64,000 nt of DNA from a virus. Its lineage: Duplodnaviria; Caudoviricetes. Shown here piece by piece: positions 1-64,000 of the stretch. The notes below the pieces were generated by a model. The model saw only the letters and a program-made list of their open reading frames with translations, was not told the origin of the DNA and did not search any database. Numbering within the stretch: the stretch's first letter is position 1; the number at the start of each line of letters is the position of its first letter. Position numbers and translations under genes: made by a program. Location: positions 64,001 to 128,000 of IMG/VR virus record IMGVR_UViG_3300001598_001658; one strand, given 5' to 3'.

Positions 1-156
1 GCATTATTCTATTTCAACATAGTTGATGAAGGATATGAAAATATTGTTAGACAAAACATTAAACGTCAACAATTTTTCTATGGAAAAGCTGCAGATATTA
101 AAAATATGAGATTAGATATGAACGTATTATTATCTATGATGTATAAACAAAGATAA
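1..156 (+). CDS. C-terminal fragment of a gene entering the window, possibly an SF2 helicase
   Basis: Frame 1 is open from base 1 to TAA at 154-156 (ALFYFNIVDEGYENIVRQNIKRQQFFY...). The hhhhDxG...Q...R...Y pattern resembles SF2 helicase C-termini. Confidence 0.4.
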   Translation, partial: ALFYFNIVDEGYENIVRQNIKRQQFFYGKAADIKNMRLDMNVLLSMMYKQR

Positions 157-174
157 AATGAAAGGGAGGAATAA

Positions 175-855
175 ATGCAGGACATCAATAAGATAAATAA
201 ATTCACAAAAACGTTTTATAAATCTAATGATTTTGTTGCTAAGCATGTTGTTTCTTTAATGAATTATGCAACAGATAATAAGGGAAAGGAAGTATCTAGA
301 TCTCCATTATACTGCTATGACGTTAATGATAAACGTGTTCATGAAATTAAGAAAGCTTTGAGTATAACAACATCGGATATGATAGTATTGTCAAATAATA
401 ATACTGAATCATATTCTATTAATGGAGCTGCATCAAAAGAATCTACAAAAGGTTTAAAAGGTGGAGGTTTCGTTTTTGTTACACCAAGAGATTTTGATAA
501 ATTGTTGGATTCACTAAATACGTGTGTTTCGTGGTTATGTGATGATGAATATGCAAAATTATTCACCATCGATGCCAATGGAAATACAGTTGGTGTTTCC
601 GACAATAATGAAGTTGCAATATCAAGATTTAAAACAGGATGGATCATGTTTAAACCCGCTGTTATCTTTGATCAAAAAGATACAGGATATCAAGGAATTT
701 ACATCAAATGTGATAGAGGCGTTTTAGCTTCTCTCACTGGTACAGAATTTAAAGAATTCTATAATTATATGAAAGAATTGATGACAAACTTCTATTCATG
801 TAGTTTGGCATTATATAATGCTGGTTTGATGTCTATGATATTACATAAGGAGTAA
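175..855 (+). CDS. hypothetical protein (226 aa)
   Basis: ORF with strong RBS GGAGGA; the next gene starts 3 nt after its stop. Confidence 0.8.
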   Translation: MQDINKINKFTKTFYKSNDFVAKHVVSLMNYATDNKGKEVSRSPLYCYDVNDKRVHEIKKALSITTSDMIVLSNNNTESYSINGAASKESTKGLKGGGFVFVTPRDFDKLLDSLNTCVSWLCDDEYAKLFTIDANGNTVGVSDNNEVAISRFKTGWIMFKPAVIFDQKDTGYQGIYIKCDRGVLASLTGTEFKEFYNYMKELMTNFYSCSLALYNAGLMSMILHKE

Positions 856-857
856 AT

Positions 858-1532
858 ATGGGAAAAACTCTTACGAATGCAGAGGAAATAGAAGCATTTT
901 ATACGTATTATAATAACAATATTGATACGGATGAACGCTTATTAATACAGAATGGTGATGAAACAAAGTTATACGTATTCGATAAAGGAGATTATGTAAA
1001 ATTTGATAATCACTACTGTGTTTATCTCGGGTTTGTCAACAACCCGTTAGAAGAGATCGAGAAGGAAAGTTATGCTTTATATAGAGTTGGACGTAGATTA
1101 CATTATCATCATCCGCCTATTAAAACTAACATTGAAATCAAATCTCTTAAAAAGAGAAATGTTGATAACAGTGAATTCCTCGATGTTACTGTAAAAGAGA
1201 CAGATAACGAATTGATGCAGGTGGTAAAATTCTTACTTAAAGGTATGCGTGTCAATACATTTAAATCATTATTTACTGATGTAAGTGATTTTAATAATAT
1301 TAGACGCGAAATAACCAATGGTAATGGACAGCTTACATGGAATAGATTTACTCTTATTTTGGATTTGTTAGGGTTTGATCATATATTGGCCGCAATCAAA
1401 AAAGATGGCGAAGTCATCGGTGATCAAAGTAATAAAGAAAAGATTAGACAGTATTATCTTAAAGAAGCCGGTAAAGCTCCATTGCTTGAAGTACAAGAAG
1501 AAAATGCTGAAGAAGATCCAGATCTTTGTTAA
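858..1532 (+). CDS. hypothetical protein, possible C-terminal HTH-like region
   Basis: ORF with AAGGAG RBS, followed by a terminator hairpin. Confidence 0.75.
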   Translation: MGKTLTNAEEIEAFYTYYNNNIDTDERLLIQNGDETKLYVFDKGDYVKFDNHYCVYLGFVNNPLEEIEKESYALYRVGRRLHYHHPPIKTNIEIKSLKKRNVDNSEFLDVTVKETDNELMQVVKFLLKGMRVNTFKSLFTDVSDFNNIRREITNGNGQLTWNRFTLILDLLGFDHILAAIKKDGEVIGDQSNKEKIRQYYLKEAGKAPLLEVQEENAEEDPDLC

Positions 1533-1536
1533 ATAT

Positions 1537-1562
1537 TTCTCCCCTAATTATTTAGGGGAGAA
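1537..1562 (+). terminator. intrinsic terminator hairpin
   Basis: TTCTCCCCTAA / TTAGGGGAGAA inverted repeat just after the stop codon. Confidence 0.75.
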
Positions 1563-1602
1563 TTTATTTATATATTATTAAATAGAAAGGAGGCTTATAA
1601 AA

Positions 1603-2463
1603 ATGAGCAGTATAAAAGACAAAACTACATATCCTACATTTGAAAGATTAAATGAAAGACATGAAAATCTTAAATTTCATACGTTAGATATGCCTATTAC
1701 GGAAATGAACATAACATTTAATTCGATAATCGAAAGACTAATTGGTTTTTATAAAACTTATTCTGATCATATTCGATATATCGAAACTAGAATAAATGAT
1801 CGCATTATTGATCAGAAATTAATTCAGGATATTGGTTCGATATTACTCGATGTGCAAGATTTCTGGGATATTGTAGCAAATCAATGTGTTGGTATGAGAT
1901 CAATTTGTTCACCAAATTTTTCATCAAAATATTCTGAATTCACAAAAACTTTTAATGATGAAATTATGATAAATACACTGCCTTTACAAAATGAAGACTG
2001 TGTGTTAACATACAAAGAAACTTTGAGTGAAGTATTGATATCACTTTGTACATTGAAACGCGAATATGACAAATTTAATATTCTTAAAAATCAGATAAAG
2101 GATGAAGAAAAGATGAATGATATCTGGTGGTCGTTTTATCAACAGATGAAAGAAACTCTTTCGGATTCTATTAAAAACTACAAAAGTTTTGAAGAAAATG
2201 ATGTTACTCCGAATTTGGATAATCTTTATATCTTCAAAATCATCAAGAATATTGATGACTATTTTGATGTAATATCTGATGATAAAGTGTCAAAAGAAAG
2301 TGTGTTCAATACAACAACTATTGGTGAGTTTATTCTTATTCATATCAATTATTTATTATATGTATATAAAAATAAACTTCTTACAAAATTGACAGATGTA
2401 TATAATCAAATTGATGAACTTAAGGAATCAAAAAGATATATAGATCTAACAAATCAAGAATAA
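1603..2463 (+). CDS. hypothetical protein (286 aa)
   Basis: ORF with AAGGAGG RBS and TATATTAT motif at 1571-1578. Confidence 0.75.
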   Translation: MSSIKDKTTYPTFERLNERHENLKFHTLDMPITEMNITFNSIIERLIGFYKTYSDHIRYIETRINDRIIDQKLIQDIGSILLDVQDFWDIVANQCVGMRSICSPNFSSKYSEFTKTFNDEIMINTLPLQNEDCVLTYKETLSEVLISLCTLKREYDKFNILKNQIKDEEKMNDIWWSFYQQMKETLSDSIKNYKSFEENDVTPNLDNLYIFKIIKNIDDYFDVISDDKVSKESVFNTTTIGEFILIHINYLLYVYKNKLLTKLTDVYNQIDELKESKRYIDLTNQE

Positions 2464-2473
2464 CCGAAAAAGT

Positions 2474-2508
2474 AAAGTAAGGAGTCATAAGCCTCCTTAC
2501 TTTTTTTT
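2474..2508. terminator. bidirectional intrinsic terminator
   Basis: AAAGTAAGGAG / CTCCTTACTTT plus T-run, between convergent genes. Confidence 0.75.
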
Positions 2509-4540
2509 ATTTCATGTGTCTCATCACATTCATAATTTTTTCACGATGTTCCATAATTTCCTGTTTTCTTTCTGAATATTTCTCTTTTTTCTCAATTTCT
2601 TTTTCACCAACTGTTTTTCTATTTTCAAGATCTTTTTCATCTTGAGAATATTCTTTATGAGATTTGAGTTTATCAGCTTTATGACCAGTATTATATGTTC
2701 CATCTCTATGCATTGTTTCTACATGTAACAATGAAGTTAAACAAACTTTACATAAATTATCAATGCGAGTCATCATTACGAAATATGACTGAATTAAATC
2801 GGAAACATAAGATTTTGTCTTTACACAATAATCATATGCGCGTTCCATAGCAGTCCAACATCCTTTGAATTGTCTTATCATATCGCGTCTTTCTTTTTTA
2901 TAATCTTTAGAGTTTTCTTTCAAATCTCTAAGTTTTAATTCAAGCTTTTCTTTTGATTCTTTTTTATTAATTTTTAATTGATTATATGATTCTCTTTGTA
3001 TACCCTTTGTAAGAATATCTGAACAAATAACAGATACTTCAAAAATAGGTTCTTTTTCATTTTTAGCAATCAATTTAAAAGAATCTACATCTTTAATTAC
3101 ATCTGAAACTTTTTGTTCAAAAGGTTTTTCATCTGGTCTATCTACGAATAATGAAACAATTGCATGATTACTTGGCGGAAGCTTTTTATTTTCTGCTATA
3201 GATTGTGCAGTATAACCATAGATTTTATTATGTTTGGTTATAAGTTCACCTATCTTAAATCTCATAGATGTTAAAAATGATTCGGGAATAGATGCTGATT
3301 TCTGTACATCACCCATATATAAACCGCCAAATGATTTTAACATAGCAAACATTTGTTTTGGATCGCCAGATGATGCAAACTTTTTAGAAAGATCAATTAA
3401 TGAATTTTGAATATCTACAAATTCATTAGAAACCCCAGAAATATATTCATGTGCTTCTTCTTTTAAAGTTTGTACAGGATCGCCTTTCATACCATTTTCT
3501 AATACAGAAGCTTCGTCAGCATATCTTTCAAATAATCCTTCAATTCGTCCCATATATTTCATATAAAAAGCATTATTCTTTGCTCTCATTCGATACATCT
3601 TAAACTGTTTTCTAATTTTATTAATTTTACCAGGAAATTCTTTAAAGAATTTAGCACTTACTTCTAATGGTTTTTTATTTGATTTTGCAAAATCTCCATC
3701 TTCATTACCATATATATATTCATCTTCATCGTAATCGATATCATCCATTTCATCTAATTCATTTAAAATAGAATTGATTTTTTCATCAACATCTGTATTT
3801 ATGAATTCGTTTATTTTGTTATCAGGTTCAATGAGATCTAAAAAAGAATTCCAGAATATCTTTGTATTTATAATATTTTTTATGATAATTTTATATAATT
3901 CAAATATATTAAATAATATTTCTTTTTTAAGTTCTATCAACTTTTCATTTTCATCATCTTCTGAGTTTGTTGGATTATTTTCACCAATATTATCTGTTAA
4001 TCTATCGAACTCTAGATTTAATAAATCTTTTGGAAATTCAGATATCCATTCTATTAATGAATTGTACATAAGTGAATCTGATATAGATATAACATTTTCA
4101 AAAGATGAAAGAGATTCAAAAGTATCAAATGACTTATTATATACATTTCCATTTTTAAAATCTATTAACTTATTTTTAAAAATATTTAATATATCGATAA
4201 TATCTTCATATGATTCATCGGAATCTAAATTATAAATATCTTTTGTATATTCTCTTAAACTCAAAATAAGTTTGTTTAATTCGATAGAATTAGAATATTG
4301 ATATATTATATCCTTTGAAAAATCTGTAAAATCATATGGGATTTTAAGAGACATATAATTTTTAATTATATCTTTATCAAGATTTTTTATTTCATCGATA
4401 TATTCATAATTTGAATTTTTTATAGATTCGATGAGTTCTGATGTTTTTTCTATAAAATTTTCATTTCTAATTGTATTTTTTTCGATATAGTTATCAGCTT
4501 CATAAGGTTCACATAAAATGTGTGTATTTGTATTTTCCAT
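2507..4540 (-). CDS. putative virion (head) protein, 677 aa
   Basis: Acidic N-half and basic C-half separated by a G-N-E candidate cleavage site; AACA-N6-TA motif upstream (4564-4575). Confidence 0.55.
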   Translation of the reverse strand: MENTNTHILCEPYEADNYIEKNTIRNENFIEKTSELIESIKNSNYEYIDEIKNLDKDIIKNYMSLKIPYDFTDFSKDIIYQYSNSIELNKLILSLREYTKDIYNLDSDESYEDIIDILNIFKNKLIDFKNGNVYNKSFDTFESLSSFENVISISDSLMYNSLIEWISEFPKDLLNLEFDRLTDNIGENNPTNSEDDENEKLIELKKEILFNIFELYKIIIKNIINTKIFWNSFLDLIEPDNKINEFINTDVDEKINSILNELDEMDDIDYDEDEYIYGNEDGDFAKSNKKPLEVSAKFFKEFPGKINKIRKQFKMYRMRAKNNAFYMKYMGRIEGLFERYADEASVLENGMKGDPVQTLKEEAHEYISGVSNEFVDIQNSLIDLSKKFASSGDPKQMFAMLKSFGGLYMGDVQKSASIPESFLTSMRFKIGELITKHNKIYGYTAQSIAENKKLPPSNHAIVSLFVDRPDEKPFEQKVSDVIKDVDSFKLIAKNEKEPIFEVSVICSDILTKGIQRESYNQLKINKKESKEKLELKLRDLKENSKDYKKERRDMIRQFKGCWTAMERAYDYCVKTKSYVSDLIQSYFVMMTRIDNLCKVCLTSLLHVETMHRDGTYNTGHKADKLKSHKEYSQDEKDLENRKTVGEKEIEKKEKYSERKQEIMEHREKIMNVMRHMK

Positions 4541-4563
4541 TTTTTCTTCCTCATATTAGTATA

Positions 4564-4602
4564 TAAAACAATGTTTTGAGCATTTTATAAAACATTATAT
4601 TG
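4564..4602. promoter_or_regulatory. divergent pair of AACA-N6-TA/G late-type promoter motifs
   Basis: Minus strand AACATTGTTTTA (4575-4564); plus strand AACATTATATTG (4591-4602). Confidence 0.55.
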
Positions 4603-4613
4603 TGGAGGATTTT

Positions 4614-5045
4614 ATGTTTTCTAAAATCATTGTCATATTTTTACTATTCATATGGCAATTGCCTCAAGAAATATTAGGCTTTATCGTTTTTCTAATTGCA
4701 AATGAAGACAAACGACGTAAAATTACAGCTTCTGCTTCTTGTTATATGTATTTCACACATAAAAGGAATTGGGGTGTTTCTTTAGGCGATTTCGTTATGA
4801 TATGTGAAAAGGATACTATCTATGATTTAATGCACGAAAGTGGACATAAAAAACAATCACGAATACTAGGATGGTTTTATCTATTAGTAATTGGTGTACC
4901 TTCATTTATTTGCGCATGTATAAATAAACTCATATTAGTAAGGATATGGGATGAAAATAAACGCGTCAAATGGTATTATAATTTACCATGGGAAAAATGG
5001 GCAAATGAATTAGAAGGTTTAGATAAGTATCTACATTTTGACTAA
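4614..5045 (+). CDS. membrane protein with HExxH motif (possible metallopeptidase)
   Basis: Hydrophobic segments, WQLPQ motif, MHESGH, late EKWA glutamate; likely start ATG 4614 after GGAGG. Confidence 0.6.
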   Translation: MFSKIIVIFLLFIWQLPQEILGFIVFLIANEDKRRKITASASCYMYFTHKRNWGVSLGDFVMICEKDTIYDLMHESGHKKQSRILGWFYLLVIGVPSFICACINKLILVRIWDENKRVKWYYNLPWEKWANELEGLDKYLHFD

Positions 5046-5055
5046 TCCAACATTT

Positions 5056-5083
5056 AATGACACCTTCATTTGAAGGTGTCATT
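5056..5083 (+). terminator. intrinsic terminator hairpin
   Basis: AATGACACCTTCA / TGAAGGTGTCATT. Confidence 0.7.
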
Positions 5084-5116
5084 TATTTATATATTATTTA
5101 TAGAAGGAGTTAAAAT

Positions 5117-6279
5117 ATGACAAATAAACTTTTAACAAAATTATCCAAATATCAACGGAGAGATAGATATTATATTAAATCTATTTCATATCGCGATAAG
5201 ATTAAAAAATCTAAACTTCCAAATCGATTTTTACATGAAGTTAAAGAGATTTTTGATAACGAATTTGTAAATTCATTTAATCGTATGAATTCTTTTTATG
5301 CCGACGATTTATCGGACATTAAACGATCTTTTAATATTAAAAAGGTTGTAGGTGTTTTATTTTCCGGAGGTGTAGACTCTACAGAATTAGTATTAGATAA
5401 TATTAAACGGGAAATTATGTAGTACCAATATTAAATTTATTTAATATAGATTCATATAGCGAAAGATTGAAATATGCATTAGCATGTTATTCTTTAGAAA
5501 AAATAAAAGAAAAATATCCTGAAAATATTTCTGAACCTGTCGGATGTATAAAAATTCAATTTTGTTCATTAAATGACTTTTCATACACACAACAATCTTT
5601 TAATACATTTTCATTATTTACATTGAATAAAATATTGAAATATATTGATGAAATACAAATTGGAACTGTTATGGAAGATCAAGGAGTTTCATATATTAAT
5701 GATATGAAAAATTCTTACAAAGCCGGATTGCGTTTTATACCAGATTTTGATTCTCAATATGATGTACGAAACTTTTCATTTCCAAAATTAACATTTCCTA
5801 TTTATAAATATCCAAAAGGATATGTTCGTTCTAGACTTCATAATTTGATATCAGAAATGAAATTAGACATTCCGATAATTTCATGTGAAAATCCACAATT
5901 ATTTCATTCAATTGTTATAAAAGATAAATGGCCATATATAAAAACAATTATTTTACCATGCATCGATGAAAAAACGAAACTCTTTGATCCAATTCAAAGT
6001 TCTACAAAATGTAATTCATGTATGCATGATGAATATAATGATTTTGGTCGATATTTTATTTATACAAAAATAGATAATAGTTCTATGTATGAATTAATAA
6101 AATTTGTTGAAGAAAAATACAATGAGGATAAAATGATATCGATTTGTAAACAACAAAAAGAATTTGGTGATCATTATGATAAGATTTTAAAAAATGATAT
6201 ATTATTACTTAAAGCATTGAGAAATATATTTTATAAAAATATGGATGGATCAAAAAGTGTAATAACACGTAAAAAATAA
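5117..6279 (+). pseudogene. queC: QueC-like (7-cyano-7-deazaguanine synthase-like PP-loop ATPase), frameshifted at about 5410
   Basis: The first ORF has the PP-loop VLFSGGVDST. The -1 frame continues seamlessly (KR|GNYVVPIL...) into ORF 5467-6279, which carries the SC...C...CNSC zinc-binding pattern. Confidence 0.65.
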
Positions 6280-6391
6280 TATATATTATTCAATGATATA
6301 GAGTAATAATAAAAGATGCAAATACTATTCGTCGAACAAATGTATCTTAAAAATCAAAACCAAACTCTATCTATATTTGTGAGGTTTCAAT

Positions 6392-6757
6392 ATGGAAATT
6401 AAAATTGAAGCAGAAGTACTTGTGAAAGCGATCGGTGAATTTACAGCAAAACAGGTAAAAGAATTTGAGATGACAATGAAGTGTCTCGGTGCCATCAGCA
6501 AGACATTGGACAAAGTCGTAGATGTTGGCCTAAAACTTGCAGAGGCTGAAGCAAGACGTTCTGAAATCAGATTCCAGCAGCAGATTGAACAGCATGCAGT
6601 TGAGATGCGGGAAGCTCAAGATCGTAAACGTGAACGCGATTTAGATGCAGCAGAACGTGCAGCAGAACGTGCAGTCTGTGCTAAAGAACGCGAGATTCGA
6701 AACGCCGTACTTGATGATAAATTAGCGTCTATCTCAAAAACAGCTAAAGCTGAATAA
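6392..6757 (+). CDS. hypothetical coiled-coil protein (121 aa)
   Basis: ORF rich in E/R/A; TATATTAT at 6282-6289 and a structured leader upstream. Confidence 0.75.
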   Translation: MEIKIEAEVLVKAIGEFTAKQVKEFEMTMKCLGAISKTLDKVVDVGLKLAEAEARRSEIRFQQQIEQHAVEMREAQDRKRERDLDAAERAAERAVCAKEREIRNAVLDDKLASISKTAKAE

Positions 6758-6771
6758 AACCTCTGATCCGT

Positions 6772-6847
6772 TGTCGGGAACCGCACAGTAAAATGTGTGG
6801 TTCATCACTATTAACAATAAAAATAATTTTAAAGGAGGCTCAAAATG
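6772..6847 (+). repeat. conserved leader hairpin element, copy 1
   Basis: TGTCGGGAACCGCACAGTAAAATGTGTGGTTCATCACTA...AAAAATAATTTTAA.GGAGGCTCAAAATG, near-identical to 12260-12180 on the minus strand. Confidence 0.85.
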
Positions 6848-7348
6848 AGCAAATGGATGGATGATAAGTTTATCGCATCAAAATCAAAAGCTGTTCGCGA
6901 CTGTATCGGAACAGAATTAAAAAATTTGGGGGCAGAATACCAGAAAATCAAAAAGATTTCTGAACTTCCAGCTTTTATTAAGAAGGTCTATGACTTCGTT
7001 CCATCGGCAAACAAAGCTGAACTTTGTTTAATCAATCTTTTGGATCCGATAATTTCCTACACTGCATCTATGTCTATAACAGATGCAAATGCTGAAAAGG
7101 AATATTTTGATCGTATCAAATTATTCTGTAGTGTTCCAGACGATTGTGAATATGTACTTCCATTCTATTTGACACTTTCAAAGCCAAAATGCATAACATC
7201 TTTCAAAGCCGGAAATGATGCATATGATGATGAAATCGTTGAAGAAGATGATGCCGGTGAAGAAAAGAAAGAAAAAGAAACGGCGGATGTAAAAAAAGAA
7301 AATGATACAGCAACACCGGAGCAGCCTTCAAAAGAAGAATTCAATTAA
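6845..7348 (+). CDS. hypothetical protein with acidic tail (167 aa)
   Basis: ORF with AAGGAGG RBS. Confidence 0.75.
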   Translation: MSKWMDDKFIASKSKAVRDCIGTELKNLGAEYQKIKKISELPAFIKKVYDFVPSANKAELCLINLLDPIISYTASMSITDANAEKEYFDRIKLFCSVPDDCEYVLPFYLTLSKPKCITSFKAGNDAYDDEIVEEDDAGEEKKEKETADVKKENDTATPEQPSKEEFN

Positions 7349-7367
7349 TTCTTTTTAAAACAAAAAT

Positions 7368-7405
7368 AAATAACCACCCACTTTTAAAGTGGGTGGTTAT
7401 TTTTT
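7368..7405. terminator. bidirectional intrinsic terminator
   Basis: AATAACCACCCACTTT / AAAGTGGGTGGTTATT flanked by A and T runs. Confidence 0.8.
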
Positions 7406-7429
7406 ATTAAATTATTTTTTTTAATTTAA

Positions 7430-8695
7430 TTATGAATTGATTGCCTGGCGAGCTGTAGCAACTCTTGCCTTCTGTGTTCCTTTCTTAGGAGCGTTTTTAC
7501 CAGTTGTAACAGCTTTAGCGAGAGCTTTAACTGCAGCAGCTGTATAAGAACGAACTTTAAGATAGTTAGCAAAAAGAGCATAAAGAATACCAGCCAAAAG
7601 AGAACCCAAACGGTTGTTTAAGTTAATCTTCTGAATAGCAGCTCTCTGAGCTTTAACAGCTTTGTTAAGAGATTTGTCTGTTCCAGACATTTTCTTTGTA
7701 GATCCAGAAACTTTCATAGAAGAAGCAAGTTTATCTGCAGTCTTAAGTGTTTCGTTAAGAACTTTGATAAGAGCCTTTCCATCTTTAACGAGATCATTTG
7801 CAGCCTTAAGATCGTCTTTAGAAAGAAGAACCTGCCATTTTCCTACTTTATTGAGATAAGAAAGAGCAGATACTGGAACTTTCTTTGGCTTTTCAACACC
7901 AAAAACAAGAAGGTTAGCCAACTTTGATGCAGTACCAATTTTAACAACATCAAGTTTTTTGCCATAATAAGCCTGAACTTCCATAGCTTTAAAACCTTTT
8001 GTTTCAGATTTAAGTTCATCGCGCTGAATACCTTTATCCTGAAGTTCGATTGCTGCAAGAGCAGATTTATTCATAGCGGCGATCTGCTGACCTCCAGATA
8101 TAATTCCTTTATTCATACCTTCAATAAGAGCTGAACCAGAAGGAATTGCAGCAGGTGGAATAACTGCATTAATCTGTACAGTTGAATCTGTGAATTTTGT
8201 ATTCTTGTATTTATCAACAAGTTTCTGCTGTCCCTTAGCAAACTGTGAACCAACCCAGTTCATAACCTGACGGATCCAGTTAGTAATTGACTGAATAACT
8301 TTTTTGATTGCTGATACAACTGCTGTAAAAGCATTTTTCATTGTATCTGCGAAACCTTCAACACCATATGCGAAAGCATCAAAGCCTTCAACACCATAGT
8401 TCTTCTTAATTTCTGCAGCGATAGCAAAACGATTGTTTGCTGACTGAATCTGCTGTGTAGCATACTGTTCGAGCTGTTTAGCTTCACCAAGAAGTTCATA
8501 TGCTTCATGGCCAAATGTTACTACATCAGTATCATTTCTGTCCTTTAAAGCGCCGAATAATCCAAGCTGATTTGAAAGAGCAAAATCTTTCAAAGAATCA
8601 GTATTGTGATTCATTGCAGCACCGCTCTGGAAATCTTCAATTCCAAAGTCATTTGAGAGAACAGAAGAAATAGTATTTTTATTTAAAGTACCCAT
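7430..8695 (-). CDS. abundant internal head protein precursor (phiKZ inner-head-like architecture)
   Basis: Likely start ATG 8695 after AAGGAG. The propeptide has GIE, GHE, GVE, GVE sites, followed by the amphipathic helix FTAVVSAIKKVIQSITNWIRQVMNW and a Lys/Ala-rich body. Strong codon bias; late motif at 8805-8816. Confidence 0.65.
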   Translation of the reverse strand: MGTLNKNTISSVLSNDFGIEDFQSGAAMNHNTDSLKDFALSNQLGLFGALKDRNDTDVVTFGHEAYELLGEAKQLEQYATQQIQSANNRFAIAAEIKKNYGVEGFDAFAYGVEGFADTMKNAFTAVVSAIKKVIQSITNWIRQVMNWVGSQFAKGQQKLVDKYKNTKFTDSTVQINAVIPPAAIPSGSALIEGMNKGIISGGQQIAAMNKSALAAIELQDKGIQRDELKSETKGFKAMEVQAYYGKKLDVVKIGTASKLANLLVFGVEKPKKVPVSALSYLNKVGKWQVLLSKDDLKAANDLVKDGKALIKVLNETLKTADKLASSMKVSGSTKKMSGTDKSLNKAVKAQRAAIQKINLNNRLGSLLAGILYALFANYLKVRSYTAAAVKALAKAVTTGKNAPKKGTQKARVATARQAINS

Positions 8696-8864
8696 ATTCT
8701 TTTTCTCCTTGATCAAGGTTTGATTAGTAAACCTAATCAATAATCGATTAATTTTATCCAAATACTTGCAGTCGTGGTCATTCTTTTACAAATAAATGAA
8801 TTTATAAATATATGTTATATAGAAAAATATATAAATTTATCGTTTAAAAATTTATACAAATAAA

Positions 8865-8891
8865 GTTACTCCATCAAATCGATGGAGTAAC
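8865..8891 (-). terminator. terminator hairpin
   Basis: GTTACTCCATC / GATGGAGTAAC. Confidence 0.7.
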
Positions 8892-8900
8892 ATAATAATT

Positions 8901-10151
8901 TTAAATCAAAATATCGTAACCACCGTCATCAGATGAAGATGTTTCGATATCTTTTTCATCAGTTTTGTCTTCATCATCAATAGTATATGTAACTTCATAT
9001 GAAACCTGTTCACTTTCATCAACAGCATCTTGACATTTAGAAGCAAACTTATCAACGAATTTTTGTTGTTTATCAATAATCGATTGAATACGTTTTCTTT
9101 CTTTAGGATCTGTTTCGGAATCAAGTTTTTCTTTAAGTAATTCGATGTTCATTGATACAGTAATTACATCAACTTTAATATAATTATTGATATCAGTTTT
9201 CAAAGTTCCACAAATATAAATCGCACGTCTAATACCTGCAATGAGAGCAAAGAGACCAACGATACTTACAACTACAATTGCTGCAACTACAATAGCATCC
9301 TCTGATCCTTTAATATTTGAAGAATCGTCACACAAATAAGATTCGTTACTGATTTCATAATATGCTTTTTGAATTACAGAAAGATCATGCGATTCTTTTG
9401 CTTTAGCAATTTTATCATTTGATTCTTTCTGAGTTTTTATAGCTTTTTTAATTTCATCAGATGGATTTTTCATCGCTTCAAAATTCTTAGCACATTCAAG
9501 AGCAATAAATCCGATATCAGAAATGATACAATGATAAATATTCTGAGATTCTTCTAAGAAATTTACAAAGTCTTTATTAAGTTCATTTTTATTTATATTC
9601 AAAGATTTTGTTTGATTATATGAACTTATAACAGAATGATTGATTGTACCCATACAAAAGTAAAGATATGAAGTCATGATCTGATGACACATAATGAAAA
9701 TATTACAAATATTTCCATTAATATTTGTCTTTGATTTCTCATATTCATCATAAGCAACTTTGAATGCATTGATATATTTTGAATTTGTAAGTATATCTGA
9801 AACATCCATGAAAATTTTGATATATGAATTTTCGCATATATCTTTCGATGATTTGCATCCAGATAAAATTTCATTCAAATATTTTGTATGCATTTTTAAA
9901 GAATCATTAAATTCTTTAAATTTTGTAATATCACCTTTTGTACCAAAAGTAAGTTTCTTTAAATATTCAATATTTGAAGTTGAATTTTTATTGCGTACAA
10001 AATAATCATTCCATGAAGAGATAGCTCTTTGATATTTTTTTTCAGTAGCTTTATCGAAAAAACCACCACCGATATCATTATGATTTGAATTTTTAATAGC
10101 AGAATTAATTTTCAAATATTCTTTTTGAATATCTTTATATGTAGCTTTCAT
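8901..10151 (-). CDS. putative virion protein with a hydrophobic helix after a G-S-E site
   Basis: SNE and GSE motifs, then DAIVVAAIVVVSIVGLFALIAGI; co-transcribed with 10153-11550. Confidence 0.55.
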   Translation of the reverse strand: MKATYKDIQKEYLKINSAIKNSNHNDIGGGFFDKATEKKYQRAISSWNDYFVRNKNSTSNIEYLKKLTFGTKGDITKFKEFNDSLKMHTKYLNEILSGCKSSKDICENSYIKIFMDVSDILTNSKYINAFKVAYDEYEKSKTNINGNICNIFIMCHQIMTSYLYFCMGTINHSVISSYNQTKSLNINKNELNKDFVNFLEESQNIYHCIISDIGFIALECAKNFEAMKNPSDEIKKAIKTQKESNDKIAKAKESHDLSVIQKAYYEISNESYLCDDSSNIKGSEDAIVVAAIVVVSIVGLFALIAGIRRAIYICGTLKTDINNYIKVDVITVSMNIELLKEKLDSETDPKERKRIQSIIDKQQKFVDKFASKCQDAVDESEQVSYEVTYTIDDEDKTDEKDIETSSSDDGGYDILI

Positions 10152-10152
10152 A

Positions 10153-11550
10153 TTACATTACTCCTCTCTTCATCATCATTGTCATGAGATCTACCATTTT
10201 TTCGTTAGGATCTTTGCTTCCTTTAGACATATCTTTAGTTCTAATTAATAATGGTTTTTTAAATCCATTAAAATAGAAAGTCATGATATCATTTTCGGAA
10301 TCTAACACACCGATACAAAGAAGACCAAGATGCTGAAGAATATCCCACATAATTTTTTCATTTTTCAATAAGAATCCATATTTCATTTTAGATGATCTTT
10401 CGAGTTCATCTACTGTCATAATAATAGAAGCTGTAGGTAAATAATTTGATGTAGCAGATACAATATCTTTACCTTTATTTGAAAGTGCAGATGCAATGAT
10501 ACCAATACGTTTAGCTCTATTTTTTTCTTTTCTAGCCATAAATTGCTGATACCACGGATGCTGACCAAAAGTTTCATAAAGTTTCTGATCGCGTTTAATT
10601 CTATCCATATTAAACATAAAATCTTTAAAGAATGAAATTTCTCCACTAGTAAGTTTAACTATACGAGTTAAAAGACGACGATCTTCAACAGCAGAATCAA
10701 ATAAAGCAGCCAAATCGCTAGATTTTAAGAAATGAGGCGATGCTTTCAAAGCAATAGGTACAGTGAATGTACTATCATATCCTTTGATTTTAAGATTTAA
10801 TGTAATCATAGTTGGGGCAGCATTACCTAATTTTTTTTCAAGATTTTCAAGCTTACTATCGAGTTTCATATCTTTATCGTTAAGATAGATAGTTTCGTCT
10901 GTTTGATCATATGGATTAGCCACTACATCATATTTCTTTTCTCTATCTTCATTCAGTTTTCTCAAACTAGAATTTATATCATCAAATCGTCTATTATTTT
11001 TATTTTGTGATTTTAATATTTCTTCATTTTGATCACTTAAAATCTGCTGATTATTCATGATATCAGCATGATCATTCTCAAGAGTATCGAGACGTTTATT
11101 TATATTATTATTATTTCCACCTTTTGCTTCCATCGAATATTTGTATTCCTCAAAGAAATCTTTATTTTCTTCGCTAAACATGTCATACCAAGATTTAACA
11201 TCATTTGGGTTAACAGTTTTAAATGAAAGAGAAACTGAATCAACAGATTCTGCAGAAATACTATTAAGATATTGAGCAATATCTCCGTTTTCAACAGAAG
11301 GATTTAAACCTACCGTCATGAGTGTAAAGATACCGTATTGTAATTCAAGAAATTTTGAAATATTAAAATCAGTATCGAGATCAGCCATTCCGCTAGAAAA
11401 AAGAACAGGATATACAAAGATTGATTTTCTGGCACGTTCTGTAATTGATTTTGTATTATTCAGAGCTCGTGCCATACTAGTAACGTCAGCATTATCTGCT
11501 ACTTTACCTGCAACGGAAATGGCGTCCATAATTGCGCTAAATGGGCCCAT
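10153..11550 (-). CDS. putative virion structural protein (465 aa)
   Basis: SAE and SME motifs; AAGGAG RBS; AACAATTATATA late motif at 11596-11585. Confidence 0.55.
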   Translation of the reverse strand: MGPFSAIMDAISVAGKVADNADVTSMARALNNTKSITERARKSIFVYPVLFSSGMADLDTDFNISKFLELQYGIFTLMTVGLNPSVENGDIAQYLNSISAESVDSVSLSFKTVNPNDVKSWYDMFSEENKDFFEEYKYSMEAKGGNNNNINKRLDTLENDHADIMNNQQILSDQNEEILKSQNKNNRRFDDINSSLRKLNEDREKKYDVVANPYDQTDETIYLNDKDMKLDSKLENLEKKLGNAAPTMITLNLKIKGYDSTFTVPIALKASPHFLKSSDLAALFDSAVEDRRLLTRIVKLTSGEISFFKDFMFNMDRIKRDQKLYETFGQHPWYQQFMARKEKNRAKRIGIIASALSNKGKDIVSATSNYLPTASIIMTVDELERSSKMKYGFLLKNEKIMWDILQHLGLLCIGVLDSENDIMTFYFNGFKKPLLIRTKDMSKGSKDPNEKMVDLMTMMMKRGVM

Positions 11551-11617
11551 ATATATCTCCTTTTAAAAATATTTTAAGTTATTATATATAATTGTTTTAT
11601 AGAATAAAATAAACAAT

Positions 11618-11882
11618 AAACAGTAGGAATTTATAGTGGAAAATATGAGGGACAAAACTGGAAATCACAAAGAAGTGATGATAAAAATGATGTATTTGCA
11701 GAAGCTTTTGGAACGATAAAATCGTAATTTTGTTTTTTGATGAATTAGTACAGAAAACAGTAGGAATTTACAGTGGAAAATAAGGGGTATAAGGCTAAAA
11801 ATCATCAAAGAATGATGAAAAAATAAGCTACCCCTTTTTTTGCCGTGGAAATTACTGTGGGGTCTAAATAAGGGGGTAGGGA
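11618..11882. repeat. imperfect direct repeats in a 350-bp intergenic gap
   Basis: AAACAGTAGGAATTTA(T/C)AGTGGAAAATA at 11618-11645 and 11755-11782; partial copy GTGGAAATTACTGTGG near 11845. Confidence 0.75.
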
Positions 11883-11906
11883 TTACTATTAAAAATTAAT
11901 CAGGTA

Positions 11907-12182
11907 TTAACATAGATGTAGAGTGATTTTATAGCCGGGTAATTCTAGACAATCGAAGTCTGTTTTATCCGGCGTTATTAGTTGAAATGATCCAATGAAA
12001 AGCTTGTCTTCGTTTGTTAAATTTGTTGTTGCGAAAATCGTTTCAACAAATTTGATCATCGATTTTTTATCCGAAACTTCGACACCAGAGAAAATCTTTG
12101 AAATTGAAGGAGAAATTTTATCTCCTATTTTCATTTTTTCTTCAATTACATATTTCACGTAATTTGAATCCCAACAAGCCAT
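11907..12182 (-). CDS. hypothetical protein (91 aa)
   Basis: Likely start ATG 12182 (MACWDS...) after AAGGAGG. Confidence 0.7.
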   Translation of the reverse strand: MACWDSNYVKYVIEEKMKIGDKISPSISKIFSGVEVSDKKSMIKFVETIFATTNLTNEDKLFIGSFQLITPDKTDFDCLELPGYKITLHLC

Positions 12183-12260
12183 TTTTGGCCTCCTTATAAT
12201 ATTAAAATTATTTTTAGTCAGTAGTGATGAACCACACATTTTACTGTACGGTTCCCAACA
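12180..12260 (-). repeat. conserved leader hairpin element, copy 2
   Basis: TGTTGGGAACCGTACAGTAAAATGTGTGGTTCATCACTA...AAAAATAATTTTAA...AAGGAGGCCAAAAATG. Confidence 0.85.
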
Positions 12261-12270
12261 GAATAGAAAA

Positions 12271-12304
12271 AATAAAGCTAGGATGTAAAATCCTAGCTTT
12301 ATTT
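12271..12304 (-). terminator. intrinsic terminator
   Basis: AATAAAGCTAGGAT / ATCCTAGCTTTATT. Confidence 0.7.
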
Positions 12305-12305
12305 A

Positions 12306-12524
12306 TTATTTGCGTTTAGAAAAATAACTTTTATTTCTACGTGGTGCACACACAAGAGTAGAGATTTCCTTTCTAACACTAGGTTCCGGTTTTTTATCTC
12401 TATCACTTATCACCTGATCCAATCGACGTTCAAATGAATCCTGAAGTACATCCATTGCATATTCATCGACAGGTTTGCGACCACCAAAAGGTTTACTGGG
12501 TCCATTTTCATAATCATCTAGCAT
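12306..12524 (-). CDS. hypothetical protein (72 aa)
   Basis: AAGGAG RBS, TATATTAT motif (12571-12564) and a downstream terminator. Confidence 0.7.
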   Translation of the reverse strand: MLDDYENGPSKPFGGRKPVDEYAMDVLQDSFERRLDQVISDRDKKPEPSVRKEISTLVCAPRRNKSYFSKRK

Positions 12525-12620
12525 ATATAATTAATCTCCTTTTATATTAATTTCTTCTATTAAATAATATATTTATAATTTCATTTTTTAATATGTAAAA
12601 ACAACTCTATATAACATATA

Positions 12621-14123
12621 ATGAAAAAAATAATGGAGTTTGATATGTCTAAAGATTTACCAGATCCATATGGAGATAATTATAATAGTGATAAATATAC
12701 TATTCCCGCATCAGATGATCAATATGAACTTTATGCAAATAAAGAGAATAGTTTTGAAGATCCATTTGGTCCTTTACAAAAAGGAGATTTGGGTGGAGGT
12801 CCAGAAACTTTAGTTGAATCTGACGATAATTATTATAAAGAAGTTTATTCTTTGTATTCAAATGTTTTGGATGCAAATGGTATGAACTTATTAGATCCAT
12901 ATATGGGCTACATGACGCATTTTAATAAAATGCAAAGATTAAACATTGATCCTCCATATGGAGGAAAGACTTATATTTTTATAACTCGTCCAGATTTAAA
13001 TTTCTGGAGAAATCCAACCGGTGTTCATAATGTCGAAACTGTTGATTTATTTTCATATTTTTCAAGAATGAATATTGGCATTTCTACAATGCCTTGGTTG
13101 ATGTTTCCTCACGATATGGAACTTGAATTTGTAAAAGGTGGCGAGAAAGAAAGAACAATTCGAAATCGAATTGGACCTATTCAGTTATTTGAATTTAAAA
13201 ATGGTATTGAATCGGATAACTCATTTAAAAACAATGCGTTTACTCCATTCATTCCTATTTTAAGTAATACTTGTACATCCTCCAGTGGCGGTCAGGATCT
13301 TTCATTAGAAACTGAAGAAACAGAAGGAGACTTACATGGAAATAAATTGCAATATGCAAAAGGAGCAGAATCTTCATTTGCACCTGGCGAAATTACTTTA
13401 GAATTTAATGATGTTTGGGGATCACCAGTAATGCATTTGATGAACTTGTGGGTTCATTATATTCATTACTTAACAAAAGGTCATGTAATTACTTGGGAAA
13501 AATATATTCAATATCGTATCTTGGATTATACTTGTAGTATTTATATTTTTGAAACAGATAGAGATAATTCTACTATTTTAAGATGGGCTAAATATACAGG
13601 TTGTTTTCCAAAATCAGTTCCTTTAGGAAATATTCAACACAATATGGAAACTGATGTAGAGCATTTAAGAAAATTATCTATACCATTTGCATATAATAGA
13701 TATGAACCTATGAAACCAGCAGCTTTGATGGATTTTAATTTCTTGATGAATAAATTTATTTTTGATTCAAAAGAAAGTAATAGAAAACGAGTTCTGGATT
13801 TAGGAGCTGCTCCTAGCAAACTTATCTTACCACACGATGGTTATGATATTTCAAATGTATTGAATTTAGATCCTAATGTAAGCAAACCATATCATTATGC
13901 ATATGCTTCGAATCAAGATAAACGTACAGATGATAAAATATTTCTTCCAAATGATACAAATTATTATGATAATAAATTCTGGGGTTCTATTCCATATATT
14001 CTTAATCATAAACTTGTATGGATTGATCCTAAAGTTATGTATGAAAATTATAATGCGATGAAGAAAAGAAGCGATTATATTGATTCTAAAGTCGAAAGTG
14101 AATTTAGAAATATTCCTACTTAA
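12621..14123 (+). CDS. baseplate / tail-tube-like structural protein
   Basis: YIFITRPDLNF, YTCSIYIF and KYTGCFPKSVP motifs typical of tube-fold proteins; upstream of the wedge gene; late motif at 12600-12611; start may be ATG 12645. Confidence 0.6.
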   Translation: MKKIMEFDMSKDLPDPYGDNYNSDKYTIPASDDQYELYANKENSFEDPFGPLQKGDLGGGPETLVESDDNYYKEVYSLYSNVLDANGMNLLDPYMGYMTHFNKMQRLNIDPPYGGKTYIFITRPDLNFWRNPTGVHNVETVDLFSYFSRMNIGISTMPWLMFPHDMELEFVKGGEKERTIRNRIGPIQLFEFKNGIESDNSFKNNAFTPFIPILSNTCTSSSGGQDLSLETEETEGDLHGNKLQYAKGAESSFAPGEITLEFNDVWGSPVMHLMNLWVHYIHYLTKGHVITWEKYIQYRILDYTCSIYIFETDRDNSTILRWAKYTGCFPKSVPLGNIQHNMETDVEHLRKLSIPFAYNRYEPMKPAALMDFNFLMNKFIFDSKESNRKRVLDLGAAPSKLILPHDGYDISNVLNLDPNVSKPYHYAYASNQDKRTDDKIFLPNDTNYYDNKFWGSIPYILNHKLVWIDPKVMYENYNAMKKRSDYIDSKVESEFRNIPT

Positions 14124-14153
14124 TATAAATAAAATGATTTAAGGAGTTAAAGA

Positions 14154-17100
14154 ATGTCATCCGAAAGAGAAACTAATGAAGAAGAGGCATTGAAAAAATT
14201 AGGTGCGGTAAAAAGTAATTATGCACTTATTGATTTAGCCGCTTCGCAAATAGAAAATCGATTATTGACTGATGACGAAGTGATGAACGATAACCCTGCA
14301 AGTTTTACTAATATTTTCTTAGAAAATTTTGGTAGATTAACTTCTCAATCGTTTTATGAACAGATGATGTATAAAAATGAAATGACTGCATCGACAGCTA
14401 TTAAAATGCGTTCGCTCGTAAATAAATTAAAAGCTGAAGATATTGCTAATATTTATGCTTACCCTGCTCATATGACATTTGTTTTAGGATATAATTATGA
14501 TAGACTCGTAGAATTAGCCAAAGCAAATGGAAATCAAATCGTTATCAATAAAAATTGTAAATTTAGTATGGATGGTCAAGAAGCATTTACACTTGATCAC
14601 AATATTAAAATTATATTAGTGAATCCTGGAACTAAAAATCAGAATGTTTATGCTATATATGACACCGCTGGTTATGACACTTCTAGAGATTCAAAATTAA
14701 CAGAAGTGAATAATAAATATATTACATCACAAATATTTCAATATAATGGTGTAAAAGTATTTGGTATGTTTGTTAATGCAAGACAACTTGTAAGAACAGA
14801 GAATGTGATAAATATAACAAGCGAAAATCCGGATTTTCAAATTACATTTGAAGATCAATTATATGGATTTGAACTTTATTATAAGTCAAATAGTTCATCA
14901 AAATACGTATACAAAGAAGGAAAGTTTGATGGTAATTTTATAAATAATGGATATAATTTTGAAATTGATAATGAAGAAAAAACTATCAGTTTTACATTTA
15001 ATAGAATTCCTAATACTTGGTCGCCTGTAATTGGTGATGAAATTAAATTGGTCGTATTTACCACTAAAGGTAAATCTGCTAATTTTACAATTCCTAATGT
15101 ATATGAATTATATGATCAAATTGTTTTTGAATATGAACAAGATCGCGATGATCCTAAACAAGATTGTTTAGTATTTACAGATCCATATATCTCATTAAAA
15201 GATAATGGTGCAACTGGGGGAAGAGACGCTCTTTCATTTAATGAAATTAGATCTCTTGTTATACAAAGAGGAGCAAATTCTTCTATATTAACTCCTGGCG
15301 ATCTTGAACGTAAAGCAAATGAATTAGGTTTTGCCGTAAATAAAATTCGCAGTGATGTAAGATGTTTGGAATATAGAGCTTCTGGAATTCTTGAATCTTT
15401 ACCGGATATTGTTTCTTCACGCGATTCTACGATATCATTCAATTTCTTAGATATACCTCTCAATCCTGAAGTATCAAACAGATTGATAACTCCAAAGATG
15501 GTATTTGAAATGAATAAAAATAATTCTCATTGTGAATACGTTAAAGATGCAGAGGATTATGAAACTTATTTTGATGAATTTAGAGATAATATTAAAAATC
15601 AGTATATGTTTCCATATCATATTAGATTCTTGGCTACAAATGAAGTTAAAGCTAGTATATTCAATATGAATAGAAATAATGATATTTATAATTTAAATTT
15701 CTTATATTATAATACAAATACAAATTTTGAATCTAGTATTTTAAATTTATATGTAAATAGAAATACTATTATCGAAAATATAAATGATATTCCTAAAAAG
15801 ATTACTTCTAAATCTGTAGGCTATTATGATTTATCCTTCCAAGTTACAACGTCAAATGTTGTTATTAGTAATTTGTTGGACGAAGAGTCTACTGATATTG
15901 TAAAATACAGATTAACAATTAAAGATGATGGAAGAGAATTCTTAGTTGAATCGGAAATTAAACCTGAAGAAATAGATGTAGATAATAATACTCTTATTAT
16001 TCATGCATATATTAGAACCGATGACGCGATTTCAAATTCAAATAAGTTATTATCTAGAGATTATTCATTACAACCAGTTCCTTTTGTAACTAATCCTATT
16101 GAATATTATGGTATTTCGGATAAAGTTTCTGTAAAAATTTATGTTATTGAAAAAACATCAACTACAGATATCATATCTTCTGAATACGAAAGTATTCTTA
16201 AAGATGAAGAAAAAACAAATGGATATTTTGTTTCAACCGTTTACGGAATTGATGAAATTGTATTATTTGAAGATTATACAGATTACTTCTCTTTACCTTC
16301 AGATATTTCTGTTTCACAAAAAGAATATTCTAGATATGAATCGGATGTATATAAAGTATATGAATCTGATGAATATGTAACAAATGAAAATGGAGAAATT
16401 GTTACAGAACTCGTAAAAATAAAAATTGGTGATACTTATATCACTACACCTGTATCTAAAATTCTTCATGAAAAAGGTTCATATGTTTATAAATCAAATG
16501 TAGAAATGAGTATATCTACACTTAAAGAAATTGCTTCTATTATTTATGATGATAATGAATACGAAACTTATTCTTTAGATACACTCGCTTCCCTTATTAA
16601 ACTTGACATTGGTGAAATGAATGATGAAACTTTAGTTTTATATTTAAAGAAATTCCTTGATTTAAATTATACTATCGTAGATGATGATACTAATGCATCA
16701 TATAAAGTATTGAAAAATACCGATAATAATGAATTTATTTCGGAAGAAGTTAAAAAAGAACTTCAGAATAAATTAAATGAATATAGAACAAAAATCATCG
16801 TACATCATGCTGGTGATATAAATACAGATGGTGCATTATTAAAGAATGAATCATATAGTGCAATTATTAAGAAAGTTCCTTTGTATAATCGTATTTATGC
16901 ATTAGGAAATGGACACGAAATGATTTTGGAATCTTATGAAAATTTGATTTCAAACATTAAAAGTCTTCAAACGCTTGCTCCTGATGGTGCTAGTATCAGT
17001 CTTGGTATTAAAAATACATCTGGTTCTGGGGACTATGAAGTATTTAATATGAATACTTCATCATGGCAAAAAATTGATGATATTTCATTATCATTTGAAA

Positions 17101-17444
17101 TCGGTGTTAAATATATCGATTCAGCATCAAACGATACTGAAGCAGATAGTCAAATTATTGTCGAAGCGATCAGAGATTACATCAATACATTTGATGATAT
17201 TTCTTTTGGTATAAATACTATATTCGAAACAGTGAAAGATAAACTTCCATCGATCGAGTATATGATTTTATATAAAATCAATCAATATTCGCCTGCAGAA
17301 GTGCAATCTATCAGAAAAGCAAATGGTAATTCTATCGTATCTGATAAGTTGTGTGTAAAACAAGTTGTTGATATTGATAATACAGACCTTAAAAATGGTA
17401 TTGTATCATTCAAACCGGATATTACAATCCGAACTATATTATAA
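14154..17444 (+). CDS. baseplate wedge protein (T4 gp6-like)
   Basis: STAIKMRSL, TTKG..ANF and ATGGRDALSFNEIR...TPGDLE motifs of baseplate wedge proteins. Confidence 0.65.
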   Translation: MSSERETNEEEALKKLGAVKSNYALIDLAASQIENRLLTDDEVMNDNPASFTNIFLENFGRLTSQSFYEQMMYKNEMTASTAIKMRSLVNKLKAEDIANIYAYPAHMTFVLGYNYDRLVELAKANGNQIVINKNCKFSMDGQEAFTLDHNIKIILVNPGTKNQNVYAIYDTAGYDTSRDSKLTEVNNKYITSQIFQYNGVKVFGMFVNARQLVRTENVINITSENPDFQITFEDQLYGFELYYKSNSSSKYVYKEGKFDGNFINNGYNFEIDNEEKTISFTFNRIPNTWSPVIGDEIKLVVFTTKGKSANFTIPNVYELYDQIVFEYEQDRDDPKQDCLVFTDPYISLKDNGATGGRDALSFNEIRSLVIQRGANSSILTPGDLERKANELGFAVNKIRSDVRCLEYRASGILESLPDIVSSRDSTISFNFLDIPLNPEVSNRLITPKMVFEMNKNNSHCEYVKDAEDYETYFDEFRDNIKNQYMFPYHIRFLATNEVKASIFNMNRNNDIYNLNFLYYNTNTNFESSILNLYVNRNTIIENINDIPKKITSKSVGYYDLSFQVTTSNVVISNLLDEESTDIVKYRLTIKDDGREFLVESEIKPEEIDVDNNTLIIHAYIRTDDAISNSNKLLSRDYSLQPVPFVTNPIEYYGISDKVSVKIYVIEKTSTTDIISSEYESILKDEEKTNGYFVSTVYGIDEIVLFEDYTDYFSLPSDISVSQKEYSRYESDVYKVYESDEYVTNENGEIVTELVKIKIGDTYITTPVSKILHEKGSYVYKSNVEMSISTLKEIASIIYDDNEYETYSLDTLASLIKLDIGEMNDETLVLYLKKFLDLNYTIVDDDTNASYKVLKNTDNNEFISEEVKKELQNKLNEYRTKIIVHHAGDINTDGALLKNESYSAIIKKVPLYNRIYALGNGHEMILESYENLISNIKSLQTLAPDGASISLGIKNTSGSGDYEVFNMNTSSWQKIDDISLSFEIGVKYIDSASNDTEADSQIIVEAIRDYINTFDDISFGINTIFETVKDKLPSIEYMILYKINQYSPAEVQSIRKANGNSIVSDKLCVKQVVDIDNTDLKNGIVSFKPDITIRTIL

Positions 17445-17459
17445 GGAGTATAAGTAAAA

Positions 17460-20117
17460 ATGGAACAGTTACTTAATGCTGATGGATCTCCATCATTCAC
17501 TACAATCAGTGATTTAAGAACAAATTTTGAAGAAAGCTTCGCTAAGAAACAACTCGGTGCAGCTATGAAAGATATTGTTGTAAAATCAATTGATAATATT
17601 GAAAATAATAATGTCGAAGGCGTATTAGCTGATGAAAAAATTAGAAATATTGTAACTAATGGAATCGGTGAAATTGCAGATAAAGCATATACAAATGATG
17701 AACTTAATGGAAGTTCATATCTTGGTGGGCTTAAAGGAATCGTTAAAGAATTTGCAGGTATGGAAGCAAATTACCGTGAAGACCTTGCAAATGCTATTCT
17801 TTCCGTTGAATCAAACAAAGCTATTGCTGGTGGAAAAATTCAGGAACTTTTCTCAGTTGAAAATCTGAAGTTTACATCTCCTGAACTCAATAAACGTTTT
17901 ATCGATGAAATCAATTTTAAATTTGGAAACGAAGCAGATGAAATTGTAACAGAAATCGGTAAAGATGTAGGTGCTGCAATTGCTGAAGCTGAAGAAAAGA
18001 ATGTAATTATCAATGAAACAAGTAAAGTTATTCAGGATCAGAAAGATGAAATTCGTGAAGAACTTTCAACAACTGAAGAAGATGAAGATGAAGAAAATAA
18101 AAACGAATCAGAAAACGATGAAGAATTTGATGATTCGGAAGATAATGGTGAAGAACCTGAAAACAATGATGAAAATGAAACTTCTGAAGAAGGATATGAA
18201 ATGGGAACTGAACGATTAATCGGGTTAAATTCGGATGAACGTGCAGATGCTCTTAAATTCTTAGATTCTCAAAAAGGAAAAATTGAAAAGTCATTTAAAG
18301 ATTTTTATGCTAAACTTTCAAAGGAATATGATAAACTTCTTAATAATAAAGATGAAAAATATCATTTTAAACCTTATTTTGAGAATGAAAAAGATTTCAG
18401 TGAAGAATTTAATGAACGATTAGATAAAATTTATAATGGTATTCATAATAAAAAAGGTTTATTTGGAAATAGTAGAAATTCATTCAAAATGAAACTTTGT
18501 AATATTCGCGGAATTAGTAATTCTAAATATATCATTTCTTGTCTTTTGGCATGTATTCCATACATCGGATGGATCGGAACATATGCAATTGTTCTTTCCG
18601 ATGAAGATGAAAAGAAAGCAAATAAAGTTGTTAAGGAAACAGTTAATGCAGCATCATCTGTTATGGAAACAAAAATTTATATTCGTCAAGGTTTAAACGA
18701 CGGTGAACATGTAACTTATGATTTATTCCTTAAAATAAAAATAAATCTCAAAAAATTCTGGCAAAAAGGTGGACTCGAAGATTATGATTCTGAAGTGCTC
18801 GATATCGAGAATAAACTCAACGATTCTCTTCAGACCGATATTGAAAACGGAAAAGTTATGATTGGAGAACCAGATATCAATCCGGACACCGGTGAGATTA
18901 TCAATGTATCAGATCATACAGAGGAAGAAATTGTTGGTCACGAAGAACCTGATGCTGTACCGGATCAGATTACATCATCGAATCTCGATGAAACTCCTGA
19001 TGCTATTGTTGACGATACTATTCAGACAGAAACTGATGTAGGAACTGAATCTAAAGAATATTTATCATATCTCTATGGTAATAATAATATTGCTAAAGTT
19101 GTTGTTCCACTTTCACCAACACGTCTTGATACTCTCGAAATTCCACAGGCAAAATCGCTCGCATCTATTTTTGCAAAAGGACATGAATCACTTGATTCGC
19201 TCGAATCTGTTGTAACTGCACGTTTTGATATTCTTGAAGATATTGTAAAACGTGAAAATGATGAAGAACTTACACAAAAGTTCAATACATATAAAGCAAC
19301 AGCAACTGAAGCTTTTGAAAATGCTGCTCGCATTCAAAGTGCCTTTGGAGCCGTTGGTCTTACAGCAAAAGGACCAATTGATGCAGATTCTGCTTCAATC
19401 TATATTGCATCAAAAACTTACAAATATTTTGATGGTAATTTAAAGGTTAAAAACATTACTCCAAAGAAATCATTTGAATCTCTTACTGATGCAATCGATG
19501 CGGCTTTTGATATTGCTGTAGTAAAAGACACTGCACGTAAAGCAAAAAATAATGATGATCTTATTGCTCTCGCAAAAGATTTATCTGGTCGTGAAGATCT
19601 TTTCTGGAACAATGTTCTTGATCTTACAGAAAGCGCTGATAAGGATAAGATTAAAAATATCCCTCAGCTTGCTGATCTTGACATTGATACAAAAGCTCTT
19701 ATTGAAGACACATATCTTGAAAATTTGAAGATTGCAATTGATACAGTAAAAGTTACACCACCTGGAAAAACTGAATCTGAAATCAATGAAGAAATCTACA
19801 GAAAATCAAAAGAAAAGATCGAGTCATTCCTCGGTAAAGACATCAATATAGAACAGGATGAAATCATTCGTGCTATTATTGATGGACGTGATACAAGTGA
19901 CTTCGCTCCTACACCATTTGAAAAATTTGTTATCAAATTCGGAACAGATAAAGTTCTTGAAAAAGATGGCGGAAAAGATTTTGAAATTGGTCAGGAATCT
20001 GCAAATGAAGTTAAAAATATGGCAATTGTATCTTGTGTTCTTAATCAGTTTGTAGATAAACTCAATCCAATGAATGAAACAGATACAAAAGAATTTAAAA
20101 AATATATTGGTGCATAA
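17460..20117 (+). CDS. acidic virion/head protein precursor with many [G/S]-x-E sites
   Basis: SVE x2, GNE, GYE, GTE x2, GLE, GHE x2, SFE and GQE motifs; in the structural operon. Confidence 0.55.
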   Translation: MEQLLNADGSPSFTTISDLRTNFEESFAKKQLGAAMKDIVVKSIDNIENNNVEGVLADEKIRNIVTNGIGEIADKAYTNDELNGSSYLGGLKGIVKEFAGMEANYREDLANAILSVESNKAIAGGKIQELFSVENLKFTSPELNKRFIDEINFKFGNEADEIVTEIGKDVGAAIAEAEEKNVIINETSKVIQDQKDEIREELSTTEEDEDEENKNESENDEEFDDSEDNGEEPENNDENETSEEGYEMGTERLIGLNSDERADALKFLDSQKGKIEKSFKDFYAKLSKEYDKLLNNKDEKYHFKPYFENEKDFSEEFNERLDKIYNGIHNKKGLFGNSRNSFKMKLCNIRGISNSKYIISCLLACIPYIGWIGTYAIVLSDEDEKKANKVVKETVNAASSVMETKIYIRQGLNDGEHVTYDLFLKIKINLKKFWQKGGLEDYDSEVLDIENKLNDSLQTDIENGKVMIGEPDINPDTGEIINVSDHTEEEIVGHEEPDAVPDQITSSNLDETPDAIVDDTIQTETDVGTESKEYLSYLYGNNNIAKVVVPLSPTRLDTLEIPQAKSLASIFAKGHESLDSLESVVTARFDILEDIVKRENDEELTQKFNTYKATATEAFENAARIQSAFGAVGLTAKGPIDADSASIYIASKTYKYFDGNLKVKNITPKKSFESLTDAIDAAFDIAVVKDTARKAKNNDDLIALAKDLSGREDLFWNNVLDLTESADKDKIKNIPQLADLDIDTKALIEDTYLENLKIAIDTVKVTPPGKTESEINEEIYRKSKEKIESFLGKDINIEQDEIIRAIIDGRDTSDFAPTPFEKFVIKFGTDKVLEKDGGKDFEIGQESANEVKNMAIVSCVLNQFVDKLNPMNETDTKEFKKYIGA

Positions 20118-20131
20118 TCAATAAAAAAAAT

Positions 20132-20168
20132 AATAAACACTACCCATTATAGGGTAGTGTTTATTTTT
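20132..20168. terminator. bidirectional intrinsic terminator
   Basis: AATAAACACTACCC / GGGTAGTGTTTATT. Confidence 0.8.
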
Positions 20169-20175
20169 AATGTTT

Positions 20176-22215
20176 TTAAATATAAATATTATCTGTTTTT
20201 ACATGATCAACCGTTACTTTGTTTCTATTCCAAGCAACAAAAGGTTTCATCAATAATGAATTATTAAAATTATAACCGATATTATGTAATGAAAAATTAG
20301 TTTTCATACTATCGCGAATAAGTGCAACGTAGTTATCGAATTTACGAGCCATATCGTATCTATCTGCGATAGATAAGTTACACATAGTAGCAATATATTC
20401 AGATAAACCGCCATTTGCACGTTTATATTTCCAGAATGCACCATTACCCAATGAAAGCATCATAACTGGAGACAAATCTTTTACAGTTACAGATACTTTA
20501 ATAGAACGTGGGAAATTAAATTTAGTTCTATCATTTGCTCCGTCGCCACGAGTTACACTCATAGATTCAATGATACCCATATCGATAGAGAATAATCCTT
20601 TTGAGAATACTTTGATGATAAATGGTGACATATAAGATGAATAACCAGTTTGTAATGGAGCGCTTAATACCATAAGAAGGAGATAAGGAATATAAACGTT
20701 TTCAAAAATAGAAACAGTATCGCCTGTAGGAGACCAGAATTTGAAATCTATAGAATAAGATCTAGAATATGATGAACCAGCCCATACCTCTGGAATAGCC
20801 ATACGACCATCACCATTCATAATAGCACCTAATTCCGATCCATTAGACAATATCTCTTTTCCGACTTTTGCACCAACTTCGGTAACTACTTTATTTATGA
20901 TTTCATCCACACTTTTAGCACCACCATTCATCAATGTATCTTTCATTCCTGAAACCATTGTCATAGATGAGCCAAAACCTTTTTTGTTAGCACTATCTTC
21001 TGACATAGAATTGATTTCTCCGGCTATAGGATGTTCTTTGGTAGAGTTGCTAAATGTTTCTGAAATAGATATATTTGATTGACACAAATAAGGTAAATAA
21101 CTCATACTTTCTATACTAGCGAAATGTGGGCTAAGACCTTTTCCGTTATTAAATGTGCTATGAGGAATCATATCGATAACGTCTAATCTAGGAAATGAAC
21201 CTCTATATGAAGAAGCTAAATTAAGTTTAGCTTCTCTTAATGACGATGTGATAGATTGTAAAACTCTAGAATCTCCAAAATTACTATGAGTTCCATCTTC
21301 GCTCTGTTCAATAGATGCACCATCTCCAAATATTTCATTCTTTTCATTTTCTGGAATATTTTTAAATACTTCTTTTAATTCTTTATCCTTTTTAATTTCG
21401 GTTTTTATTTCATCGGATGTGCTACCTTTAACCAAATCAAAATTTAATCCTTCTATAAAATTTTCTTTAGTTAAATCAAGAAGTCCTAAATTTGCTGCAA
21501 ATTCTCTTAATAAATTATTTGCCATATTTCGATATAAAGGCATTGCATCTTTAAATGTTATAAATTTAGATACATCTCCAAAATTGGCACCGAATAAACC
21601 TAAAACACCTTCTATAGCTCCAAGTGTAACGTTTTTAATACTAACTAATCCAAGAGCTATTTTATTTTCAATACTATTATCTCCACCACTTCTAATATAA
21701 TTATTCAAAACTTTATGATCTGCACCAAGACCTTTTGTGAAAAATGAAAGAATATTTGCATTTAATTTTTCTCTACCAGGTTTAAATGTTAAAATTGGAA
21801 AGTTTGCATAAATGTAAGTTAAATAAACTCTACCCATATGTGGATATGAAGGATTACTCCTTACATCATCTAATTCATTAAATTGCCAAGGTGGATTTAT
21901 AACCGGACTTTCACCTACACGTAAAGAAATATCTTCACACGCTGAGTCTGAATCATTTTCTCGACTCCACATACCAAATGACAATTTATGTGTAATTCCG
22001 TCTCTTTTTGAAGATTCCATAAGATCCTCAACACGTTCGTTGATATCATTTATAGCGTCTAAACCTCCAGATGCTGCATAATTTTCATCTCTAAACGTCT
22101 TAAGAGGAATCGATAAAATATCTTGTTCTTTTATTTCATTTTTTATTTCTCGCGTAATATCGGATGCGAGATTTCTTAAACTCATTTCCTTTGAAATTAT
22201 TGTATTCTTTGGCAT
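20176..22215 (-). CDS. baseplate hub / tail-tube initiator-like protein
   Basis: PEVWAGSSYSRSYSIDFKFWSP...GIIESMSVTRG...PRSIKVSVTVKDL pattern; directly downstream of the tape-measure gene. Confidence 0.55.
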   Translation of the reverse strand: MPKNTIISKEMSLRNLASDITREIKNEIKEQDILSIPLKTFRDENYAASGGLDAINDINERVEDLMESSKRDGITHKLSFGMWSRENDSDSACEDISLRVGESPVINPPWQFNELDDVRSNPSYPHMGRVYLTYIYANFPILTFKPGREKLNANILSFFTKGLGADHKVLNNYIRSGGDNSIENKIALGLVSIKNVTLGAIEGVLGLFGANFGDVSKFITFKDAMPLYRNMANNLLREFAANLGLLDLTKENFIEGLNFDLVKGSTSDEIKTEIKKDKELKEVFKNIPENEKNEIFGDGASIEQSEDGTHSNFGDSRVLQSITSSLREAKLNLASSYRGSFPRLDVIDMIPHSTFNNGKGLSPHFASIESMSYLPYLCQSNISISETFSNSTKEHPIAGEINSMSEDSANKKGFGSSMTMVSGMKDTLMNGGAKSVDEIINKVVTEVGAKVGKEILSNGSELGAIMNGDGRMAIPEVWAGSSYSRSYSIDFKFWSPTGDTVSIFENVYIPYLLLMVLSAPLQTGYSSYMSPFIIKVFSKGLFSIDMGIIESMSVTRGDGANDRTKFNFPRSIKVSVTVKDLSPVMMLSLGNGAFWKYKRANGGLSEYIATMCNLSIADRYDMARKFDNYVALIRDSMKTNFSLHNIGYNFNNSLLMKPFVAWNRNKVTVDHVKTDNIYI

Positions 22216-22270
22216 AATAATGCTCCTTTATATCTTTTATATATTTATGTCATGTATAAAGAATAAAATA

Positions 22271-22300
22271 AACTAGACTCCTCATATGAGGAGTCTAGTT
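22271..22300 (-). terminator. terminator hairpin
   Basis: AACTAGACTCCTCA / TGAGGAGTCTAGTT. Confidence 0.75.
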
Positions 22301-22305
22301 ATTAA

Positions 22306-25300
22306 TTATAAACCATTAGCAAGTTTATCAAACATGCCTTTGGTTATACTTGTAGAACTACCAGCTGTAGAGAATCCATTATTGTTACTTGCAATAATAG
22401 CTGCCCCAATACCAGCAATTCCAGCCATTAAATTTTTATAGAAAACCTCTTCGATCTGATTATGACGTTTAGTTTCATTTAATAATTCTCTCATTATTTC
22501 TACACCCTCAGAAGCTATATTATATAACTCATCAAATTTAGCAACAACAAGATTAGATGTAACTACGCCACTCTTTTCGGCAAGAGCATTTCCTTTTTCA
22601 TTTAACTTAGAAACGGTTTCTTTTGCTTTATTCTTAACAGTCTTATAACCATTAAGAACAAGTGGATTAGAAATCTTAGCAGGTAATTTCTTGTAATCTA
22701 TATTTGAAATATACTTACTTGCATTTGAAGCTACATTCTTTAAAGTAGATCTGAAATTAATAGCATCTGCTTGTTGTGTTTGTGCAACTGTAGCAGATCC
22801 ACCTACTGGTGTATTAGGTAATTTGAAATTAGGATCTCCTAATTCAAAATGTGGTTTATCTGGCGTTGACCAGTATCCACCCCAATCGATTCCATATTCC
22901 TTTGCAATTGCACCAAGTTTATCATATCCAATATCTCCTGGTTCCAAGTCAACGGCAGAACCATTGAAATGGTTTGAAGCAAGAGTCCAAGTAATATAAT
23001 CACCTGGTTTTTGGAATGATTTTGGCCAGAAATTAATACCATCTTTAAATCCTGCATATTTCATCAATTTGTCTGTTACCCAAGAAGGAGATCTTCCTTT
23101 TGAATAATAAGCTAACTGAGTAGCAGGTGGTCTGTATGATTCACGAATAGAAACACCATGACCTTGAACTCTAGGATCTTTTAAGAATGCTTCGACTCTT
23201 TCGGCAAATACAGGGGAAAGAACCGATGTACTCTTTTGTTGTCCTAAAGCATTTTTATCAACAATATTTTTCTGGAGAGCAATTACATCATTTACTCCGG
23301 TTTCATCATTGAATTTAGAACTTAATTCGAGTTCCATTTGTTTTCGTCTAGTGACAAATTCACCAATGGCATTAGCAGAACCTTTAATTTTACTAAATAT
23401 ATTAGTGGCTCCAGATGCAACATTTTTTGATGCTCCTACTATTTTACTAGCAAGATTAGCTGCACCTTTAGCAAGCTTTCCACCAACAGCTTTGAGACCC
23501 GCTTTAAATCCTTTTTTCTGAGGTTTAATACCATTTCTTACAGCGGTCAATTTATCAAGAGCATTACTCTTAGATTCGTTTAATTTAGCAAGAGTATTCC
23601 ATCCTGCAAAATATTTAGAATCAGTCATCTTTTTAAAATTAATACCGTCTGCTTGAAGTTCGTTTTCTTTATTAGTATCTTTATTGTCTCCAGTAATAGG
23701 TTTAGCTGTACCTTCAGCATTACTTACCGGATTAGGTTTTTCATTATTAGAGACAGATATTTTAGAAGAACCTGAAATATCAGTATTAATTTCATTATCC
23801 ATTTTAGCATCCGGAAGATCAGGTTTAACAACAGTTTCTTCACTCTTAAGGTTTATTCCTTCTTTAGATAATTCCGCTGTACCTTCAGCATTTTCTTTTG
23901 CTAAATTATTTTCATCTGTTTCTTTTTCTACAACAGCTGTTTCTTCATCATGTTTTTTGATTTCATCTTCTTCAGATTTACCTTTGCCTAAAGGACCAAG
24001 ACCAGAGAGTTTATTTTTAGCCATATATGCTTTCGCAGCTTTCAAATATTCTTCTCTGAATTTAGCCTGATTATCTAATGCAGCTACATCATCAGGATTG
24101 ATTTTCTTGTCAACTTTACCACCATTAGCTTTAATCATTTCTTTATACATATCATCCAAAGGTTTATATACTTTCTCAAACCATGTTTTGAAACGTTCTA
24201 TTGCACCTTTATCCTTTTTATCTTTCATAAAGCCAAGTATTGTAGCTCGTTTCTTATCTTGACCAAATACAATTTCAGTCCATGTCATAGTTTCGAATTC
24301 AACAAGTCTTCCATACTCAACTTCCATAATACTTGCACGTTGTTTATCGAACTCTTCAGCTGATTTCATCTGTTCTTTAGTAGCTTTAGAACCAATGATT
24401 CCAAATACTAAATTAGCAATTGCATCAGGTGGAATTAATCCTAATGTTAAATTACCAGATATAGCTTTAGCTAAACCGGCAGTTATTCTCATAGGCCATG
24501 TAGGTTTCATTCCTTTACCCATTTTAAAGTATCTAGGAGCTTCCGCCATACCTGTACCGATATCATAAACTAACTGTGCAACCATTACAGCCCAACCTAC
24601 CCCGTTAGATATTTTAGCACAGAATGCTGTAATCTTACTAGATATTTTAGCTATTAATTTTGCTCCACCTTTAGTTAAGGATTTTTCCATCGATTTGATA
24701 AATGCTTTACTTACAGAATCTGCAGCTGCTTTACCACCAATTTTTGCGACAAGCTTAGGATCTTTAAATAGTTTAGCAACTAAACCTGAGAATTTAGTAA
24801 ATATTGCAGGAAGTTTACTTACACCCTTAGCAAATGTAGCAACATGTACTGCTTGATTTAATCCAAATCCTTTTCCAGCTTTTATATTTTTATCTGTGAT
24901 TTCATTACCATTGTTATCATAATTACCAGAGCCTCCGGCACCAAATAAACCAGAAACTTTTTCTCCAACAGAAGAATTTTTCCAATCTAATTTTGTAGTT
25001 TTAAATTTATTAACAACTTGTTTTCCAAGCATAGCTGCACCTGCGGCAGCTGCACCAATAGTTGCAACGCCACCAGCGGTTTGTATCCCGGCTGCTATTT
25101 TACCACCAGCCGTTCCGAGTTTACTCCACTTAGATAAACTATTACCACCACCATCACCTTTTCCAACAGGCTTATTTTTTATATCCTCAAGTAATTCACC
25201 TTGTTTTTCAGAATTTTGATAATTAGCCATTAACAAACTACCAATATCCGGATTTGGCATAGCTGTTTCTTTTGCAGCAGCAGCTATAGTTTGAGGTGTA

Positions 25301-28300
25301 CCTATTACAGCAGCAATGGAAGCAATATTATGTGCTAAATTATGTCTATCTTCTTTTTCTTCTTTAGTTTCTTTATCATTTTTCTGATCCTGATATGATC
25401 CTTCACTAGGAGCAGGTAATGCCAAAGTTCTATTATCCACATTAAGATTTTCTAATGTTCCGGAGAGTCTATCACCTATAGATTTTTTATCCCCAGCAGC
25501 AGCTTTTAAAGTTGCTTTTGGTGTTTTAGATACTTTAGATTTACTTTTATTTTCTTTACTCTTTATTTTTGTTACATCGGTTATTTTACCATTTTCATTT
25601 ATTTCTTGTTCAATGGCTTTTAATTCTTTGTAAGAATAAATCTCAAGAATATCATCTTCTGACATATTGAGCCGTGTAGTTAAATCACATCTATTAATTA
25701 TATCTAATCCTTGTTTCTTATGGCGTCGTTTTACTCCACTTAAAGATCTTTTATTATCTTTTGAAGATTTTTTATTATCGACTTTCTCAATTTTGATTCC
25801 GCCAATTTCATATACAGCATCTCGTACTTCTTCAATTTTTTCAATAATTTTTTTAACTGATTTAGAAGATATTTTTCCACCAGTTATTAAATTACCTGTA
25901 GATTTTATAACACCTTTTCCGAAATCGAGCGCATGAGATACTAAACCTTTGGTTTTATCTTTTATATCAAGTCCTTTTTCTTTAGCTAAATTAAGTAATT
26001 CTTCTCTAGATAAATTTTCTATTTTTTCTCTAGGTATTTCTAATTTTTTACTTATTTCATCTTTTAAAGTTTCTAAATCAGCTTTCTTACCAAACAAGAT
26101 ATCTTTACTTTTTGAAATAACTTTGCCTGTAAGAGTAGTAGCTGTTTTATCCCCCAAACCAATTGCGTCAAGTGCACTATTTACAAGACCATTGGTTTTA
26201 TTTGTTGTTTCGATACCATTCTCTTTAGCTAAATTAATCAAATCATCATGAGATAATTGTTTTAATTTTTTCAAACTAATTTTTGTTTTATCATGTATCT
26301 TTTCTATCAGTGTATCGTCATCGATATCAGTCGTTTTACCAAATAAGAATTCATTGCCTTTAGTTAAAATATTTCCTGTTAATCCACTTACGCCTTTTAA
26401 GCCTTTTTCAGCAAAATCTTTGACGTGTGTTAAAATTCCTTTTTCACGATCATTAACATCAATACCATTTTCTTTAGCCAATTTAATTAAATCATCATAC
26501 GACATTTCGTTCAATTCGCTTTTACTAATTTTCAATTTTTTACTTAATTGTTCAACGATTGGTTTGGTATCAACTATTTTCTTTTTACCAAACAAAATAT
26601 CTTTTCCTTTTCCAATAGTTCCAGATATAAGATTTTTACCTTTAGTAATTAAAGATTTTTCTTTTCTAATATCTTTAATCATCTTGATTATTTGTTCTTT
26701 ACTATATTTTTTACGAATATTTTCAATAGACATTCCAAGTCTTTCTTCAAGACCATATTTGATGATAAGATTCTCAACACTTTCTTTAGTCAAATCAAAT
26801 TTATCCTTAATAAAATCAACACCTTTTTTGCCAGCATTGAGTGTACCTTTGCCTATATTTTTAGCTAAATCCAAACCTTTATCGAGAGTTGTAGCTGCAA
26901 ATCCAAATACTTTTCCTGCCATATCTTTAGCTGTAGATCCTATTTTTCCAAAAAGACCAGATCCAACTACTCCAGGAATACCAATACCAAAACCTATTTT
27001 TTCAGTATTATCAGCAATTCGATTTGTATTATTGTATATAGCCATTAAGATATCTTTATTAGTTTTAAATTCAACGTTTGCTTTTCTAGAATCTGTTTTA
27101 TTTTCATCTTTTTTATGATTAAATAATTTATCAATTATAGATTCAAAGAAGTTATTAGAATCTTTACCATTGAAGAATTCATATTCGCGATCAACTCTTT
27201 CTTTTAATTTATTGAAGTTTTTAGGCAATTTAACTTCACCAGATGCAACGCTTCCAGCAGGATCGCTTTGGAAGAATGAGAGAGGCTTGCCTGTTATAAC
27301 TTCTTTATATTCATTATTTGTAGTATATGTACCATCTTCATTTTTAACAGCATTATCATATTTATGATCAAAATAATAAGATTTTTCATCACTGAGAGTT
27401 TTAACTTTATGTGATTTCATAAAATCTTTCTTTTCCTGTTCTATTTGACCAAGTAACGATTCGTCTGTTATTTTTTTATTTTCATTCCATCTTTCATCAA
27501 ATTCAAAATGTGGTTGGTCATTTTTACCAGCCCATTTAATACCATATTTAGCAGCAATAGAAGCAATTTTTCCATATTTCATGTTTCCGTTAATAAGATC
27601 AATAGCCCTACCAGTCATATGATTTGAAGAAAGTGTTCTGGCAACAATACCATTTTCTCCCATTGCATTTTTAATGCTTTCAGGGAAATATGTATCGTAA
27701 TCGAGACCAGCATAAAACATCAGCTGTTTTGTTATCTTTGGATCTACGCGACCTTTAGAATATAAAGCAAACTGACGCAATGGAGAACGAATAGAATCTT
27801 TAATTTGAATATTAGCGCCTTGTAATGCAGGATCAGCTAACATTTTATCTAAACGCAATTTAAATTCAGGATCAAGATGTTCCAAATGATCTTGACGATC
27901 TTTGAATTTATATCCTTCATGTGTGCTACTCTTAATTTTATTTGCAAATTCAAAAATAGCACTTTCATCACCAGAACTTAATAAAGCATCTATTTCATCT
28001 TTTGTTTTAGGTTCTTTAATAAAAAGATTACCCGCCGATTTAGGACTATTAATAGCTGCTAAATTTTTATATTTTAAAATTCCGGTATTTCTTGAATTAT
28101 CTTTTGTTTCTTTATTAAAAGATTTTAATTCCGATTTAGATTTATTTAAATTATCTAATAATTCTTTATGTACTTTAGCAATTTCATTTTCTTCATCTGA
28201 TCTTTCATCTTTATTATCTGAAAATAAACGTTTTCCATCTTCAGTATATTTATCAGAATTATCTTTATAAAATTGCTTTAATTTTTCTTCATTCTCTTTT

Positions 28301-31300
28301 ACATTATTATTAAGCTCTTCTCTCTTATCACTAATCTCTTTATTTATTCTTTTATATTCTTTTTTATTTTGACGCGAAATTGATCCATTTTTTGTATCAT
28401 TATCCATTTCATTAAATGAATATTCTTCGTTAACATCAAATGCATGTTTAGTTTTTTCTGTATAATATTCATCTCGATCATTTATATTTTCAATTTCACT
28501 ATTTATTTTAATCCGATTATTATGAAATCTACTATTGTTATCTCTTGCAAGACGATTATTTGATTTTAAATAAGTAGATACTTCATTTATATTTTTATAT
28601 TTTCCATCAATTACTTTAATACCTATATCTTTTATTAATTTTTTATCATCTGAATCCAAATTACCAATTTTACCATAATAAATATCGGTTTCTTCATCTA
28701 ATGAATCGACAATCATACCACCATTTTTAATAATATCTCGAGTTATTAAAAGCTTTGTTTTATCATCTAATGGTTCAAACCATACAGGATCAAGATATAC
28801 ATAAGCTCGTCCGTCGCCGCTTATATTGTTTAAAGTAGTACCTATTTTACTATATAAATCGCTACCCATAATCTGTTGTAAATATGTACCATTCTTTTTT
28901 ATCGATTCTTGTTTATCATATTTTTTCTTAATTTCTTTTTCTCGTTTTTTAGAAACAACAACATCTAATTTTTTAGATCCTTTTTCTGATATATCCTGTA
29001 TACTTTCTACGAGACTAGAAATAGACGATTGTTTTTCTTTTGATTTATTTTTCTTTTTACCAGAAATGGCGTTTTCAACATCTTTAAGCGTATCAACTCT
29101 AAGTGCTTTTCGTTTTTTAGCCTCTTCTAATGCTTCTTTTGTAATATCTTTAGAAACTCCACCATTATTTAAATAATCCTCAGTAGCTTCTTTACCTATA
29201 ATGCCATTCATTAACGATTCAAATGGATTCATTATTGCATTTGCAACATTATCAAATCCGATAAGATATCTCATTTTACCCATCATCGAATCGTCATCTG
29301 CTCCCATAAAATTATAAGAACGTCTGCGTTTTTCATCTTCTTCGGCTATAAGTCTAGAATTTTCAGAATTGCTTTTTCTGAGTTCTATTATATCATTTTC
29401 TTTTTTCTTTTTTTCTTCTTCAGTTTTATCTTTATATTTTTTATAATCCAAAGAAGTAACGCCAAGTTCATTGATTCTTCTATTATAATCTTTTAAATTT
29501 GTCTCAGGTGTTATAGGATAAACCTTTATACCATTTAATAGAAGATCATATATATTGTCAATACTACTTTTGACATTATCAGAAATTGAACCTACACTCG
29601 AATTTATATTTTGTGGTAATAAATCAACTTTTCCTACACGTTCACCATACATCGATTGTTCTGCAAGCAATTTATTTCGTCTAGCTGTCATTTTATTATA
29701 TTCATTTTTACCGGCTAAATCTTCATTATATTTAGATGAATATTGTAAATCGTAATCAATTTTTTCCCACTTTTCTTTTTCTTGCATTTCGGAAATAACA
29801 CTTTTATTTCCGAATTTAACCATAGATTCTTTAAATTGTTTAGATGTACTTTCGATTTCAGATGCAACTTTTAATATACTATTATTGATATCTCTTAAGT
29901 CACCAGGGGATAATGAAGAAATAGATTCTGCGATTAAATCTTTTATAGATTCTGTTTGTTCTCTATCTTCACCAATAGCTTCAAAACCTCTAAACATCTT
30001 ATCTCTATATTCTTTATTTTTAAATAATTCTATAGGATTAAGTTCTATTTTGGATTGGATTAAATTTTCTTTAAATTTATCCATCGCTTTCTGTATTTGT
30101 CTTTCATCAATATCAAAATTAGAATATTTATTATCATTTATTAATTTTCCACCAGTACCTTCTATAATAGACATACCTTTAGAAAATTTAACATTTCCAT
30201 TAATTACATTTTCGCGTATCTGATCATATTTTTCACTAATGCTTTTTTGTGTTTCGAATCTATGTGAATCATAATTATAATATTGAATTTCGCTTCCATT
30301 TAATGCATTTAAAATTTGAGCCAAATATCCAGGTATCGTTTCGGTAATGGTTTCTTTTGTTTTGCCGTCAAAAACTGTTTGTTGATCTAAGTCTGTCGTT
30401 GTAAGATCTATATTTTTATCGATAGCAGTATCCTGACCTAATAAATTTCCCATAAAACTTAAGAAACTATTATCACTATCTTTAAGTCTATTCATTTTAC
30501 TTACAATAGTGCCACCGATATTTCCATATAAATCATTTAATCGGCCTAATTTATTTTTAGTTTCGCTACCCAATAAATTATTGAATACAAAACTTTTAGC
30601 CATACTTCTTCCAATATCTAATGGATTTAATTTAAGTCCAGAATCTTTACCGATCATACCGGCCATACCAGACATCATATCATATGTCTGACCTAACTGC
30701 GTATTGGAAAACATATTCATTGCATTTTCTTTAATTTGTTTAGCATATTTATCCATACTAAATGAACCAATTCCACCAAACAAATTTAAATCTTCATTTT
30801 CTTCTAATTCAGCAAGTTCTTCTTCCGATTTAATACCTATTGCTCTATTATTAGCAGCTAAGATATCTTTTAATAAAGCACGCTGATCTGTTAAAAATGC
30901 TAAAGATTTGCTATCGTATTCGAGTTGAGCATTGATATTAGTTTTTCCATAATGCTCTAAGAAATCAGATAATCCATATATATTATTTGATATATTTGAT
31001 AAGATAGCAATAATATCTTTGAAATTAGAATTATCAATGTGTGTTTTTGTCTCAAAAAGTTTTTTATTATTTGAATTGATAGATGCTGTAGATGTTTCTT
31101 GTAATGCAGCATTTGCAGCTATATCACTTTCATCATTTGATTGATTCACTATGATAAGATTATTTTTGCGTCTAGGTCTTTTATAATTAAAAGACGTAGT
31201 CATTGATCCACTTGTATCTTCTTCTGTGGACTCTCCGACGTTCTCTTCATCATCATCATCCAAAAAAGCATCCATATCAATTTTAATATCTCTATTTGAG

Positions 31301-31734
31301 GTATAAAATTTACCACTTTTGATATTATTTTTTATTTCACCGAAAGCATTTTTAAAAGCACCTTTTGATTCTTCGGCACTTTCTTTGTTTGCTTTGTTAG
31401 ATAAATTGCTTTTAAATGAGCTAAGTCCTTCAAAAACTTTATCTTTCTTTTCAAGAAAAACGTCTTTGGAATCGCCTATAGCAGATTTAATGTCGTCTCC
31501 AAGACTAACAGCTTCTGGTAAAAATTCATCAACGAAATCTACACCAATACCTTTGATTGATTTCATTGTATTTACAAAGAAACCTTTGGCACCGCCAGGA
31601 CCATCTTCATTAGGATCGAATTTGAATCCTGCAAGATCGTCGTCATCATCATAGACAGAATCATCCAGAGGAAACATCTCATCATCGAATTCAAAGTCAT
31701 CATTATCTATATTCATATTACCTTTTTTAGCCAT
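22306..31734 (-). CDS. tape-measure-like tail protein (3142 aa) with two M15-family peptidoglycan peptidase domains
   Basis: Follows sheath and tube. Long helical and Gly/Ala-rich regions. Two R..Q..LY..GR / SxHxxGxAxD / W..DxPHFE domains at about 27500-27890 and 22843-23221. Late motif at 31792-31781. Confidence 0.75.
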   Translation of the reverse strand: MAKKGNMNIDNDDFEFDDEMFPLDDSVYDDDDDLAGFKFDPNEDGPGGAKGFFVNTMKSIKGIGVDFVDEFLPEAVSLGDDIKSAIGDSKDVFLEKKDKVFEGLSSFKSNLSNKANKESAEESKGAFKNAFGEIKNNIKSGKFYTSNRDIKIDMDAFLDDDDEENVGESTEEDTSGSMTTSFNYKRPRRKNNLIIVNQSNDESDIAANAALQETSTASINSNNKKLFETKTHIDNSNFKDIIAILSNISNNIYGLSDFLEHYGKTNINAQLEYDSKSLAFLTDQRALLKDILAANNRAIGIKSEEELAELEENEDLNLFGGIGSFSMDKYAKQIKENAMNMFSNTQLGQTYDMMSGMAGMIGKDSGLKLNPLDIGRSMAKSFVFNNLLGSETKNKLGRLNDLYGNIGGTIVSKMNRLKDSDNSFLSFMGNLLGQDTAIDKNIDLTTTDLDQQTVFDGKTKETITETIPGYLAQILNALNGSEIQYYNYDSHRFETQKSISEKYDQIRENVINGNVKFSKGMSIIEGTGGKLINDNKYSNFDIDERQIQKAMDKFKENLIQSKIELNPIELFKNKEYRDKMFRGFEAIGEDREQTESIKDLIAESISSLSPGDLRDINNSILKVASEIESTSKQFKESMVKFGNKSVISEMQEKEKWEKIDYDLQYSSKYNEDLAGKNEYNKMTARRNKLLAEQSMYGERVGKVDLLPQNINSSVGSISDNVKSSIDNIYDLLLNGIKVYPITPETNLKDYNRRINELGVTSLDYKKYKDKTEEEKKKKENDIIELRKSNSENSRLIAEEDEKRRRSYNFMGADDDSMMGKMRYLIGFDNVANAIMNPFESLMNGIIGKEATEDYLNNGGVSKDITKEALEEAKKRKALRVDTLKDVENAISGKKKNKSKEKQSSISSLVESIQDISEKGSKKLDVVVSKKREKEIKKKYDKQESIKKNGTYLQQIMGSDLYSKIGTTLNNISGDGRAYVYLDPVWFEPLDDKTKLLITRDIIKNGGMIVDSLDEETDIYYGKIGNLDSDDKKLIKDIGIKVIDGKYKNINEVSTYLKSNNRLARDNNSRFHNNRIKINSEIENINDRDEYYTEKTKHAFDVNEEYSFNEMDNDTKNGSISRQNKKEYKRINKEISDKREELNNNVKENEEKLKQFYKDNSDKYTEDGKRLFSDNKDERSDEENEIAKVHKELLDNLNKSKSELKSFNKETKDNSRNTGILKYKNLAAINSPKSAGNLFIKEPKTKDEIDALLSSGDESAIFEFANKIKSSTHEGYKFKDRQDHLEHLDPEFKLRLDKMLADPALQGANIQIKDSIRSPLRQFALYSKGRVDPKITKQLMFYAGLDYDTYFPESIKNAMGENGIVARTLSSNHMTGRAIDLINGNMKYGKIASIAAKYGIKWAGKNDQPHFEFDERWNENKKITDESLLGQIEQEKKDFMKSHKVKTLSDEKSYYFDHKYDNAVKNEDGTYTTNNEYKEVITGKPLSFFQSDPAGSVASGEVKLPKNFNKLKERVDREYEFFNGKDSNNFFESIIDKLFNHKKDENKTDSRKANVEFKTNKDILMAIYNNTNRIADNTEKIGFGIGIPGVVGSGLFGKIGSTAKDMAGKVFGFAATTLDKGLDLAKNIGKGTLNAGKKGVDFIKDKFDLTKESVENLIIKYGLEERLGMSIENIRKKYSKEQIIKMIKDIRKEKSLITKGKNLISGTIGKGKDILFGKKKIVDTKPIVEQLSKKLKISKSELNEMSYDDLIKLAKENGIDVNDREKGILTHVKDFAEKGLKGVSGLTGNILTKGNEFLFGKTTDIDDDTLIEKIHDKTKISLKKLKQLSHDDLINLAKENGIETTNKTNGLVNSALDAIGLGDKTATTLTGKVISKSKDILFGKKADLETLKDEISKKLEIPREKIENLSREELLNLAKEKGLDIKDKTKGLVSHALDFGKGVIKSTGNLITGGKISSKSVKKIIEKIEEVRDAVYEIGGIKIEKVDNKKSSKDNKRSLSGVKRRHKKQGLDIINRCDLTTRLNMSEDDILEIYSYKELKAIEQEINENGKITDVTKIKSKENKSKSKVSKTPKATLKAAAGDKKSIGDRLSGTLENLNVDNRTLALPAPSEGSYQDQKNDKETKEEKEDRHNLAHNIASIAAVIGTPQTIAAAAKETAMPNPDIGSLLMANYQNSEKQGELLEDIKNKPVGKGDGGGNSLSKWSKLGTAGGKIAAGIQTAGGVATIGAAAAGAAMLGKQVVNKFKTTKLDWKNSSVGEKVSGLFGAGGSGNYDNNGNEITDKNIKAGKGFGLNQAVHVATFAKGVSKLPAIFTKFSGLVAKLFKDPKLVAKIGGKAAADSVSKAFIKSMEKSLTKGGAKLIAKISSKITAFCAKISNGVGWAVMVAQLVYDIGTGMAEAPRYFKMGKGMKPTWPMRITAGLAKAISGNLTLGLIPPDAIANLVFGIIGSKATKEQMKSAEEFDKQRASIMEVEYGRLVEFETMTWTEIVFGQDKKRATILGFMKDKKDKGAIERFKTWFEKVYKPLDDMYKEMIKANGGKVDKKINPDDVAALDNQAKFREEYLKAAKAYMAKNKLSGLGPLGKGKSEEDEIKKHDEETAVVEKETDENNLAKENAEGTAELSKEGINLKSEETVVKPDLPDAKMDNEINTDISGSSKISVSNNEKPNPVSNAEGTAKPITGDNKDTNKENELQADGINFKKMTDSKYFAGWNTLAKLNESKSNALDKLTAVRNGIKPQKKGFKAGLKAVGGKLAKGAANLASKIVGASKNVASGATNIFSKIKGSANAIGEFVTRRKQMELELSSKFNDETGVNDVIALQKNIVDKNALGQQKSTSVLSPVFAERVEAFLKDPRVQGHGVSIRESYRPPATQLAYYSKGRSPSWVTDKLMKYAGFKDGINFWPKSFQKPGDYITWTLASNHFNGSAVDLEPGDIGYDKLGAIAKEYGIDWGGYWSTPDKPHFELGDPNFKLPNTPVGGSATVAQTQQADAINFRSTLKNVASNASKYISNIDYKKLPAKISNPLVLNGYKTVKNKAKETVSKLNEKGNALAEKSGVVTSNLVVAKFDELYNIASEGVEIMRELLNETKRHNQIEEVFYKNLMAGIAGIGAAIIASNNNGFSTAGSSTSITKGMFDKLANGL

Positions 31735-31819
31735 AATATTCCTCCAATTCTATCTATATAATAGAATCAATATTAGTATATAGAATAATGTTTTTGATAT
31801 ATTACAATATACAAAATAA

Positions 31820-31849
31820 AGATAGAAGGGAAGAAATTCCCTTCTATCT
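31820..31849 (-). terminator. terminator after the tail tube gene
   Basis: AGATAGAAGGGAA / TTCCCTTCTATCT. Confidence 0.75.
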
Positions 31850-31874
31850 ATAATAAACTAAAATTTATTCAAAA

Positions 31875-33032
31875 TTAGTTAGTTGTACCAGCCGCATTAT
31901 CTGTAGCTTCAGCACGTCCATCGATGTTACCTACAGTCTGATTATCGATTACACCCATTTCACCGAATGTACCTGCAGTTGTTCCCTGACGGAAACGAGC
32001 AAAGTACGGTTCAAGATATGTAGCGCGATTTTCACGTAATGTATCATCATAGATTGGTGTTTCACCAGCTGCTTCAGCCTGATCTTTAGCGTTATTAAGA
32101 CGAGCTTCAATATCAACAGAATTCTGTTTAGCCCAATCTTCACCAGATGCACCATAGATTTCACTATCGTACATATATGAAGGAAGGAGCTGATTGAGAT
32201 AGCTCTGTCCATAGAGGTTGTAACCTTCAACAACTTTACGAGCGAAGAGGTCGATTTCTGGACCACGATCGTACTGACCGCTGAATTCTACATCCATGTC
32301 TACACCAGAACCAGCATCACCAATATTACCAGAGTTCATATGTGAAGCTTTTTCTGAATAAGGCATAATTTCATGCCACATACAAGCAAATTCAATATCC
32401 TCTGGACGACAAGTAGGTCCAAGTAAAACGTAGAGGATTGAACCAGCCATATTTGGCAATACAGCGCGAAGTTTAGCACCGTACATATGGCAAACGCCAG
32501 TCTTACGGTCTGAAACACCAGAAATCCAGTAGTCAAGGAACTTACGTACTGGTGAACCAGCACATTCACGAACCTTTAATGTAACAGAGTTACCAGATTC
32601 GTGGTAGATTCCTGGATAAGATGTAGTTGCATGAACTGCACCATTCTGGATATCAATTTTATCGATTGAGTTTTCAGGAACACCTGAAACTTCCATAACC
32701 ATATCTTCAAAAATCCAACGAAGATATTTAACTGCCAAGTCTGGGAAGAAAGGAGGAGCCTTTACCCATTTAACAAGGAAGCGACCAACGCGGAATGGTT
32801 CACGTGCAGCCATAACCATAGGATCGGCAGACTGAAGACCATTCTGTGTATTAAGACGGTTAAGAACGTTACCTGCAGGGCCTACGGTGGTTGTTTCATA
32901 ACCGAGCCATTCCTGAGCTGTTGGTTTCCAACCCTGAAGTCCATTTACGCCGTATCCAGCAGCAACATCGTCGCTTGGTCCACGATTGAGGAATCCGTTA
33001 CTTACGTCTGTACCTTTAGATGAATAACTCAT
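31875..33032 (-). CDS. tail tube protein
   Basis: Lies between sheath and tape measure. ECAGSPVRKFLDYWISGVSD tube-like motif; high-expression codon bias. Confidence 0.7.
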   Translation of the reverse strand: MSYSSKGTDVSNGFLNRGPSDDVAAGYGVNGLQGWKPTAQEWLGYETTTVGPAGNVLNRLNTQNGLQSADPMVMAAREPFRVGRFLVKWVKAPPFFPDLAVKYLRWIFEDMVMEVSGVPENSIDKIDIQNGAVHATTSYPGIYHESGNSVTLKVRECAGSPVRKFLDYWISGVSDRKTGVCHMYGAKLRAVLPNMAGSILYVLLGPTCRPEDIEFACMWHEIMPYSEKASHMNSGNIGDAGSGVDMDVEFSGQYDRGPEIDLFARKVVEGYNLYGQSYLNQLLPSYMYDSEIYGASGEDWAKQNSVDIEARLNNAKDQAEAAGETPIYDDTLRENRATYLEPYFARFRQGTTAGTFGEMGVIDNQTVGNIDGRAEATDNAAGTTN

Positions 33033-33044
33033 ATATCATTCTCC

Positions 33045-35024
33045 TTATGCACCGCGTTTAGCGTAAATATTTAATGTCCAACCCTTAGTCATACCTGGGA
33101 AGTAATAAGTAAGGTCACAAGTTGAAGTGTCGAGAAGCTTGTCGCGTTCTGACTGATAGAGGTTGGCGGCAACAGTGATATTTGATGGATAACGACCAGA
33201 AAGTCTTTCTGCAAGTTCTGCTGAAGACTTACGAATAGCACCAGCGGCACCATCGTTATCATATACATACTTGATAAGTACAGACTTAGCAAGACGTACA
33301 GCATCACCGATAACCATACCGTTACGAATTGACTTAAGACGTGATGTTGTCTGAGTATACATGTTTTCTTCAGACATGTAAGCTACAGTACCAGCACGAT
33401 CGATCTTAGTTGCAAAAATACAACCAAGCTTACGTAATGGTGTAAGCATTGTGTCGTTTTCATCTTTGTATGGTAACCAATCGTATTCCATAGTTGTTAC
33501 TTTAGCAACCTGGTATCCAGCAAATACACTGAATGTTCCGAGCAATCCATAACATTTTGCAAGACCATATGCATAATCATAAGTTCCTGTTACGTGTACA
33601 TTTAATGCGCGGTCAGTTGTATAACCAGCATGTACGATAACTGCAGCAGAATAACCAGCTGAACCATCAACCATACCATAAACGTTTTTAGCAAGATTCA
33701 TAGCCTGTGTACATGTTTTAGCTGTAGTTCCGATATCTGCAATAACCATAATATCAGGGCGAATATCGCGGAATTTTCCGAGCATTGTCTGTTTTACAGA
33801 ATCTGCCGCAATATCATAATCTGCATCAAATACGATATCAGAATAAATCATTCTTTCATCAAAGATTGCAGGATCAATCTGTCCTTTGAAGAAGTTGCAA
33901 AGAAGAGTGTTCTTTGTAGATTTAACTTTTGCTTCATCAACTGTAATAGTTGTTGGCACACCTTCGATTAACTTAGTATATGTATAACCAAGCTGAAGAT
34001 CACCATCAGAACCACCACCAAGCCAATAGATAGCATCAGAACCGATAGACTGAAGTCTTTCAGCTGTAGCATCGAAATGAATTGTTGGTTCTTCGGCGCC
34101 ATATGTATATTTTGCTTCTGCTGTATCATATTTGAAATAAGAAACACCAGATTTGTTTGTAAGTGAAAGAATATCGATATCTTTTGGACTTACAGTAGAT
34201 GGACAAGCTTTTGCAATAAGATTTTCAAGATATTCATAGTTGTCCATAATGTATGATTTACATTTATAAGCTCTTTCTGTACCAGAAGTATCTTTATCTG
34301 TAAATACATACTGAAGGTTTTCGTAAACACTTGAACCTTCCATAAGACGTGCATCTGGATTTAATGAGAAGAAGAACTGAATACCTGTATCTGATGAATT
34401 ACCATTATCATCTTTTTCATAAATTTTGATAATGTATCTGCGTCCATCTGTAACAGCATCATCGCGTTCATAATCGTTTGAAATAGAAATACCGATATTG
34501 TTTCCGCATTTACCGGCACCATTGTAAACTACTTTAAATAATGGAATTGTGTGAACTCCTTCATTTACAGTAATTTTTCCATCAACAACTGATGTAGCAT
34601 CAGCAGTTTTATCGAATACGATTTTTGATTCGATTTCTTTTGTTGTTACAGTTTTATCTTCGATAGTTCGTGTAATTTCTTCGCCTTCTTTTAACTCAAG
34701 TTTAACAAGAAGTGCAGCTGTTGTTGCGTTATCTGGAAGTAAACGACAAACTTGAGCTGAAGCTCCACCACCCATACCATGGATGAGATTCAACCCGCCC
34801 TGACCAAACTTTTTGATATCTGTCATATCAGCACCGTAAACAGACTGAACGAGAGATGATGAATTAAAGTCCAAGATTTCATTAGCCTTGCCTTTTGAAG
34901 CAAATATAGGCTGAAGAATTGTCAAACGTTTTGGAAGAATAACATCAGGTACAACTACCGCAGAATCATCATAAATTGTTGTGTTAATGAATGCATCTGA
35001 AACATTTAACGATTTATAAGTCAT
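33045..35024 (-). CDS. tail sheath protein
   Basis: 659 aa with N-terminal SKGKANE...YG...KFGQ and internal GAGKCGN / LGGGSDG sheath-like motifs; upstream of tube; late motif at 35124-35113. Confidence 0.75.
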   Translation of the reverse strand: MTYKSLNVSDAFINTTIYDDSAVVVPDVILPKRLTILQPIFASKGKANEILDFNSSSLVQSVYGADMTDIKKFGQGGLNLIHGMGGGASAQVCRLLPDNATTAALLVKLELKEGEEITRTIEDKTVTTKEIESKIVFDKTADATSVVDGKITVNEGVHTIPLFKVVYNGAGKCGNNIGISISNDYERDDAVTDGRRYIIKIYEKDDNGNSSDTGIQFFFSLNPDARLMEGSSVYENLQYVFTDKDTSGTERAYKCKSYIMDNYEYLENLIAKACPSTVSPKDIDILSLTNKSGVSYFKYDTAEAKYTYGAEEPTIHFDATAERLQSIGSDAIYWLGGGSDGDLQLGYTYTKLIEGVPTTITVDEAKVKSTKNTLLCNFFKGQIDPAIFDERMIYSDIVFDADYDIAADSVKQTMLGKFRDIRPDIMVIADIGTTAKTCTQAMNLAKNVYGMVDGSAGYSAAVIVHAGYTTDRALNVHVTGTYDYAYGLAKCYGLLGTFSVFAGYQVAKVTTMEYDWLPYKDENDTMLTPLRKLGCIFATKIDRAGTVAYMSEENMYTQTTSRLKSIRNGMVIGDAVRLAKSVLIKYVYDNDGAAGAIRKSSAELAERLSGRYPSNITVAANLYQSERDKLLDTSTCDLTYYFPGMTKGWTLNIYAKRGA

Positions 35025-35235
35025 TTTTATTTTCCTCCATTTAGGATTATGCGTGCATTTCGTTATAAAATTTTATATATTAAGTGCAAGTTAATATTTT
35101 AAACTTTAAACTTATTATAATGTTATTTAAAAGTATTATCAACTTATATAAAATATATATTATATTTTGAAGTGGGTGGGAACAATAATGTATGCACACT
35201 TCAAAATCTAAAATAGCTTAATAAAGGAGAAAAAA

Positions 35236-36147
35236 ATGAAAAAGCTATCAATCATCTTAATTCTTTGTGCATTAGTTAATCTAAAAATGTTTTGTAACGT
35301 AATGCCATCTTCCGATTCTACAATTGAATTGAAGAAAAACACATTATTAACTACAATTATGTATTTTGATGAAATCAAAATTGATGCTGATAATTTGTGT
35401 TATAAGGAATTTTTGGAAAATAACCTTCCGCAAAAGTTCGTAAAACCATTTTACGAATTTACAAAAGAAAATAAAAACATTGGTATTGAAATTATTGGTG
35501 TTGGTCTCCATGAAAGTGGTTGGAGGGTATTTCGTGGAAAGGTTAACAATAATGGCTCTGTTGATTTAGGGCCATTAATGTTAAATTCGTTTAATATTGC
35601 AAATGAATCATTTATGAATGCATTTGCAACGGATGATACAAAAAAATATGAATATGATGAAGATATATATTACATGTGTATTTGTATCAATTATTACATG
35701 TCTCTTAGAAGTGAATTGGGACCTTATTCATCCCTTCAAGTATATAATGGTGGATGGAGAACTCAAAATAAAAACTGTTCAAAACAGTTAAAAAAGACAG
35801 TATGTTTATATGCTGATAAAGTATATGGTTTTATAAATCAAACATACGATAAGTGGTCTGAGTATAAAGATGAAAATTTATCAGATTGTGTAGAAAGAAT
35901 AACAAATATCTACACTGCCAAAATTAATTCACATCCATTAATGAACGTGGATAATAAATTCATCAATAAAAGTGTAAATTTTAATTATGATTTATATCAT
36001 TATTCATTCATTAATAACAATAATAAAATTTATAAAAACGATGAAGAATATTACAGACTTTTTATCCTTATGGAATGGCCCCTCTGTAATATTATTTATA
36101 GCTTCAAAAATGGTAGTCCGCATCGGATGATCATCGATATAGTTTAA
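35236..36147 (+). CDS. lytic transglycosylase (SLT-like) with an N-terminal signal peptide
   Basis: MKKLSIILILCAL signal; catalytic ES (LHESG), NxNGSxDxGxxxLNS and YNGG motifs. Confidence 0.75.
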   Translation: MKKLSIILILCALVNLKMFCNVMPSSDSTIELKKNTLLTTIMYFDEIKIDADNLCYKEFLENNLPQKFVKPFYEFTKENKNIGIEIIGVGLHESGWRVFRGKVNNNGSVDLGPLMLNSFNIANESFMNAFATDDTKKYEYDEDIYYMCICINYYMSLRSELGPYSSLQVYNGGWRTQNKNCSKQLKKTVCLYADKVYGFINQTYDKWSEYKDENLSDCVERITNIYTAKINSHPLMNVDNKFINKSVNFNYDLYHYSFINNNNKIYKNDEEYYRLFILMEWPLCNIIYSFKNGSPHRMIIDIV

Positions 36148-36168
36148 GGAGACAGAGAGAAAAAAATA

Positions 36169-36197
36169 GCTACTCCCTCATTTGAGGGAGTAGTTTT
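36169..36197. terminator. bidirectional intrinsic terminator
   Basis: CTACTCCCTCA / TGAGGGAGTAG between convergent genes. Confidence 0.75.
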
Positions 36198-36202
36198 ATT
36201 TT

Positions 36203-36967
36203 TTATACATCACTGAGTGCTTCTTCAATAGTAGAAGCTTTTTGACCTTCATCATAACGTTTTCGATTAATAGACATTGTAATACCCTGTTTAGGGTCAC
36301 CACTAGAAATAGCAGCAAATGTATTATACATACGTCCCAAACTTTCTACTTTAACAAATTGCTTATCACTCATCTTCAACTTTGGATTATCACGAATAGC
36401 TAATCTAAATGGTTTAGTTAAATCATTTGGATCGCGTGAAAGTTCGCCGATTAAGATTTCCATAATAGTATCTGCAATCTGTGTATTTGTTTTATTTTCT
36501 GTACAACATTCATCAAAAAAACTCATAAGTTGATCATATGCTAACTCTTTAGGAATAAAACCTTTAAGTAATAAGTCAACAACCTTAGAAACAGTTTTCC
36601 AAGTCCGAACGAATAATAAAGATTTAACAAAAGTATCACCTTCCTGAAATTCGAGAACTGTAACAAGTTCTTTATTTTCATCACGCGTATCTTCTACATT
36701 CGATGGACAAAGAGTCATTTGCATAGGCATTCTGAAAAGAACTCTATGCGGATTTTTAAGATTATCGATATCAAACTCTTTATCATCCATTCCATATACA
36801 TCTATATAAAAAACACCAATTGTTGCAATTTCAGATCCTACCATTTCTGATATTTTTCTATCAAAAAATTCTTGTGGTATATATGCTCTAACAAATGGAG
36901 CTTTTACAATTAATCTATTATCATTTGTGATAGCAAATGCTTTTTTAATTATATCTTGATCAGTCAT
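36203..36967 (-). CDS. probable split RNA polymerase beta' C-terminal fragment
   Basis: IMEILIGELSRD resembles the beta' HIEVIVRQMLR motif, and NTFAAISSGDPKQGITMSI resembles SFISAASFQETTRVLTEAA. Likely start ATG 36967 after AAGGAG; late motif at 36997-36986. Confidence 0.5.
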   Translation of the reverse strand: MTDQDIIKKAFAITNDNRLIVKAPFVRAYIPQEFFDRKISEMVGSEIATIGVFYIDVYGMDDKEFDIDNLKNPHRVLFRMPMQMTLCPSNVEDTRDENKELVTVLEFQEGDTFVKSLLFVRTWKTVSKVVDLLLKGFIPKELAYDQLMSFFDECCTENKTNTQIADTIMEILIGELSRDPNDLTKPFRLAIRDNPKLKMSDKQFVKVESLGRMYNTFAAISSGDPKQGITMSINRKRYDEGQKASTIEEALSDV

Positions 36968-37009
36968 GATATTCTCCTTTATATATAAAAGAATGTTTTG
37001 TGTAAATAA

Positions 37010-37055
37010 AAATCCTATGTACCTGTAATAAACACATATTTCATTCACATCTATT
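37010..37055 (+). promoter_or_regulatory. extended conserved motif, copy A (AAATCCTATG...GTAATAAAC...TCACA)
   Basis: Aligns with copies at 40627 and 63269 and a partial copy at 46443. Confidence 0.65.
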
Positions 37056-37124
37056 CAACTGATCCCGAAATAGATACAAGCATATTCATAGACCACATGT
37101 ATAAAGTCGTGGTAATTTATGAAT

Positions 37125-37159
37125 AAAAAGAAGGGAGGATATCCTCCCTTCTTTTTTTT
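37125..37159. terminator. bidirectional intrinsic terminator
   Basis: AAAAAGAAGGGAGGAT / ATCCTCCCTTCTTTTT. Confidence 0.8.
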
Positions 37160-37174
37160 AAATGAAATTATTTT

Positions 37175-40100
37175 TTATTTCTTTTCATTTACGATATCAT
37201 AATTTAATTCAAATGTGATTACATCCCAAAGACCAGATTTGAAGAAATTAAGATTTCCATCTGTAATATTTGGTGTATTAGATTTGAGATATTTGATATC
37301 GAATTTACAATTGTTTTTAACAGCAATACTCTTTCCATCAAAATCAACACCTGTGTTTTTGATAATTTTGATAGCAGATTTGATAATTTCTGTCTGAGCG
37401 AATTTAAGACATTCATATACAGAATTACGACATCTTTCACTGAGAGTATATGTTGTAGCATCAATAGTAGAAAGATCAACTCCATCGCGTTTTGCAAATG
37501 TACCATCTACAAACTGATTATAATACCATTTTTCATTGATATTTGTAAGTGTATCATTAGATACTTTCTTTGCAGCAATGTAAGCTTTTCTTACAGAAAT
37601 AGTTTCATCTTGTTTAATAATAGATTCATCAAAAATTCTTTTTGCATTAAGATCAAGAATATCTTTTGCAAATCTTTCGATACGTACGATTACCTTTGTA
37701 TCTTTTGATGGAAATACTTTTACATTGTAAATATCATTTTTTCCTGTTACGTGATATGTATTATCATCTGTTGTTTCTGTGATGATTTTACGATATTCAG
37801 TAACAGCAGTTTTATAAACACCAAGAGCCTTTTTCTTTTCTTTTCCTTTTTCGCGATAAGATCTGATAAGTTCATCATGAGATTTTTTGTTTGATTTCTT
37901 TTCAGTTTTCTTTTCAGCTTTTTCTTCTTTCTTTTCATCAGAAGTATCGCAAATATTTGCGAGAATATCTCTCAAACAGTTTGTTGCATATCCAAATACA
38001 TATATAAGAACTTCGCGGCGAGATGTTTCAACATCAACATCGCGCTGAAGAGAATAATCGATACTGTTAAATGCGATATTCTTTGCGCGTCCTTTAATGT
38101 ATTCTTTGTATGTCTGATCCTTTGGACAATTTCTAAATGCTCCAGATTCAAGAATATATTCAGAGAAAATATGTGAAGTGCAGTCGTAAGAAAGAGCTTT
38201 ATTATCATTTTTAGATTCGAAATAATCTTTAAATTCATCAAATGCATAAACGATATTACATCCAATAAGCATATGAACAAATGAATTTATAACACGTTTT
38301 GTTGCTTCGAGTTCCTCTGATTTAAGATTTTCTTTATACCAAACATCAAAATTTTCAAGATTTCCTTCTTTTCTCTTAGCATCAACTTTATCCTGAATAT
38401 CACTTGCTTTCTTCTGGAAATCAACATAAGAAGTAATGAACTGATAAGCAAATGCGATATCAGTCTTAAACTTATATTTATTTTTAATTTTCTTTCCTTC
38501 ATTAAGTTTTGCAAGTTTATATTCATTATCCTGAATATATGTCTGAAGATCTGCTACAAATTTGTAATAAGCAGATGAGAATTTGAGATTATGAATAAGA
38601 ACATGTGATAATACACTTATTGTATCCTTATATTCGTCAATATATGGATCAATGAATTCTTTATTTTCAGTATAGAACTTCTTGAGAATAGAATCAGGAT
38701 CATATTGTGAAGCAAAATCGAGATCAAGAGTATTATCATGAAGAGAAACAAAATATTCAATCATATTGTTAAAACTCATTGAAATTGCATTGATGTTAAC
38801 CTTGTGTTTATTATATTCCTCATCTGTTTCGGATGACATTCTCGAACGAATTAAATTATAGAATTTATCACCGAATACTTTAACATGCTGAGCTTCCAGT
38901 AAAGATTCAGATCTTCCATAATAACCTCGCAATTCTGAATTTGAGAATGCATAGTTAATAAATGAAGCGAAGAGTCCATGACGTCTTACGTAATTCTTCA
39001 ATGGTTCAACAAGTTTAACTCTGAGATCGTCGATTTCATCATCATATTCTTCATATTCTTTTGAAATCTTTTCCCATGGATCAACATATTCTTTTTTAAT
39101 TTCTTCAAGTGTTGTTTTGAGTTCTTCATAATCTGTATTTTCATCAATCTTTGGAAGAAGCTTTGGAAGAGGTTTCTGCATAGCCATTCCATATGCCTGA
39201 TTAATCTGCATTGTTGCACGAGTGTATTTTTCGATATTATCGATAAAACGTGATTCGATTGCACGCTGCTCTTTAATTTCAGCAAGTTCTTTATCTTCAT
39301 CTTCGATACTGATCAATGAAGTTTTAATATCATTATATTCAATAGAAAGTTTTTCTGATTCCTTTTCATCAATCATAGGATTAGAAAGTTTCTTTACAAT
39401 ATTTGTGATATTCGAAATCTTTTCAAAATCAATTGCTTTTGATACTTCTTCGGAATGTTTATTTTCCGGATTTTTAAGATCTTTAGCATGCTGAATTGTG
39501 AATTCGAGTTCACATTCATCAAGCTCTTTAATTGATTCATCAAGATAATGAAGACAGTTATACTGTGCTTCAATTTTCTTCTGTTTATCACGAACAGTTT
39601 TGATTTCTTCAGTTTCTTCGATCGATACTTCGCCTTTTGATTTACGAATAGAATCAACAAATGCCTGTACAAATGCCATATTTGCTGTAGATGAAATCAA
39701 ACCAGCAATAGTACCATCATTCTGAAGCTGACCAATATCATAACGAGATACATTCTGGTATGTTGCGATAATTTTTTTAGCGTTAAGTTCGCGCTGTTCA
39801 AGCTCGAGTTTAACTTTAGGATCATATTTAGGAAGATGATCAATTTCATCCTGATAGATTTCAATTGTAAGTTTTGAATCTTCGATGAGTTTTTCGTCTT
39901 CTTCTTTCTTATCTGAATTCGAAAGATTATTTTCAAGTTCTTTAATCTTTTCGTTGAGGGCAGCAATATTTTTCTTATTTTCTTCCTCAATAGCTTTCTG
40001 AGATTCATCAGATAATTCATTACGAATAGCAAAAATCATATTACGAGCCTGTTTAATTTCAAACTCGAAATCTGTAAGTGCGAGACCTGACATTTTGATA

Positions 40101-40534
40101 CGATTTGCATCATCAAATGTAAATTCAGGAATTCCATCTTTATCCATTACGATTTTGCTCATATCGATAGAAACATCTGTACCATCACCTTCTGTACGAG
40201 CAATTTCTTCAGGAGTTTTAATAGAAGAAATAGTACCATCAGATTTTTCTGTGGCATGTTCATGAGGTGTGATATTTTCTTCACCCAAACGTTTTTTAAG
40301 ATCTTCCTTAATCTTTGGATCGAGATCTTCAAAAGATGTTTCTTTTGCTGCCTCTGGAGGTACTGAATGTACTACATCATTTTTTTCTTCATCCTTGATA
40401 GTATATTCAATACCATCAGATGTAGTTTTTACTTCAGATTCAGAGGATGCGACGTGTTCAGTATCCTGAGTTACAGCAGGATTCTCTGATACATGTTCCT
40501 GTTCTTGTTCTACGACTTTGTTTTCTTCAGCCAT
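37175..40534 (-). CDS. large acidic helical hypothetical protein (1119 aa)
   Basis: Long ORF with GGAGG RBS, TATATTAT at 40576-40569 and coiled-coil segments. Confidence 0.75.
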   Translation of the reverse strand: MAEENKVVEQEQEHVSENPAVTQDTEHVASSESEVKTTSDGIEYTIKDEEKNDVVHSVPPEAAKETSFEDLDPKIKEDLKKRLGEENITPHEHATEKSDGTISSIKTPEEIARTEGDGTDVSIDMSKIVMDKDGIPEFTFDDANRIKMSGLALTDFEFEIKQARNMIFAIRNELSDESQKAIEEENKKNIAALNEKIKELENNLSNSDKKEEDEKLIEDSKLTIEIYQDEIDHLPKYDPKVKLELEQRELNAKKIIATYQNVSRYDIGQLQNDGTIAGLISSTANMAFVQAFVDSIRKSKGEVSIEETEEIKTVRDKQKKIEAQYNCLHYLDESIKELDECELEFTIQHAKDLKNPENKHSEEVSKAIDFEKISNITNIVKKLSNPMIDEKESEKLSIEYNDIKTSLISIEDEDKELAEIKEQRAIESRFIDNIEKYTRATMQINQAYGMAMQKPLPKLLPKIDENTDYEELKTTLEEIKKEYVDPWEKISKEYEEYDDEIDDLRVKLVEPLKNYVRRHGLFASFINYAFSNSELRGYYGRSESLLEAQHVKVFGDKFYNLIRSRMSSETDEEYNKHKVNINAISMSFNNMIEYFVSLHDNTLDLDFASQYDPDSILKKFYTENKEFIDPYIDEYKDTISVLSHVLIHNLKFSSAYYKFVADLQTYIQDNEYKLAKLNEGKKIKNKYKFKTDIAFAYQFITSYVDFQKKASDIQDKVDAKRKEGNLENFDVWYKENLKSEELEATKRVINSFVHMLIGCNIVYAFDEFKDYFESKNDNKALSYDCTSHIFSEYILESGAFRNCPKDQTYKEYIKGRAKNIAFNSIDYSLQRDVDVETSRREVLIYVFGYATNCLRDILANICDTSDEKKEEKAEKKTEKKSNKKSHDELIRSYREKGKEKKKALGVYKTAVTEYRKIITETTDDNTYHVTGKNDIYNVKVFPSKDTKVIVRIERFAKDILDLNAKRIFDESIIKQDETISVRKAYIAAKKVSNDTLTNINEKWYYNQFVDGTFAKRDGVDLSTIDATTYTLSERCRNSVYECLKFAQTEIIKSAIKIIKNTGVDFDGKSIAVKNNCKFDIKYLKSNTPNITDGNLNFFKSGLWDVITFELNYDIVNEKK

Positions 40535-40626
40535 AAAGAACCTCCATATAAATATTATTTTGTACTATATAATATATAAATTATTAATAGTATAAAAATA
40601 TGTAACGTGATATATAAAAATTTAAT

Positions 40627-40672
40627 AAATCCTATGAACTGCAATAAACGTATATTTCGCTCACACATTATA
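40627..40672 (+). promoter_or_regulatory. extended conserved motif, copy B
   Basis: AAATCCTATGAACTGCAATAAACGTATATTTCGCTCACACATTATA. Confidence 0.65.
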
Positions 40673-40722
40673 ATACGAAAGAAGGTGATAATAAAAGTCA
40701 AATACCTTCTAAGGAGCCTATA

Positions 40723-41066
40723 ATGATAGGAATTGATGAATTAGTTGCTATGGATGATAAATATATCCATGCAACTCATATCCACGAGCAGGATCTATGC
40801 TCAAAACCAACAATGATATCCTATTGGATGTCGAAGCTTCATTCTTGAAGCTTGCAGATGAAATCTGCGAAAAATCTGAAGATACGAATGGATATTATGA
40901 GAAGGTTTATCTCATACCAGAATCTTCTACAGAAACAAAATTCAACATTATCGTTGGAATGTTGAAAAATCCAACACCTGGTCTATTTAGATCATTTGTT
41001 GGTCGCGGAGCAATCAGATCTCTTCGCATCAGCGAAAATAACATGATGTTTATTAAATTTAATTAA
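40723..41066 (+). pseudogene. small hypothetical gene with an apparent frameshift at about 40760
   Basis: AAGGAG plus ATG at 40723 (MIGIDELVAMDDK). The -1 frame opens at 40761 (IYPCNSYPRAGS) and runs into ORF 40797-41066, which lacks its own RBS. Confidence 0.55.
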
Positions 41067-41080
41067 TATTCACCGATGTT

Positions 41081-41119
41081 AAAAAAAAGAAGGAGGATTT
41101 AAATCCTCCTTCTTTTTTT
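41081..41119. terminator. bidirectional intrinsic terminator
   Basis: AAAAGAAGGAGGATTT / AAATCCTCCTTCTTTT. Confidence 0.8.
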
Positions 41120-41987
41120 AATTTAATGTTGAGTTGACTTCTACTTCAAATGCATTAATTTGTTTAAAGAAAGGAATAATAATTTTTTTATTAATATATG
41201 TTTCTCTAAACTGTTCATTCATAATTATTTCGAGGAACCATCTTGTTATTAATGATTCTTCTTCATATGAAATATTTAATAAAATATTCATTTCATCATC
41301 AAGATATTCATAATTATCACATGGTGCATATTCATTTAAAGACTGAAAAAAGTTATAGAATTTAAATTCTGTTTCATCTAAAAGAATAAGTTTTGTATAA
41401 TTCATAAATACATCAAATCTTTCTTTATAACTTAATGTATCAAATTCTTTCTTTCTTGTTTCCACATATTGTGATTTAGCAGCACTTATAACTTCAATAG
41501 GATCGATACCTAAAGCTCCGCTATTTTGAATATTTGGTGTTTTATTTTTATAATAAACATCTCTAAAATCATAGCCAGGTTTATAAAAATGATAATCCAA
41601 TAAATAATCTGTGATAATAGATTCAGGATTAACAATCATAAAATAATACATATTGTATACATTATTAAACCTGTGTTCCTCATCGTTAAACATAATTCCA
41701 AGTTTACGTTTAAAACATCGTTCTACAGAATTCATAAAGTTTTCATAATCGTCTCTATTATCTTCATTAATATACATAGGTACAGATTCTGGGAATTCTT
41801 CTTTTGGAACATTTAACGCATTTATTGCAAACCATTTCATATAATCATTTTGATCTAATGGACACTGTACCATTGGCGAAAACTGATAATCTATTTTTTC
41901 CATAAGATCTACAAATGAAATAATATTAATAGTAGGTTCTGTGATTTCAAAACCATCATTTAATTCTTTATCGATATTTTCTAACAT
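41118..41987 (-). CDS. hypothetical protein (289 aa)
   Basis: ORF with AAGGA RBS; variant late motif TACA-N6-TA upstream. Confidence 0.75.
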   Translation of the reverse strand: MLENIDKELNDGFEITEPTINIISFVDLMEKIDYQFSPMVQCPLDQNDYMKWFAINALNVPKEEFPESVPMYINEDNRDDYENFMNSVERCFKRKLGIMFNDEEHRFNNVYNMYYFMIVNPESIITDYLLDYHFYKPGYDFRDVYYKNKTPNIQNSGALGIDPIEVISAAKSQYVETRKKEFDTLSYKERFDVFMNYTKLILLDETEFKFYNFFQSLNEYAPCDNYEYLDDEMNILLNISYEEESLITRWFLEIIMNEQFRETYINKKIIIPFFKQINAFEVEVNSTLN

Positions 41988-42089
41988 AGTTCATTCCTTC
42001 TATTTAATATATATAAATGTAAATGATATTTTCAATTATATATTATTTTTTAGAATCAAAACAAAATAATTATATTCAAGGAGTAAATA

Positions 42090-42779
42090 ATGAATAATAA
42101 TGAGTTTCATTTTGATGATGAACGTGGTAATAATTTTAATATCACGGTAAATCATTTTCACATGACGCCACAAAATCCGATGGGTAATTTATTGAATACA
42201 ATGACTCAGATGGCTATGGTTAATTCAATTATGAATCAGAATTTATTATCTGAGCCAAAAAATGAATTATTAGAAGCTGCGCCTATTCATAGACATGTAA
42301 TAGCAGCTATTGAAGATGATTCGACAAAAATTCAGTATGAAATTAAAGATGAACCAATATATGAAGTTAGATTTAAAAATATGAGAGATATTCCAGACTC
42401 TATTATTGTCGATGTTGTATTAGATAAAGAGATAGATCTTGATAAGTTTACAAAAGATTATAGAGCTATTTCGGATTCAATAAAATATAAACTTTCGACA
42501 ATATCAGAAAAAACTGATAATTTTATATTTACAATCGATTTACAAAACATCGGTAAAATATCTTGTATGAAAATTTCGACAAACTATTATAAAAGGTTAT
42601 TAGAAAAATTCGGACAAGGAAAAGATTCTGTATTTTTCTCTCAAAGCGTTGCCGAAAAGCTTCAGGTTCCTTTTGCAGAAATATTGAATGAAATTGATTT
42701 TATAATCGATTTAGAAATTTTGGTTAGTAATAGATATGATTCATTAAATTCCAAATACCACATTAAAAAGGAGTGTTAA
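42090..42779 (+). CDS. hypothetical protein (229 aa)
   Basis: AAGGAG RBS; TATATTAT at 42039-42046. Confidence 0.75.
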   Translation: MNNNEFHFDDERGNNFNITVNHFHMTPQNPMGNLLNTMTQMAMVNSIMNQNLLSEPKNELLEAAPIHRHVIAAIEDDSTKIQYEIKDEPIYEVRFKNMRDIPDSIIVDVVLDKEIDLDKFTKDYRAISDSIKYKLSTISEKTDNFIFTIDLQNIGKISCMKISTNYYKRLLEKFGQGKDSVFFSQSVAEKLQVPFAEILNEIDFIIDLEILVSNRYDSLNSKYHIKKEC

Positions 42780-42781
42780 AA

Positions 42782-43045
42782 ATGCCAGAAGGAATTACAA
42801 TTAACATCAATAATTCTGGGGATAACAGAAATGCAAATGGACGCAATTTTTCATTATCAGATATCAAAGATATTCTCGATGATAAATACAAAGATGTAGA
42901 AGAAAAGGTTTCTGAAATAGAAAGATATTATAATATCAAAAGAGACCCTTATCTTCATGAAAGGTTGAGTATTATTGTAACAAGTTACAAATCTTTCACA
43001 AAAGCATATAATGATTTCAACAATTGGTATATCGCAAATAAGTGA
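42782..43045 (+). CDS. hypothetical protein (87 aa)
   Basis: AAGGAG then ATG 42782; terminator downstream at 43053-43090. Confidence 0.7.
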   Translation: MPEGITININNSGDNRNANGRNFSLSDIKDILDDKYKDVEEKVSEIERYYNIKRDPYLHERLSIIVTSYKSFTKAYNDFNNWYIANK

Positions 43046-43093
43046 TTGTGTGAAATAAAAGTAGAGGGATCTTTCCCTCTACTTTTATTTTTT

Positions 43094-43363
43094 TTAAATT
43101 CCTAAAATGTTTTTAAATTCACGTTGATTATTTCCAAAATAGGTTTTATAATCTTCGTTTTCTTTCTTAATTTTATTTTGACCTCTATTATCTATATCTA
43201 CCAATTGCATAGAACCTTTATTATCCAAAATAATATTAAGTTTCTCACATTCTGTACGAAAATCATCTTCTGTGATTTCTCCATCTTCCATTTGATGTCG
43301 CAATTCGATATATTTGACTTCGAGATTAAAATTTCTTGTTTCTTCAGGTTTTATTTCTTGCAT
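43094..43363 (-). CDS. hypothetical protein (89 aa)
   Basis: Likely start ATG 43363 (MQEIKPEE...) after GGAG, overlapping the end of the HTH gene. Confidence 0.65.
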   Translation of the reverse strand: MQEIKPEETRNFNLEVKYIELRHQMEDGEITEDDFRTECEKLNIILDNKGSMQLVDIDNRGQNKIKKENEDYKTYFGNNQREFKNILGI

Positions 43364-43596
43364 GATTCGATCTCCAAATTTTTTAAAATATTTGCTTCGA
43401 TAAATGATAAATTCATAGTACCAGCAAACCATTCTGTAAAATCGGAAGGTATTGGGCTCAATCCTCTTAGCATTTTGCTAAATTTTTTAGGACACATCCC
43501 ATAAGCTCTAGCAATTTTTGCCTGATATATTTTTTTCGAATCTAAAATCGCTTTTATTTGCGATCCATATTTTGTAAGTTCATACTTGATTTCCAT
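43351..43596 (-). CDS. XRE-family helix-turn-helix protein
   Basis: IKAILDSKKIYQAKIARAYGMCPKKFSKMLRG pattern; AGGAG RBS. Confidence 0.7.
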   Translation of the reverse strand: MEIKYELTKYGSQIKAILDSKKIYQAKIARAYGMCPKKFSKMLRGLSPIPSDFTEWFAGTMNLSFIEANILKNLEIESCKK

Positions 43597-43611
43597 ATTT
43601 ATTCTCCTACT

Positions 43612-45729
43612 CTAATTAAACATCATACTTTTAAGTTGTGAAAGATTTTGAATTGTAAAATCCATATTATTACGAATAGTTTCATTTTTACTATTGACTC
43701 GTTCAGAAAGTTTATCAGGAGTTGTATCAAAATTCTCCTCCTCATCTTCCATAATTTCTTCAGGATTTTGAAGCATTTCAATATTTCTTTCAAATTTATT
43801 ATTTTTACTATCATATAATCTTATATTAATATTATTCATAGTTTCACTGATATCACTTTCATTATTATATGAATGATCTATATTTTTATTAATATTGTTA
43901 AAATTAATAGTTCCATCAGAATTAACATAAGTATCTGCTACATCGCCAGTAATTATATCTTTCATATTTGTCATATAATTACCTTTATTGGTTACACGAG
44001 CCTGATCTACTTTGGACTCACCATCTATAACGCATCCGATTAAAGATACATCAATATAATGACTAGCATTTTTAGCATAAGTTAAGAACCATCTTACAAA
44101 CAAATAAGCCATTAAAGTATCATCGTGTCCATTCTTAGGATGATCAATTCTACCATTTCTTGTAACTTCAAGTCCTATAATCTCATTAATGATATGCGAA
44201 TCGTGTATCTGTTTATACTGATTTACTACTGCAACTCTTAAAAGATCTTTATAAAGAATAGGACGTGTTTTAGAAGTTGTAGCAAAACCAGGTTTTCCAT
44301 CTTCACTACAATAAATTCTATTTGCTAATCCATATCCATTTTCAATCAATGAATCGCATAACGCAACACCAATATAGTTTCTTTCGATCACAGCTATAGA
44401 ATTACTAAATACATTTACCAATATATTTGCAATACATTTAGCAAAACGGTTTGTAGAGAACTGATTTGAACGTAATACAGCAACAACCTCATAGTTAGTA
44501 GGATCTACAACTACGAATGTCGAGAAGTCATGTAAAAGGTTACCACCAGTATCTATACCACAAACATAAGTTTTATTGAAATCAATTTCTTCAATCTTTC
44601 TATATAACTTTAAGAAATATACATCATCTATTACCAAAACATCAGATGGATCATGAATTTGACTTGCAACTTTATCAACCAATTCTTTTCCTAATGGATG
44701 TTCTCCACCAGTTTTCTGCCATCTATTTAAAACTTCACGTTGGAATGCTTCTTCTGATGTAGAGTCTTTCTTCATCTCTTCGAGATATGTATCTGGTTTA
44801 CCTAAATCATAATACATATATTCGATACGCAAGAAAGAGTTTGTAGAGTTTTTGAAAACCATTTCTTTAACTGTTTTTATTTCATAGTCATACATTTTTT
44901 CTGTAAAATCACAACACGAATTAAGAAAGTTAAAACCCCACATACCAGAATCATCATCGAGACGTCCTACAGAGGAACTCATAATACGATGATAATGTGA
45001 ACCATTTTTCTTTGCAATATCAGCAACAGTTTTATAAGCAAATGAAGATGAGTCATAAATTTCACCAATCTGAGGAATAAAGTTTAACTCATCAAACCAC
45101 ATACAAGGAGTCGAGAAACCACGACCAACTTTAGAAGCTTCTTCTGGAGATTTAGAAGGAGCTTTAATACGTAAGTGATTATAATATTCATCTGTTACAA
45201 ATTTCATTTCTCGAGAGTTATCTTTATCTGTAGCAGCGTTGTACAAATTTAAATAAGCCGGAAATGTATCGCGTATTTCTTTAATACGAGTCATGTTACC
45301 TTGTAAGATTGCATCAGAGTATGAGAAAAGCATAAATTCTGTATTTCTACAACCCCAATAGAAAAACCAACTATACATAGCACAAATAGTGTATGTTTTA
45401 TAACACTGACGTGGTAATACAATAAATGTAGACAAATTATTTAATAATGCCCAACAAACAGCTAGTGTAGCACGTGTTAATTCAAATGGTCGTTTTTCAC
45501 CAGCAGTAGGAATACGTACGATTTCACGTAAGTAATACCACGGATTATTTGCAATCTCATTATGAACGCGCAACATAGTTTCTTTATCGAGATCATCTCG
45601 TAAAGGATCTACATTTAATAATTTTTCATCTTTAAGTTCTAGAAAGAAATCACAGTTCTTTACACCAAAGTCTTTTAAGATAGTATACATCTTTAAAAAA
45701 CTAAGGTTTTTTGTATTATATTGAATCAT
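43612..45729 (-). CDS. terL: terminase large subunit
   Basis: NPWYYLRE, Walker A-like PRQCYKT, Walker B MWFDE, nuclease GIDTGG...DFS, IERN and HDDTLMA motifs; likely start ATG 45729. Confidence 0.9.
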   Translation of the reverse strand: MIQYNTKNLSFLKMYTILKDFGVKNCDFFLELKDEKLLNVDPLRDDLDKETMLRVHNEIANNPWYYLREIVRIPTAGEKRPFELTRATLAVCWALLNNLSTFIVLPRQCYKTYTICAMYSWFFYWGCRNTEFMLFSYSDAILQGNMTRIKEIRDTFPAYLNLYNAATDKDNSREMKFVTDEYYNHLRIKAPSKSPEEASKVGRGFSTPCMWFDELNFIPQIGEIYDSSSFAYKTVADIAKKNGSHYHRIMSSSVGRLDDDSGMWGFNFLNSCCDFTEKMYDYEIKTVKEMVFKNSTNSFLRIEYMYYDLGKPDTYLEEMKKDSTSEEAFQREVLNRWQKTGGEHPLGKELVDKVASQIHDPSDVLVIDDVYFLKLYRKIEEIDFNKTYVCGIDTGGNLLHDFSTFVVVDPTNYEVVAVLRSNQFSTNRFAKCIANILVNVFSNSIAVIERNYIGVALCDSLIENGYGLANRIYCSEDGKPGFATTSKTRPILYKDLLRVAVVNQYKQIHDSHIINEIIGLEVTRNGRIDHPKNGHDDTLMAYLFVRWFLTYAKNASHYIDVSLIGCVIDGESKVDQARVTNKGNYMTNMKDIITGDVADTYVNSDGTINFNNINKNIDHSYNNESDISETMNNINIRLYDSKNNKFERNIEMLQNPEEIMEDEEENFDTTPDKLSERVNSKNETIRNNMDFTIQNLSQLKSMMFN

Positions 45730-45793
45730 AATTTCTCCTATATATAAATGTAGAAAATAAAACTTTATTAACAAATGTGTATAGAGGCATTAT

Positions 45794-46414
45794 ATGGCAA
45801 ATGAAATTGAATTCAAAGTTCCAATTGAAGAAAAAGATTTAAAAAGATTTTTGGAAAATAAACCGTTATGGACATCATTAAATCTTAATACGAAATATGT
45901 AGAAACAAAACTTGATGAATTTTTTGAAAATCCCGAAACAAATAAAGGAAATGTTGTGAGAATTCGAGGAGTTACAATTCTTAAATCTATTGATGATTTT
46001 TTCAAACCAGGTGGAAAAAATAATAAAGATTCAAAATATTATTTGTGTTATAAGCGTAAAAATAAATCGTCAGATGGATTATCTGAAATTACAGAAGAGT
46101 ATGAAACTTTAATTGAAGATCATACTGTTTTTGAAAAGATAATGGAAGCATGTAAACACAATATTTTCTTTAGGAAAATGAAAAAAGCTATTAATGTAGA
46201 ATTCTTACAAGACAAACAAAGAAATAATTACAATATTGAGTTTGTTTGTGTAAATGATAAATTCTATTATCTTGAAGTAGAATGGATTGGGAATTTCAAT
46301 AATGTTGCTAAAAATCCAAATGAAGTAATTAAATATCTTGAAAATAGATGTAGAGATCTTGGCTTTGATCCTACAAACAAAGATCCTCGTATGTGGAGAG
46401 AAATAGTTAAATAA
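45794..46414 (+). CDS. CYTH-domain (triphosphate tunnel) protein
   Basis: N-terminal ExExK (EIEFK), VRIR, YK, EEYET and LEVE motifs. Confidence 0.8.
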   Translation: MANEIEFKVPIEEKDLKRFLENKPLWTSLNLNTKYVETKLDEFFENPETNKGNVVRIRGVTILKSIDDFFKPGGKNNKDSKYYLCYKRKNKSSDGLSEITEEYETLIEDHTVFEKIMEACKHNIFFRKMKKAINVEFLQDKQRNNYNIEFVCVNDKFYYLEVEWIGNFNNVAKNPNEVIKYLENRCRDLGFDPTNKDPRMWREIVK

Positions 46415-46442
46415 ATTTAATAGTAGCACTATATGTGCTACT

Positions 46443-46497
46443 ATTCTTATTTTCGTAATAACGATATATTTTAATCGCATATTATATTGTGAAAGGC
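46443..46497 (+). promoter_or_regulatory. extended conserved motif, partial copy D
   Basis: CGTAATAAC...AATCGCATATTATATTGTGA matches the 3' part of the copy at 63269-63320. Confidence 0.55.
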
Positions 46498-46572
46498 TGA
46501 GTAGGAGAAATGAAAAGCCGCCTAGTTAGAAAGGCTGATCCCAGAGAGGCAATAATCACAAGGAGAAAAACT

Positions 46573-46843
46573 ATGAAAGTAAATGGAAAACACATCATGA
46601 CATCGGAACAGGAAATGTATTATTTAGCTAATGGCTTCGAATGGTTCCTCTTAGAAGAATACTACAATCTTAAAGCGGAATCAAATACATCTGGATATTG
46701 GCTACTCAAAAAAAGGCGTTGAGAAAAACTCAAACGGTAAAGTAGTTATGGTTCTGTGTAAAGTTATTCAAATAGGTTATTGTGACCCAAATAAAACATC
46801 AGGATGTCGGCTAAGAACTGGTAGACCTGATGCTGGTCGTTAG
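46573..46843 (+). pseudogene. small hypothetical gene frameshifted at an A7 run (46708-46714)
   Basis: AAGGAG plus ATG at 46573. With A6 the frame continues LKKGVEKNSNGKVVMVLCKVIQIGYC... to TAG 46843, just before the terminator at 46862-46901. Confidence 0.6.
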
Positions 46844-46861
46844 TCTACTTCCATATCTCGT

Positions 46862-46901
46862 CCGCTGTATACTCGAAAGAGTTGCAGCGGTTTTCTTTTT
46901 T
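46862..46901 (+). terminator. intrinsic terminator
   Basis: CCGCTGTA..ACTC-GAAA-GAGT.TGCAGCGG followed by a T-run. Confidence 0.8.
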
Positions 46902-46967
46902 GTATTAAATATATTTTTTAATATATATTATAACATGAAAAAATAATAACATTCCAGGAGGTAAAAT

Positions 46968-47300
46968 ATGGAATTATTAATGACAATAACAGCTACAGCA
47001 ACTTTCATCATAGGATGTATTTATCTTAAACTAAAACGAAGAGAGTGGCATAGAAAACGGGCCAAACAAATTGAGAGGGAATCTCTTATCGATATGGAAC
47101 GCAAATGTTCATATGCAATCACACAGGAGATTATACACGAACGTTTTGGTAAAAATTTAGATAGATTTACGGATTTCTATAAAGAGATTTGTGTAACCAT
47201 GAATGATTTTAGAGAAAATAAAATGGAGTTTCAAAATTATAAAAATTTGAAACTATCATTCTATAGATTTTACGAAGACTGTGGTCTTCCAAATTTCTAA
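46968..47300 (+). CDS. small protein with an N-terminal membrane anchor
   Basis: AGGAGG RBS, hydrophobic N-terminus followed by a basic stretch; TATATTAT at 46924-46931. Confidence 0.7.
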   Translation: MELLMTITATATFIIGCIYLKLKRREWHRKRAKQIERESLIDMERKCSYAITQEIIHERFGKNLDRFTDFYKEICVTMNDFRENKMEFQNYKNLKLSFYRFYEDCGLPNF

Positions 47301-47375
47301 TGAAAATAAAGTGGGGTTATACCCACTTTATTTTTTTAACATTTTATTATATTAAATTTATAGAGAGGTAAAAAT

Positions 47376-48155
47376 ATGTTCGGATTGTGTCCATTTGAAA
47401 TATTTGAATTTCAACATGCGGTTACATATTTTGAAGCTTTAGGGAATATACGATATTCAAAATATTCACATTCCTTAAATTGGTTTAAACTATATATTAA
47501 TCTTATTAAAGATAATATTTTCACAAAAAATTGCGAAGAATATAAAAACCTACAATCGTTTAAGAAAATCGAAACTAACGATGAAAGTTTTAAAAAAGCA
47601 TGCTATACTTATTTTGATTTTATATGTAATAATGAAATTGATAATGATCAACTATATAAATTTTTTAATATTCCGCTAGATATTTATAATCAAATGTTTG
47701 ATGAGGAAGAAAAACATAATATGATTAGAAATCATATCAGATTTGATTCTTTTAAATGTTATAAATGTAAGCATTTTTATGAAAAAATTTCATGTGTGGG
47801 TAATGATGGGGTTGAAATTTCTTTAGAAGGTGTACGAAGATTATATTCTAAAGATAATAGAATAATTAAAAATATGTTTTATATTTCTAAATTTATGTAT
47901 TGTCGAAAACGAGAAGAACTAGTTAAAGAATTAATGGCTTCGGACACTTATCCTTATAATAGAGAAAAAAGAACAAATGATGCGCTTGAAAAACATGGTG
48001 AATCAAAATATTTTTTATATAAAAAAGATGATAAAGGTGAATACGAACATCATTGGACATTGACACCCTTATCTTATGATAGAACCTGCAAACACTATGA
48101 AGAAGATAAAGAAATGAATTCAAATAAATTTGTAGAAAAATATTTAGATATTTAA
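47376..48155 (+). CDS. hypothetical Cys-rich protein (259 aa)
   Basis: CxxC..F...C...C pattern; GAGG RBS; AACA-N6-TA at 47338-47349. Confidence 0.7.
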   Translation: MFGLCPFEIFEFQHAVTYFEALGNIRYSKYSHSLNWFKLYINLIKDNIFTKNCEEYKNLQSFKKIETNDESFKKACYTYFDFICNNEIDNDQLYKFFNIPLDIYNQMFDEEEKHNMIRNHIRFDSFKCYKCKHFYEKISCVGNDGVEISLEGVRRLYSKDNRIIKNMFYISKFMYCRKREELVKELMASDTYPYNREKRTNDALEKHGESKYFLYKKDDKGEYEHHWTLTPLSYDRTCKHYEEDKEMNSNKFVEKYLDI

Positions 48156-48193
48156 ATAAAAGAGTACGGGATATTTTCCCGTACTCTTATTTT

Positions 48194-50461
48194 TTATAAT
48201 ATATTACTTAAGAATTCATCAAATTCATTGCAAAGAGATTCAAAAGATTCCATTTCGGGAGTAGGAACCGTTGTCACAGAAAGTTTTTCATTTTCAAGTT
48301 CAGTTTCTTTGAGACTCATTTCTTGAGCTAACTGAATCCCTCCAAAATCCGAAAATAATAAACCACCAACAACAGATTCATCTGCTTCTTCTTCAATTTT
48401 TTCTTTTAAATTTTCAAACGCAAGTCTTAAATCTTCTACGGATCTATTGGCGCATTCAATAGGAATCCAAGATTTAAATTCATCAGTATATTTGCTTGAA
48501 TCAAAGAGATCCTGTTTAGGAGCCATTTCGTTAATAGAATTAACTGTATATCCAATAGCAATTTCACCGATACTATTTTTAACATCTTCAAATGGCGAAT
48601 CGAAATAAAATCCGATAGCTTCATTAATTGCGATCCAAAATGAAATCAATGAAGAACTATTTCCATGTGTATTGATTGCTGTAGTTAAAAGAGAATTTTT
48701 TGTACTATAAGTACATTCTCTTTCTTTTAAGACATCATAAATTTTTCTAATATCTGAAATTTTTTCATTAGGATTAATGTAAACATATTCCTTTTTAGGA
48801 TTATTATAATCTACACTTTTATTAACCCATTGATCAAAAATTGCATTAGTTTCCCAACTCTCATTTAATACACATTCTGTATTGATTCCATAAACAATTG
48901 CATTTAAATTACGAATTACTTCATTATCATCATCTTTGACCATAATACTATTTGTTAAATATCGTTTTCCGATAGTAACACTTCTCATACGATTAAAGAT
49001 ATTTGTTAACGATACCTTTATTTCATTATATGTACTCTTCATATACTGTTTGTAATCAATATATCTTTTTCCGATTCTATCAATGTTTCCATCAGCAAAG
49101 TTTAAGCCGCCTGCATCTGCCATTCTTTTCTTAATAATAATGAATTTGGCAAATACATCAATAAAGTCTTTTCCAGTATCATAAATTCTTTTATTTAATG
49201 CATATGTTCCATCTGTTTTAATCATATCAGTATTTAAGAAACAACTATTCTTTACACTACATGTTGACCCGTTAAATGTTGAATCTGTAAAGCAGCACTG
49301 TAAAGCAGCAATTGTTTCTGGACTAAGTAAATAAAGCTGAGTTTTTGCAACATCGGCAATATTAACTAATTTTTTATGATTTAAATTGTTAAAAGGAATT
49401 CTTTTATAATTATAAGTTTCATATTTAAGTGTCAGCAAATAAGTAATCATATTTGCAAGAATACAATATTCATTTCTTTTTGTATAATCCTTAGTTGCAG
49501 CATATGAAATTGAATTAAGAAGTGTGCTGATATCAATCGTCATATGTCTTAATGCCATACCTGTGTTAATATCTTGACCCTGTGAGTCAAATCCACCAAG
49601 CATAGTTTTACGACAACTGTTTAAGATATCGTTGAAGATTGAATCCATTTCATTATTTGTGAATTCTTTAACCTTAGTCACTGTAGCTAAATAAGTAGTT
49701 ACCAATGAATATGAGATACGTTTTGTAAGTATTTTACTTACTTCATCCGCCCAATCATTTACACATTCTTCTTCTCTACAAACGAGACCATGAAAATATG
49801 AAGTATTTTCAAATTCACGACTTCCTGTAGCAGATAATTTCATAGATCTACGACAGAATGAAGAAATGATATCAAAAAGAGATGTAATATCAATAAGAAT
49901 ATCACAATCTGGTTTTTCGAATCCAATTCCAAAACCTGTCATCGGATCTTTCTCTTCTGCATACCAGAATTCATCTCCTTTATCTTTCTCTTCAATTCTG
50001 AATCTTGGAGATACTTTAATCATTGGAACACCAAGATCACCATATCCTTCATTTGTAATTCTTGAAATACATACCGAAGGATGTACGAGGTATTTGAATT
50101 TTACAGTAGAAATACCCATAGGATCTACACATTCTTTCCATTTATAATTTGTATCTGAATAAAAACAGAAGCAATCATTTTCAACCGCTTTGATTTCATT
50201 CATAAAATCAATATATGAATCTTTGTCGAGCGCAAAAAGAAGTTTGTCGAATGAAAGAGATAAAATAGATCTTATATCATTAATATTTCTAATTCTTCTA
50301 CGTTCATCGCTTTGTGACAATTCAACATATTTTTGATCGATGAGTTTTCCGTATTTAACGAAAATGTATGTCAAACGTTTAATTGCATTTGGCATAGCAT
50401 CCAATACGTATTTAACGGAGTCATCTACAATGTTTCTATCATTGCTTGTTACAAAAGACAT
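48194..50461 (-). CDS. putative virion structural protein (755 aa)
   Basis: Directly downstream of the major capsid gene; C-terminal SFE motif. Confidence 0.55.
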   Translation of the reverse strand: MSFVTSNDRNIVDDSVKYVLDAMPNAIKRLTYIFVKYGKLIDQKYVELSQSDERRRIRNINDIRSILSLSFDKLLFALDKDSYIDFMNEIKAVENDCFCFYSDTNYKWKECVDPMGISTVKFKYLVHPSVCISRITNEGYGDLGVPMIKVSPRFRIEEKDKGDEFWYAEEKDPMTGFGIGFEKPDCDILIDITSLFDIISSFCRRSMKLSATGSREFENTSYFHGLVCREEECVNDWADEVSKILTKRISYSLVTTYLATVTKVKEFTNNEMDSIFNDILNSCRKTMLGGFDSQGQDINTGMALRHMTIDISTLLNSISYAATKDYTKRNEYCILANMITYLLTLKYETYNYKRIPFNNLNHKKLVNIADVAKTQLYLLSPETIAALQCCFTDSTFNGSTCSVKNSCFLNTDMIKTDGTYALNKRIYDTGKDFIDVFAKFIIIKKRMADAGGLNFADGNIDRIGKRYIDYKQYMKSTYNEIKVSLTNIFNRMRSVTIGKRYLTNSIMVKDDDNEVIRNLNAIVYGINTECVLNESWETNAIFDQWVNKSVDYNNPKKEYVYINPNEKISDIRKIYDVLKERECTYSTKNSLLTTAINTHGNSSSLISFWIAINEAIGFYFDSPFEDVKNSIGEIAIGYTVNSINEMAPKQDLFDSSKYTDEFKSWIPIECANRSVEDLRLAFENLKEKIEEEADESVVGGLLFSDFGGIQLAQEMSLKETELENEKLSVTTVPTPEMESFESLCNEFDEFLSNIL

Positions 50462-50575
50462 TTTAGTTCCTCTTAAAAAAACAAGGACTGGGCGTTAACC
50501 CAGCCCTTGCTGTTATATGTTATAATCGTGCATAGTTATTCACTACACCGATAACCAACATCAAGATCACATTAA

Positions 50576-52540
50576 TTATTCACCTGAGCCAGCTTCAGTA
50601 GCTGTTGGTTTAATGTAATTTGGGATGTTTTCTCTTGCGAATGCATCAGCCTGGCCAATTTCGCGAGTACCACTTTCAGCACCGATACCTTCTTTACCAG
50701 CAGCGAATGCAGCAGCATTTGCCCAAAGGTTAAGATCATTTCCTTCAAGAGTAATACGAGCCTGTACCATAGTAGAAATACGTTTTGCATCACGTGAAGC
50801 AAAGAGCATTGCTGGACGATTGCGCATATCAGGAGAGATACTTGAGAATACACGGAACATGTATGGGAAGTAAATTGTTGTTGGAGCTGCGATTGTAAGT
50901 GACTTCTGAACTGCCCAGATTGGACGGCCGAGCCAACGTTCATCTTTAGAACCAATAACACGTGTCTTACGACCGAAGTTATCCATATATCCATAAGCAT
51001 CATCCATTGAGAATCCATAACGGAAGTTGTCAGATCCTTCGCCGCCTGTGATTTCAGCAGGTGTAGATGTCCAAGAAACATCTGGAAGAATATCAACATC
51101 TTCATCGTTAGCCATAATAATCCACTGACGCTGGAGATTTTTGTCGAAGTTACAGTATTTTTCAGAACGTGTAAAGATACGATTGAGATACTGTTTGAAT
51201 GCCATACGCTGTGGTCCGAGAATATCATCAGATCCACCTGGGTGACGAGGAATGATTGGATAAGAAGCAGAATATTTGTAGCCACCGAGTTTGAATGCGA
51301 GTTCAAATTCGTCAGCACCATACTGGTATTCATCTTCAATGAAGTTTTCAAGATCATTGTCACGAATTCCGGCATATGTTTCTGTCATCTGATCAGTCAT
51401 GAATGCCATCCAAGAAACGTTTTCACCGCCTGCATTGTAGTCAGCCATCATTTCAGGAATTACTGGGATAGAACCATAAATTTTGTTTTCAACGTCAAAT
51501 GACATTGTATAGTTATCCTGACCGTTCATGTATGTTTCCATTTCATTTGCAACGTTTGTTACACGTACATTGAAATGAACTGCTTCAACTTTGTCTGTAC
51601 CATCTGTAAGAACCTGGTAGTTACCAGTATCGAGATCGATAAGTGCAGAAACGCGTGCGATCATTACATCTGAAGTTCCATATGGAACCTTGATAACGTG
51701 ATCGAACATTCTTTCAGAAGTTTTACCTGTCTTGAGATCACGTTCGATACGTGTATGTACAACTTTCTTAGTTCCGTTTGGGAGCTTAACCTGTACATAA
51801 TCGATAGAACACTGGCGTTCAAGAGCATGTTTTCTCTTATCTACTGGTGTACCATCTGCAAATGCAGACTGATCCATGAGGTTACCAGTTGTACCAACTT
51901 TAACCATATGTATTTCTTTTGAATCTGCAGTTGTTGCTTTGATAATATTTTTATTATCAGCATTCTTGTCAACTGGTACTGGATCGCAGAGAGGTAAATC
52001 AAGCATACCTGCTACTGCACCATTACGAATTGCTTTAGGGAATGTTAAACGTTCGCCGCCGAGACCCTTCTGTGTGTAAGTAACTGTGTACTGACGCCAG
52101 AATGTTGGTTTGTCGTCGTGAATAATCTGAAATAATTCCAATGCACGTGAACGTGCAAGATATCCGGCTGTTAATACTGGAGACAAACGTGTCCATGTAT
52201 TATAGTTACCTGTAATTGCTGTTGCGCCATAACCTTCAACACCGATCTGATTTCCATCAACATCTGTATACTGTGAGAAAGGATTTGAGTGTTCCTGGAA
52301 TGAGTGTTTTACACAGCTCTTAAATGCATCCTGTAATGATTCACTTCCTTTGAACTGAGAAGCGAGTCCTGCAACGAGAGAATTCTTTAATTCTTCATTC
52401 TGAAGAACTGATTCGAATCCCATCGATGAGAATGGACTCTGGATGTTTTTAGCACGAGCTGCAGTTTCGAAACTACGTAAAACATTCTGGAAAGGCTGAA
52501 AGCGCAAAGTCTGATCTTTATGTGTCATCTGACTTGCCAT
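50576..52540 (-). CDS. major capsid protein precursor
   Basis: About 654 aa with very strong codon bias; N-terminal propeptide with GFE/GSE/GVE sites; head-module position; likely start ATG 52540 after GGAGG. Confidence 0.75.
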   Translation of the reverse strand: MASQMTHKDQTLRFQPFQNVLRSFETAARAKNIQSPFSSMGFESVLQNEELKNSLVAGLASQFKGSESLQDAFKSCVKHSFQEHSNPFSQYTDVDGNQIGVEGYGATAITGNYNTWTRLSPVLTAGYLARSRALELFQIIHDDKPTFWRQYTVTYTQKGLGGERLTFPKAIRNGAVAGMLDLPLCDPVPVDKNADNKNIIKATTADSKEIHMVKVGTTGNLMDQSAFADGTPVDKRKHALERQCSIDYVQVKLPNGTKKVVHTRIERDLKTGKTSERMFDHVIKVPYGTSDVMIARVSALIDLDTGNYQVLTDGTDKVEAVHFNVRVTNVANEMETYMNGQDNYTMSFDVENKIYGSIPVIPEMMADYNAGGENVSWMAFMTDQMTETYAGIRDNDLENFIEDEYQYGADEFELAFKLGGYKYSASYPIIPRHPGGSDDILGPQRMAFKQYLNRIFTRSEKYCNFDKNLQRQWIIMANDEDVDILPDVSWTSTPAEITGGEGSDNFRYGFSMDDAYGYMDNFGRKTRVIGSKDERWLGRPIWAVQKSLTIAAPTTIYFPYMFRVFSSISPDMRNRPAMLFASRDAKRISTMVQARITLEGNDLNLWANAAAFAAGKEGIGAESGTREIGQADAFARENIPNYIKPTATEAGSGE

Positions 52541-52593
52541 TTTTATGTCCTCCATGGAGATTTTTGTAAGAGTTTTTTAAAACGCGTCTTGAA

Positions 52594-53988
52594 TCATTTG
52601 GTATTTTGAGCACTCTTTGACAACTCAAAATATTTTTCCAATTCTGATATTAAATCCTCAAATTGAGTCATGTACAGCGAATAACGAATCAACGAATCGT
52701 GAATTGGAACCGTATATGAATTTTTCAAAGCATCGCCAACAAAAGAATCAAGTTCAATCAACTTTTTGACCACGACGTTAGATTTAAATTGATCCAATCT
52801 AAGTAATACTTTGTCAATCTGACTTTTAAGCTCATTAAATTCAATAGAAACTTTTTCTTTACTGTTGATTTCGGCAAATGGATTTTGACCAGCGATCTTT
52901 GGTTTTGAAGATGATCCAGATGAATCAGAACTAGATGAATCATCGTTAGAATCATCACCGTCATCCATTCCATCTTCTCCATCTCCACCAAAATCATCGC
53001 CACCCATATCATCTTCACCTTCTTCGTCACCAGATTCGGCTTCGAATTCATCTTCAGTAGCGTCTGTTTCTTCTCCTTCTTGGTTTTCTTCTTCACTATT
53101 TTCGTCTTCGGAGTTTTCACTCATTCCATCGGCAATAGCTTCTGTAGACCTAAAAGGATTTATACTTATTTGTTCTTCTATATTATATGTATTTTCGTTA
53201 TTTTCTAAACTCTTTTTGAAGTCTTCATCAAAGAGATTTGAGAATATATAGTCCTCTTTACCTCGTTTATAATTAGAATAATCAATGAGTTTTTCATATT
53301 TAACGAAAATAGAATAACCTGTACCATAATTTTCATCACCTGCAGATTCTGCAACATAAATTTTAATATCTTTTTCTGTTCCAGATTCTTTAAGTTTTAT
53401 TCTTTCTATTACAGCTTCTGCTAATTTTTTAAATGCTCTTTCGATAGTACGTTTAGCAGATGAATATTCAACATCGATTTTTTCATCAATAACTTTATCT
53501 TCTGTAATATTAAAACGAACTCTAAGTTTTTTATCTACATAACATGTGATTGCTTCAATTTCAAATTCTTTTGCAGATGTATTAAAAAGTTCTTTATTTC
53601 TTGAAATTGTTAAATTTACAAGATGTTCAATATCTTTTTTATTCATTACATCAACATAACCAAAAAGTGGAGTGTATGGACCACCAATATTATTTTTCAA
53701 TTCTTCAGAAGCAACTTCAGCAATCTGTTTAATTAATTGAATTATTTCTGGTTTTTGTTTATCCTCAAATCTAAATAAAGGAAGAGGAACTGTTCCAATA
53801 ATATCTCTTTCGGCTTTTCTCTGTTCAAAAATATCTTTTTCAATAGAATTATCCGAATCGAGATTATCAACTTTAATTGTTTCTTCAGATGGATTTGAAG
53901 AAACCGAAATTGTTTTATCCATAACTACTTTTTTTTCTTCAGTACCGTGACTAAATTCGCCACTTACAAATCTATCTAAGAAATTCAT
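52594..53988 (-). CDS. putative scaffold / head assembly protein
   Basis: Immediately upstream of the capsid gene; long D/E/G/S low-complexity tract; GTE/GKE/STE motifs; late motif at 54021-54010. Confidence 0.5.
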   Translation of the reverse strand: MNFLDRFVSGEFSHGTEEKKVVMDKTISVSSNPSEETIKVDNLDSDNSIEKDIFEQRKAERDIIGTVPLPLFRFEDKQKPEIIQLIKQIAEVASEELKNNIGGPYTPLFGYVDVMNKKDIEHLVNLTISRNKELFNTSAKEFEIEAITCYVDKKLRVRFNITEDKVIDEKIDVEYSSAKRTIERAFKKLAEAVIERIKLKESGTEKDIKIYVAESAGDENYGTGYSIFVKYEKLIDYSNYKRGKEDYIFSNLFDEDFKKSLENNENTYNIEEQISINPFRSTEAIADGMSENSEDENSEEENQEGEETDATEDEFEAESGDEEGEDDMGGDDFGGDGEDGMDDGDDSNDDSSSSDSSGSSSKPKIAGQNPFAEINSKEKVSIEFNELKSQIDKVLLRLDQFKSNVVVKKLIELDSFVGDALKNSYTVPIHDSLIRYSLYMTQFEDLISELEKYFELSKSAQNTK

Positions 53989-54086
53989 AGTTGTTCTCCA
54001 TATATAATATAATAAAATGTTAAAAATATTAATCTATATTTTATAGAAAAAATTAAAAGGTAGGTGATAAACCTACCTTTTAATTA

Positions 54087-56183
54087 TTATTTGTCTAAGA
54101 AATTAAATAATCTGTTGCTTCTGATATTAGGTAAAATATTTTCTTCTTCCTTTCTTGTTTGACCTAATTTATCTTCTTCATTTACAGATGTATTATCAAA
54201 TACGAGTGCACAAAGATAACGTGCAATAAGACACTTAATAAATACGTTAAAATAGATATCGAATCTATCTTCTGTTTTTTCACATTTAAAAATATCAGAA
54301 ATATTATTTGAAAGTACTTTTGCAAGTTTTGAATTGTGTATCATATTATAATTCATTTCATCAGATTTCATATTTACAAGTTCGTCCATAGCTTTCTGTT
54401 GATAATCTGTTTCAAGTACATAATTGATATACTTATGATTATAACTTTCGCTATTTTCCATAGCAGATAAGAAGAACTGAATGAAAGAAATTTTACATTC
54501 ATTTAAAAGCTTAACGTTTTCATCATATTCTTCATAATTCATTTCTGTGATTGTTTTAAGTGAACCTGCATAATTGATCGGATATGTATTAAAATTTCTA
54601 ATAGAGTCTTTTGCAGCAGATAAATCAGATTCGTTTGAATTTACGGCTTCGACAGGATAAGAATTTTCAATAGTGTTCAAAATCCAATATGGTTCATCAT
54701 CATTTTCTTTTGAATTAATTTCTGTTTTATACACATATTCATTATAGTTATAAATGCTATATTTTACATATGCTTCAGCTTTAATATCTTTAGCTACTTT
54801 ACGAATGTCTGGACAATAGATCCCTGTTCCAAGATTATAAGCATATCCTGAAATAAACCATTCTTTATAAAGTTGTACCATAATAGCTTCCGCCTGATAT
54901 AATCCGAGAGCAGCCTGTTCTTTAGCTGCACCAGATTTACTATTCTTGAGTTTTCTAAATGCTGCAGCATAAACTGTAATCATAAAGAAATACTTTGGAG
55001 AAATAGTATGAGGCAACGCATAAGCAATATCATCAATAAAGTGATTATATAATACATCAATATCTGTAGCAGAAACTCCAGAATCATCAAGATAACATTC
55101 GAGTTTAGCATCTCCAACTTCTGGACATTCAAGATATTTTACAAGATATGCAGCCTGTGTACACATATCAGCGCAATCGTGATCTACAAGATATGAATCA
55201 AATACAGTAGGTTGTTTAATAACTGATACTTCTGATAAAATAGAGAGCATTGTTTTTGTACTCTTTCTTTCAAGACCAGATTGTGTAAGATATGAGATAT
55301 CGAGTTCAGATTCAATTTCAGTAAGATCCATTTTAGAAATCTTTTCGCCGATTAATACAAAAGGTGCAATAAATTTATCTGTAAATGAAATCCCAAGATG
55401 CGATTCGAAGAATTTTGTTACAAGATAATATGTATAAAGTAATGAGATAAGTTTATATTTATTTTCTCCATTTAAAATTTCAGATGAAATAATTCTATCA
55501 CCAAATACATCAATAGTATGTGTATTACCATCAGAATATAAAGCTTCGAGGGAAATTCCAAATTTTTCAGATAAATTAATAAATACACCAGTAAGGTATG
55601 CTGTCAATGACAAATATGTAAGACTTAAAACTTCGCCAAATTCAAAATATGGTTTTTCGCATTTGATAGATTTTTCATACATATAACTTACATCATCAAC
55701 AAGTCTGCTGATCTGAAGATGATTTTTTTCATCTGTAGATTTTGCATATGAACCCGAAACAAATTCTTTAATTCCGATAGCAGCCATATACTGATCGAAG
55801 AATCTGTTAAATGCAATTCCAAGTTTATTGCATGTAATCATTTCTGGTGATTTGAAAATTGGATTTCCTTCATCATTAATTCTTACAATAGATGCTGCAA
55901 TTTCTGATAAAGCGGCTGAACCGTATGAATAGAAAAGTTTTCCGAATTCATTTACATTCAAAAGTGATTCTTTTGAAATAATAGATTCAGCATATTCATG
56001 ATCAAGAATTGGTGCTTCTGAAGGTACAACATCAAATACTTCAGCATCATATTCATTGTGTGCAACAACACGACCCATAGTTGGCTTAAAGTGATATCTT
56101 GGGTCACCAACTAATGAGTTAAAAATAATTTTGACATTATCAAATGGAAGTCCAAATTGATAACTAGGTCTAATACCACTCAT
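54087..56183 (-). CDS. putative virion protein (698 aa)
   Basis: Head module; late motif AACAATTAAATA at 56231-56220; SKE/SNE motifs. Confidence 0.5.
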   Translation of the reverse strand: MSGIRPSYQFGLPFDNVKIIFNSLVGDPRYHFKPTMGRVVAHNEYDAEVFDVVPSEAPILDHEYAESIISKESLLNVNEFGKLFYSYGSAALSEIAASIVRINDEGNPIFKSPEMITCNKLGIAFNRFFDQYMAAIGIKEFVSGSYAKSTDEKNHLQISRLVDDVSYMYEKSIKCEKPYFEFGEVLSLTYLSLTAYLTGVFINLSEKFGISLEALYSDGNTHTIDVFGDRIISSEILNGENKYKLISLLYTYYLVTKFFESHLGISFTDKFIAPFVLIGEKISKMDLTEIESELDISYLTQSGLERKSTKTMLSILSEVSVIKQPTVFDSYLVDHDCADMCTQAAYLVKYLECPEVGDAKLECYLDDSGVSATDIDVLYNHFIDDIAYALPHTISPKYFFMITVYAAAFRKLKNSKSGAAKEQAALGLYQAEAIMVQLYKEWFISGYAYNLGTGIYCPDIRKVAKDIKAEAYVKYSIYNYNEYVYKTEINSKENDDEPYWILNTIENSYPVEAVNSNESDLSAAKDSIRNFNTYPINYAGSLKTITEMNYEEYDENVKLLNECKISFIQFFLSAMENSESYNHKYINYVLETDYQQKAMDELVNMKSDEMNYNMIHNSKLAKVLSNNISDIFKCEKTEDRFDIYFNVFIKCLIARYLCALVFDNTSVNEEDKLGQTRKEEENILPNIRSNRLFNFLDK

Positions 56184-56219
56184 ATTTTATATCTCCTATT
56201 AATTAATTTTAATACTACA

Positions 56220-56250
56220 TATTTAATTGTTTTTTCAAAACAATTCTATA
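56220..56250. promoter_or_regulatory. divergent pair of AACA-N6-TA late-type promoter motifs
   Basis: Minus strand AACAATTAAATA (56231-56220); plus strand AACAATTCTATA (56239-56250). Confidence 0.65.
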
Positions 56251-56286
56251 TATATTAATATTTTAAGTAATTTAGGAGATTATAAA

Positions 56287-57189
56287 ATGGAAACAATAAT
56301 CAGCTCTAAAAAACAAAGCTTGATCGATTTTAATAAACCATTTTTATGCTCTGTTGAAGGATATGAACCTAAACCAATTACTCAAATCATGGACGTTGTA
56401 GATGAAAAGAAACGCATTGTAAATACTCGTCTTGCTGAATGTAATGGTATTTCCCGCAACAGATCTTTTTATGGTTTGGAAGAAGTTCTTCAATCTTTGA
56501 ATAATTCAAAATATGTTCAAGAATCAATTGCTCAAGGCTTGTGGTTAGGCGAACTTGAACATCCAGATAGAAATTGCGATCTTTCTCGTTTTATGAAAAT
56601 TGATAATAATCGTGTTTCTCATAAAATTTACAAATACTGGTCTGAGGGCGATTTCTTAATGGGTCGTGTTCAGTTCATTCCTCCAATGGGAGATATCGTA
56701 TGGCGTTGGATTACTGAAGCCGATATGAATATGGCATTCTCTCTTCGTATTTATACACCAAACTATATTAAGAAAAAGGATGGTAATGGTGTTGAATATG
56801 TAGAAAAGAAATTTCCTATGTTCCCAGTTACATTCGATGCTGTTAAAACACCTGGATATGAAAATGTACGCCTTGTTGATCCTAAACGCTTTGCTGCACA
56901 GAATCAATTCTACGTTTCAAATGGTCGTGCAGAAAATGGTACAGAAAACTATATCATCGACTGGTTTGATCCTAAATCATCAGAACACTTAAAAGATCTT
57001 TTAAATTCAACTTCACAGGAAGATTTAAATATCGTTGGCGATCTTTTTGATATGGATATGCAGAAAGCACGTGCAGTTCTTGATCCAGATTCATTAAAAA
57101 TAAAATTTTCTCAGGAAGATGGACGTGAAGTTTCTATGAACTTAAATGCGTTCATGTTCAACAACATCATGAATAAAACAATGAGATAA
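56287..57189 (+). CDS. prohead (head maturation) protease, T4 gp21/phiKZ gp175-like
   Basis: RNRSFY, LGELEHP (His), AFSLR (Ser) and TFDAVKTPG (Asp) motifs; likely start ATG 56287 after AGGAG. Confidence 0.9.
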   Translation: METIISSKKQSLIDFNKPFLCSVEGYEPKPITQIMDVVDEKKRIVNTRLAECNGISRNRSFYGLEEVLQSLNNSKYVQESIAQGLWLGELEHPDRNCDLSRFMKIDNNRVSHKIYKYWSEGDFLMGRVQFIPPMGDIVWRWITEADMNMAFSLRIYTPNYIKKKDGNGVEYVEKKFPMFPVTFDAVKTPGYENVRLVDPKRFAAQNQFYVSNGRAENGTENYIIDWFDPKSSEHLKDLLNSTSQEDLNIVGDLFDMDMQKARAVLDPDSLKIKFSQEDGREVSMNLNAFMFNNIMNKTMR

Positions 57190-57193
57190 AATT

Positions 57194-57955
57194 ATGGAGA
57201 GCGCTATGGTTACGATGAATTTATTATTATTTCATCTAAAAGATGAATTGGGTGAGCCAATTTATAATACACAGAAACCAAGCTTCTACGAAGATATCTT
57301 AAATAAAAAAACTTTATTATTCTGGAGTACATATTTTCCAAAGATTGTAAAAGGAATTGAAATCAAACAAGAAGATGCTATTCCTTTAAAGAATCCTCAA
57401 ACTGGAACTATGTGTACTTCTGGAATGTATAAAGTACCTAAATTTAATCCTAATGACGAATATATAAATTTTGAACAGGTTTTTTATCCTGGAAATTTAA
57501 ATATGAATCAAGCTAGTAGTAATCTACCAGCTTTAAATGGTTTGTTAGGTCAAGTATCCGATTATCTACCAAATTCACAATATTATGGAGTTGATAGATA
57601 CAGTTTTTCTTTTATGGCTCCTGATATTTTAACAATCGATCCTATACCGATGAAACATTTAAATTTCACAGTAAATATGCAAAGACTTGTTAGATTAACA
57701 GAAGTTCCTACATATTATTTCGAACCTTTTAAAAATCTCTTTTTAGCTGATTGTAAAATTTCTTTATATAATAAATATAAACACATCTCTGAAGGTGGTA
57801 CTACTACTTATCAGGGTGTTGAAATTACAACAGAACTTCTTTCTAGTCTTAAAGAAGGAAAAGACGAACGAAAGGAATCGATAGAATTATTTGAAAAGAA
57901 TTACTGGAAAGATGCTAGTAGATTTGGTTCATTTCTTAATTATGATGCACCTTAA
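57194..57955 (+). CDS. putative head-completion / neck protein
   Basis: Co-transcribed with the protease; TL..WSTYFP and FKNLFLADCK patterns loosely resemble neck proteins. Confidence 0.4.
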   Translation: MESAMVTMNLLLFHLKDELGEPIYNTQKPSFYEDILNKKTLLFWSTYFPKIVKGIEIKQEDAIPLKNPQTGTMCTSGMYKVPKFNPNDEYINFEQVFYPGNLNMNQASSNLPALNGLLGQVSDYLPNSQYYGVDRYSFSFMAPDILTIDPIPMKHLNFTVNMQRLVRLTEVPTYYFEPFKNLFLADCKISLYNKYKHISEGGTTTYQGVEITTELLSSLKEGKDERKESIELFEKNYWKDASRFGSFLNYDAP

Positions 57956-57960
57956 AAATA

Positions 57961-57996
57961 AAAAAAAGAAACTCCGGAGATATTCTCCGGAGTTTC
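57961..57996. terminator. terminator ending the minus-strand RNA cluster
   Basis: GAAACTCCGGAGA / TCTCCGGAGTTTC with a long A-run on the left (U-tract on the minus strand). Confidence 0.8.
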
Positions 57997-58000
57997 AAAT

Positions 58001-58460
58001 TTGTCTAGTTCTCGTATAGACACTGATCAATCAGAAATGCAGGCTGTCGAGGAATCTACCTATATGGTAGCCCTTGCAGAAGTTCCGACTTACAATCCAA
58101 AACCAGACGCATTCCTCCTCTTCATTTTCTTATTCGCGATCGAGCCTCACCGCGCTCATAGGAATGCTGATTATTTATTTCTACTCCCTCAAGTATTCTA
58201 TTTTCATAGCTTACTTAATATCTCTGTAGAAACTAACTGAATTCTACTTTCAAATGGATGGACTACGTTCCACTTTACTATTTCGAAGATTCTCAACGCA
58301 TGCGAATTCTGCTACATACGTACATTATCAGCTGTCGCTGAATCTTATAAGGAATAATATAAACATTTGGGTCACTAATTTACTCGCCTCGTATAATTAA
58401 CTCAGATTCATTGCTAATCATATAAAGTTTTCTAAAAGCCTTCTTCTGTTCCCATATTTG
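58001..58460 (-). ncRNA. large structured ncRNA candidate (possibly ROOL/GOLLD-class)
   Basis: No credible ORF, raised GC, many helices (TGAATCT/AGATTCA, GTAGAA/TTCTAC, GCATTCCT/AGGAATGC, CTACC/GGTAG, TGTCTA/TAGACA); downstream of tRNAs. Confidence 0.55.
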
Positions 58461-58494
58461 TCATTAAAATTAGATAAAGATAAAAATCGATATA

Positions 58495-58845
58495 AATATC
58501 AACGTTCATCTCTAGTCCGTCTAATTAATACTTGTCCGACATCAACAGAAGTATCGATGTCCTTAATCATAAAGTGCTTACCCAATGGCATCACATTCCT
58601 TATGATAAGACTATTTGACGACAATAGCGCTGTTTCGAGCATGGTGCACTCCACCACAATCCATTCGAGTTGAAACAATTTAAAAATCATCTCTTTTAAC
58701 ACATCTCGTGATCTCGTTGTTTTCAGAGAATTGCTCGTTTCTCTATTACACCTTTTTACCACTTGATTCTTATGAACAGTCCAACGAACATAAGCAGGAC
58801 AACTATTGTGTGTAATACAAATCCCATCTAGCAGTGCCAGATGAT
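58495..58845 (-). ncRNA. structured ncRNA candidate (separate RNA or 5' domain of the preceding one)
   Basis: Helices CATCTGGC/GCTAGATG, TATTACAC/GTGTAATA, CTTATG/CATAAG, AGAGAA/TTCTCT, ATCATAAGG/CTTTATGAT, GACATCGATA/TGTTGATGTC. Confidence 0.55.
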
Positions 58846-58848
58846 TAG

Positions 58849-58919
58849 CTCGGCCAGCAGGATTTGAACCCGCGAATTCGGCACCAAAAGCCGATGGCAT
58901 ACCGCTTACCGACAGCCGA
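58849..58919 (-). tRNA. tRNA-Gln (UUG)
   Basis: Cloverleaf with anticodon arm TCGGC-TTTTGGT-GCCGA and T-arm GCGGG-TTCAAAT-CCTGC; no encoded CCA. Confidence 0.9.
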
Positions 58920-58932
58920 AAAAATAAAAAGC

Positions 58933-59015
58933 GAAGAGATAGCCGTTAAAAGAAGTCTACATCGTTTATTGCCTCCAAGAGCGTAACTACTCCTGTGTTT
59001 AATAACTATCTCTTC
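58933..59015 (-). ncRNA. stem-closed small RNA candidate (83 nt)
   Basis: Terminal stem GAAGAGATAG/CTATCTCTTC extendable with G-U pairs on the minus strand. Confidence 0.55.
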
Positions 59016-59034
59016 TAGCAGCAACGCTGCCTAT

Positions 59035-59158
59035 CGGCCACTGTACGAATTGAACGCACACTTTTATATGCAAACAGGGCTTAAAGATTACAACAGATAC
59101 AGTAGAAGTATCTCTCTTAGTTTGCACATAATGTAGCTACCATTACTACCAAAAGGCC
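59035..59158 (-). ncRNA. tRNA-like RNA with a greatly extended anticodon arm (124 nt)
   Basis: Acceptor GGCCTTT/AGTGGCC, D-arm GTAG-TAATGGTAG-CTAC and T-arm GTGCG-TTCAATT-CGTAC; a 68-nt arm replaces the 17-nt anticodon arm. Confidence 0.75.
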
Positions 59159-59170
59159 AAAAATAAAATA

Positions 59171-59243
59171 TGAATCGGATAACCGGAAAATCAAAACCAA
59201 ATTTATATAGGAGTCTAAATGACAAAGTTAGCTATCCGATTCA
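59171..59243 (-). ncRNA. stem-closed small RNA candidate (73 nt)
   Basis: Terminal stem TGAATCGGATA/TATCCGATTCA, extended by 3 pairs on the minus strand; U-rich loop. Confidence 0.55.
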
Positions 59244-59247
59244 AATA

Positions 59248-59320
59248 TGGGCCACCTAGGATTTGAACCTAGGACCAAAGGATTATGAGTCCCCTGCTCT
59301 AACCACTGAGCTAGTGGCCC
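59248..59320 (-). tRNA. tRNA-Ile2 (CAU, lysidine-type); Met not fully excluded
   Basis: GGGCCACTAGCTCAGTGGTTAGAGCAGGGGACTCATAATCC... closely resembles bacterial ileX-type tRNAs. Confidence 0.85.
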
Positions 59321-59325
59321 AAGAA

Positions 59326-59450
59326 ATGACAGCCTTGACATATTGTCTTCATCTGTCTGTAACCCCCGGAAAAGCGACACGATCGCATATACATCGAATG
59401 CATATTGGTTATTCCTAGTTCTTGTATACATCCACGTGCAATCATGTCAT
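59326..59450 (-). ncRNA. multi-branched small RNA candidate (125 nt)
   Basis: Closing stem ATGACA/TGTCAT; inner hairpins ATATGCAT/ATGTATAT and GCGA/TCGC within GGAA/TTCC. Confidence 0.45.
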
Positions 59451-59502
59451 ATACTACTATGCTCCAAATTCTTTTGAAGAGATTTATGTTGCATCGCATA
59501 GA

Positions 59503-59589
59503 TGCCGAGAACCAGACTTGAACTGGCACGCTGTTTGCACAGCAAGGGATTTTAAGTCCCTGGTGTCTACCAAATTCCACCATCTCGGC
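59503..59589 (-). tRNA. tRNA-Leu (UAA)
   Basis: Class II cloverleaf with anticodon arm AGGGA-CTTAAAA-TCCCT and long variable arm GCTGT-GCAA-ACAGC. Confidence 0.95.
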
Positions 59590-59606
59590 TCAATTTTATT
59601 TTTTAA

Positions 59607-59650
59607 ATAAAAGGACAAGGAACACAGGAGGTTATGCGTATTCCTTGCCC
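59607..59650 (-). terminator. terminator-like hairpin with a 12-nt loop after the HU-like gene
   Basis: GGGCAAGGAATAC-GCATAACCTCCT-GTGTTCCTTGTCC-TTTTATTT on the minus strand. Confidence 0.65.
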
Positions 59651-59682
59651 AAAGGAGTATTTAATGGAATGTTAGAAGATCA

Positions 59683-60030
59683 TTATTTGATTTCTTTTCT
59701 TTCACATTTAAAACCAGTATTGGCGATTGCGACGAATTCCTGACGTGGTGTCATATGAACACCAATTGATGCAGATACTTCGTATTTGCGGCCCTTTTCA
59801 TCTGTTTCTGTGTGAGCACCGAGATGCTTAAGTACAGTTGCACAGTGTGGATTTTTGATAACCAGTACATCATTTTCTTTAAGGTTTGGGGCTTCTTCTT
59901 TTGCAATGTCATCAGTGACTTTATTGAGCGCATTCAATACTTCCTGAGATGTGCTCTTAGGAATACCACAGTCTTTTTCAATTCTTTCATTAACCGAAGT
60001 CCAGTTAATTGTCTTTACATTTTCAGCCAT
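59683..60030 (-). CDS. HU/IHF-like DNA-binding protein
   Basis: ERIEKDCGIPKSTSQEVLNAL helices, beta-arm AHTETDEKGRKYEVSA and terminal HMTPRQEFVAIAN; GAGGAGG RBS. Confidence 0.65.
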   Translation of the reverse strand: MAENVKTINWTSVNERIEKDCGIPKSTSQEVLNALNKVTDDIAKEEAPNLKENDVLVIKNPHCATVLKHLGAHTETDEKGRKYEVSASIGVHMTPRQEFVAIANTGFKCERKEIK

Positions 60031-60176
60031 CTTTGGGCCTCCTCTTGTTTTATTTACGATTAGGGATATTAAATGACATTCAAATCCGAAATCATATTAT
60101 TATTTTATGTAATGTATAAAATTTTATACAATCACATTCTAAGAATAATATATAGATATTAATTATCTTATTTTTT

Positions 60177-60425
60177 TTAAACAATGAATAATAAAACTCT
60201 ACCTATAAGCATTATTGCGAAAAACAAAAATGTTGCTGTTAAGAAGATACTGATTCCAAATGCTGCTGGAATACTCATTTTTCGTCTTCTTCCGGTAAAA
60301 TTTGCATTGTTTGGATTCTTAATATCGATATAAGTTTTTGTAGCTATAATACCTTTAACGATTCCAAATATGCATGCTATCATAATAGCTAAGCATACTA
60401 CCCAATTCAAAATTTCAATTATCAT
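60177..60425 (-). CDS. small two-TM membrane protein
   Basis: Two hydrophobic helices separated by a basic loop; AGGAGG RBS. Confidence 0.7.
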   Translation of the reverse strand: MIIEILNWVVCLAIMIACIFGIVKGIIATKTYIDIKNPNNANFTGRRRKMSIPAAFGISIFLTATFLFFAIMLIGRVLLFIV

Positions 60426-60510
60426 TTCAAAATCCTCCTAATGATTTTGTATCAAACTATAATATACAAATAAAATTATATTATAATTTTCAATATATAT
60501 TATTTGTTGA

Positions 60511-63231
60511 ATGAGGTTTAAAAATATGGTAAAGATTAGAAGATTATATATAGAAAATTTTACGATTCTTAAAGAAGTAATGGGAAAAGACAAAATGGAA
60601 ATATCTTTCTCAGATAATCCATTATGTATAATTATTGGAAAGAACGGATCTGGTAAAAGTTTCTTAATGAGTTGGATTAGTCCAACACCTTTCGATTTAG
60701 TTAAAAATCGATCTGTAAATCCTGCGATCCCAGATAAAACTGGTATTAAAGAAATAGATCTTGAATTAGATGCAAAATATATCTATAAAATAAAAATTAT
60801 TTATGAAAAGAAAACATCTTGTTTTATTCATAAATATAATAGATATACTAATGAAGATCTTGGTGAATTAAATCCAAACGGTAATGTGACTTCGTATTAT
60901 GACGTTCTTGAGAAAGAATTAGGATTTACAAAATCCTATATCAATATTGGTTATTTATCTGATAATGTAACAAATATTATTAGTATGAAACCGGCGGAAC
61001 GATCATCTTATATAAGCGTATGGTTACCACAGTTAAATGAATTTATTGATGCATATAAAGTTGTATCTAAAAAAGCAAATATTATCAATCGTCAAGTAAA
61101 CATGCTTAATGCCGATATTGGTAAACTTTCGGATACAGATTATGATGTATTAATAACAAACTATACTACAAATATTGCTGAATTAGAAAATTCATATCAT
61201 GAATATTTAAAAATGCAGAGTAAAACTCAAGCATATTTAAATATTTTAAAACCTATTACTAGAGACGTTTTAGTATCAAAAATTGATATGTTCAAAAATA
61301 AAGTCAAACTTCTTAATCAAGAACGTATTGAAATAATGGATGCAAGAGCATTATTATCAAAATACTCTGGTAAAAATGGAAAGAAATTAATGGAAGAAAC
61401 GATTAATAAGTGTACCAATGATTTGGCTATACTTGGAACTAAGATCTCAAACATCGATTCAAATCTTTCTTCTATTGAAAGTGAAATGAATGAAATAAAT
61501 TCAAATAATCAAGAAATTGATGAATCAACATTTTTATCTATCGAATCAACTATTGAACATTTAAAATCTGAATTGGAATCTTTGAATAAAACTAAAGATG
61601 ATATTCTTAAAGAAAAACCTGAATATTCTGAAGTTGATAATATTGATAAAAGTGAAATAGATATTTTTAGATCTTTTATGGATGATCTTAAAGAATTAAG
61701 AAATAAAATTACTTCTTTAGTAGATTCATCTTATTTAAAAGATAATGAATATTTAAACTCATCAAATGATAAAATTATTCAGTTAAAAGAAACTTATGAA
61801 AAGAATTTAGATAAATTAGAAGCTGATATATTATCTGTTTCAAATAAAATATATTTATTGAAAAATTCTGATATGAGTTATATGCTCAAATTTAAACCAA
61901 CCGATTGTACTCGCACGTGTGGTATTGTTCAAGAATTAATGAAATATGCAGATCCTAGAACAGAGATCGATAAAACTCAAAAACTCTTGGATGGTTTGAT
62001 TATTGAGAAAACCGAATTAAATAATAAGATCATTAAATTATCAGATGAATCTCATAATATGCTTCTTGCACTTGAATCTATTAACGAAATGAATCATAAG
62101 ATTTTTAATCGTAAAGATCTCATTTCAAAGATGCCATCTGATATAAGAACTTTATTTGAAAATCCCGATATTTGTGTTATACTCACATCTATTCCTACTT
62201 TATTAGATAAAACTGATGATTATAAAGAATATATTTATCTAAATGAAAAAATTGATACCACTGCTAAGTCTTTAGAAACATCAAGTATTACTTTCAATTT
62301 ATTGAAACAGAGAAAATCTATAAATGATAAATGGCTTAAACTTCATGAAAAATATGAAGAAATGAATAAAACACGAAGATTATTGATTGATGAATTTACT
62401 CAGACAGAAAATAAAGAAAAACAGCTTAAAGCATTAAACGAACTCAATGAACGTAGCAATGCACAAATTGAGGAATATAATTCTAAAGCTGATCTTTTAA
62501 TTACTGAGAAAAAGACATTAAAAGAATTATCCAAAAATTATTATCTGTATAATTCATTTAAAGAATCTGATCGTAAATTAGAGATTTGTATCTATCAAAC
62601 AAAATCCGATCTTGATGGATTAAAATCAAAAATTGAAATCATTAAGAATAAAAAGAATTCAATGATGACACTTATCGAAAATAGAGATAACCTCCTTAGA
62701 AAGAAAAAGAGATATGATATCTTGTCTGACGTTTGGAGTCCAAAAATTGGATATCCTGCTCTCCAGATGGAAGAATGGTTAGATGATCTCACAATTCAAA
62801 CAAATAGCGATTTGGAGAAAATGTGGGGATCAGAACTCAAAATTGAACAATTTAAGATTGGTGCTGATGAATTTAATATTTCTATTAATCGAAATGGTGA
62901 AATTATAGAGGATGCATCTGAATGTAGTGCTGGTGAAAGATCTACATTATCATTAGCAATTTCATTTGCAGTAATTGAAATTAACCTTAGATATAGAAAA
63001 TATAATATTCTTAGATTCGATGAATTAGATGGACCGTTTGATGCAGATAGACGAAAATCTTTTATTGACGTTTTGAATAATCGAATGGCAGATCTTGATT
63101 GCGGTAGCGCGTTTATAATTTCACACAATAATGAATTTGGCGATACTCCGGCAGATGCAATTTTATTATCTGAAACAGAGGAGAAAGCAGATTTTATAAA
63201 TAAAACTATCGTATATAGTGCAAAAAAATAA
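60511..63231 (+). CDS. sbcC: SbcC/Rad50-like SMC-family ATPase
   Basis: Walker A GKNGSGKS, long coiled coil with central CTRTC, signature CSAGE, Walker B/D-loop ILRFDELDGPFD, H-loop IISH; start may be 60526. Confidence 0.9.
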   Translation: MRFKNMVKIRRLYIENFTILKEVMGKDKMEISFSDNPLCIIIGKNGSGKSFLMSWISPTPFDLVKNRSVNPAIPDKTGIKEIDLELDAKYIYKIKIIYEKKTSCFIHKYNRYTNEDLGELNPNGNVTSYYDVLEKELGFTKSYINIGYLSDNVTNIISMKPAERSSYISVWLPQLNEFIDAYKVVSKKANIINRQVNMLNADIGKLSDTDYDVLITNYTTNIAELENSYHEYLKMQSKTQAYLNILKPITRDVLVSKIDMFKNKVKLLNQERIEIMDARALLSKYSGKNGKKLMEETINKCTNDLAILGTKISNIDSNLSSIESEMNEINSNNQEIDESTFLSIESTIEHLKSELESLNKTKDDILKEKPEYSEVDNIDKSEIDIFRSFMDDLKELRNKITSLVDSSYLKDNEYLNSSNDKIIQLKETYEKNLDKLEADILSVSNKIYLLKNSDMSYMLKFKPTDCTRTCGIVQELMKYADPRTEIDKTQKLLDGLIIEKTELNNKIIKLSDESHNMLLALESINEMNHKIFNRKDLISKMPSDIRTLFENPDICVILTSIPTLLDKTDDYKEYIYLNEKIDTTAKSLETSSITFNLLKQRKSINDKWLKLHEKYEEMNKTRRLLIDEFTQTENKEKQLKALNELNERSNAQIEEYNSKADLLITEKKTLKELSKNYYLYNSFKESDRKLEICIYQTKSDLDGLKSKIEIIKNKKNSMMTLIENRDNLLRKKKRYDILSDVWSPKIGYPALQMEEWLDDLTIQTNSDLEKMWGSELKIEQFKIGADEFNISINRNGEIIEDASECSAGERSTLSLAISFAVIEINLRYRKYNILRFDELDGPFDADRRKSFIDVLNNRMADLDCGSAFIISHNNEFGDTPADAILLSETEEKADFINKTIVYSAKK

Positions 63232-63268
63232 TTAATATACCGGGATAAAATTCCCGGTATATTTTTTT

Positions 63269-63320
63269 AAATCCTATGAATCGTAATAAACACGTTTCTC
63301 AATCACATATTATATTGTGA
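63269..63320 (+). promoter_or_regulatory. extended conserved motif, copy C
   Basis: AAATCCTATGAATCGTAATAAACACGTTTCTCAATCACATATTATATTGTGA. Confidence 0.65.
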
Positions 63321-63351
63321 TAAAGGATATTAATAATATCCGAGGAGAAAA

Positions 63352-63579
63352 ATGATAAATAATAAATTATTCCGTTTCTTGAATTCATTAAATGAAACAT
63401 CCATTTTAATCGTGATGGCATATATTCGATTAAATGGTCGCTGTTCTACAACATTAAATCTTTGCTATCTTGATGTTCAGATTCTTAAGGGTTATTCAAT
63501 TAAAAAAGAAGACTATCCATTTATCGAAGATTGGTATAGTAGAAATTACAATGAAGAGGACGAAAAAATTGCTGCGTGA
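63352..63579 (+). CDS. hypothetical protein (75 aa)
   Basis: GAGGAG RBS, promoter motif upstream, hairpin downstream. Confidence 0.7.
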   Translation: MINNKLFRFLNSLNETSILIVMAYIRLNGRCSTTLNLCYLDVQILKGYSIKKEDYPFIEDWYSRNYNEEDEKIAA

Positions 63580-63629
63580 ATATAATAAAAGTAGCTGGAT
63601 TTTAAATCCAGCTACCTGCAGTAATTTTT

Positions 63630-63998
63630 TTACAATTCAAAATCGATTCCGCCAAATTCTAAAAGATCATTGGCATCATCAAGTTGTTGAGCTAATGTTT
63701 TTTCTTCAACGGTTGAAGCAAAAATATCATAAGCATGTGGTCTTTCAATTTTGTTTTGTTTTCTTATATTTTTTAACGGATCCTTCATAGTATTTGCACT
63801 AGTATTAGTTGGCGTTAATAAAATAGCTTCAGCGGTAGAATCGAGATTTTCCTCATCAGAAATGAACGGATTAATCTTATCATCTTCTTTTTCAATAACA
63901 AGCGTTTTCTTATAAACGCGTTGATAAAGAATTTCCTCTGCTTTAAGCGCAGGGATTAAACCCATTTGCTTAAAATTTTTTGCTGTTTCATTATGTTG
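63630..63998 (-). CDS. C-terminal part of a gene extending beyond the window
   Basis: The frame of ORF 63630-63965 stays open to the window edge. Confidence 0.6.
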   Translation of the reverse strand, partial: QHNETAKNFKQMGLIPALKAEEILYQRVYKKTLVIEKEDDKINPFISDEENLDSTAEAILLTPTNTSANTMKDPLKNIRKQNKIERPHAYDIFASTVEEKTLAQQLDDANDLLEFGGIDFEL

Positions 63999-64000
63999 CT

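Follow-up and report, generated by a model that had tools for sequence, protein, structure and literature searches.

An optional jumbo-phage cassette alternates tRNAs with conserved structured RNAs, including an apparently new family of large RNA

An uncultivated jumbo phage of gut or rumen, with an AT-rich genome and a head protease of the phiKZ-type S80, carries a protein-free cluster of ~1.7 kb in which tRNAs alternate with folded RNAs on the minus strand (57956-59682). All coordinates refer to the window, i.e. the whole 64,000-nucleotide stretch that was analysed (positions 64,001 to 128,000 of IMG/VR record IMGVR_UViG_3300001598_001658). We consider it likely that the cluster is an accessory non-coding RNA cassette of the phage, combining tRNAs with at least three conserved structured RNAs that would be freed by tRNA processing.

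The cluster is bounded by two convergent conserved genes, which code for a protein of 115 aa (59683-60030) and a virion protein of 253 aa, respectively. On the minus strand the order is a hairpin, tRNA-Leu, spacer 1, tRNA-CAU, a second hairpin (59172-59242), a tRNA-like RNA (module M3), a further structured RNA (module M4), tRNA-Gln, the large RNA and a terminator. The original prediction had placed a cluster of non-coding RNAs on the same strand as the tRNAs and had seen no credible protein gene in the 1.7 kb, and both statements are supported by our data. All minus-strand open reading frames longer than 60 aa begin within tRNAs, none of them matched Pfam or PHROG, and we found no reading frame common to the homologous loci, among which substitutions are without period-3 bias and indels measure 1-4 nt. 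Since the longest open frames change strand and frame between homologues, a protein-coding reading was rejected. The G+C content is 0.36-0.45 in the cluster versus ~0.27 in the flanks, and for every segment the minus strand gives much the more stable fold; for the large RNA, the predicted energies are -219 kcal/mol on the minus and -156 kcal/mol on the plus strand.

The hairpin at 59613-59650 (minus strand) is followed by UUUUAUUU and has a fold z of -5.1, compared to -0.6 on the plus strand. An analogous hairpin with a T-run follows the 114-118-aa gene in all relatives. Listed first in the original prediction, it is a real hairpin but reads as part of the upstream 115-aa gene, for which it probably serves as intrinsic terminator or attenuator. 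At the other end, the predicted terminator was located at 57968-57996, where a 13-bp stem with seven G-C pairs and a T-run on the minus strand forms a bidirectional intrinsic terminator (fold z -6.2 and -8.2), at which both the RNA cluster (minus strand) and the convergent gene of the 253-aa virion protein (plus strand) end.

Three minus-strand tRNAs were called by both ARAGORN and Rfam, in agreement with the predicted tRNA-Leu and tRNA-Gln: tRNA-Leu(UAA) at 59503-59589 (Rfam tRNA, 51.6 bits), which heads most cassettes, tRNA-CAU at 59247-59321 (71.3 bits) and tRNA-Gln(UUG) at 58848-58919 (50 bits). As read from the sequence, none of the three encodes CCA. The second had been described as tRNA-Ile2; the anticodon CAU is present, but the tRNA may be either an elongator tRNA-Met or a lysidine-type tRNA-Ile2. 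It is not an initiator because of its G1-C72 pair, and the pairs C4-G69 and C5-G68 would be in keeping with a TilS substrate.

The large RNA occupies ~57998-58847 on the minus strand (~850 nt) and is present in one copy in each of seven distinct long cassettes, with lengths of 525-886 nt across the family, the smallest member being that of locus L011, at 3838-4364 on its minus strand. The 'ornate RNA' of about 850 nt in the original prediction is both conserved and marked by covariation. In all seven homologues the landmarks occur once each and in unchanged order, namely GGAUU, UGGUAA, an AUACUU...AAGUAU hairpin, block A, helix Pm and a 3' domain, and the RNA always ends with a hairpin bearing the invariant loop UACGAGAAC. 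Its boundaries lie close to the neighbouring tRNAs. In relatives, the 5' end is found 3-6 nt past tRNA-Gln, and in L003, L011, L022, L028 and L029 the last hairpin is followed at a distance of 0-8 nt by another tRNA or tRNA-like element. The order tRNA-Gln followed by the large RNA holds for six of the seven distinct long cassettes (window, L003, L011, L026, L028 and L029), while in L022 a degraded tRNA-like remnant takes the place of tRNA-Gln. Between tRNA-Gln and the GGAUUU start, the window has a lineage-specific hairpin with a 9-bp stem (58824-58844, minus strand), which is missing in L003, L022 and L028 and replaced by a different insert in L026. Block A (UAAUGACAAAUAUGGGAACAGAAGAAG, 58440-58466, minus strand; family consensus UAAYG..rAAUAYrrG(3-4 nt)GAAGAAr) is separated from UGGUAA by 87 to 364 nt and from helix Pc by 255-299 nt in the seven homologues. 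Helix Pm, formed by ACUUUAUAUGAUUAG and UUAAUUAUACGAGG (58380-58428, minus strand), was found by RNAalifold on a plain MAFFT alignment and preserves seven of its 14 pairs through two-sided changes.

The conserved 3' domain (58002-58170, minus strand) was captured as model R1. It comprises helix Pc (58161-58167 with 58109-58115), hairpin Pa (58136-58153) with the loop CUC, helix Pd (58102-58106 with 58023-58027) and hairpin Pe (58002-58022), which carries the invariant loop UACGAGAAC. A candidate pseudoknot pairs the CUC loop of Pa with GAG in the purine-rich strand 58116-58135. The Pd hairpin contains a 54-nt expansion (58039-58092) specific to the window's lineage, the six other homologues having gaps at this position.

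We examined covariation among homologous loci, a check named in the original prediction. We used seven distinct large-RNA sequences representing about five lineages, in an alignment (A7) that had been fitted to the model; of the RNA, which may or may not fold as a single unit, the 5' and middle sections are only partly aligned. In the 3' domain, 18 of 27 base pairs are changed on both sides, compared to 2-6 when partners were slid, and 90.6% of cells pair versus 66.5% in shuffles (0 of 500 as high) and 33-47% with slid partners. The pseudoknot covaries as well (CUC:GAG versus CAU:AUG). In the plain MAFFT alignment L011 is misaligned and some helix strands are shifted; RNAalifold on unfitted alignments recovered Pc, Pd, Pe, the pseudoknot pairs and Pm independently. 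R1 was seeded with six trimmed sequences, L011 being left out and then recovered by the model. It matches the window with 85 bits (E 5e-18) and gives one full-length match in each of 12 loci (E 1e-12 to 2e-35) and nothing elsewhere; the matches include L011-L014, which lie outside the seed, at E ~1e-13. Taken by itself, the window's 3' domain showed no folding advantage over shuffles (z -1.3). A brute-force search for pairing between the 5' and 3' parts was too noisy for a firm reading and suggested, tentatively, a single helix in which the 5' GGAUUU would pair with the stretch that directly precedes block A.

The smaller elements between the tRNAs differ in how well they are supported. According to the original prediction nearly every spacer would be a structured element; of the six elements other than tRNAs, five are genuine structures, four of them with comparative support, and the exception is the proposed 125-nt branched RNA. 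This spacer 1 (59322-59502, minus strand) folds no better than shuffles (z -0.78), had no blastn match in the relatives and shares only a short similar patch with the closest relative, L026, so that no clear homologue was found. Against shuffles, the predicted 73-nt, tRNA-like and 83-nt RNAs all stood out, but spacer 1 and the isolated 3' domain did not. The first of these, the presumed 73-nt stem-closed RNA, is a stable hairpin at 59172-59242 on the minus strand (z -4.2; none of 200 shuffles as stable) with the stem strands GAAUCGGAUAGC and GGUUAUCCGAUUC and a T-rich tail. Its loop holds a conserved 30-nt motif (59185-59214, minus strand) starting with ACUCCUAUAUAAAUUUGG. Exact matches to a 13-mer of it occur only within cassettes, namely those of the window, L022 and L026, and L003 has a variant. 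The motif may serve as a promoter of the cassette or as a signal for processing. With 22 matches in the window versus 21.5 expected, ACUCCUAUAUAAAU shows no enrichment there and was rejected as a general phage promoter.

M3 (59034-59158, minus strand) has a cloverleaf as its minimum free energy fold (z -3.7 versus -1.0 on the plus strand), and the name tRNA-like RNA is apt. The predicted fold includes acceptor stem, D arm (GUAGUAAUGGUAGCUAC) and T arm (GUGCG-UUCAAUU-CGUAC), the last with the 7-nt loop UUCAAUU; a 12-bp stem and an additional hairpin stand in for the anticodon arm, and the usual place lacks a standard 7-nt anticodon loop. Homologues in four relatives (L011, L028, L029 and L003) share the D arm and have a hypervariable long arm, and the acceptor pairs covary (GGCC/GGCC versus GGUU/AACC). 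M3 was not reported by the Rfam tRNA model (RF00005) at E ≤ 10 and received no call from ARAGORN; an intron-containing tRNA was rejected, as ARAGORN makes no call with introns of up to 120 nt either. M4, the predicted 83-nt stem-closed RNA, is a structured RNA of ~100 nt at 58931-59033 (minus strand; z -3.8) that is conserved among relatives. It consists of a hairpin H1, a closing stem H2 of 10-12 bp, an inner hairpin with the loop GUUACG and the conserved GGAGGCAAUAAAC. Its homologues in L011, L026, L028 and L003 always start 2-4 nt past the 3' end of a tRNA or tRNA-like element, and H1 and H2 stay paired despite different sequences.

In related uncultivated jumbo phages, whose loci L003-L029 come from Logan and ENA assemblies, the same two genes flank either an empty gap or a cassette of 0.4-2.8 kb: gaps of 45-66 nt without cassette in L005, L006, L008-10 and L190, of 421-994 nt in L015, L017 and L020, and of 1.4-2.8 kb in L003, L011, L022, L026, L028, L029 and the window. 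The cassette is therefore optional and modular. We also searched for relatives elsewhere. Comparison with 50,697 phage records by blastn yielded matches to tRNAs only, and IMG/VR searches with each flanking protein singly, as well as by profile, found no relatives. Two IMG/VR DNA-pattern scans with the conserved blocks gave chance or coding matches only; L182 alone combined the two motifs, and it is a gene for a primase-helicase. From a genome-collection scan, the only return was a contig of an Anaeroplasmataceae MAG without the cassette, and R1 had no match in this MAG and the 151 genomes of its order that were searched.

RNase P and RNase Z cleave at tRNA boundaries. In the likely scenario, a minus-strand transcript of the cluster would arise either through read-through out of the 115-aa gene or at an internal promoter; RNase P of the host would cut the 5' end of each tRNA or tRNA-like element and RNase Z each CCA-less 3' end, and the interleaved RNAs would thereby be freed as separate, stable molecules. 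Of these, the large RNA would span from just past tRNA-Gln to the terminator or, in relatives, to the next tRNA. Against this scenario, no sigma-70-like promoter was found directly upstream of tRNA-Leu. As the RNAs abut tRNA ends, the layout would permit release by RNase P and RNase Z, and it is from this layout that we infer co-transcription and processing. In animal mitochondria, tRNAs serve as such punctuation, and cuts by RNase P and RNase Z free the flanked RNAs from polycistronic transcripts; here, the products would be structured non-coding RNAs of a phage, not mRNAs and rRNAs. The RNAs RNAC and RNAD of phage T4 sit in a tRNA gene cluster and are matured together with the tRNAs by RNase P. 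Processing in the present cluster is suggested by its arrangement, which is of the T4 type, with structured non-tRNA RNAs among tRNAs on one strand and no open reading frames between them. The RNAs differ from RNAC and RNAD in being unrelated in sequence, in including one of 850 nt and in belonging to another phage and host. In T4, both are small stable RNAs of the tRNA region that are made during infection and have an unknown function (PMC9697503).

It is rather unlikely that the conserved RNAs are real and yet form several independent transcription units with their own phage promoters and terminators, tRNA processing having no special role. Such units would account for the strong terminator-like hairpin with its T-run before tRNA-Leu, which parts the cluster from the 115-aa gene. 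Inside the cluster, T-runs stand behind two stems, after 59172 (the T-rich tail of the 59172-59242 hairpin) and after 58933 (behind the closing stem of M4); more than one transcript is thus possible, and separate transcription units could result. The conserved ACUCCUAUAUAAA motif could be an internal promoter, as the 30-nt motif lies upstream of tRNA-Leu in L026 and L003 and internally in the window. This motif is, however, absent from L011, L028 and L029, which have the same RNAs, and the T-run after M4 is not kept in relatives. In most lineages, moreover, the RNAs lie within 0-8 nt of tRNA ends, a proximity that independent units would not need. To the view that the material between the tRNAs consists of decaying tRNA genes or non-functional filler from tRNA gain and loss, with structure as a relic, we give hardly any credence, even though spacer 1 resembles filler, M3 is clearly tRNA-derived, cassette content turns over quickly from relative to relative, and L022 and L003 contain degraded tRNA pieces (T-arm-plus-acceptor minihelices and one truncated tRNA). 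In the large RNA, six or more helices are kept by compensatory changes, as are the stems of M3 and M4, invariant loops and blocks persist where flanking proteins are down to ~75% identity, and the large RNA has no resemblance to a tRNA; for the large RNA and M4 this view is already contradicted.

Whether the large RNA belongs to a known family was addressed with cmscan against Rfam 15 (4227 families), using gathering scores for the window and six homologue loci and permissive filters at E ≤ 10 for the window and four loci spanning family diversity (L011, L022, L026 and L029). Only tRNA passes; GOLLD and ROOL gave no match at gathering score or E ≤ 10, none of the other families passes (group I/II introns, tmRNA, RNase P RNA, 6S, Y-RNA-like and HEARO/omega RNA among them), and the remaining hits at E ≤ 10 are weak, chance-like and far under gathering scores. 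In this check, which the original prediction had proposed, the non-tRNA elements remain unmatched by any family, and judged from sequence the large RNA appears to be a family absent from Rfam and the RNA families appear to be new. GOLLD and ROOL, whose function is unknown, are among the largest non-coding RNAs of bacteria and phages, and recent work has shown that they assemble into RNA-only nanocages. The large RNA fills the same niche as these two, being phage-borne and located beside tRNAs. GOLLD is a non-coding RNA of more than 800 nt that phages and prophages encode, frequently next to tRNA islands, with a conserved 3' region, a less conserved 5' region and an unknown function (10.1101/2024.12.08.627333; PMC5737381). 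The large RNA is similar in its phage location beside tRNAs, its conserved 3' part and its variable 5' part, a likeness that does not prove membership; it differs in leaving the Rfam model unmatched, in having blocks of its own (the UACGAGAAC loop, block A and UGGUAA) and in that it was found solely in a single sub-clade of jumbo phages from gut or rumen. ROOL (Rumen-Originating, Ornate, Large) measures ~580 nt, has multistem junctions and pseudoknots, and occurs in rumen and gut phages and prophages near tRNAs, with which it is possibly co-transcribed (PMC5737381). The origin from gut or rumen phages and the adjoining tRNAs are shared with the large RNA, which differs by the lack of an Rfam match, a length of 525-886 nt, a hypervariable 5' section and one candidate pseudoknot so far. 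Common niche, similar length range and the GOLLD-like pattern of a conserved 3' domain and variable 5' region (10.1101/2024.12.08.627333) would fit a very divergent GOLLD or ROOL that the Rfam models miss, but we regard this as very improbable given the lack of a match under both search settings. The original prediction had spoken of a candidate for an undescribed system, which appears to hold for the RNA families but not for the kind of arrangement, as T4 RNAC/RNAD and GOLLD/ROOL beside phage tRNAs are known.

By analogy, the part played by the large RNA during infection is probably that of a free, highly structured RNA. A bolder and doubtful proposal is that it represents a third, jumbo-phage-specific class of ornate RNA, which would be cut from a tRNA precursor and either form an RNA-only particle or engage translation or tRNAs, with M3 and M4 as partners such as decoys or cargo. 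An unrelated large RNA in the niche of GOLLD and ROOL, joined directly to tRNAs, suggests a recurring phage strategy and offers an independent system for asking what ornate RNAs do. The series of cassettes from empty to 2.8 kb, together with the 525-nt RNA of L011, is convenient for structural and deletion studies, and the locus illustrates that kilobase 'gene deserts' in jumbo phages can hide several conserved RNA genes missed by annotation and Rfam. As to the tRNAs themselves, all three are predicted to decode A-ending codons (UUA, AUA or AUG, and CAA); TTA accounts for 40% of the Leu codons, CAA for 46% of the Gln codons and ATA for 18% of the Ile codons.

The 1727 bases between a 253-aa virion gene (window 57194-57955, plus strand) and a convergent 115-aa gene (59683-60030, minus strand) contain no credible ORF, and both ARAGORN and Rfam called three minus-strand tRNAs there, namely tRNA-Leu(UAA) at 59503-59589, tRNA-CAU at 59247-59321 and tRNA-Gln(UUG) at 58848-58919. 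The original prediction of a tRNA cluster without a credible protein gene was thus upheld, and the layout of elements that it drew along the locus proved accurate in ARAGORN, Rfam, ORF, composition and folding checks. The cassette has a G+C content of 0.36-0.45 versus about 0.27 in its flanks and an excess of G over C on the minus strand, and every segment folds much better as minus than as plus strand. Even at E<=10, Rfam searches of the cassette returned no families beyond tRNAs. As read from the sequence, CCA is encoded in none of the three tRNAs, which fit the AT-rich codon use of the phage: Leu is encoded by TTA in 40% of cases, Gln by CAA in 46% and Ile by ATA in 18%. The first hairpin of the cluster (59613-59650, minus) appears to be the 115-aa gene's terminator. 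Just upstream lies a phiKZ-type S80 head protease gene, and the 145-kb IMG/VR contig is estimated to cover about half of a jumbo-phage genome. Elsewhere on this contig, outside the window, two further high-scoring tRNA genes, about 290 nt apart (70.8 and 71.6 bits), form a pair at contig positions 34366-34438 and 34658-34730 on the plus strand. Within the window, a single 3142-aa open frame (22306-31734, minus) is among the largest genes.

Using homologues of the 253-aa protein (47-82% identity), we found about 30 related loci from gut and rumen assemblies and measured the gap between the same two flanking genes. It spans 45-66 nt without tRNAs in L005, L006, L008-10 and L190, 421 nt in L015 (tRNA-Arg), 491 nt in L017 (tRNA-Leu), 994 nt in L020 (tRNA-Leu and tRNA-Gln) and 1.4-2.8 kb in L022, L003, L011, L029, L026, L028 and the window, with up to three tRNAs in sets that vary by locus. 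This graded series shows that the cassette is an optional accessory insertion. It was found only in the sub-clade with a flanking protein of at least about 69% identity, and its content turns over fast. By blastn, the window and most relatives have in common the tRNAs plus a handful of short patches, nothing more; longer but weak alignments, at about 66% identity across 250-300 nt, connect it to L028 and L029 in their large RNAs. One cassette-less relative was binned with an Anaeroplasmataceae MAG.

Downstream of tRNA-Gln, an ornate RNA of about 850 nt had been proposed, and seven distinct homologues, a shared landmark order and covariation bear this out; it lies at about 57998-58847 (minus). 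The large RNA measures 525-886 nt and occurs once per cassette in all seven distinct long cassettes; it starts 3-6 nt past tRNA-Gln in six of these, while L022 has a degraded tRNA-like remnant instead. Its landmarks each occur once and in identical order across homologues (5' to 3': GGAUU, UGGUAA, an AUACUU...AAGUAU hairpin, block A with the consensus UAAYG..rAAUAYrrG...GAAGAAr, helix Pm and the 3' domain), in a comparison that rests on about five independent lineages and in which the 5' and middle regions are only partly aligned. UGGUAA and block A are separated by a variable 87-364 nt, block A and the 3' domain by a stable 255-299 nt. The terminal hairpin bears an invariant nine-base loop, UACGAGAAC, on a stem that is different in nearly all lineages; at the 5' end, an additional hairpin is present in the window and L026 copies. 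The 5' GGAUUU is tentatively proposed to pair with the segment preceding block A as a closing helix. Protein coding was ruled out, as homologues do not agree in the strand or frame of their longest open frames; substitutions fall evenly on the three codon phases (43/41/56 in the 80%-identical pair), and indels span 1-4 nt.

R1, our covariance model of the 3' domain (58002-58170; 150 positions, 27 pairs, six seed sequences), found exactly one full-length match in each of 12 loci (E 1e-12 to 2e-35), including L011-L014, all outside the seed. It matched once over the whole contig and not at all in cassette-less or short-cassette loci. In the alignment fitted to R1, standard pairs fill 90.6% of cells, compared with 66.5% in column shuffles (0 of 500 as high) and 33-47% after partners are slid by 1-3 columns; both-sided changes affect 18 of the 27 pairs versus 2-6 after sliding. 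Because this alignment was fitted to the model, we also examined unfitted MAFFT alignments, from which RNAalifold recovered helices Pc, Pd and Pe unaided, as well as the separate helix Pm (58380-58428), in which 7 of 14 pairs are compensated. RNAalifold further paired three bases of the Pa loop with a purine-rich strand, CUC:GAG becoming CAU:AUG in L003 and L022, and we regard this pairing as a candidate pseudoknot. The 3'-domain helices contain G-U pairs and the RNA strand is therefore the minus strand. The window copy carries a 54-nt expansion within Pd (58039-58092). In L003, L022 and L026, an extra hairpin between Pa and the purine-rich strand contains the motif GAAAUGAUCAAGUAG, which recurs just downstream of the L026 terminal hairpin (gap position ~1775-1800). 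The more distant relatives L009 and L010, without a cassette at the equivalent site, have a separate 1.7-kb gap between 118-aa and 104-aa genes (L009:7157-8866 and L010:7157-8866) with no called genes, tRNAs or R1 match.

GOLLD and ROOL are large ornate RNAs of phages and prophages, often found beside tRNA islands, and GOLLD combines a conserved 3' region with a variable 5' region (PMC5737381; 10.1101/2024.12.08.627333); the T4 tRNA region includes two stable RNAs whose function is unknown, RNAC and RNAD (PMC9697503). GOLLD and ROOL are the closest known counterparts of the large RNA, and the RNAC/RNAD region is also close. In the defining test the large RNA matched neither the GOLLD nor the ROOL covariance model; it is therefore a new family of an already known kind, the large phage RNA beside tRNAs. 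IMG/VR pattern scans found no member of the family, and neither did searches of the Anaeroplasmataceae MAG and of 151 genomes of its order.

Among the smaller elements, a tRNA-like RNA and an 83-nt RNA had been predicted, and both correspond to modules with excess folding and homologues in relatives. M3 (59034-59158, minus; z -3.7) folds into a cloverleaf whose acceptor, D and T arms are normal and whose 12-bp anticodon stem bears a further hairpin. In L011, L028, L029 and L003, the D arm is kept almost letter for letter and acceptor pairing is preserved (GGCC/GGCC versus GGUU/AACC), and the long arm varies in sequence and length. Neither the Rfam tRNA model nor ARAGORN, with or without introns, calls M3 a tRNA; we read it as an RNA of tRNA origin that would have retained the parts recognised by processing enzymes and lost decoding. 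M4 (58931-59033, minus; z -3.8), with homologues in L011, L026, L028 and L003, always lies 2-4 nt past a tRNA or tRNA-like 3' end and preserves hairpin H1 and a 10-12-bp closing stem with different sequences. The suggested 73-nt stem-closed RNA is a very stable hairpin (59172-59242, minus; z -4.2), whereas the 125-nt branched RNA was not borne out: spacer 1 (59322-59502) folds no better than shuffles, no conservation was found in it, and it was not counted as an RNA gene. The loop of the 59172-59242 hairpin contains a 30-nt motif with exact matches only inside the window, L022 and L026 cassettes; a motif check rejected it as a general promoter-like repeat of the genome. On the plus strand (59185-59242), its reverse complement reads AGGAG, a 5-nt spacer and ATG, opening a 15-codon frame antisense to tRNA-CAU that has no conserved counterpart in L022 or L026 and is therefore probably fortuitous.

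RNase P cleaves tRNAs at their 5' ends and, in Bacillota-type hosts, RNase Z cleaves those lacking CCA at their 3' ends. Given tRNAs without CCA, RNase P would cut at tRNA and tRNA-like 5' ends and RNase Z at the 3' ends of the CCA-less tRNAs, and both cuts would free each interleaved RNA. In L003, L011, L022, L028 and L029, the large RNA closes with its last hairpin 0-8 nt short of the next tRNA or tRNA-like 5' end; the window copy would end at a bidirectional terminator (57968-57996, both strands). T-runs follow some inner stems of the cluster, and no sigma-70-type promoter was found ahead of tRNA-Leu.

The relatives' cassettes hold further elements. Between M4 and tRNA-Gln, just upstream of the latter, L003 (gap 480-707), L011 (633-840) and L028 (795-1020; minus) have in common a non-coding block that is conserved at 70-81% identity, spans about 200-300 nt and is missing from the window. 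Also missing there is a hairpin module found in L011 (gap ~283-315), L015:6751-7171, L026 (between tRNA-Leu and tRNA-CAU) and L028, whose stems covary (ACAUCAAUCAU/AUGAUUGAUGU, AUCGGUUAU/AUAAUCGAU, GGUAAGUAU/AUACUUGCC) and whose conserved C-rich loop, CCYCUCCCACCC, resembles the anti-Shine-Dalgarno sequence; a role as a small regulatory RNA aimed at ribosome-binding sites is possible. At the cassette start, L003 (gap 60-97) and L022 (70-101; minus) carry minihelix-like elements composed of a T arm, GGUUCGAUUCC, and an acceptor-like stem, without D or anticodon arms. L022 gap 452-512, at the tRNA-Gln position of other loci, resembles a truncated tRNA. After the large RNA, L022:1799-1875 (minus; also in L023, L024 and L025) is a tRNA with an odd anticodon loop, for which ARAGORN offers two readings, a four-base 'UUAA' anticodon in an 8-nt loop or a tRNA-Asn(GUU) containing a 3-nt intron, and which scores 49 bits with the Rfam tRNA model.

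Follow-up and report, generated by a model that had tools for sequence, protein, structure and literature searches.

A tRNA-shaped RNA with an enlarged arm at the anticodon position in the tRNA operon of a presumed jumbo phage: a candidate non-decoding tRNA mimic

The tRNA operon and its cloverleaf RNA

The stretch of DNA examined in the present study (64,000 nucleotides, hereafter the window) corresponds to bases 64001-128000 of a 145-kb viral record with a GC content of 30% and an estimated completeness of ~51%. The record encodes an S80 prohead protease, of the Pfam kind that represents phage morphogenetic proteases, and from this gene together with the 145-kb length at ~51% completeness we therefore regard the source as a jumbo phage. 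Relatives of the phage derive from metagenome assemblies, and one 186-kb contig among them had been mis-binned with an Anaeroplasmataceae MAG. No sign of stop-codon recoding was found in the phage, reading frames being long and contiguous under the standard code, with little added when TAG is read as sense.

A tRNA operon occupies positions 58848-59589 on the minus strand of the window and comprises tRNA-Leu(UAA) (59589-59503), tRNA-Met/CAU (59321-59247), a tRNA-like RNA and tRNA-Gln(UUG) (58919-58848), with folded spacers between them. The three ordinary tRNA genes were each called by ARAGORN and Rfam. The tRNA-like RNA lies between tRNA-Met/CAU and tRNA-Gln, on the same strand as all three, and the tRNA-Gln(UUG), which is normal, follows 115 nt downstream. 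These genes are contained in a 1.7-kb minus-strand stretch without a credible protein gene, running from a 115-aa gene to a bidirectional terminator (57968-57996); spurious ORFs over the operon were absent from the protein collection searched. In the interval from tRNA-Leu to tRNA-Gln, no sigma-70-type promoter-like or terminator-like sites were detected. Within the non-coding stretch a single terminator-like hairpin occurs, immediately past tRNA-Gln (58844-58824). The stretch is closed by the strong terminator at 57996-57968, a GC-rich hairpin of 13 perfect base pairs that has T-runs on either strand and ends both the RNA operon on the minus strand and a 253-aa gene on the plus strand. Directly upstream of the operon is the 115-aa gene (59683-60030, minus strand). 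In a word-based protein search its product matched itself only, yet in relatives a gene of equal size occupies this position, and the protein is evidently fast-evolving.

The tRNA-like RNA is a 124-nt cloverleaf (59158-59035, minus strand) in which a 68-nt arm replaces the anticodon arm. Its acceptor stem consists of the 5' strand GGCCUUU (59152-59158), with a presumed RNase P site before G 59158, and the 3' strand AGUGGCC followed by a discriminator G at 59035 (59035-59042), with no encoded CCA; it deviates from regular pairing by a U5-U68 mismatch and a U6-G67 wobble. U8 and G9 (59151-59150) precede the D-arm (59133-59149), delimited from sequence and fold, which has a GUAG/CUAC stem and the loop UAAUGGUAG containing G18 and G19, and which is followed by A26 (59132). 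On the 3' side, also from sequence and fold, the variable region AAGU (59063-59060) leads into the T-arm GUGCG-UUCAAUU-CGUAC, the two together occupying 59043-59063. An initial annotation made from the sequence had described an acceptor stem with a U-U mismatch, U8, a D-arm with GG, a 4-nt variable region and a T-arm, all of which were recovered here at the same minus-strand positions.

The arm that replaces the anticodon arm begins with a long helix, formed by the 5' arm UUAUGUGCAAAC (59120-59131), whose first 5 nt are at the anticodon-stem position, and the 3' arm GUUUGCAUAUAA (59064-59075). This helix has 12 bp with one G-U and encloses 44 nt, as the initial annotation had proposed and as both the sequence and the minimum-energy fold bear out. 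Within it lie the 5' side of an internal loop, UAAGAG (59114-59119), an inner hairpin AGAUAC-UUCUACU-GUAUCU (59095-59113; loop 59107-59101) and, according to the fold, a 19-nt single strand GUUGUAAUCUUUAAGCCCU (59076-59094) as the 3' side of the internal loop. The minimum-energy fold of the element is exactly this cloverleaf (-37.8 kcal/mol, z = -3.1), with none of 200 shuffled sequences folding as well, and folding the element together with both spacers leaves the cloverleaf intact as a separate module. The flanking spacers are themselves independently folded modules. Pairing of the 19-nt strand with the rest of the operon was no better than that of shuffled sequences, and inspection for a K-turn or loop-strand pseudoknot shared by the element and its strain variant found none. 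A small hairpin, GCAGC-GUU-GCUGC (59016-59030, minus strand), begins 4 nt past the discriminator and could influence 3' end processing of the tRNA-like RNA.

ARAGORN did not call the element with or without intron mode, or in tmRNA mode; intron mode (-i) returned nothing beyond a low-scoring artefact in which the acceptor stem was a different one. Rfam returned no match at gathering score or at E<=10, including RF00005. Once the 68-nt arm was replaced in silico by a 7-nt loop, ARAGORN called a 75-nt tRNA, which is an objective check of canonical tRNA spacing. Like canonical tRNA (RF00005), the element has a 7-bp acceptor stem, U8, a D-arm with GG, a 4-nt variable region and a 5-bp T-stem with G53-C61 and a UUCAAUU loop, its acceptor stem, U8, D-arm and T-arm being at standard spacing save for the U5-U68 mismatch and U14 instead of the usual A14. 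Unlike canonical tRNA, it lacks a 5-bp anticodon arm with a 7-nt loop bearing U33 and a purine at position 37, which in its hairpin loop is C (UUCUACU; UUCUGCU in the variant). The tRNA-like body is 50-70% like many tRNAs and is a copy of no tRNA in the phage; its top half resembles tRNA-Ser no more than tRNAs of other isotypes, and so points to no particular isotype of origin.

A decayed tRNA pseudogene with a random or mobile palindromic insert would account for the failure of the tRNA finders, for U14 and for the acceptor-stem U-U mismatch. Such decay fits poorly with the elbow nucleotides, which are intact (G18 and G19 with U54, U55 and C56; G53-C61 present), and with the lack of a second insert copy in the 145-kb record, where the only match longer than 13 nt to the 68-nt insert is the insert itself. 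A repeated palindromic mobile element (MITE-like) was rejected because the insert is single-copy in this record.

Strain variation and relatives

A variant ~90% identical to the element was present in Logan contigs of two public sequencing runs of the same study, X1 and X2. The X1 contig (362 nt) covers 58973-59325 and the X2 contig 59109-59314, at a depth of ~4, with the 3' arm of the long helix represented in X1 only. Runs X3-X20 contain no more than small shares of the stretch. Contigs of two further runs, X3 (RNA) and X21, cover only the conserved tRNA parts of the operon, and those of X3 give no coverage of the tRNA-like RNA. The variant was rebuilt from the listed differences and aligned to the reference, and base pairs were counted. 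Within the 124-nt element it differs by 12 substitutions and one 2-nt insertion, with none of the 35 pairs lost; another change falls just past the 3' end of the element. Both strands of the acceptor stem, the discriminator and the UAAGAG side of the internal loop are the same in the variant.

The changes are most telling in the long helix. In its 5' arm, 59127-59124 reads ACAU instead of GUGC in both the X1 and X2 contigs, and in its 3' arm 59071-59069 reads AUG instead of GCA in the X1 contig, exactly complementary to the 5'-arm changes. Three adjacent pairs have thus changed on both sides (U-A to C-G, G-C to A-U and C-G to U-A), and the neighbouring G-U has become A-U. In the T-stem, changes at 59057 and 59044 convert G-U to A-U and U-A to U-G, keeping both pairs. 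Pairing is kept by all 9 stem substitutions. Elsewhere, the D-arm differs only by a loop U>C at 59142 (position 17), the inner hairpin has the loop UUCUGCU and 2 additional nt in its 5' arm that form a bulge, and 18 of the 19 nt of the single strand are identical, the change of its last U to G adding a 13th pair to the long helix.

Simulation of 12 random substitutions gave P ~4e-4 for the loss of no pair with at least 9 stem hits and P ~9e-4 for at least three two-sided pairs. All long-helix changes are transitions able to pass through G-U. The G-U pairs themselves, in the acceptor stem (6-67), at helix pair 5 and in the T-stem, exist only on the minus-strand RNA and would otherwise be A-C mismatches; therefore the constraint acts on the RNA and not on a DNA palindrome. 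The replacement arm and the T-stem thus appear to be under RNA-level selection, as judged from two sequences and one lineage comparison.

These data bear directly on two alternatives. A palindrome that acts in the DNA, for instance as a protein-binding site or a cruciform, and lies by chance inside tRNA-like sequence would explain why the 12-bp inverted repeat stays complementary in the variant. It is nevertheless highly improbable given the A-C mismatches that the helix, T-stem and acceptor stem would contain in DNA or on the other strand, the covariation of the T-stem as well, and tRNA geometry across the whole element. Decay of a tRNA gene is likewise hard to reconcile with nine stem substitutions that all keep pairing, and we consider the pseudogene very unlikely, even though the element is absent from the DNA of the closest relatives (see below). 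Covariation had been suggested as a check on the initial annotation. Compensatory changes in the related variant preserve its tRNA frame as well as its extended helix, which answers the concern that this might be a one-off decayed insertion. The broader suggestion of a tRNA mimic stands in that the changes point to a functional molecule and not a decayed gene, while the specific roles offered for it fared unevenly.

The strain differences in the long helix fall in four adjacent pairs (5-8 of 12; 59124-59127 with 59068-59071), the outer four and inner four pairs being identical between strains. The four changed pairs could reflect the exchange of a block that sets specificity, or they could have arisen together in a single recombination patch and not as independent events; a recombination patch, if that is what it is, would derive from an allele that itself keeps the helix. 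The spacer between tRNA-Met and the tRNA-like RNA (59143-59201, minus strand), which folds as an end-paired module, has 1 change in 88 nt in the X1/X2 variant compared with 12 in 124 nt for the tRNA-like RNA, and therefore seems to be under stronger sequence constraint than the tRNA-like RNA itself.

Exact-pattern scans of viral, metagenome and genome contig collections recovered no homologue, and 19 matches to an 18-mer in the contig scans were attributed to chance, being 18-23 nt long. Searches with blastn of 50,697 phage records, in which the operon and the individual tRNA halves served as separate queries, gave ordinary tRNAs or noise only. Using the protease to find relatives, we obtained none in IMG/VR and only the known 186-kb contig in GTDB genomes. 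By blastn, nhmmer and model R1, the element is absent at the matching site in the relatives defined by protease identity (L002-L015). For the closest relatives by protease, the DNA covered comprised 10-kb flanks from seven phage contigs, together with the 186-kb contig in full. The element is therefore an accessory that was either acquired recently or is seldom retained. A seeming match in the 186-kb contig proved to be a coding repeat, and the one match of R1 across 151 genomes of the order to which that contig had been mis-binned was an ordinary tRNA-Ser(GCU).

The RNA cargo between the 249-aa and 115-aa genes (57956-59682) varies widely among these relatives. The source phage carries three tRNAs, the tRNA-like RNA and folded spacers, compared with only tRNA-Leu in L002 (11661-12153) and L003, only tRNA-Arg(UCU) in L007 (2901-3410), and no tRNA or other cargo in L004, L005 and L009. 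L012, with a protease 58% identical, has a 1.7-kb gene-free gap of 29% GC at the same place (12037-13749); no tRNA and no blastn similarity to the operon were detected in this gap, which may hold a different RNA cargo. L005, a 248-kb contig with a protease 68% identical, carries a well-formed tRNA (19622-19697, plus strand) with anticodon UUA and the ochre-suppressor-type loop A-U-UUA-A-U, surrounded by genes that are normal under the standard code.

Decoding, splicing and processing

The inner hairpin had attracted attention in the initial annotation as AGATAC-TTCTACT-GTATCT, with a 7-nt loop centred on CUA. The hairpin is present, and the emphasis on its centre is weakened by the variant, which reads CUG. 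The loop differs only at position 37 from the anticodon loop of E. coli tRNA-Gln, UUCUGAU (UUCUAAU in the amber suppressor). It stands on top of 12-13 bp, an internal loop and a further 6 bp, beyond the reach of a normal anticodon arm. The structure speaks against a decoding role, since the loop is ~20 bp too distant from the elbow and carries a pyrimidine at position 37, and the CUA of one strain is CUG in the other.

Decoding after removal of the insert is a separate matter. Lak megaphages carry 'enigmatic' tRNA introns of 76-140 nt that contain no known ribozyme and are conserved between strains (Devoto et al. 2019, PMC6784885), and the present element could by analogy be an intron-bearing tRNA, perhaps a Gln or suppressor tRNA, whose 58-68-nt insert is excised by unidentified proteins, the mechanism suggested for Lak. 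As in Lak, a very large gut phage has a tRNA-shaped gene in which tens of bases are inserted where the anticodon loop would be. The placement of the insert exactly at that position, above the equivalent of a 5-bp anticodon stem and accompanied by a normal variable region, speaks for an intron, and anticodon-loop inserts of 76-140 nt have been published for large-phage tRNAs (PMC6784885). Suppressor tRNAs also occur in this phage group, as the UUA-anticodon tRNA of L005 indicates. However, the Lak inserts measure 76-140 nt, and from the exons around them an anticodon and isotype can be recognised (Tyr GTA, Thr TGT, Phe GAA, Gly TCC and Leu TAA; PMC6784885), whereas in the present element an anticodon loop cannot be reconstructed and the bases that would flank it co-vary as a helix. 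As read from the sequence, every split leaving 7 loop nucleotides produces G33 or A33, or C37 or U37. The implied anticodon moreover differs between the variants, being CAA or UAA for the 37/38 split and UUG or UUA for the 31/32 split, because those bases co-vary with their helix partners.

Further observations argue in the same direction. The long helix is continuous, without the 3-nt bulges of a bulge-helix-bulge motif, and no Rfam ribozyme or group I match was obtained. Running ARAGORN with its intron setting, a check that had been recommended for the element, yielded nothing credible. A normal tRNA-Gln(UUG) is already encoded 115 nt downstream. No RtcB, RNA_ligase, Rnl1/Rnl-type ligase or CCA enzyme was found in the 145 kb, which is weak evidence because the record is ~51% complete and one control, Rnl1, matched nowhere. 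Taken with the lack of a consistent anticodon and of any restorable normal loop, these points leave the removable insert of the initial annotation unlikely.

The element might instead serve purely as a processing signal, a tRNA-shaped handle on which RNase P and RNase Z act to free the flanking spacers, with an arm that has no function of its own. Such handles are known elsewhere, for example in mascRNA and in mitochondrial tRNA punctuation, and this precedent, together with the independently folded spacer modules on both sides, fits the idea. The operon is, however, already punctuated by ordinary tRNAs, and a mere handle needs neither a compensatorily kept 68-nt arm nor a conserved 19-nt strand. 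We regard this explanation as improbable.

In its general plan the element also recalls two classes of RNA in which a tRNA-like domain is joined to a long helix. In tmRNA, a long helix leaves the tRNA-like top half where an anticodon arm would be, and the bacterial YrlA Y RNAs carry a tRNA-like domain; YrlA, with Ro60/Rsr, joins this tRNA mimic to a long protein-binding stem, in which the two ends of the RNA lie. The shared plan would make a miniature tmRNA-like or Y-RNA-like molecule conceivable, yet the particulars differ to an extent that leaves either with a very slight probability. With respect to tmRNA, the G3-U70 pair is lacking (the pair is C3-G70), there are no pseudoknots, the RNA is only 124 nt long, and ARAGORN in tmRNA mode (-m) finds nothing. 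The only small frame, of 11 codons between two UAA, is not a conserved tag frame, since it is shifted by the 2-nt indel of the variant. As regards Y RNAs, the combination of tRNA mimic and long stem is alike, but the present RNA has its ends in the acceptor stem and not in the long stem, and it has no Rfam match. Neither a TROVE nor a DUF2828 gene was found in the 145-kb record (~51% complete; the DUF2828 control matched nowhere), and the Y-RNA-like option raised at first is not borne out.

A candidate tRNA mimic and its relation to known RNAs

With moderate confidence, and on sequence evidence, we interpret the element as a processed, non-decoding tRNA mimic, that is, a stable tRNA-shaped phage RNA. 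It would be transcribed as part of the minus-strand tRNA operon, cut by RNase P before G 59158 and by RNase Z after G 59035, and given its CCA by a host enzyme, as would the neighbouring tRNAs that lack an encoded CCA. Such processing and CCA addition would be expected because the acceptor stem, the T-arm and the D/T-loop elbow are intact. U14 in place of A14 and the U-U mismatch in the acceptor stem count against the mimic. In the mature RNA, the tRNA-like top half would dock onto tRNA-recognising proteins, while the special arm would bind one particular partner or block it. Candidates would be a defence nuclease of the host that cleaves tRNAs, or an enzyme that modifies or charges them. Our leading guess, a purely conjectural one, is a role as decoy or adaptor rather than as a translation substrate.

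A further and more speculative proposal, which we consider rather unlikely as it stands, is that the element is the first of a class of tRNA mimics not previously described in phages. Its top half would recruit a tRNA-recognising host factor and its fast-evolving but always-paired arm would trap or redirect that factor, constituting an RNA-based counter-defence or hijacking device. Possible partners would include an anticodon nuclease, GlnRS or an amidotransferase, or a modification enzyme. This proposal is touched by two features, namely the 4-bp block swapped between near-identical strains and the hairpin loop, which departs from the E. coli tRNA-Gln anticodon loop at position 37 alone.

Among known phage RNAs, the closest points of comparison are RNAC (species 1 RNA) and RNAD of T4, which are likewise encoded in line with phage tRNA genes. 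T4 RNAC is made late in infection (PMC9697503), and its function is still unknown (PMC3014915). The present element resembles RNAC in having a tRNA-type T-arm (CCGGG-UUCGAAU-CCCGG in RNAC) and paired ends, to which RNAC adds large extra hairpins. The two differ in that RNAC is without a normal D-arm and has two large hairpins, whereas in the present element enlargement is confined to the anticodon arm, and the D-arm, variable region and spacing follow the canonical pattern. A search of the T4 locus with model R1 gave no match, and there is no sequence or model similarity. Neither T4 RNAC/RNAD nor the Lak inserts are homologous to this element or of the same architecture.

The tRNA clusters of phages are commonly interpreted as aids to codon usage or as spares against tRNA-cutting defences. 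T4 RNAC and RNAD have been unexplained stable RNAs for some fifty years, and the tRNA inserts of megaphages are still called enigmatic. The element described here offers a clean case, in which the tRNA frame is fully kept, the structure speaks against decoding and the added arm appears to be under selection at the RNA level. It would give tRNA finders a model for a gene class that is currently missed, and its partner, if found, could reveal what purposes other than translation tRNA mimicry serves in phages.

Follow-up and report, generated by a model that had tools for sequence, protein, structure and literature searches.

Three ribosome-binding-site-like strings opposite a phage tRNA cluster: one conserved spacer RNA core and two sites not shared with relatives

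Why does the strand opposite a phage tRNA cluster carry three strings, each made up of a Shine-Dalgarno (SD) sequence and an ATG, that open hardly any reading frame? The window, by which we mean the whole stretch of 64,000 nucleotides that was analysed, comprises bases 64001-128000 of a 145-kb IMG/VR record (30% G+C; CheckV completeness 51%). In an earlier note on this DNA, it was proposed that the complements of the strings are displayed by small phage RNAs that occlude translation starts of host or phage mRNAs. All three strings are present exactly where that note had placed them, with their complements on the minus strand, which is the strand of the tRNAs, and the observation is confirmed:

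59209-59221, plus strand: element 1, string AGGAGTCTAAATG
59626-59636, plus strand: element 2, string AGGAGGTTATG
59652-59666, plus strand: element 3, string AAGGAGTATTTAATG

Their frames, said to span 3-15 codons, indeed count 15, 13 and 3 codons. The third ATG also lies within the 13-codon frame, in phase, as an internal Met codon, which makes sites 2 and 3 partly dependent on each other. The three strings are different things and do not form a single system. We give a probability of about one half to the reading in which element 1 is the conserved core of a spacer RNA, here called type A, that pairs with start regions, and elements 2 and 3 belong to a terminator-like hairpin and a 3' UTR and are confined to this lineage. 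The earlier interpretation is in this sense partly supported, being upheld for one element of three.

The number of such strings to be expected by chance was estimated from orphan sites, defined as AGGAG-N3-10-ATG opening a frame of fewer than 40 codons. Both strands of the 145-kb record (291 kb) contain 18 of these, three of them in this cluster. Among 5000 dinucleotide shuffles, the plus strand has on average 0.15 such sites in the 1727-nt region of the cluster and 0.13 in the 512-nt stretch holding the elements; the probabilities of three or more, 0.0006 and 0.0002, respectively, are nominal, the choice being post hoc. When either strand of the 1727-nt region is allowed, P is 0.019. The clustering, though picked post hoc, is more than simple chance predicts. 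Sites 2 and 3, two further orphan SD+ATG sites within 41 nt, also have a low nominal probability, so that to call them incidental, as is done below, is a judgement rather than a demonstration.

To judge from the matches of its SbcC-like protein and from its promoter motifs, the record is that of an AR9/PBS1-like jumbo phage. The SbcC-like protein, which adjoins the region, has distant matches only, and these lead to AR9/PBS1-like jumbo phages of Bacillus, Staphylococcus and Listeria and to Yersinia phiR1-37. The AR9-type early promoter motif ATATATTAT occurs upstream of many genes in the record, and the AR9-type late motif AACA-N6-TA is also common upstream of genes; in AR9 itself, the early promoter is AAATATATATTAT-N6-G and the late promoters follow the pattern AACA-N6-TA (PMC5312081). 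A strong SD (AGGAG or GGAGG, 5-10 nt ahead of ATG) precedes about 85% of the genes, and TATAGGAG is a recurrent true gene start.

The phage collections contained no close kin. Against GenBank phages, the window DNA gave tRNA matches only and the 698-aa protein gave no protein match, and a homologue search with the 115-aa protein returned only the protein itself. IMG/VR yielded no match to the 115-aa protein, to SbcC or to an alignment of the structural protein, nor, in exact scans, to the element 2 hairpin loop or the element 1 block. Relatives were found through the 253-aa virion protein encoded just past the cluster; proteins 47-82% identical to it occur in metagenome assemblies of gut, rumen-type and other origin. 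One of the relatives, L027 (contig JAEEGK010000034.1, 279 kb), has 82% structural-protein identity to the window phage, and one of the related contigs belongs to the bin of an Anaeroplasmataceae MAG.

The elements lie in an ORF-poor region (57956-59682) without a credible ORF, which carries three tRNAs, for Leu, Met and Gln, on the minus strand. In the direction of that strand, the features are the following:

59683-60030, minus strand: 115-aa gene, upstream and co-oriented, with syntenic orthologues (114-118 aa) in all relatives
59652-59666, minus strand: element 3 as CAUUAAAUACUCCUU, in the single-stranded 3' UTR between stop codon and hairpin, its CUCCU predicted to be 79% unpaired
59613-59650, minus strand: terminator-like hairpin with element 2, 32 nt beyond the stop codon of the 115-aa gene
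59503-59589, minus strand: tRNA-Leu(UAA)
59247-59321, minus strand: tRNA-Met(CAU), directly 5' of the type A RNA
59172-59242, minus strand: type A stem-closed spacer RNA, 71 nt, with element 1 in its apical part
59190-59224, minus strand: conserved apical core UGUCA-N-ACUCCU-N-UUGAU, a motif of six loci
59035-59158, minus strand: tRNA-like RNA whose anticodon arm is extended, adjoining the type A RNA on its 3' side (fold z = -3.2)
58933-59015, minus strand: 83-nt stem-closed RNA ahead of tRNA-Gln, containing GAUGUAGACUUCUUUU; possibly a divergent type B RNA
58848-58919, minus strand: tRNA-Gln(UUG)
57954-57996, minus strand: canonical GC-rich terminator (hairpin 57996-57968 and a U-run), closing the RNA cluster at its far end

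At the gathering score, the Rfam matches are the three tRNAs only, and a search of 58400-60200 at E up to 10 gave no credible match. In the clusters of the relatives, Rfam recognized tRNAs only, with two sub-threshold matches outside the clusters; in three other loci of this genome (L022-L024), it recognized tRNAs and a single sub-threshold match to a miRNA family.

The relatives keep the gene order protease, virion protein, convergent 114-118-aa gene, ~80-aa gene and SbcC. The non-coding stretch from the virion gene to the 114-aa gene measures 45-66 nt in L014/L036, L017, L019 and L025, about 0.5-1 kb in L012 and L015, and 1.4-2.8 kb in the window, L002, L004, L009, L027, L029 and L030. Relatives with a short stretch (53-66% structural-protein identity) have no cluster and one canonical terminator directly after the 114-118-aa gene. 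Since a like terminator stands at the far end of the cluster in the window, the cluster is an insert between the 115-aa gene and its terminator. The insert is co-oriented with this gene and placed before the terminator, which supports transcription of the whole cluster from the minus strand. An AR9-type early-promoter-like motif is found at 60152 (minus strand), upstream of the 115-aa gene; a scan for sigma-70 promoters and terminators remained at chance level and was uninformative. The tRNA content varies among relatives. The spacer parts that can be aligned by BLAST are a D-arm block, the 25-nt element 1 block (L009) and parts of 58107-58666 (L029/L030); the remaining spacers are not alignable with those of the relatives by this method, even with L027 at 82% protein identity.

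Several observations concern the other RNAs of the cluster. The tRNA-like RNA (59035-59158, minus strand) has normal acceptor, D and T arms and a 12-bp anticodon stem around 44 non-conserved nt. Its D-arm block of about 25 nt is conserved in L004, L002, L029 and L030: L004 has a tRNA-like RNA of the same design with a 9-bp stem, L029 and L030 share the block and its position, and in L002 the homologous D-arm is part of an 83-nt tRNA-Thr call. The stretch of about 850 nt that lies 3' of tRNA-Gln (58000-58847, minus strand) has neither an ORF nor an Rfam match; parts of it are conserved in L029 and L030 (66% over 250-300 nt, 89% over 45 nt), and it probably represents a further structured RNA encoded in the operon. 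At 58976-58999, the minus strand carries AACACAGGAGUAG, which fits the AR9 late pattern AACA-N6-TA, a short pattern that occurs here at about chance frequency. The 83-nt RNA contains GGAGG-N9-AUG-UAG on the minus strand.

The type A RNA of the window folds with an MFE of -19.6 to -22 kcal/mol (z = -4.9) and has a closing stem of 13-14 bp with two G.U pairs, as against a weaker fold of the plus strand (-13.1 kcal/mol, z = -2.2). Its core consists of these parts:

59224-59220, minus strand: UGUCA
59221-59219, minus strand: CAU (anti-AUG)
59214-59209, minus strand: ACUCCU
59194-59190, minus strand: UUGAU

By BLAST, the window and L009 have one non-tRNA block in common, 25 nt at 96% identity and centred on ACUCCUAUAUAAAUUUG, and motif searches located UGUCA-N8-16-ACUCCU-N10-25-UUGAU also in L002, L027, L029 and L030. 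These are six homologous spacer RNAs from five lineages, stem-closed, 71-142 nt in length and with the motif always in the apical part:

59172-59242 in the window: type A RNA
2852-2992 in L009: type A RNA
8198-8331 in L002: type A RNA
6037-6178 in L027: type A RNA
6843-6966 in L029: type A RNA
5842-5964 in L030: type A RNA

All members fold with z = -3.9 to -4.9. The closing stems are unrelated in sequence among the window, L009, L002 and the L027 group; in the 25-bp stem of L027/L029/L030, three pairs are compensatory and several G.U pairs are invariant. Together with the weaker plus-strand fold, the G.U pairs and the compensatory changes identify type A as an RNA of the minus (tRNA) strand. 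MAFFT/RNAalifold gave no consensus structure for all six RNAs because the stems cannot be aligned by sequence, and the three alignable members give a supported stem. The neighbours of every member are tRNAs, tRNA-like genes or minihelices of acceptor and T-arm. In the relatives, minihelices of this kind, consisting of acceptor stem and T-arm (the "top halves" of tRNAs), stand just ahead of type A, at the place where the window has a full tRNA-Met:

8318-8357 in L002, minus strand: minihelix
2985-3022 in L009, minus strand: minihelix
~6965-7000 in L029, minus strand: minihelix

In the MAFFT alignment of the six RNAs, ACUCCU is the only invariant block and the only invariant interior hexamer, an invariance that is partly a matter of ascertainment, since several members were found by a CUCCU search and independent homology applies to the pair window/L009 (BLAST) and the trio L027/L029/L030 (stems) only. 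For the four RNAs examined (window, L009, L002 and the type B RNA of L004), the predicted unpaired fraction of the hexamer is 64-90%. All six type A RNAs have a start-codon complement 3-7 nt upstream of the hexamer, CAU in five and CAA in L009, and the sequence of the spacer in between varies. A scan of IMG/VR with the pattern ACTCCTATATAAA-N-TTTTGAT gave four matches, none with UGUCA, a neighbouring tRNA or a type A-like fold, and hence no additional members. A reading of element 1 as a promoter was rejected: neither an AR9-type early (TATATTAT) nor a late (AACA-N6-TR) motif is at or near it on either strand, and the spacing of 12 nt between TTGTCA and TATAAA is too short for a sigma-70 promoter.

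Alternatively, it might be the plus strand that works, the SD+ATG strings starting micro-ORFs (10-41 codons, beginning with M-T in type A) or loading ribosomes on an antisense transcript. TATATAGGAG-N-ATG is a typical true gene start of this phage, AGGAGT is followed at 3-7 nt by ATG or TTG in 6/6 type A loci, and (A/T)TGACA is conserved, with an upstream ATG in frame with it in L027, L029 and L030. However, the peptides of 10-41 codons share nothing except M-T, which makes a conserved peptide unlikely, and the frames run antisense through tRNAs. Between 57800 and 59700, the plus strand has no AR9-type early or late motif; its sole early-type motifs (60094-60497) lie beyond the cluster. Furthermore, G.U pairs and compensatory changes assign the structure to the minus strand, and the type B RNAs of the clade, described below, are SD mirrors without a start codon. 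A function of the plus strand is therefore very improbable in our view, and we return to the minus-strand RNAs.

Element 2 forms part of a hairpin of 13-14 bp with two G.U pairs (MFE -20.4 kcal/mol, z = -4.8), and the G.U pairs assign it to the minus strand. In its loop GCAUAACCUCCU (59637-59626), CCUCC is predicted to be 99% unpaired, and the U-tract UUUUAUUU follows directly 3' of the hairpin, at 59612-59605. The earlier note had placed two of the strings in loops. This is correct for element 2; element 1 is apical but, by prediction, only partly exposed, its CUCCU being 64% unpaired and the neighbouring AGACU and GUCA paired. The element 2 hairpin has what characterizes intrinsic (Rho-independent) terminators and 3'-end-protecting hairpins, namely a stable GC-containing stem, a direct U-tract and a location downstream of a stop codon, and operons of AR9 end at predicted terminators (PMC5312081). 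It differs from intrinsic terminators in two respects. The loop has 10-12 nt and not the usual 3-8, on account of which a simple consensus terminator scan gave no call, and tRNA-Leu begins only 15 nt past the U-tract, which requires a minimum of read-through. The most plausible view of the hairpin is that of a structure between mRNA and tRNA that resembles a terminator or protects the 3' end.

At neither of the positions of elements 2 and 3 does any relative, L027 included, have CUCCU or CCUCC. Plus-strand SD+ATG strings number one in L002 and none in the other syntenic regions checked. Every cluster-bearing relative has some hairpin right after the 114-aa gene, with unrelated sequences and loops; L027 has an ordinary small-loop terminator at the position of element 2, and L012 and L015 share a hairpin without a U-run. 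The hairpin also gave no match to the covariance model of the type C hairpins (R1, eight members) at E up to 10 with the filters off. The loop conservation in related phages that had been named as a check is thus seen for element 1, whose ACUCCU core is invariant in six RNAs, and fails for elements 2 and 3. The latter are specific to this phage. Their presence is most likely incidental, and if it is not, they would be no more than a recent acquisition of this lineage; their lack of conservation has removed the three-seed system from the proposed explanation. A pairing of the element 2 loop with the 83-nt RNA was considered as well and rejected: the duplex of -20.7 kcal/mol is equalled by 16.5% of shuffled queries and is at chance level.

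One could still suppose that all three sites are working seeds against start regions, one of the RNAs being a small RNA derived from the 3' UTR (59682-59605) that offers one seed in a single-stranded part and another in a loop, and that they occlude host or phage starts. Their clustering is unlikely by chance, and all of their CUCCU/CCUCC motifs are predicted to be 64-99% unpaired. Moreover, small RNAs derived from 3' UTRs are usually built as a seed followed by a hairpin and a U-tail, an arrangement that is also found here. The absence of elements 2 and 3 from all relatives speaks against this possibility, as do the ordinary terminator or unrelated loop in the corresponding hairpin of the relatives, the failure of the flanks to add target specificity and the fact that the element 2 hairpin does not belong to the type C family. 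We consider it improbable that all three are functional.

Exposed CUCC motifs are found in two other hairpin families of the clade. Type B is GAUGUAG(G)UCUCCUUGU in a stem-closed hairpin just ahead of a tRNA-like gene or tRNA-Met, in L004, L027, L029 and L030; it mirrors an SD and lacks a start-codon complement. The 83-nt RNA of the window may be a divergent copy of it, with CUCC changed to CUUC. In type C, a stem of 9-14 bp varies freely and the loop keeps UCCCCUCCCACCC next to the 3' arm. Type C hairpins occur in L004, L007, L026, L027, L029, L030 and L031 and also in the other tRNA cluster of this genome (G000:34221), outside the window, at about window coordinate -29780:

G000:C1:34206-34238 (L023 407-439), plus strand: type C hairpin upstream of tRNA-Asn and tRNA-Lys

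Among eight in-register members, 100% of the cells are paired and 8/9 pairs are compensatory, that is, changed on both sides. On four of five measures, including the percentage paired and the covariation score, none of 500 shuffles reaches the observed value, and on the fifth, the pairs changed on both sides, 18/500 do so; the arms of the alignment were picked by complementarity, which favours the covariation result somewhat. An exact scan of IMG/VR with the type C loop gave 112 matches, six of them in hairpin loops and four of these on AT-rich phage contigs (L065, L080, L103 and L134); the motif is also present on L139, a contig with 44% GC. In three of the four AT-rich contigs (L080, L103 and L134), the early-promoter-like TATATTAT stands just upstream. 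The strong covariation and the lack of an Rfam match make type C a candidate for a new family of phage small RNAs. With types B and C at hand, a role of exposed CUCC motifs in this clade gains plausibility, but elements 2 and 3 are not rescued by them. In the window itself, the type C model scores weakly (18.5 bits, E ~0.14) at 35155-35193 (minus strand), in a divergent intergenic region; the 10-bp hairpin there, UUUUGAAGUG...CACUUCAAAA with a loop that ends in GUUCCCACC, may be a degenerate relative of type C or a product of chance.

No specific target emerged among the start regions. When each element was compared by RNAduplex with 128 start regions of the phage, the best and top-ten energies were no better than those of flank-shuffled queries that keep CUCCU (shuffled-query fractions 0.20, 0.53 and 0.47), in a search that covered a record 51% complete. 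Within 4-13 kb of each relative, no orthologous gene was consistently the best partner. As the flanks add nothing beyond the CUCCU core, anti-SD pairing is generic as far as is visible, and since TATAGGAG is a common gene start, the ACUCCU core mirrors start regions of the phage itself. An RNA that pairs in this generic way would not spare the strong SDs of the phage genes, and this counts against the proposal. Of the attributes of a base-pairing small RNA, type A has a conserved seed that is predicted to be single-stranded; a specific target that is conserved or co-varies with it did not appear in these searches.

The core could thus have been kept for another purpose, such as protein binding, processing or stability of the precursor, or a tertiary contact, with its likeness to an anti-SD being incidental and elements 2 and 3 being due to chance. 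This fits with the outcome of the target search. UGUCA and UUGAU are co-conserved and can form a 4-bp helix, suggesting a defined local fold instead of a free seed, and CUCCU occurs in the clusters of the relatives at about chance frequency, roughly one per 1.5 kb. In addition, RNA C and RNA D of phage T4 are stable RNAs of a tRNA cluster without a known regulatory role (PMC3014915). On the other hand, three separate conserved hairpin families of the clade share an unpaired CUCC core, and in 6/6 type A RNAs the start-codon complement is kept at SD-like spacing despite differing spacers. Such another role for the core is possible but doubtful.

In the favoured reading, with element 1 as a core that pairs with start regions, the type A RNA would be transcribed on the tRNA strand within a 1.7-kb tRNA/ncRNA operon. 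Because it is flanked by tRNA or tRNA-like units, RNase Z and RNase P would probably cut it out to give an RNA of ~88 nt (~59246-59159) with a U-rich 3' tail. ACUCCU and the nearby start-codon complement would most likely pair with AGGAGU-type SD regions of mRNAs, phage genes starting with UAUAGGAG, among them G000 29795-30448 and window 60177-60425, being the obvious candidate targets, and such pairing may lower the translation or the stability of the target mRNA.

There are precedents for individual parts of this scheme. The hairpins of Staphylococcus aureus RNAIII, RsaE and Bacillus subtilis RoxS resemble type A in having an exposed and conserved pyrimidine-rich motif, located in a hairpin or an apical loop, that is complementary to the SD core. 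They are regulatory RNAs of Firmicutes with pyrimidine- or C-rich loops, in AT-rich hosts with strong SDs. Each is encoded on the chromosome as a separate gene that has its own promoter and terminator, and their targets are proven. Type A, in contrast, is phage-encoded, located between tRNAs, without sequence similarity to these RNAs and without an Rfam match. As to the genomic setting, RNA C and RNA D of T4 are small structured RNAs that are co-transcribed with the phage tRNAs and cut out by tRNA processing (PMC3014915). They share the tRNA-cluster setting with type A, a comparison made by description only. To our knowledge, RNA C and RNA D do not display anti-SD motifs.

It is also possible to speculate on a broader role. 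This clade of AR9-like gut jumbo phages might make small RNAs of types A, B and C, from tRNA clusters as well as from stand-alone early genes, the CUCC loops of which reprogramme translation broadly; we judge this rather improbable. If true, these RNAs would pair with SD regions and, for example, shut off host or early-phage mRNAs, and the two extra sites in the 3' UTR hairpin region would represent a newly recruited member of the system. It would be an RNA-based counterpart of RegB, the endoribonuclease of T4 that inactivates mRNAs through the GGAG of their SD sequence (PMC3014915). RegB is a protein nuclease, whereas an RNA that displays CUCC could reach the same end by pairing, so that the analogy is one of logic only. 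Regulatory small RNAs of lytic phages are barely known, and the clade supplies a conserved and testable spacer RNA, probably released by tRNA processing, in which the anti-SD is the sole invariant interior hexamer.

Finally, another part of this genome, outside the window, may encode an RNA of a different kind. At ~59510-60415 of G000:C1 (plus strand; L022 1010-1915), about 900 nt are free of ORFs and richer in G+C. The stretch starts after the early-promoter-like AAATTTATATTATTATTTG, ends at a GC hairpin with a T-run and has no Rfam match at E up to 1. It contains GNRA-type hairpins (CCCGAAAGGG) and is a candidate for a large structured phage RNA.
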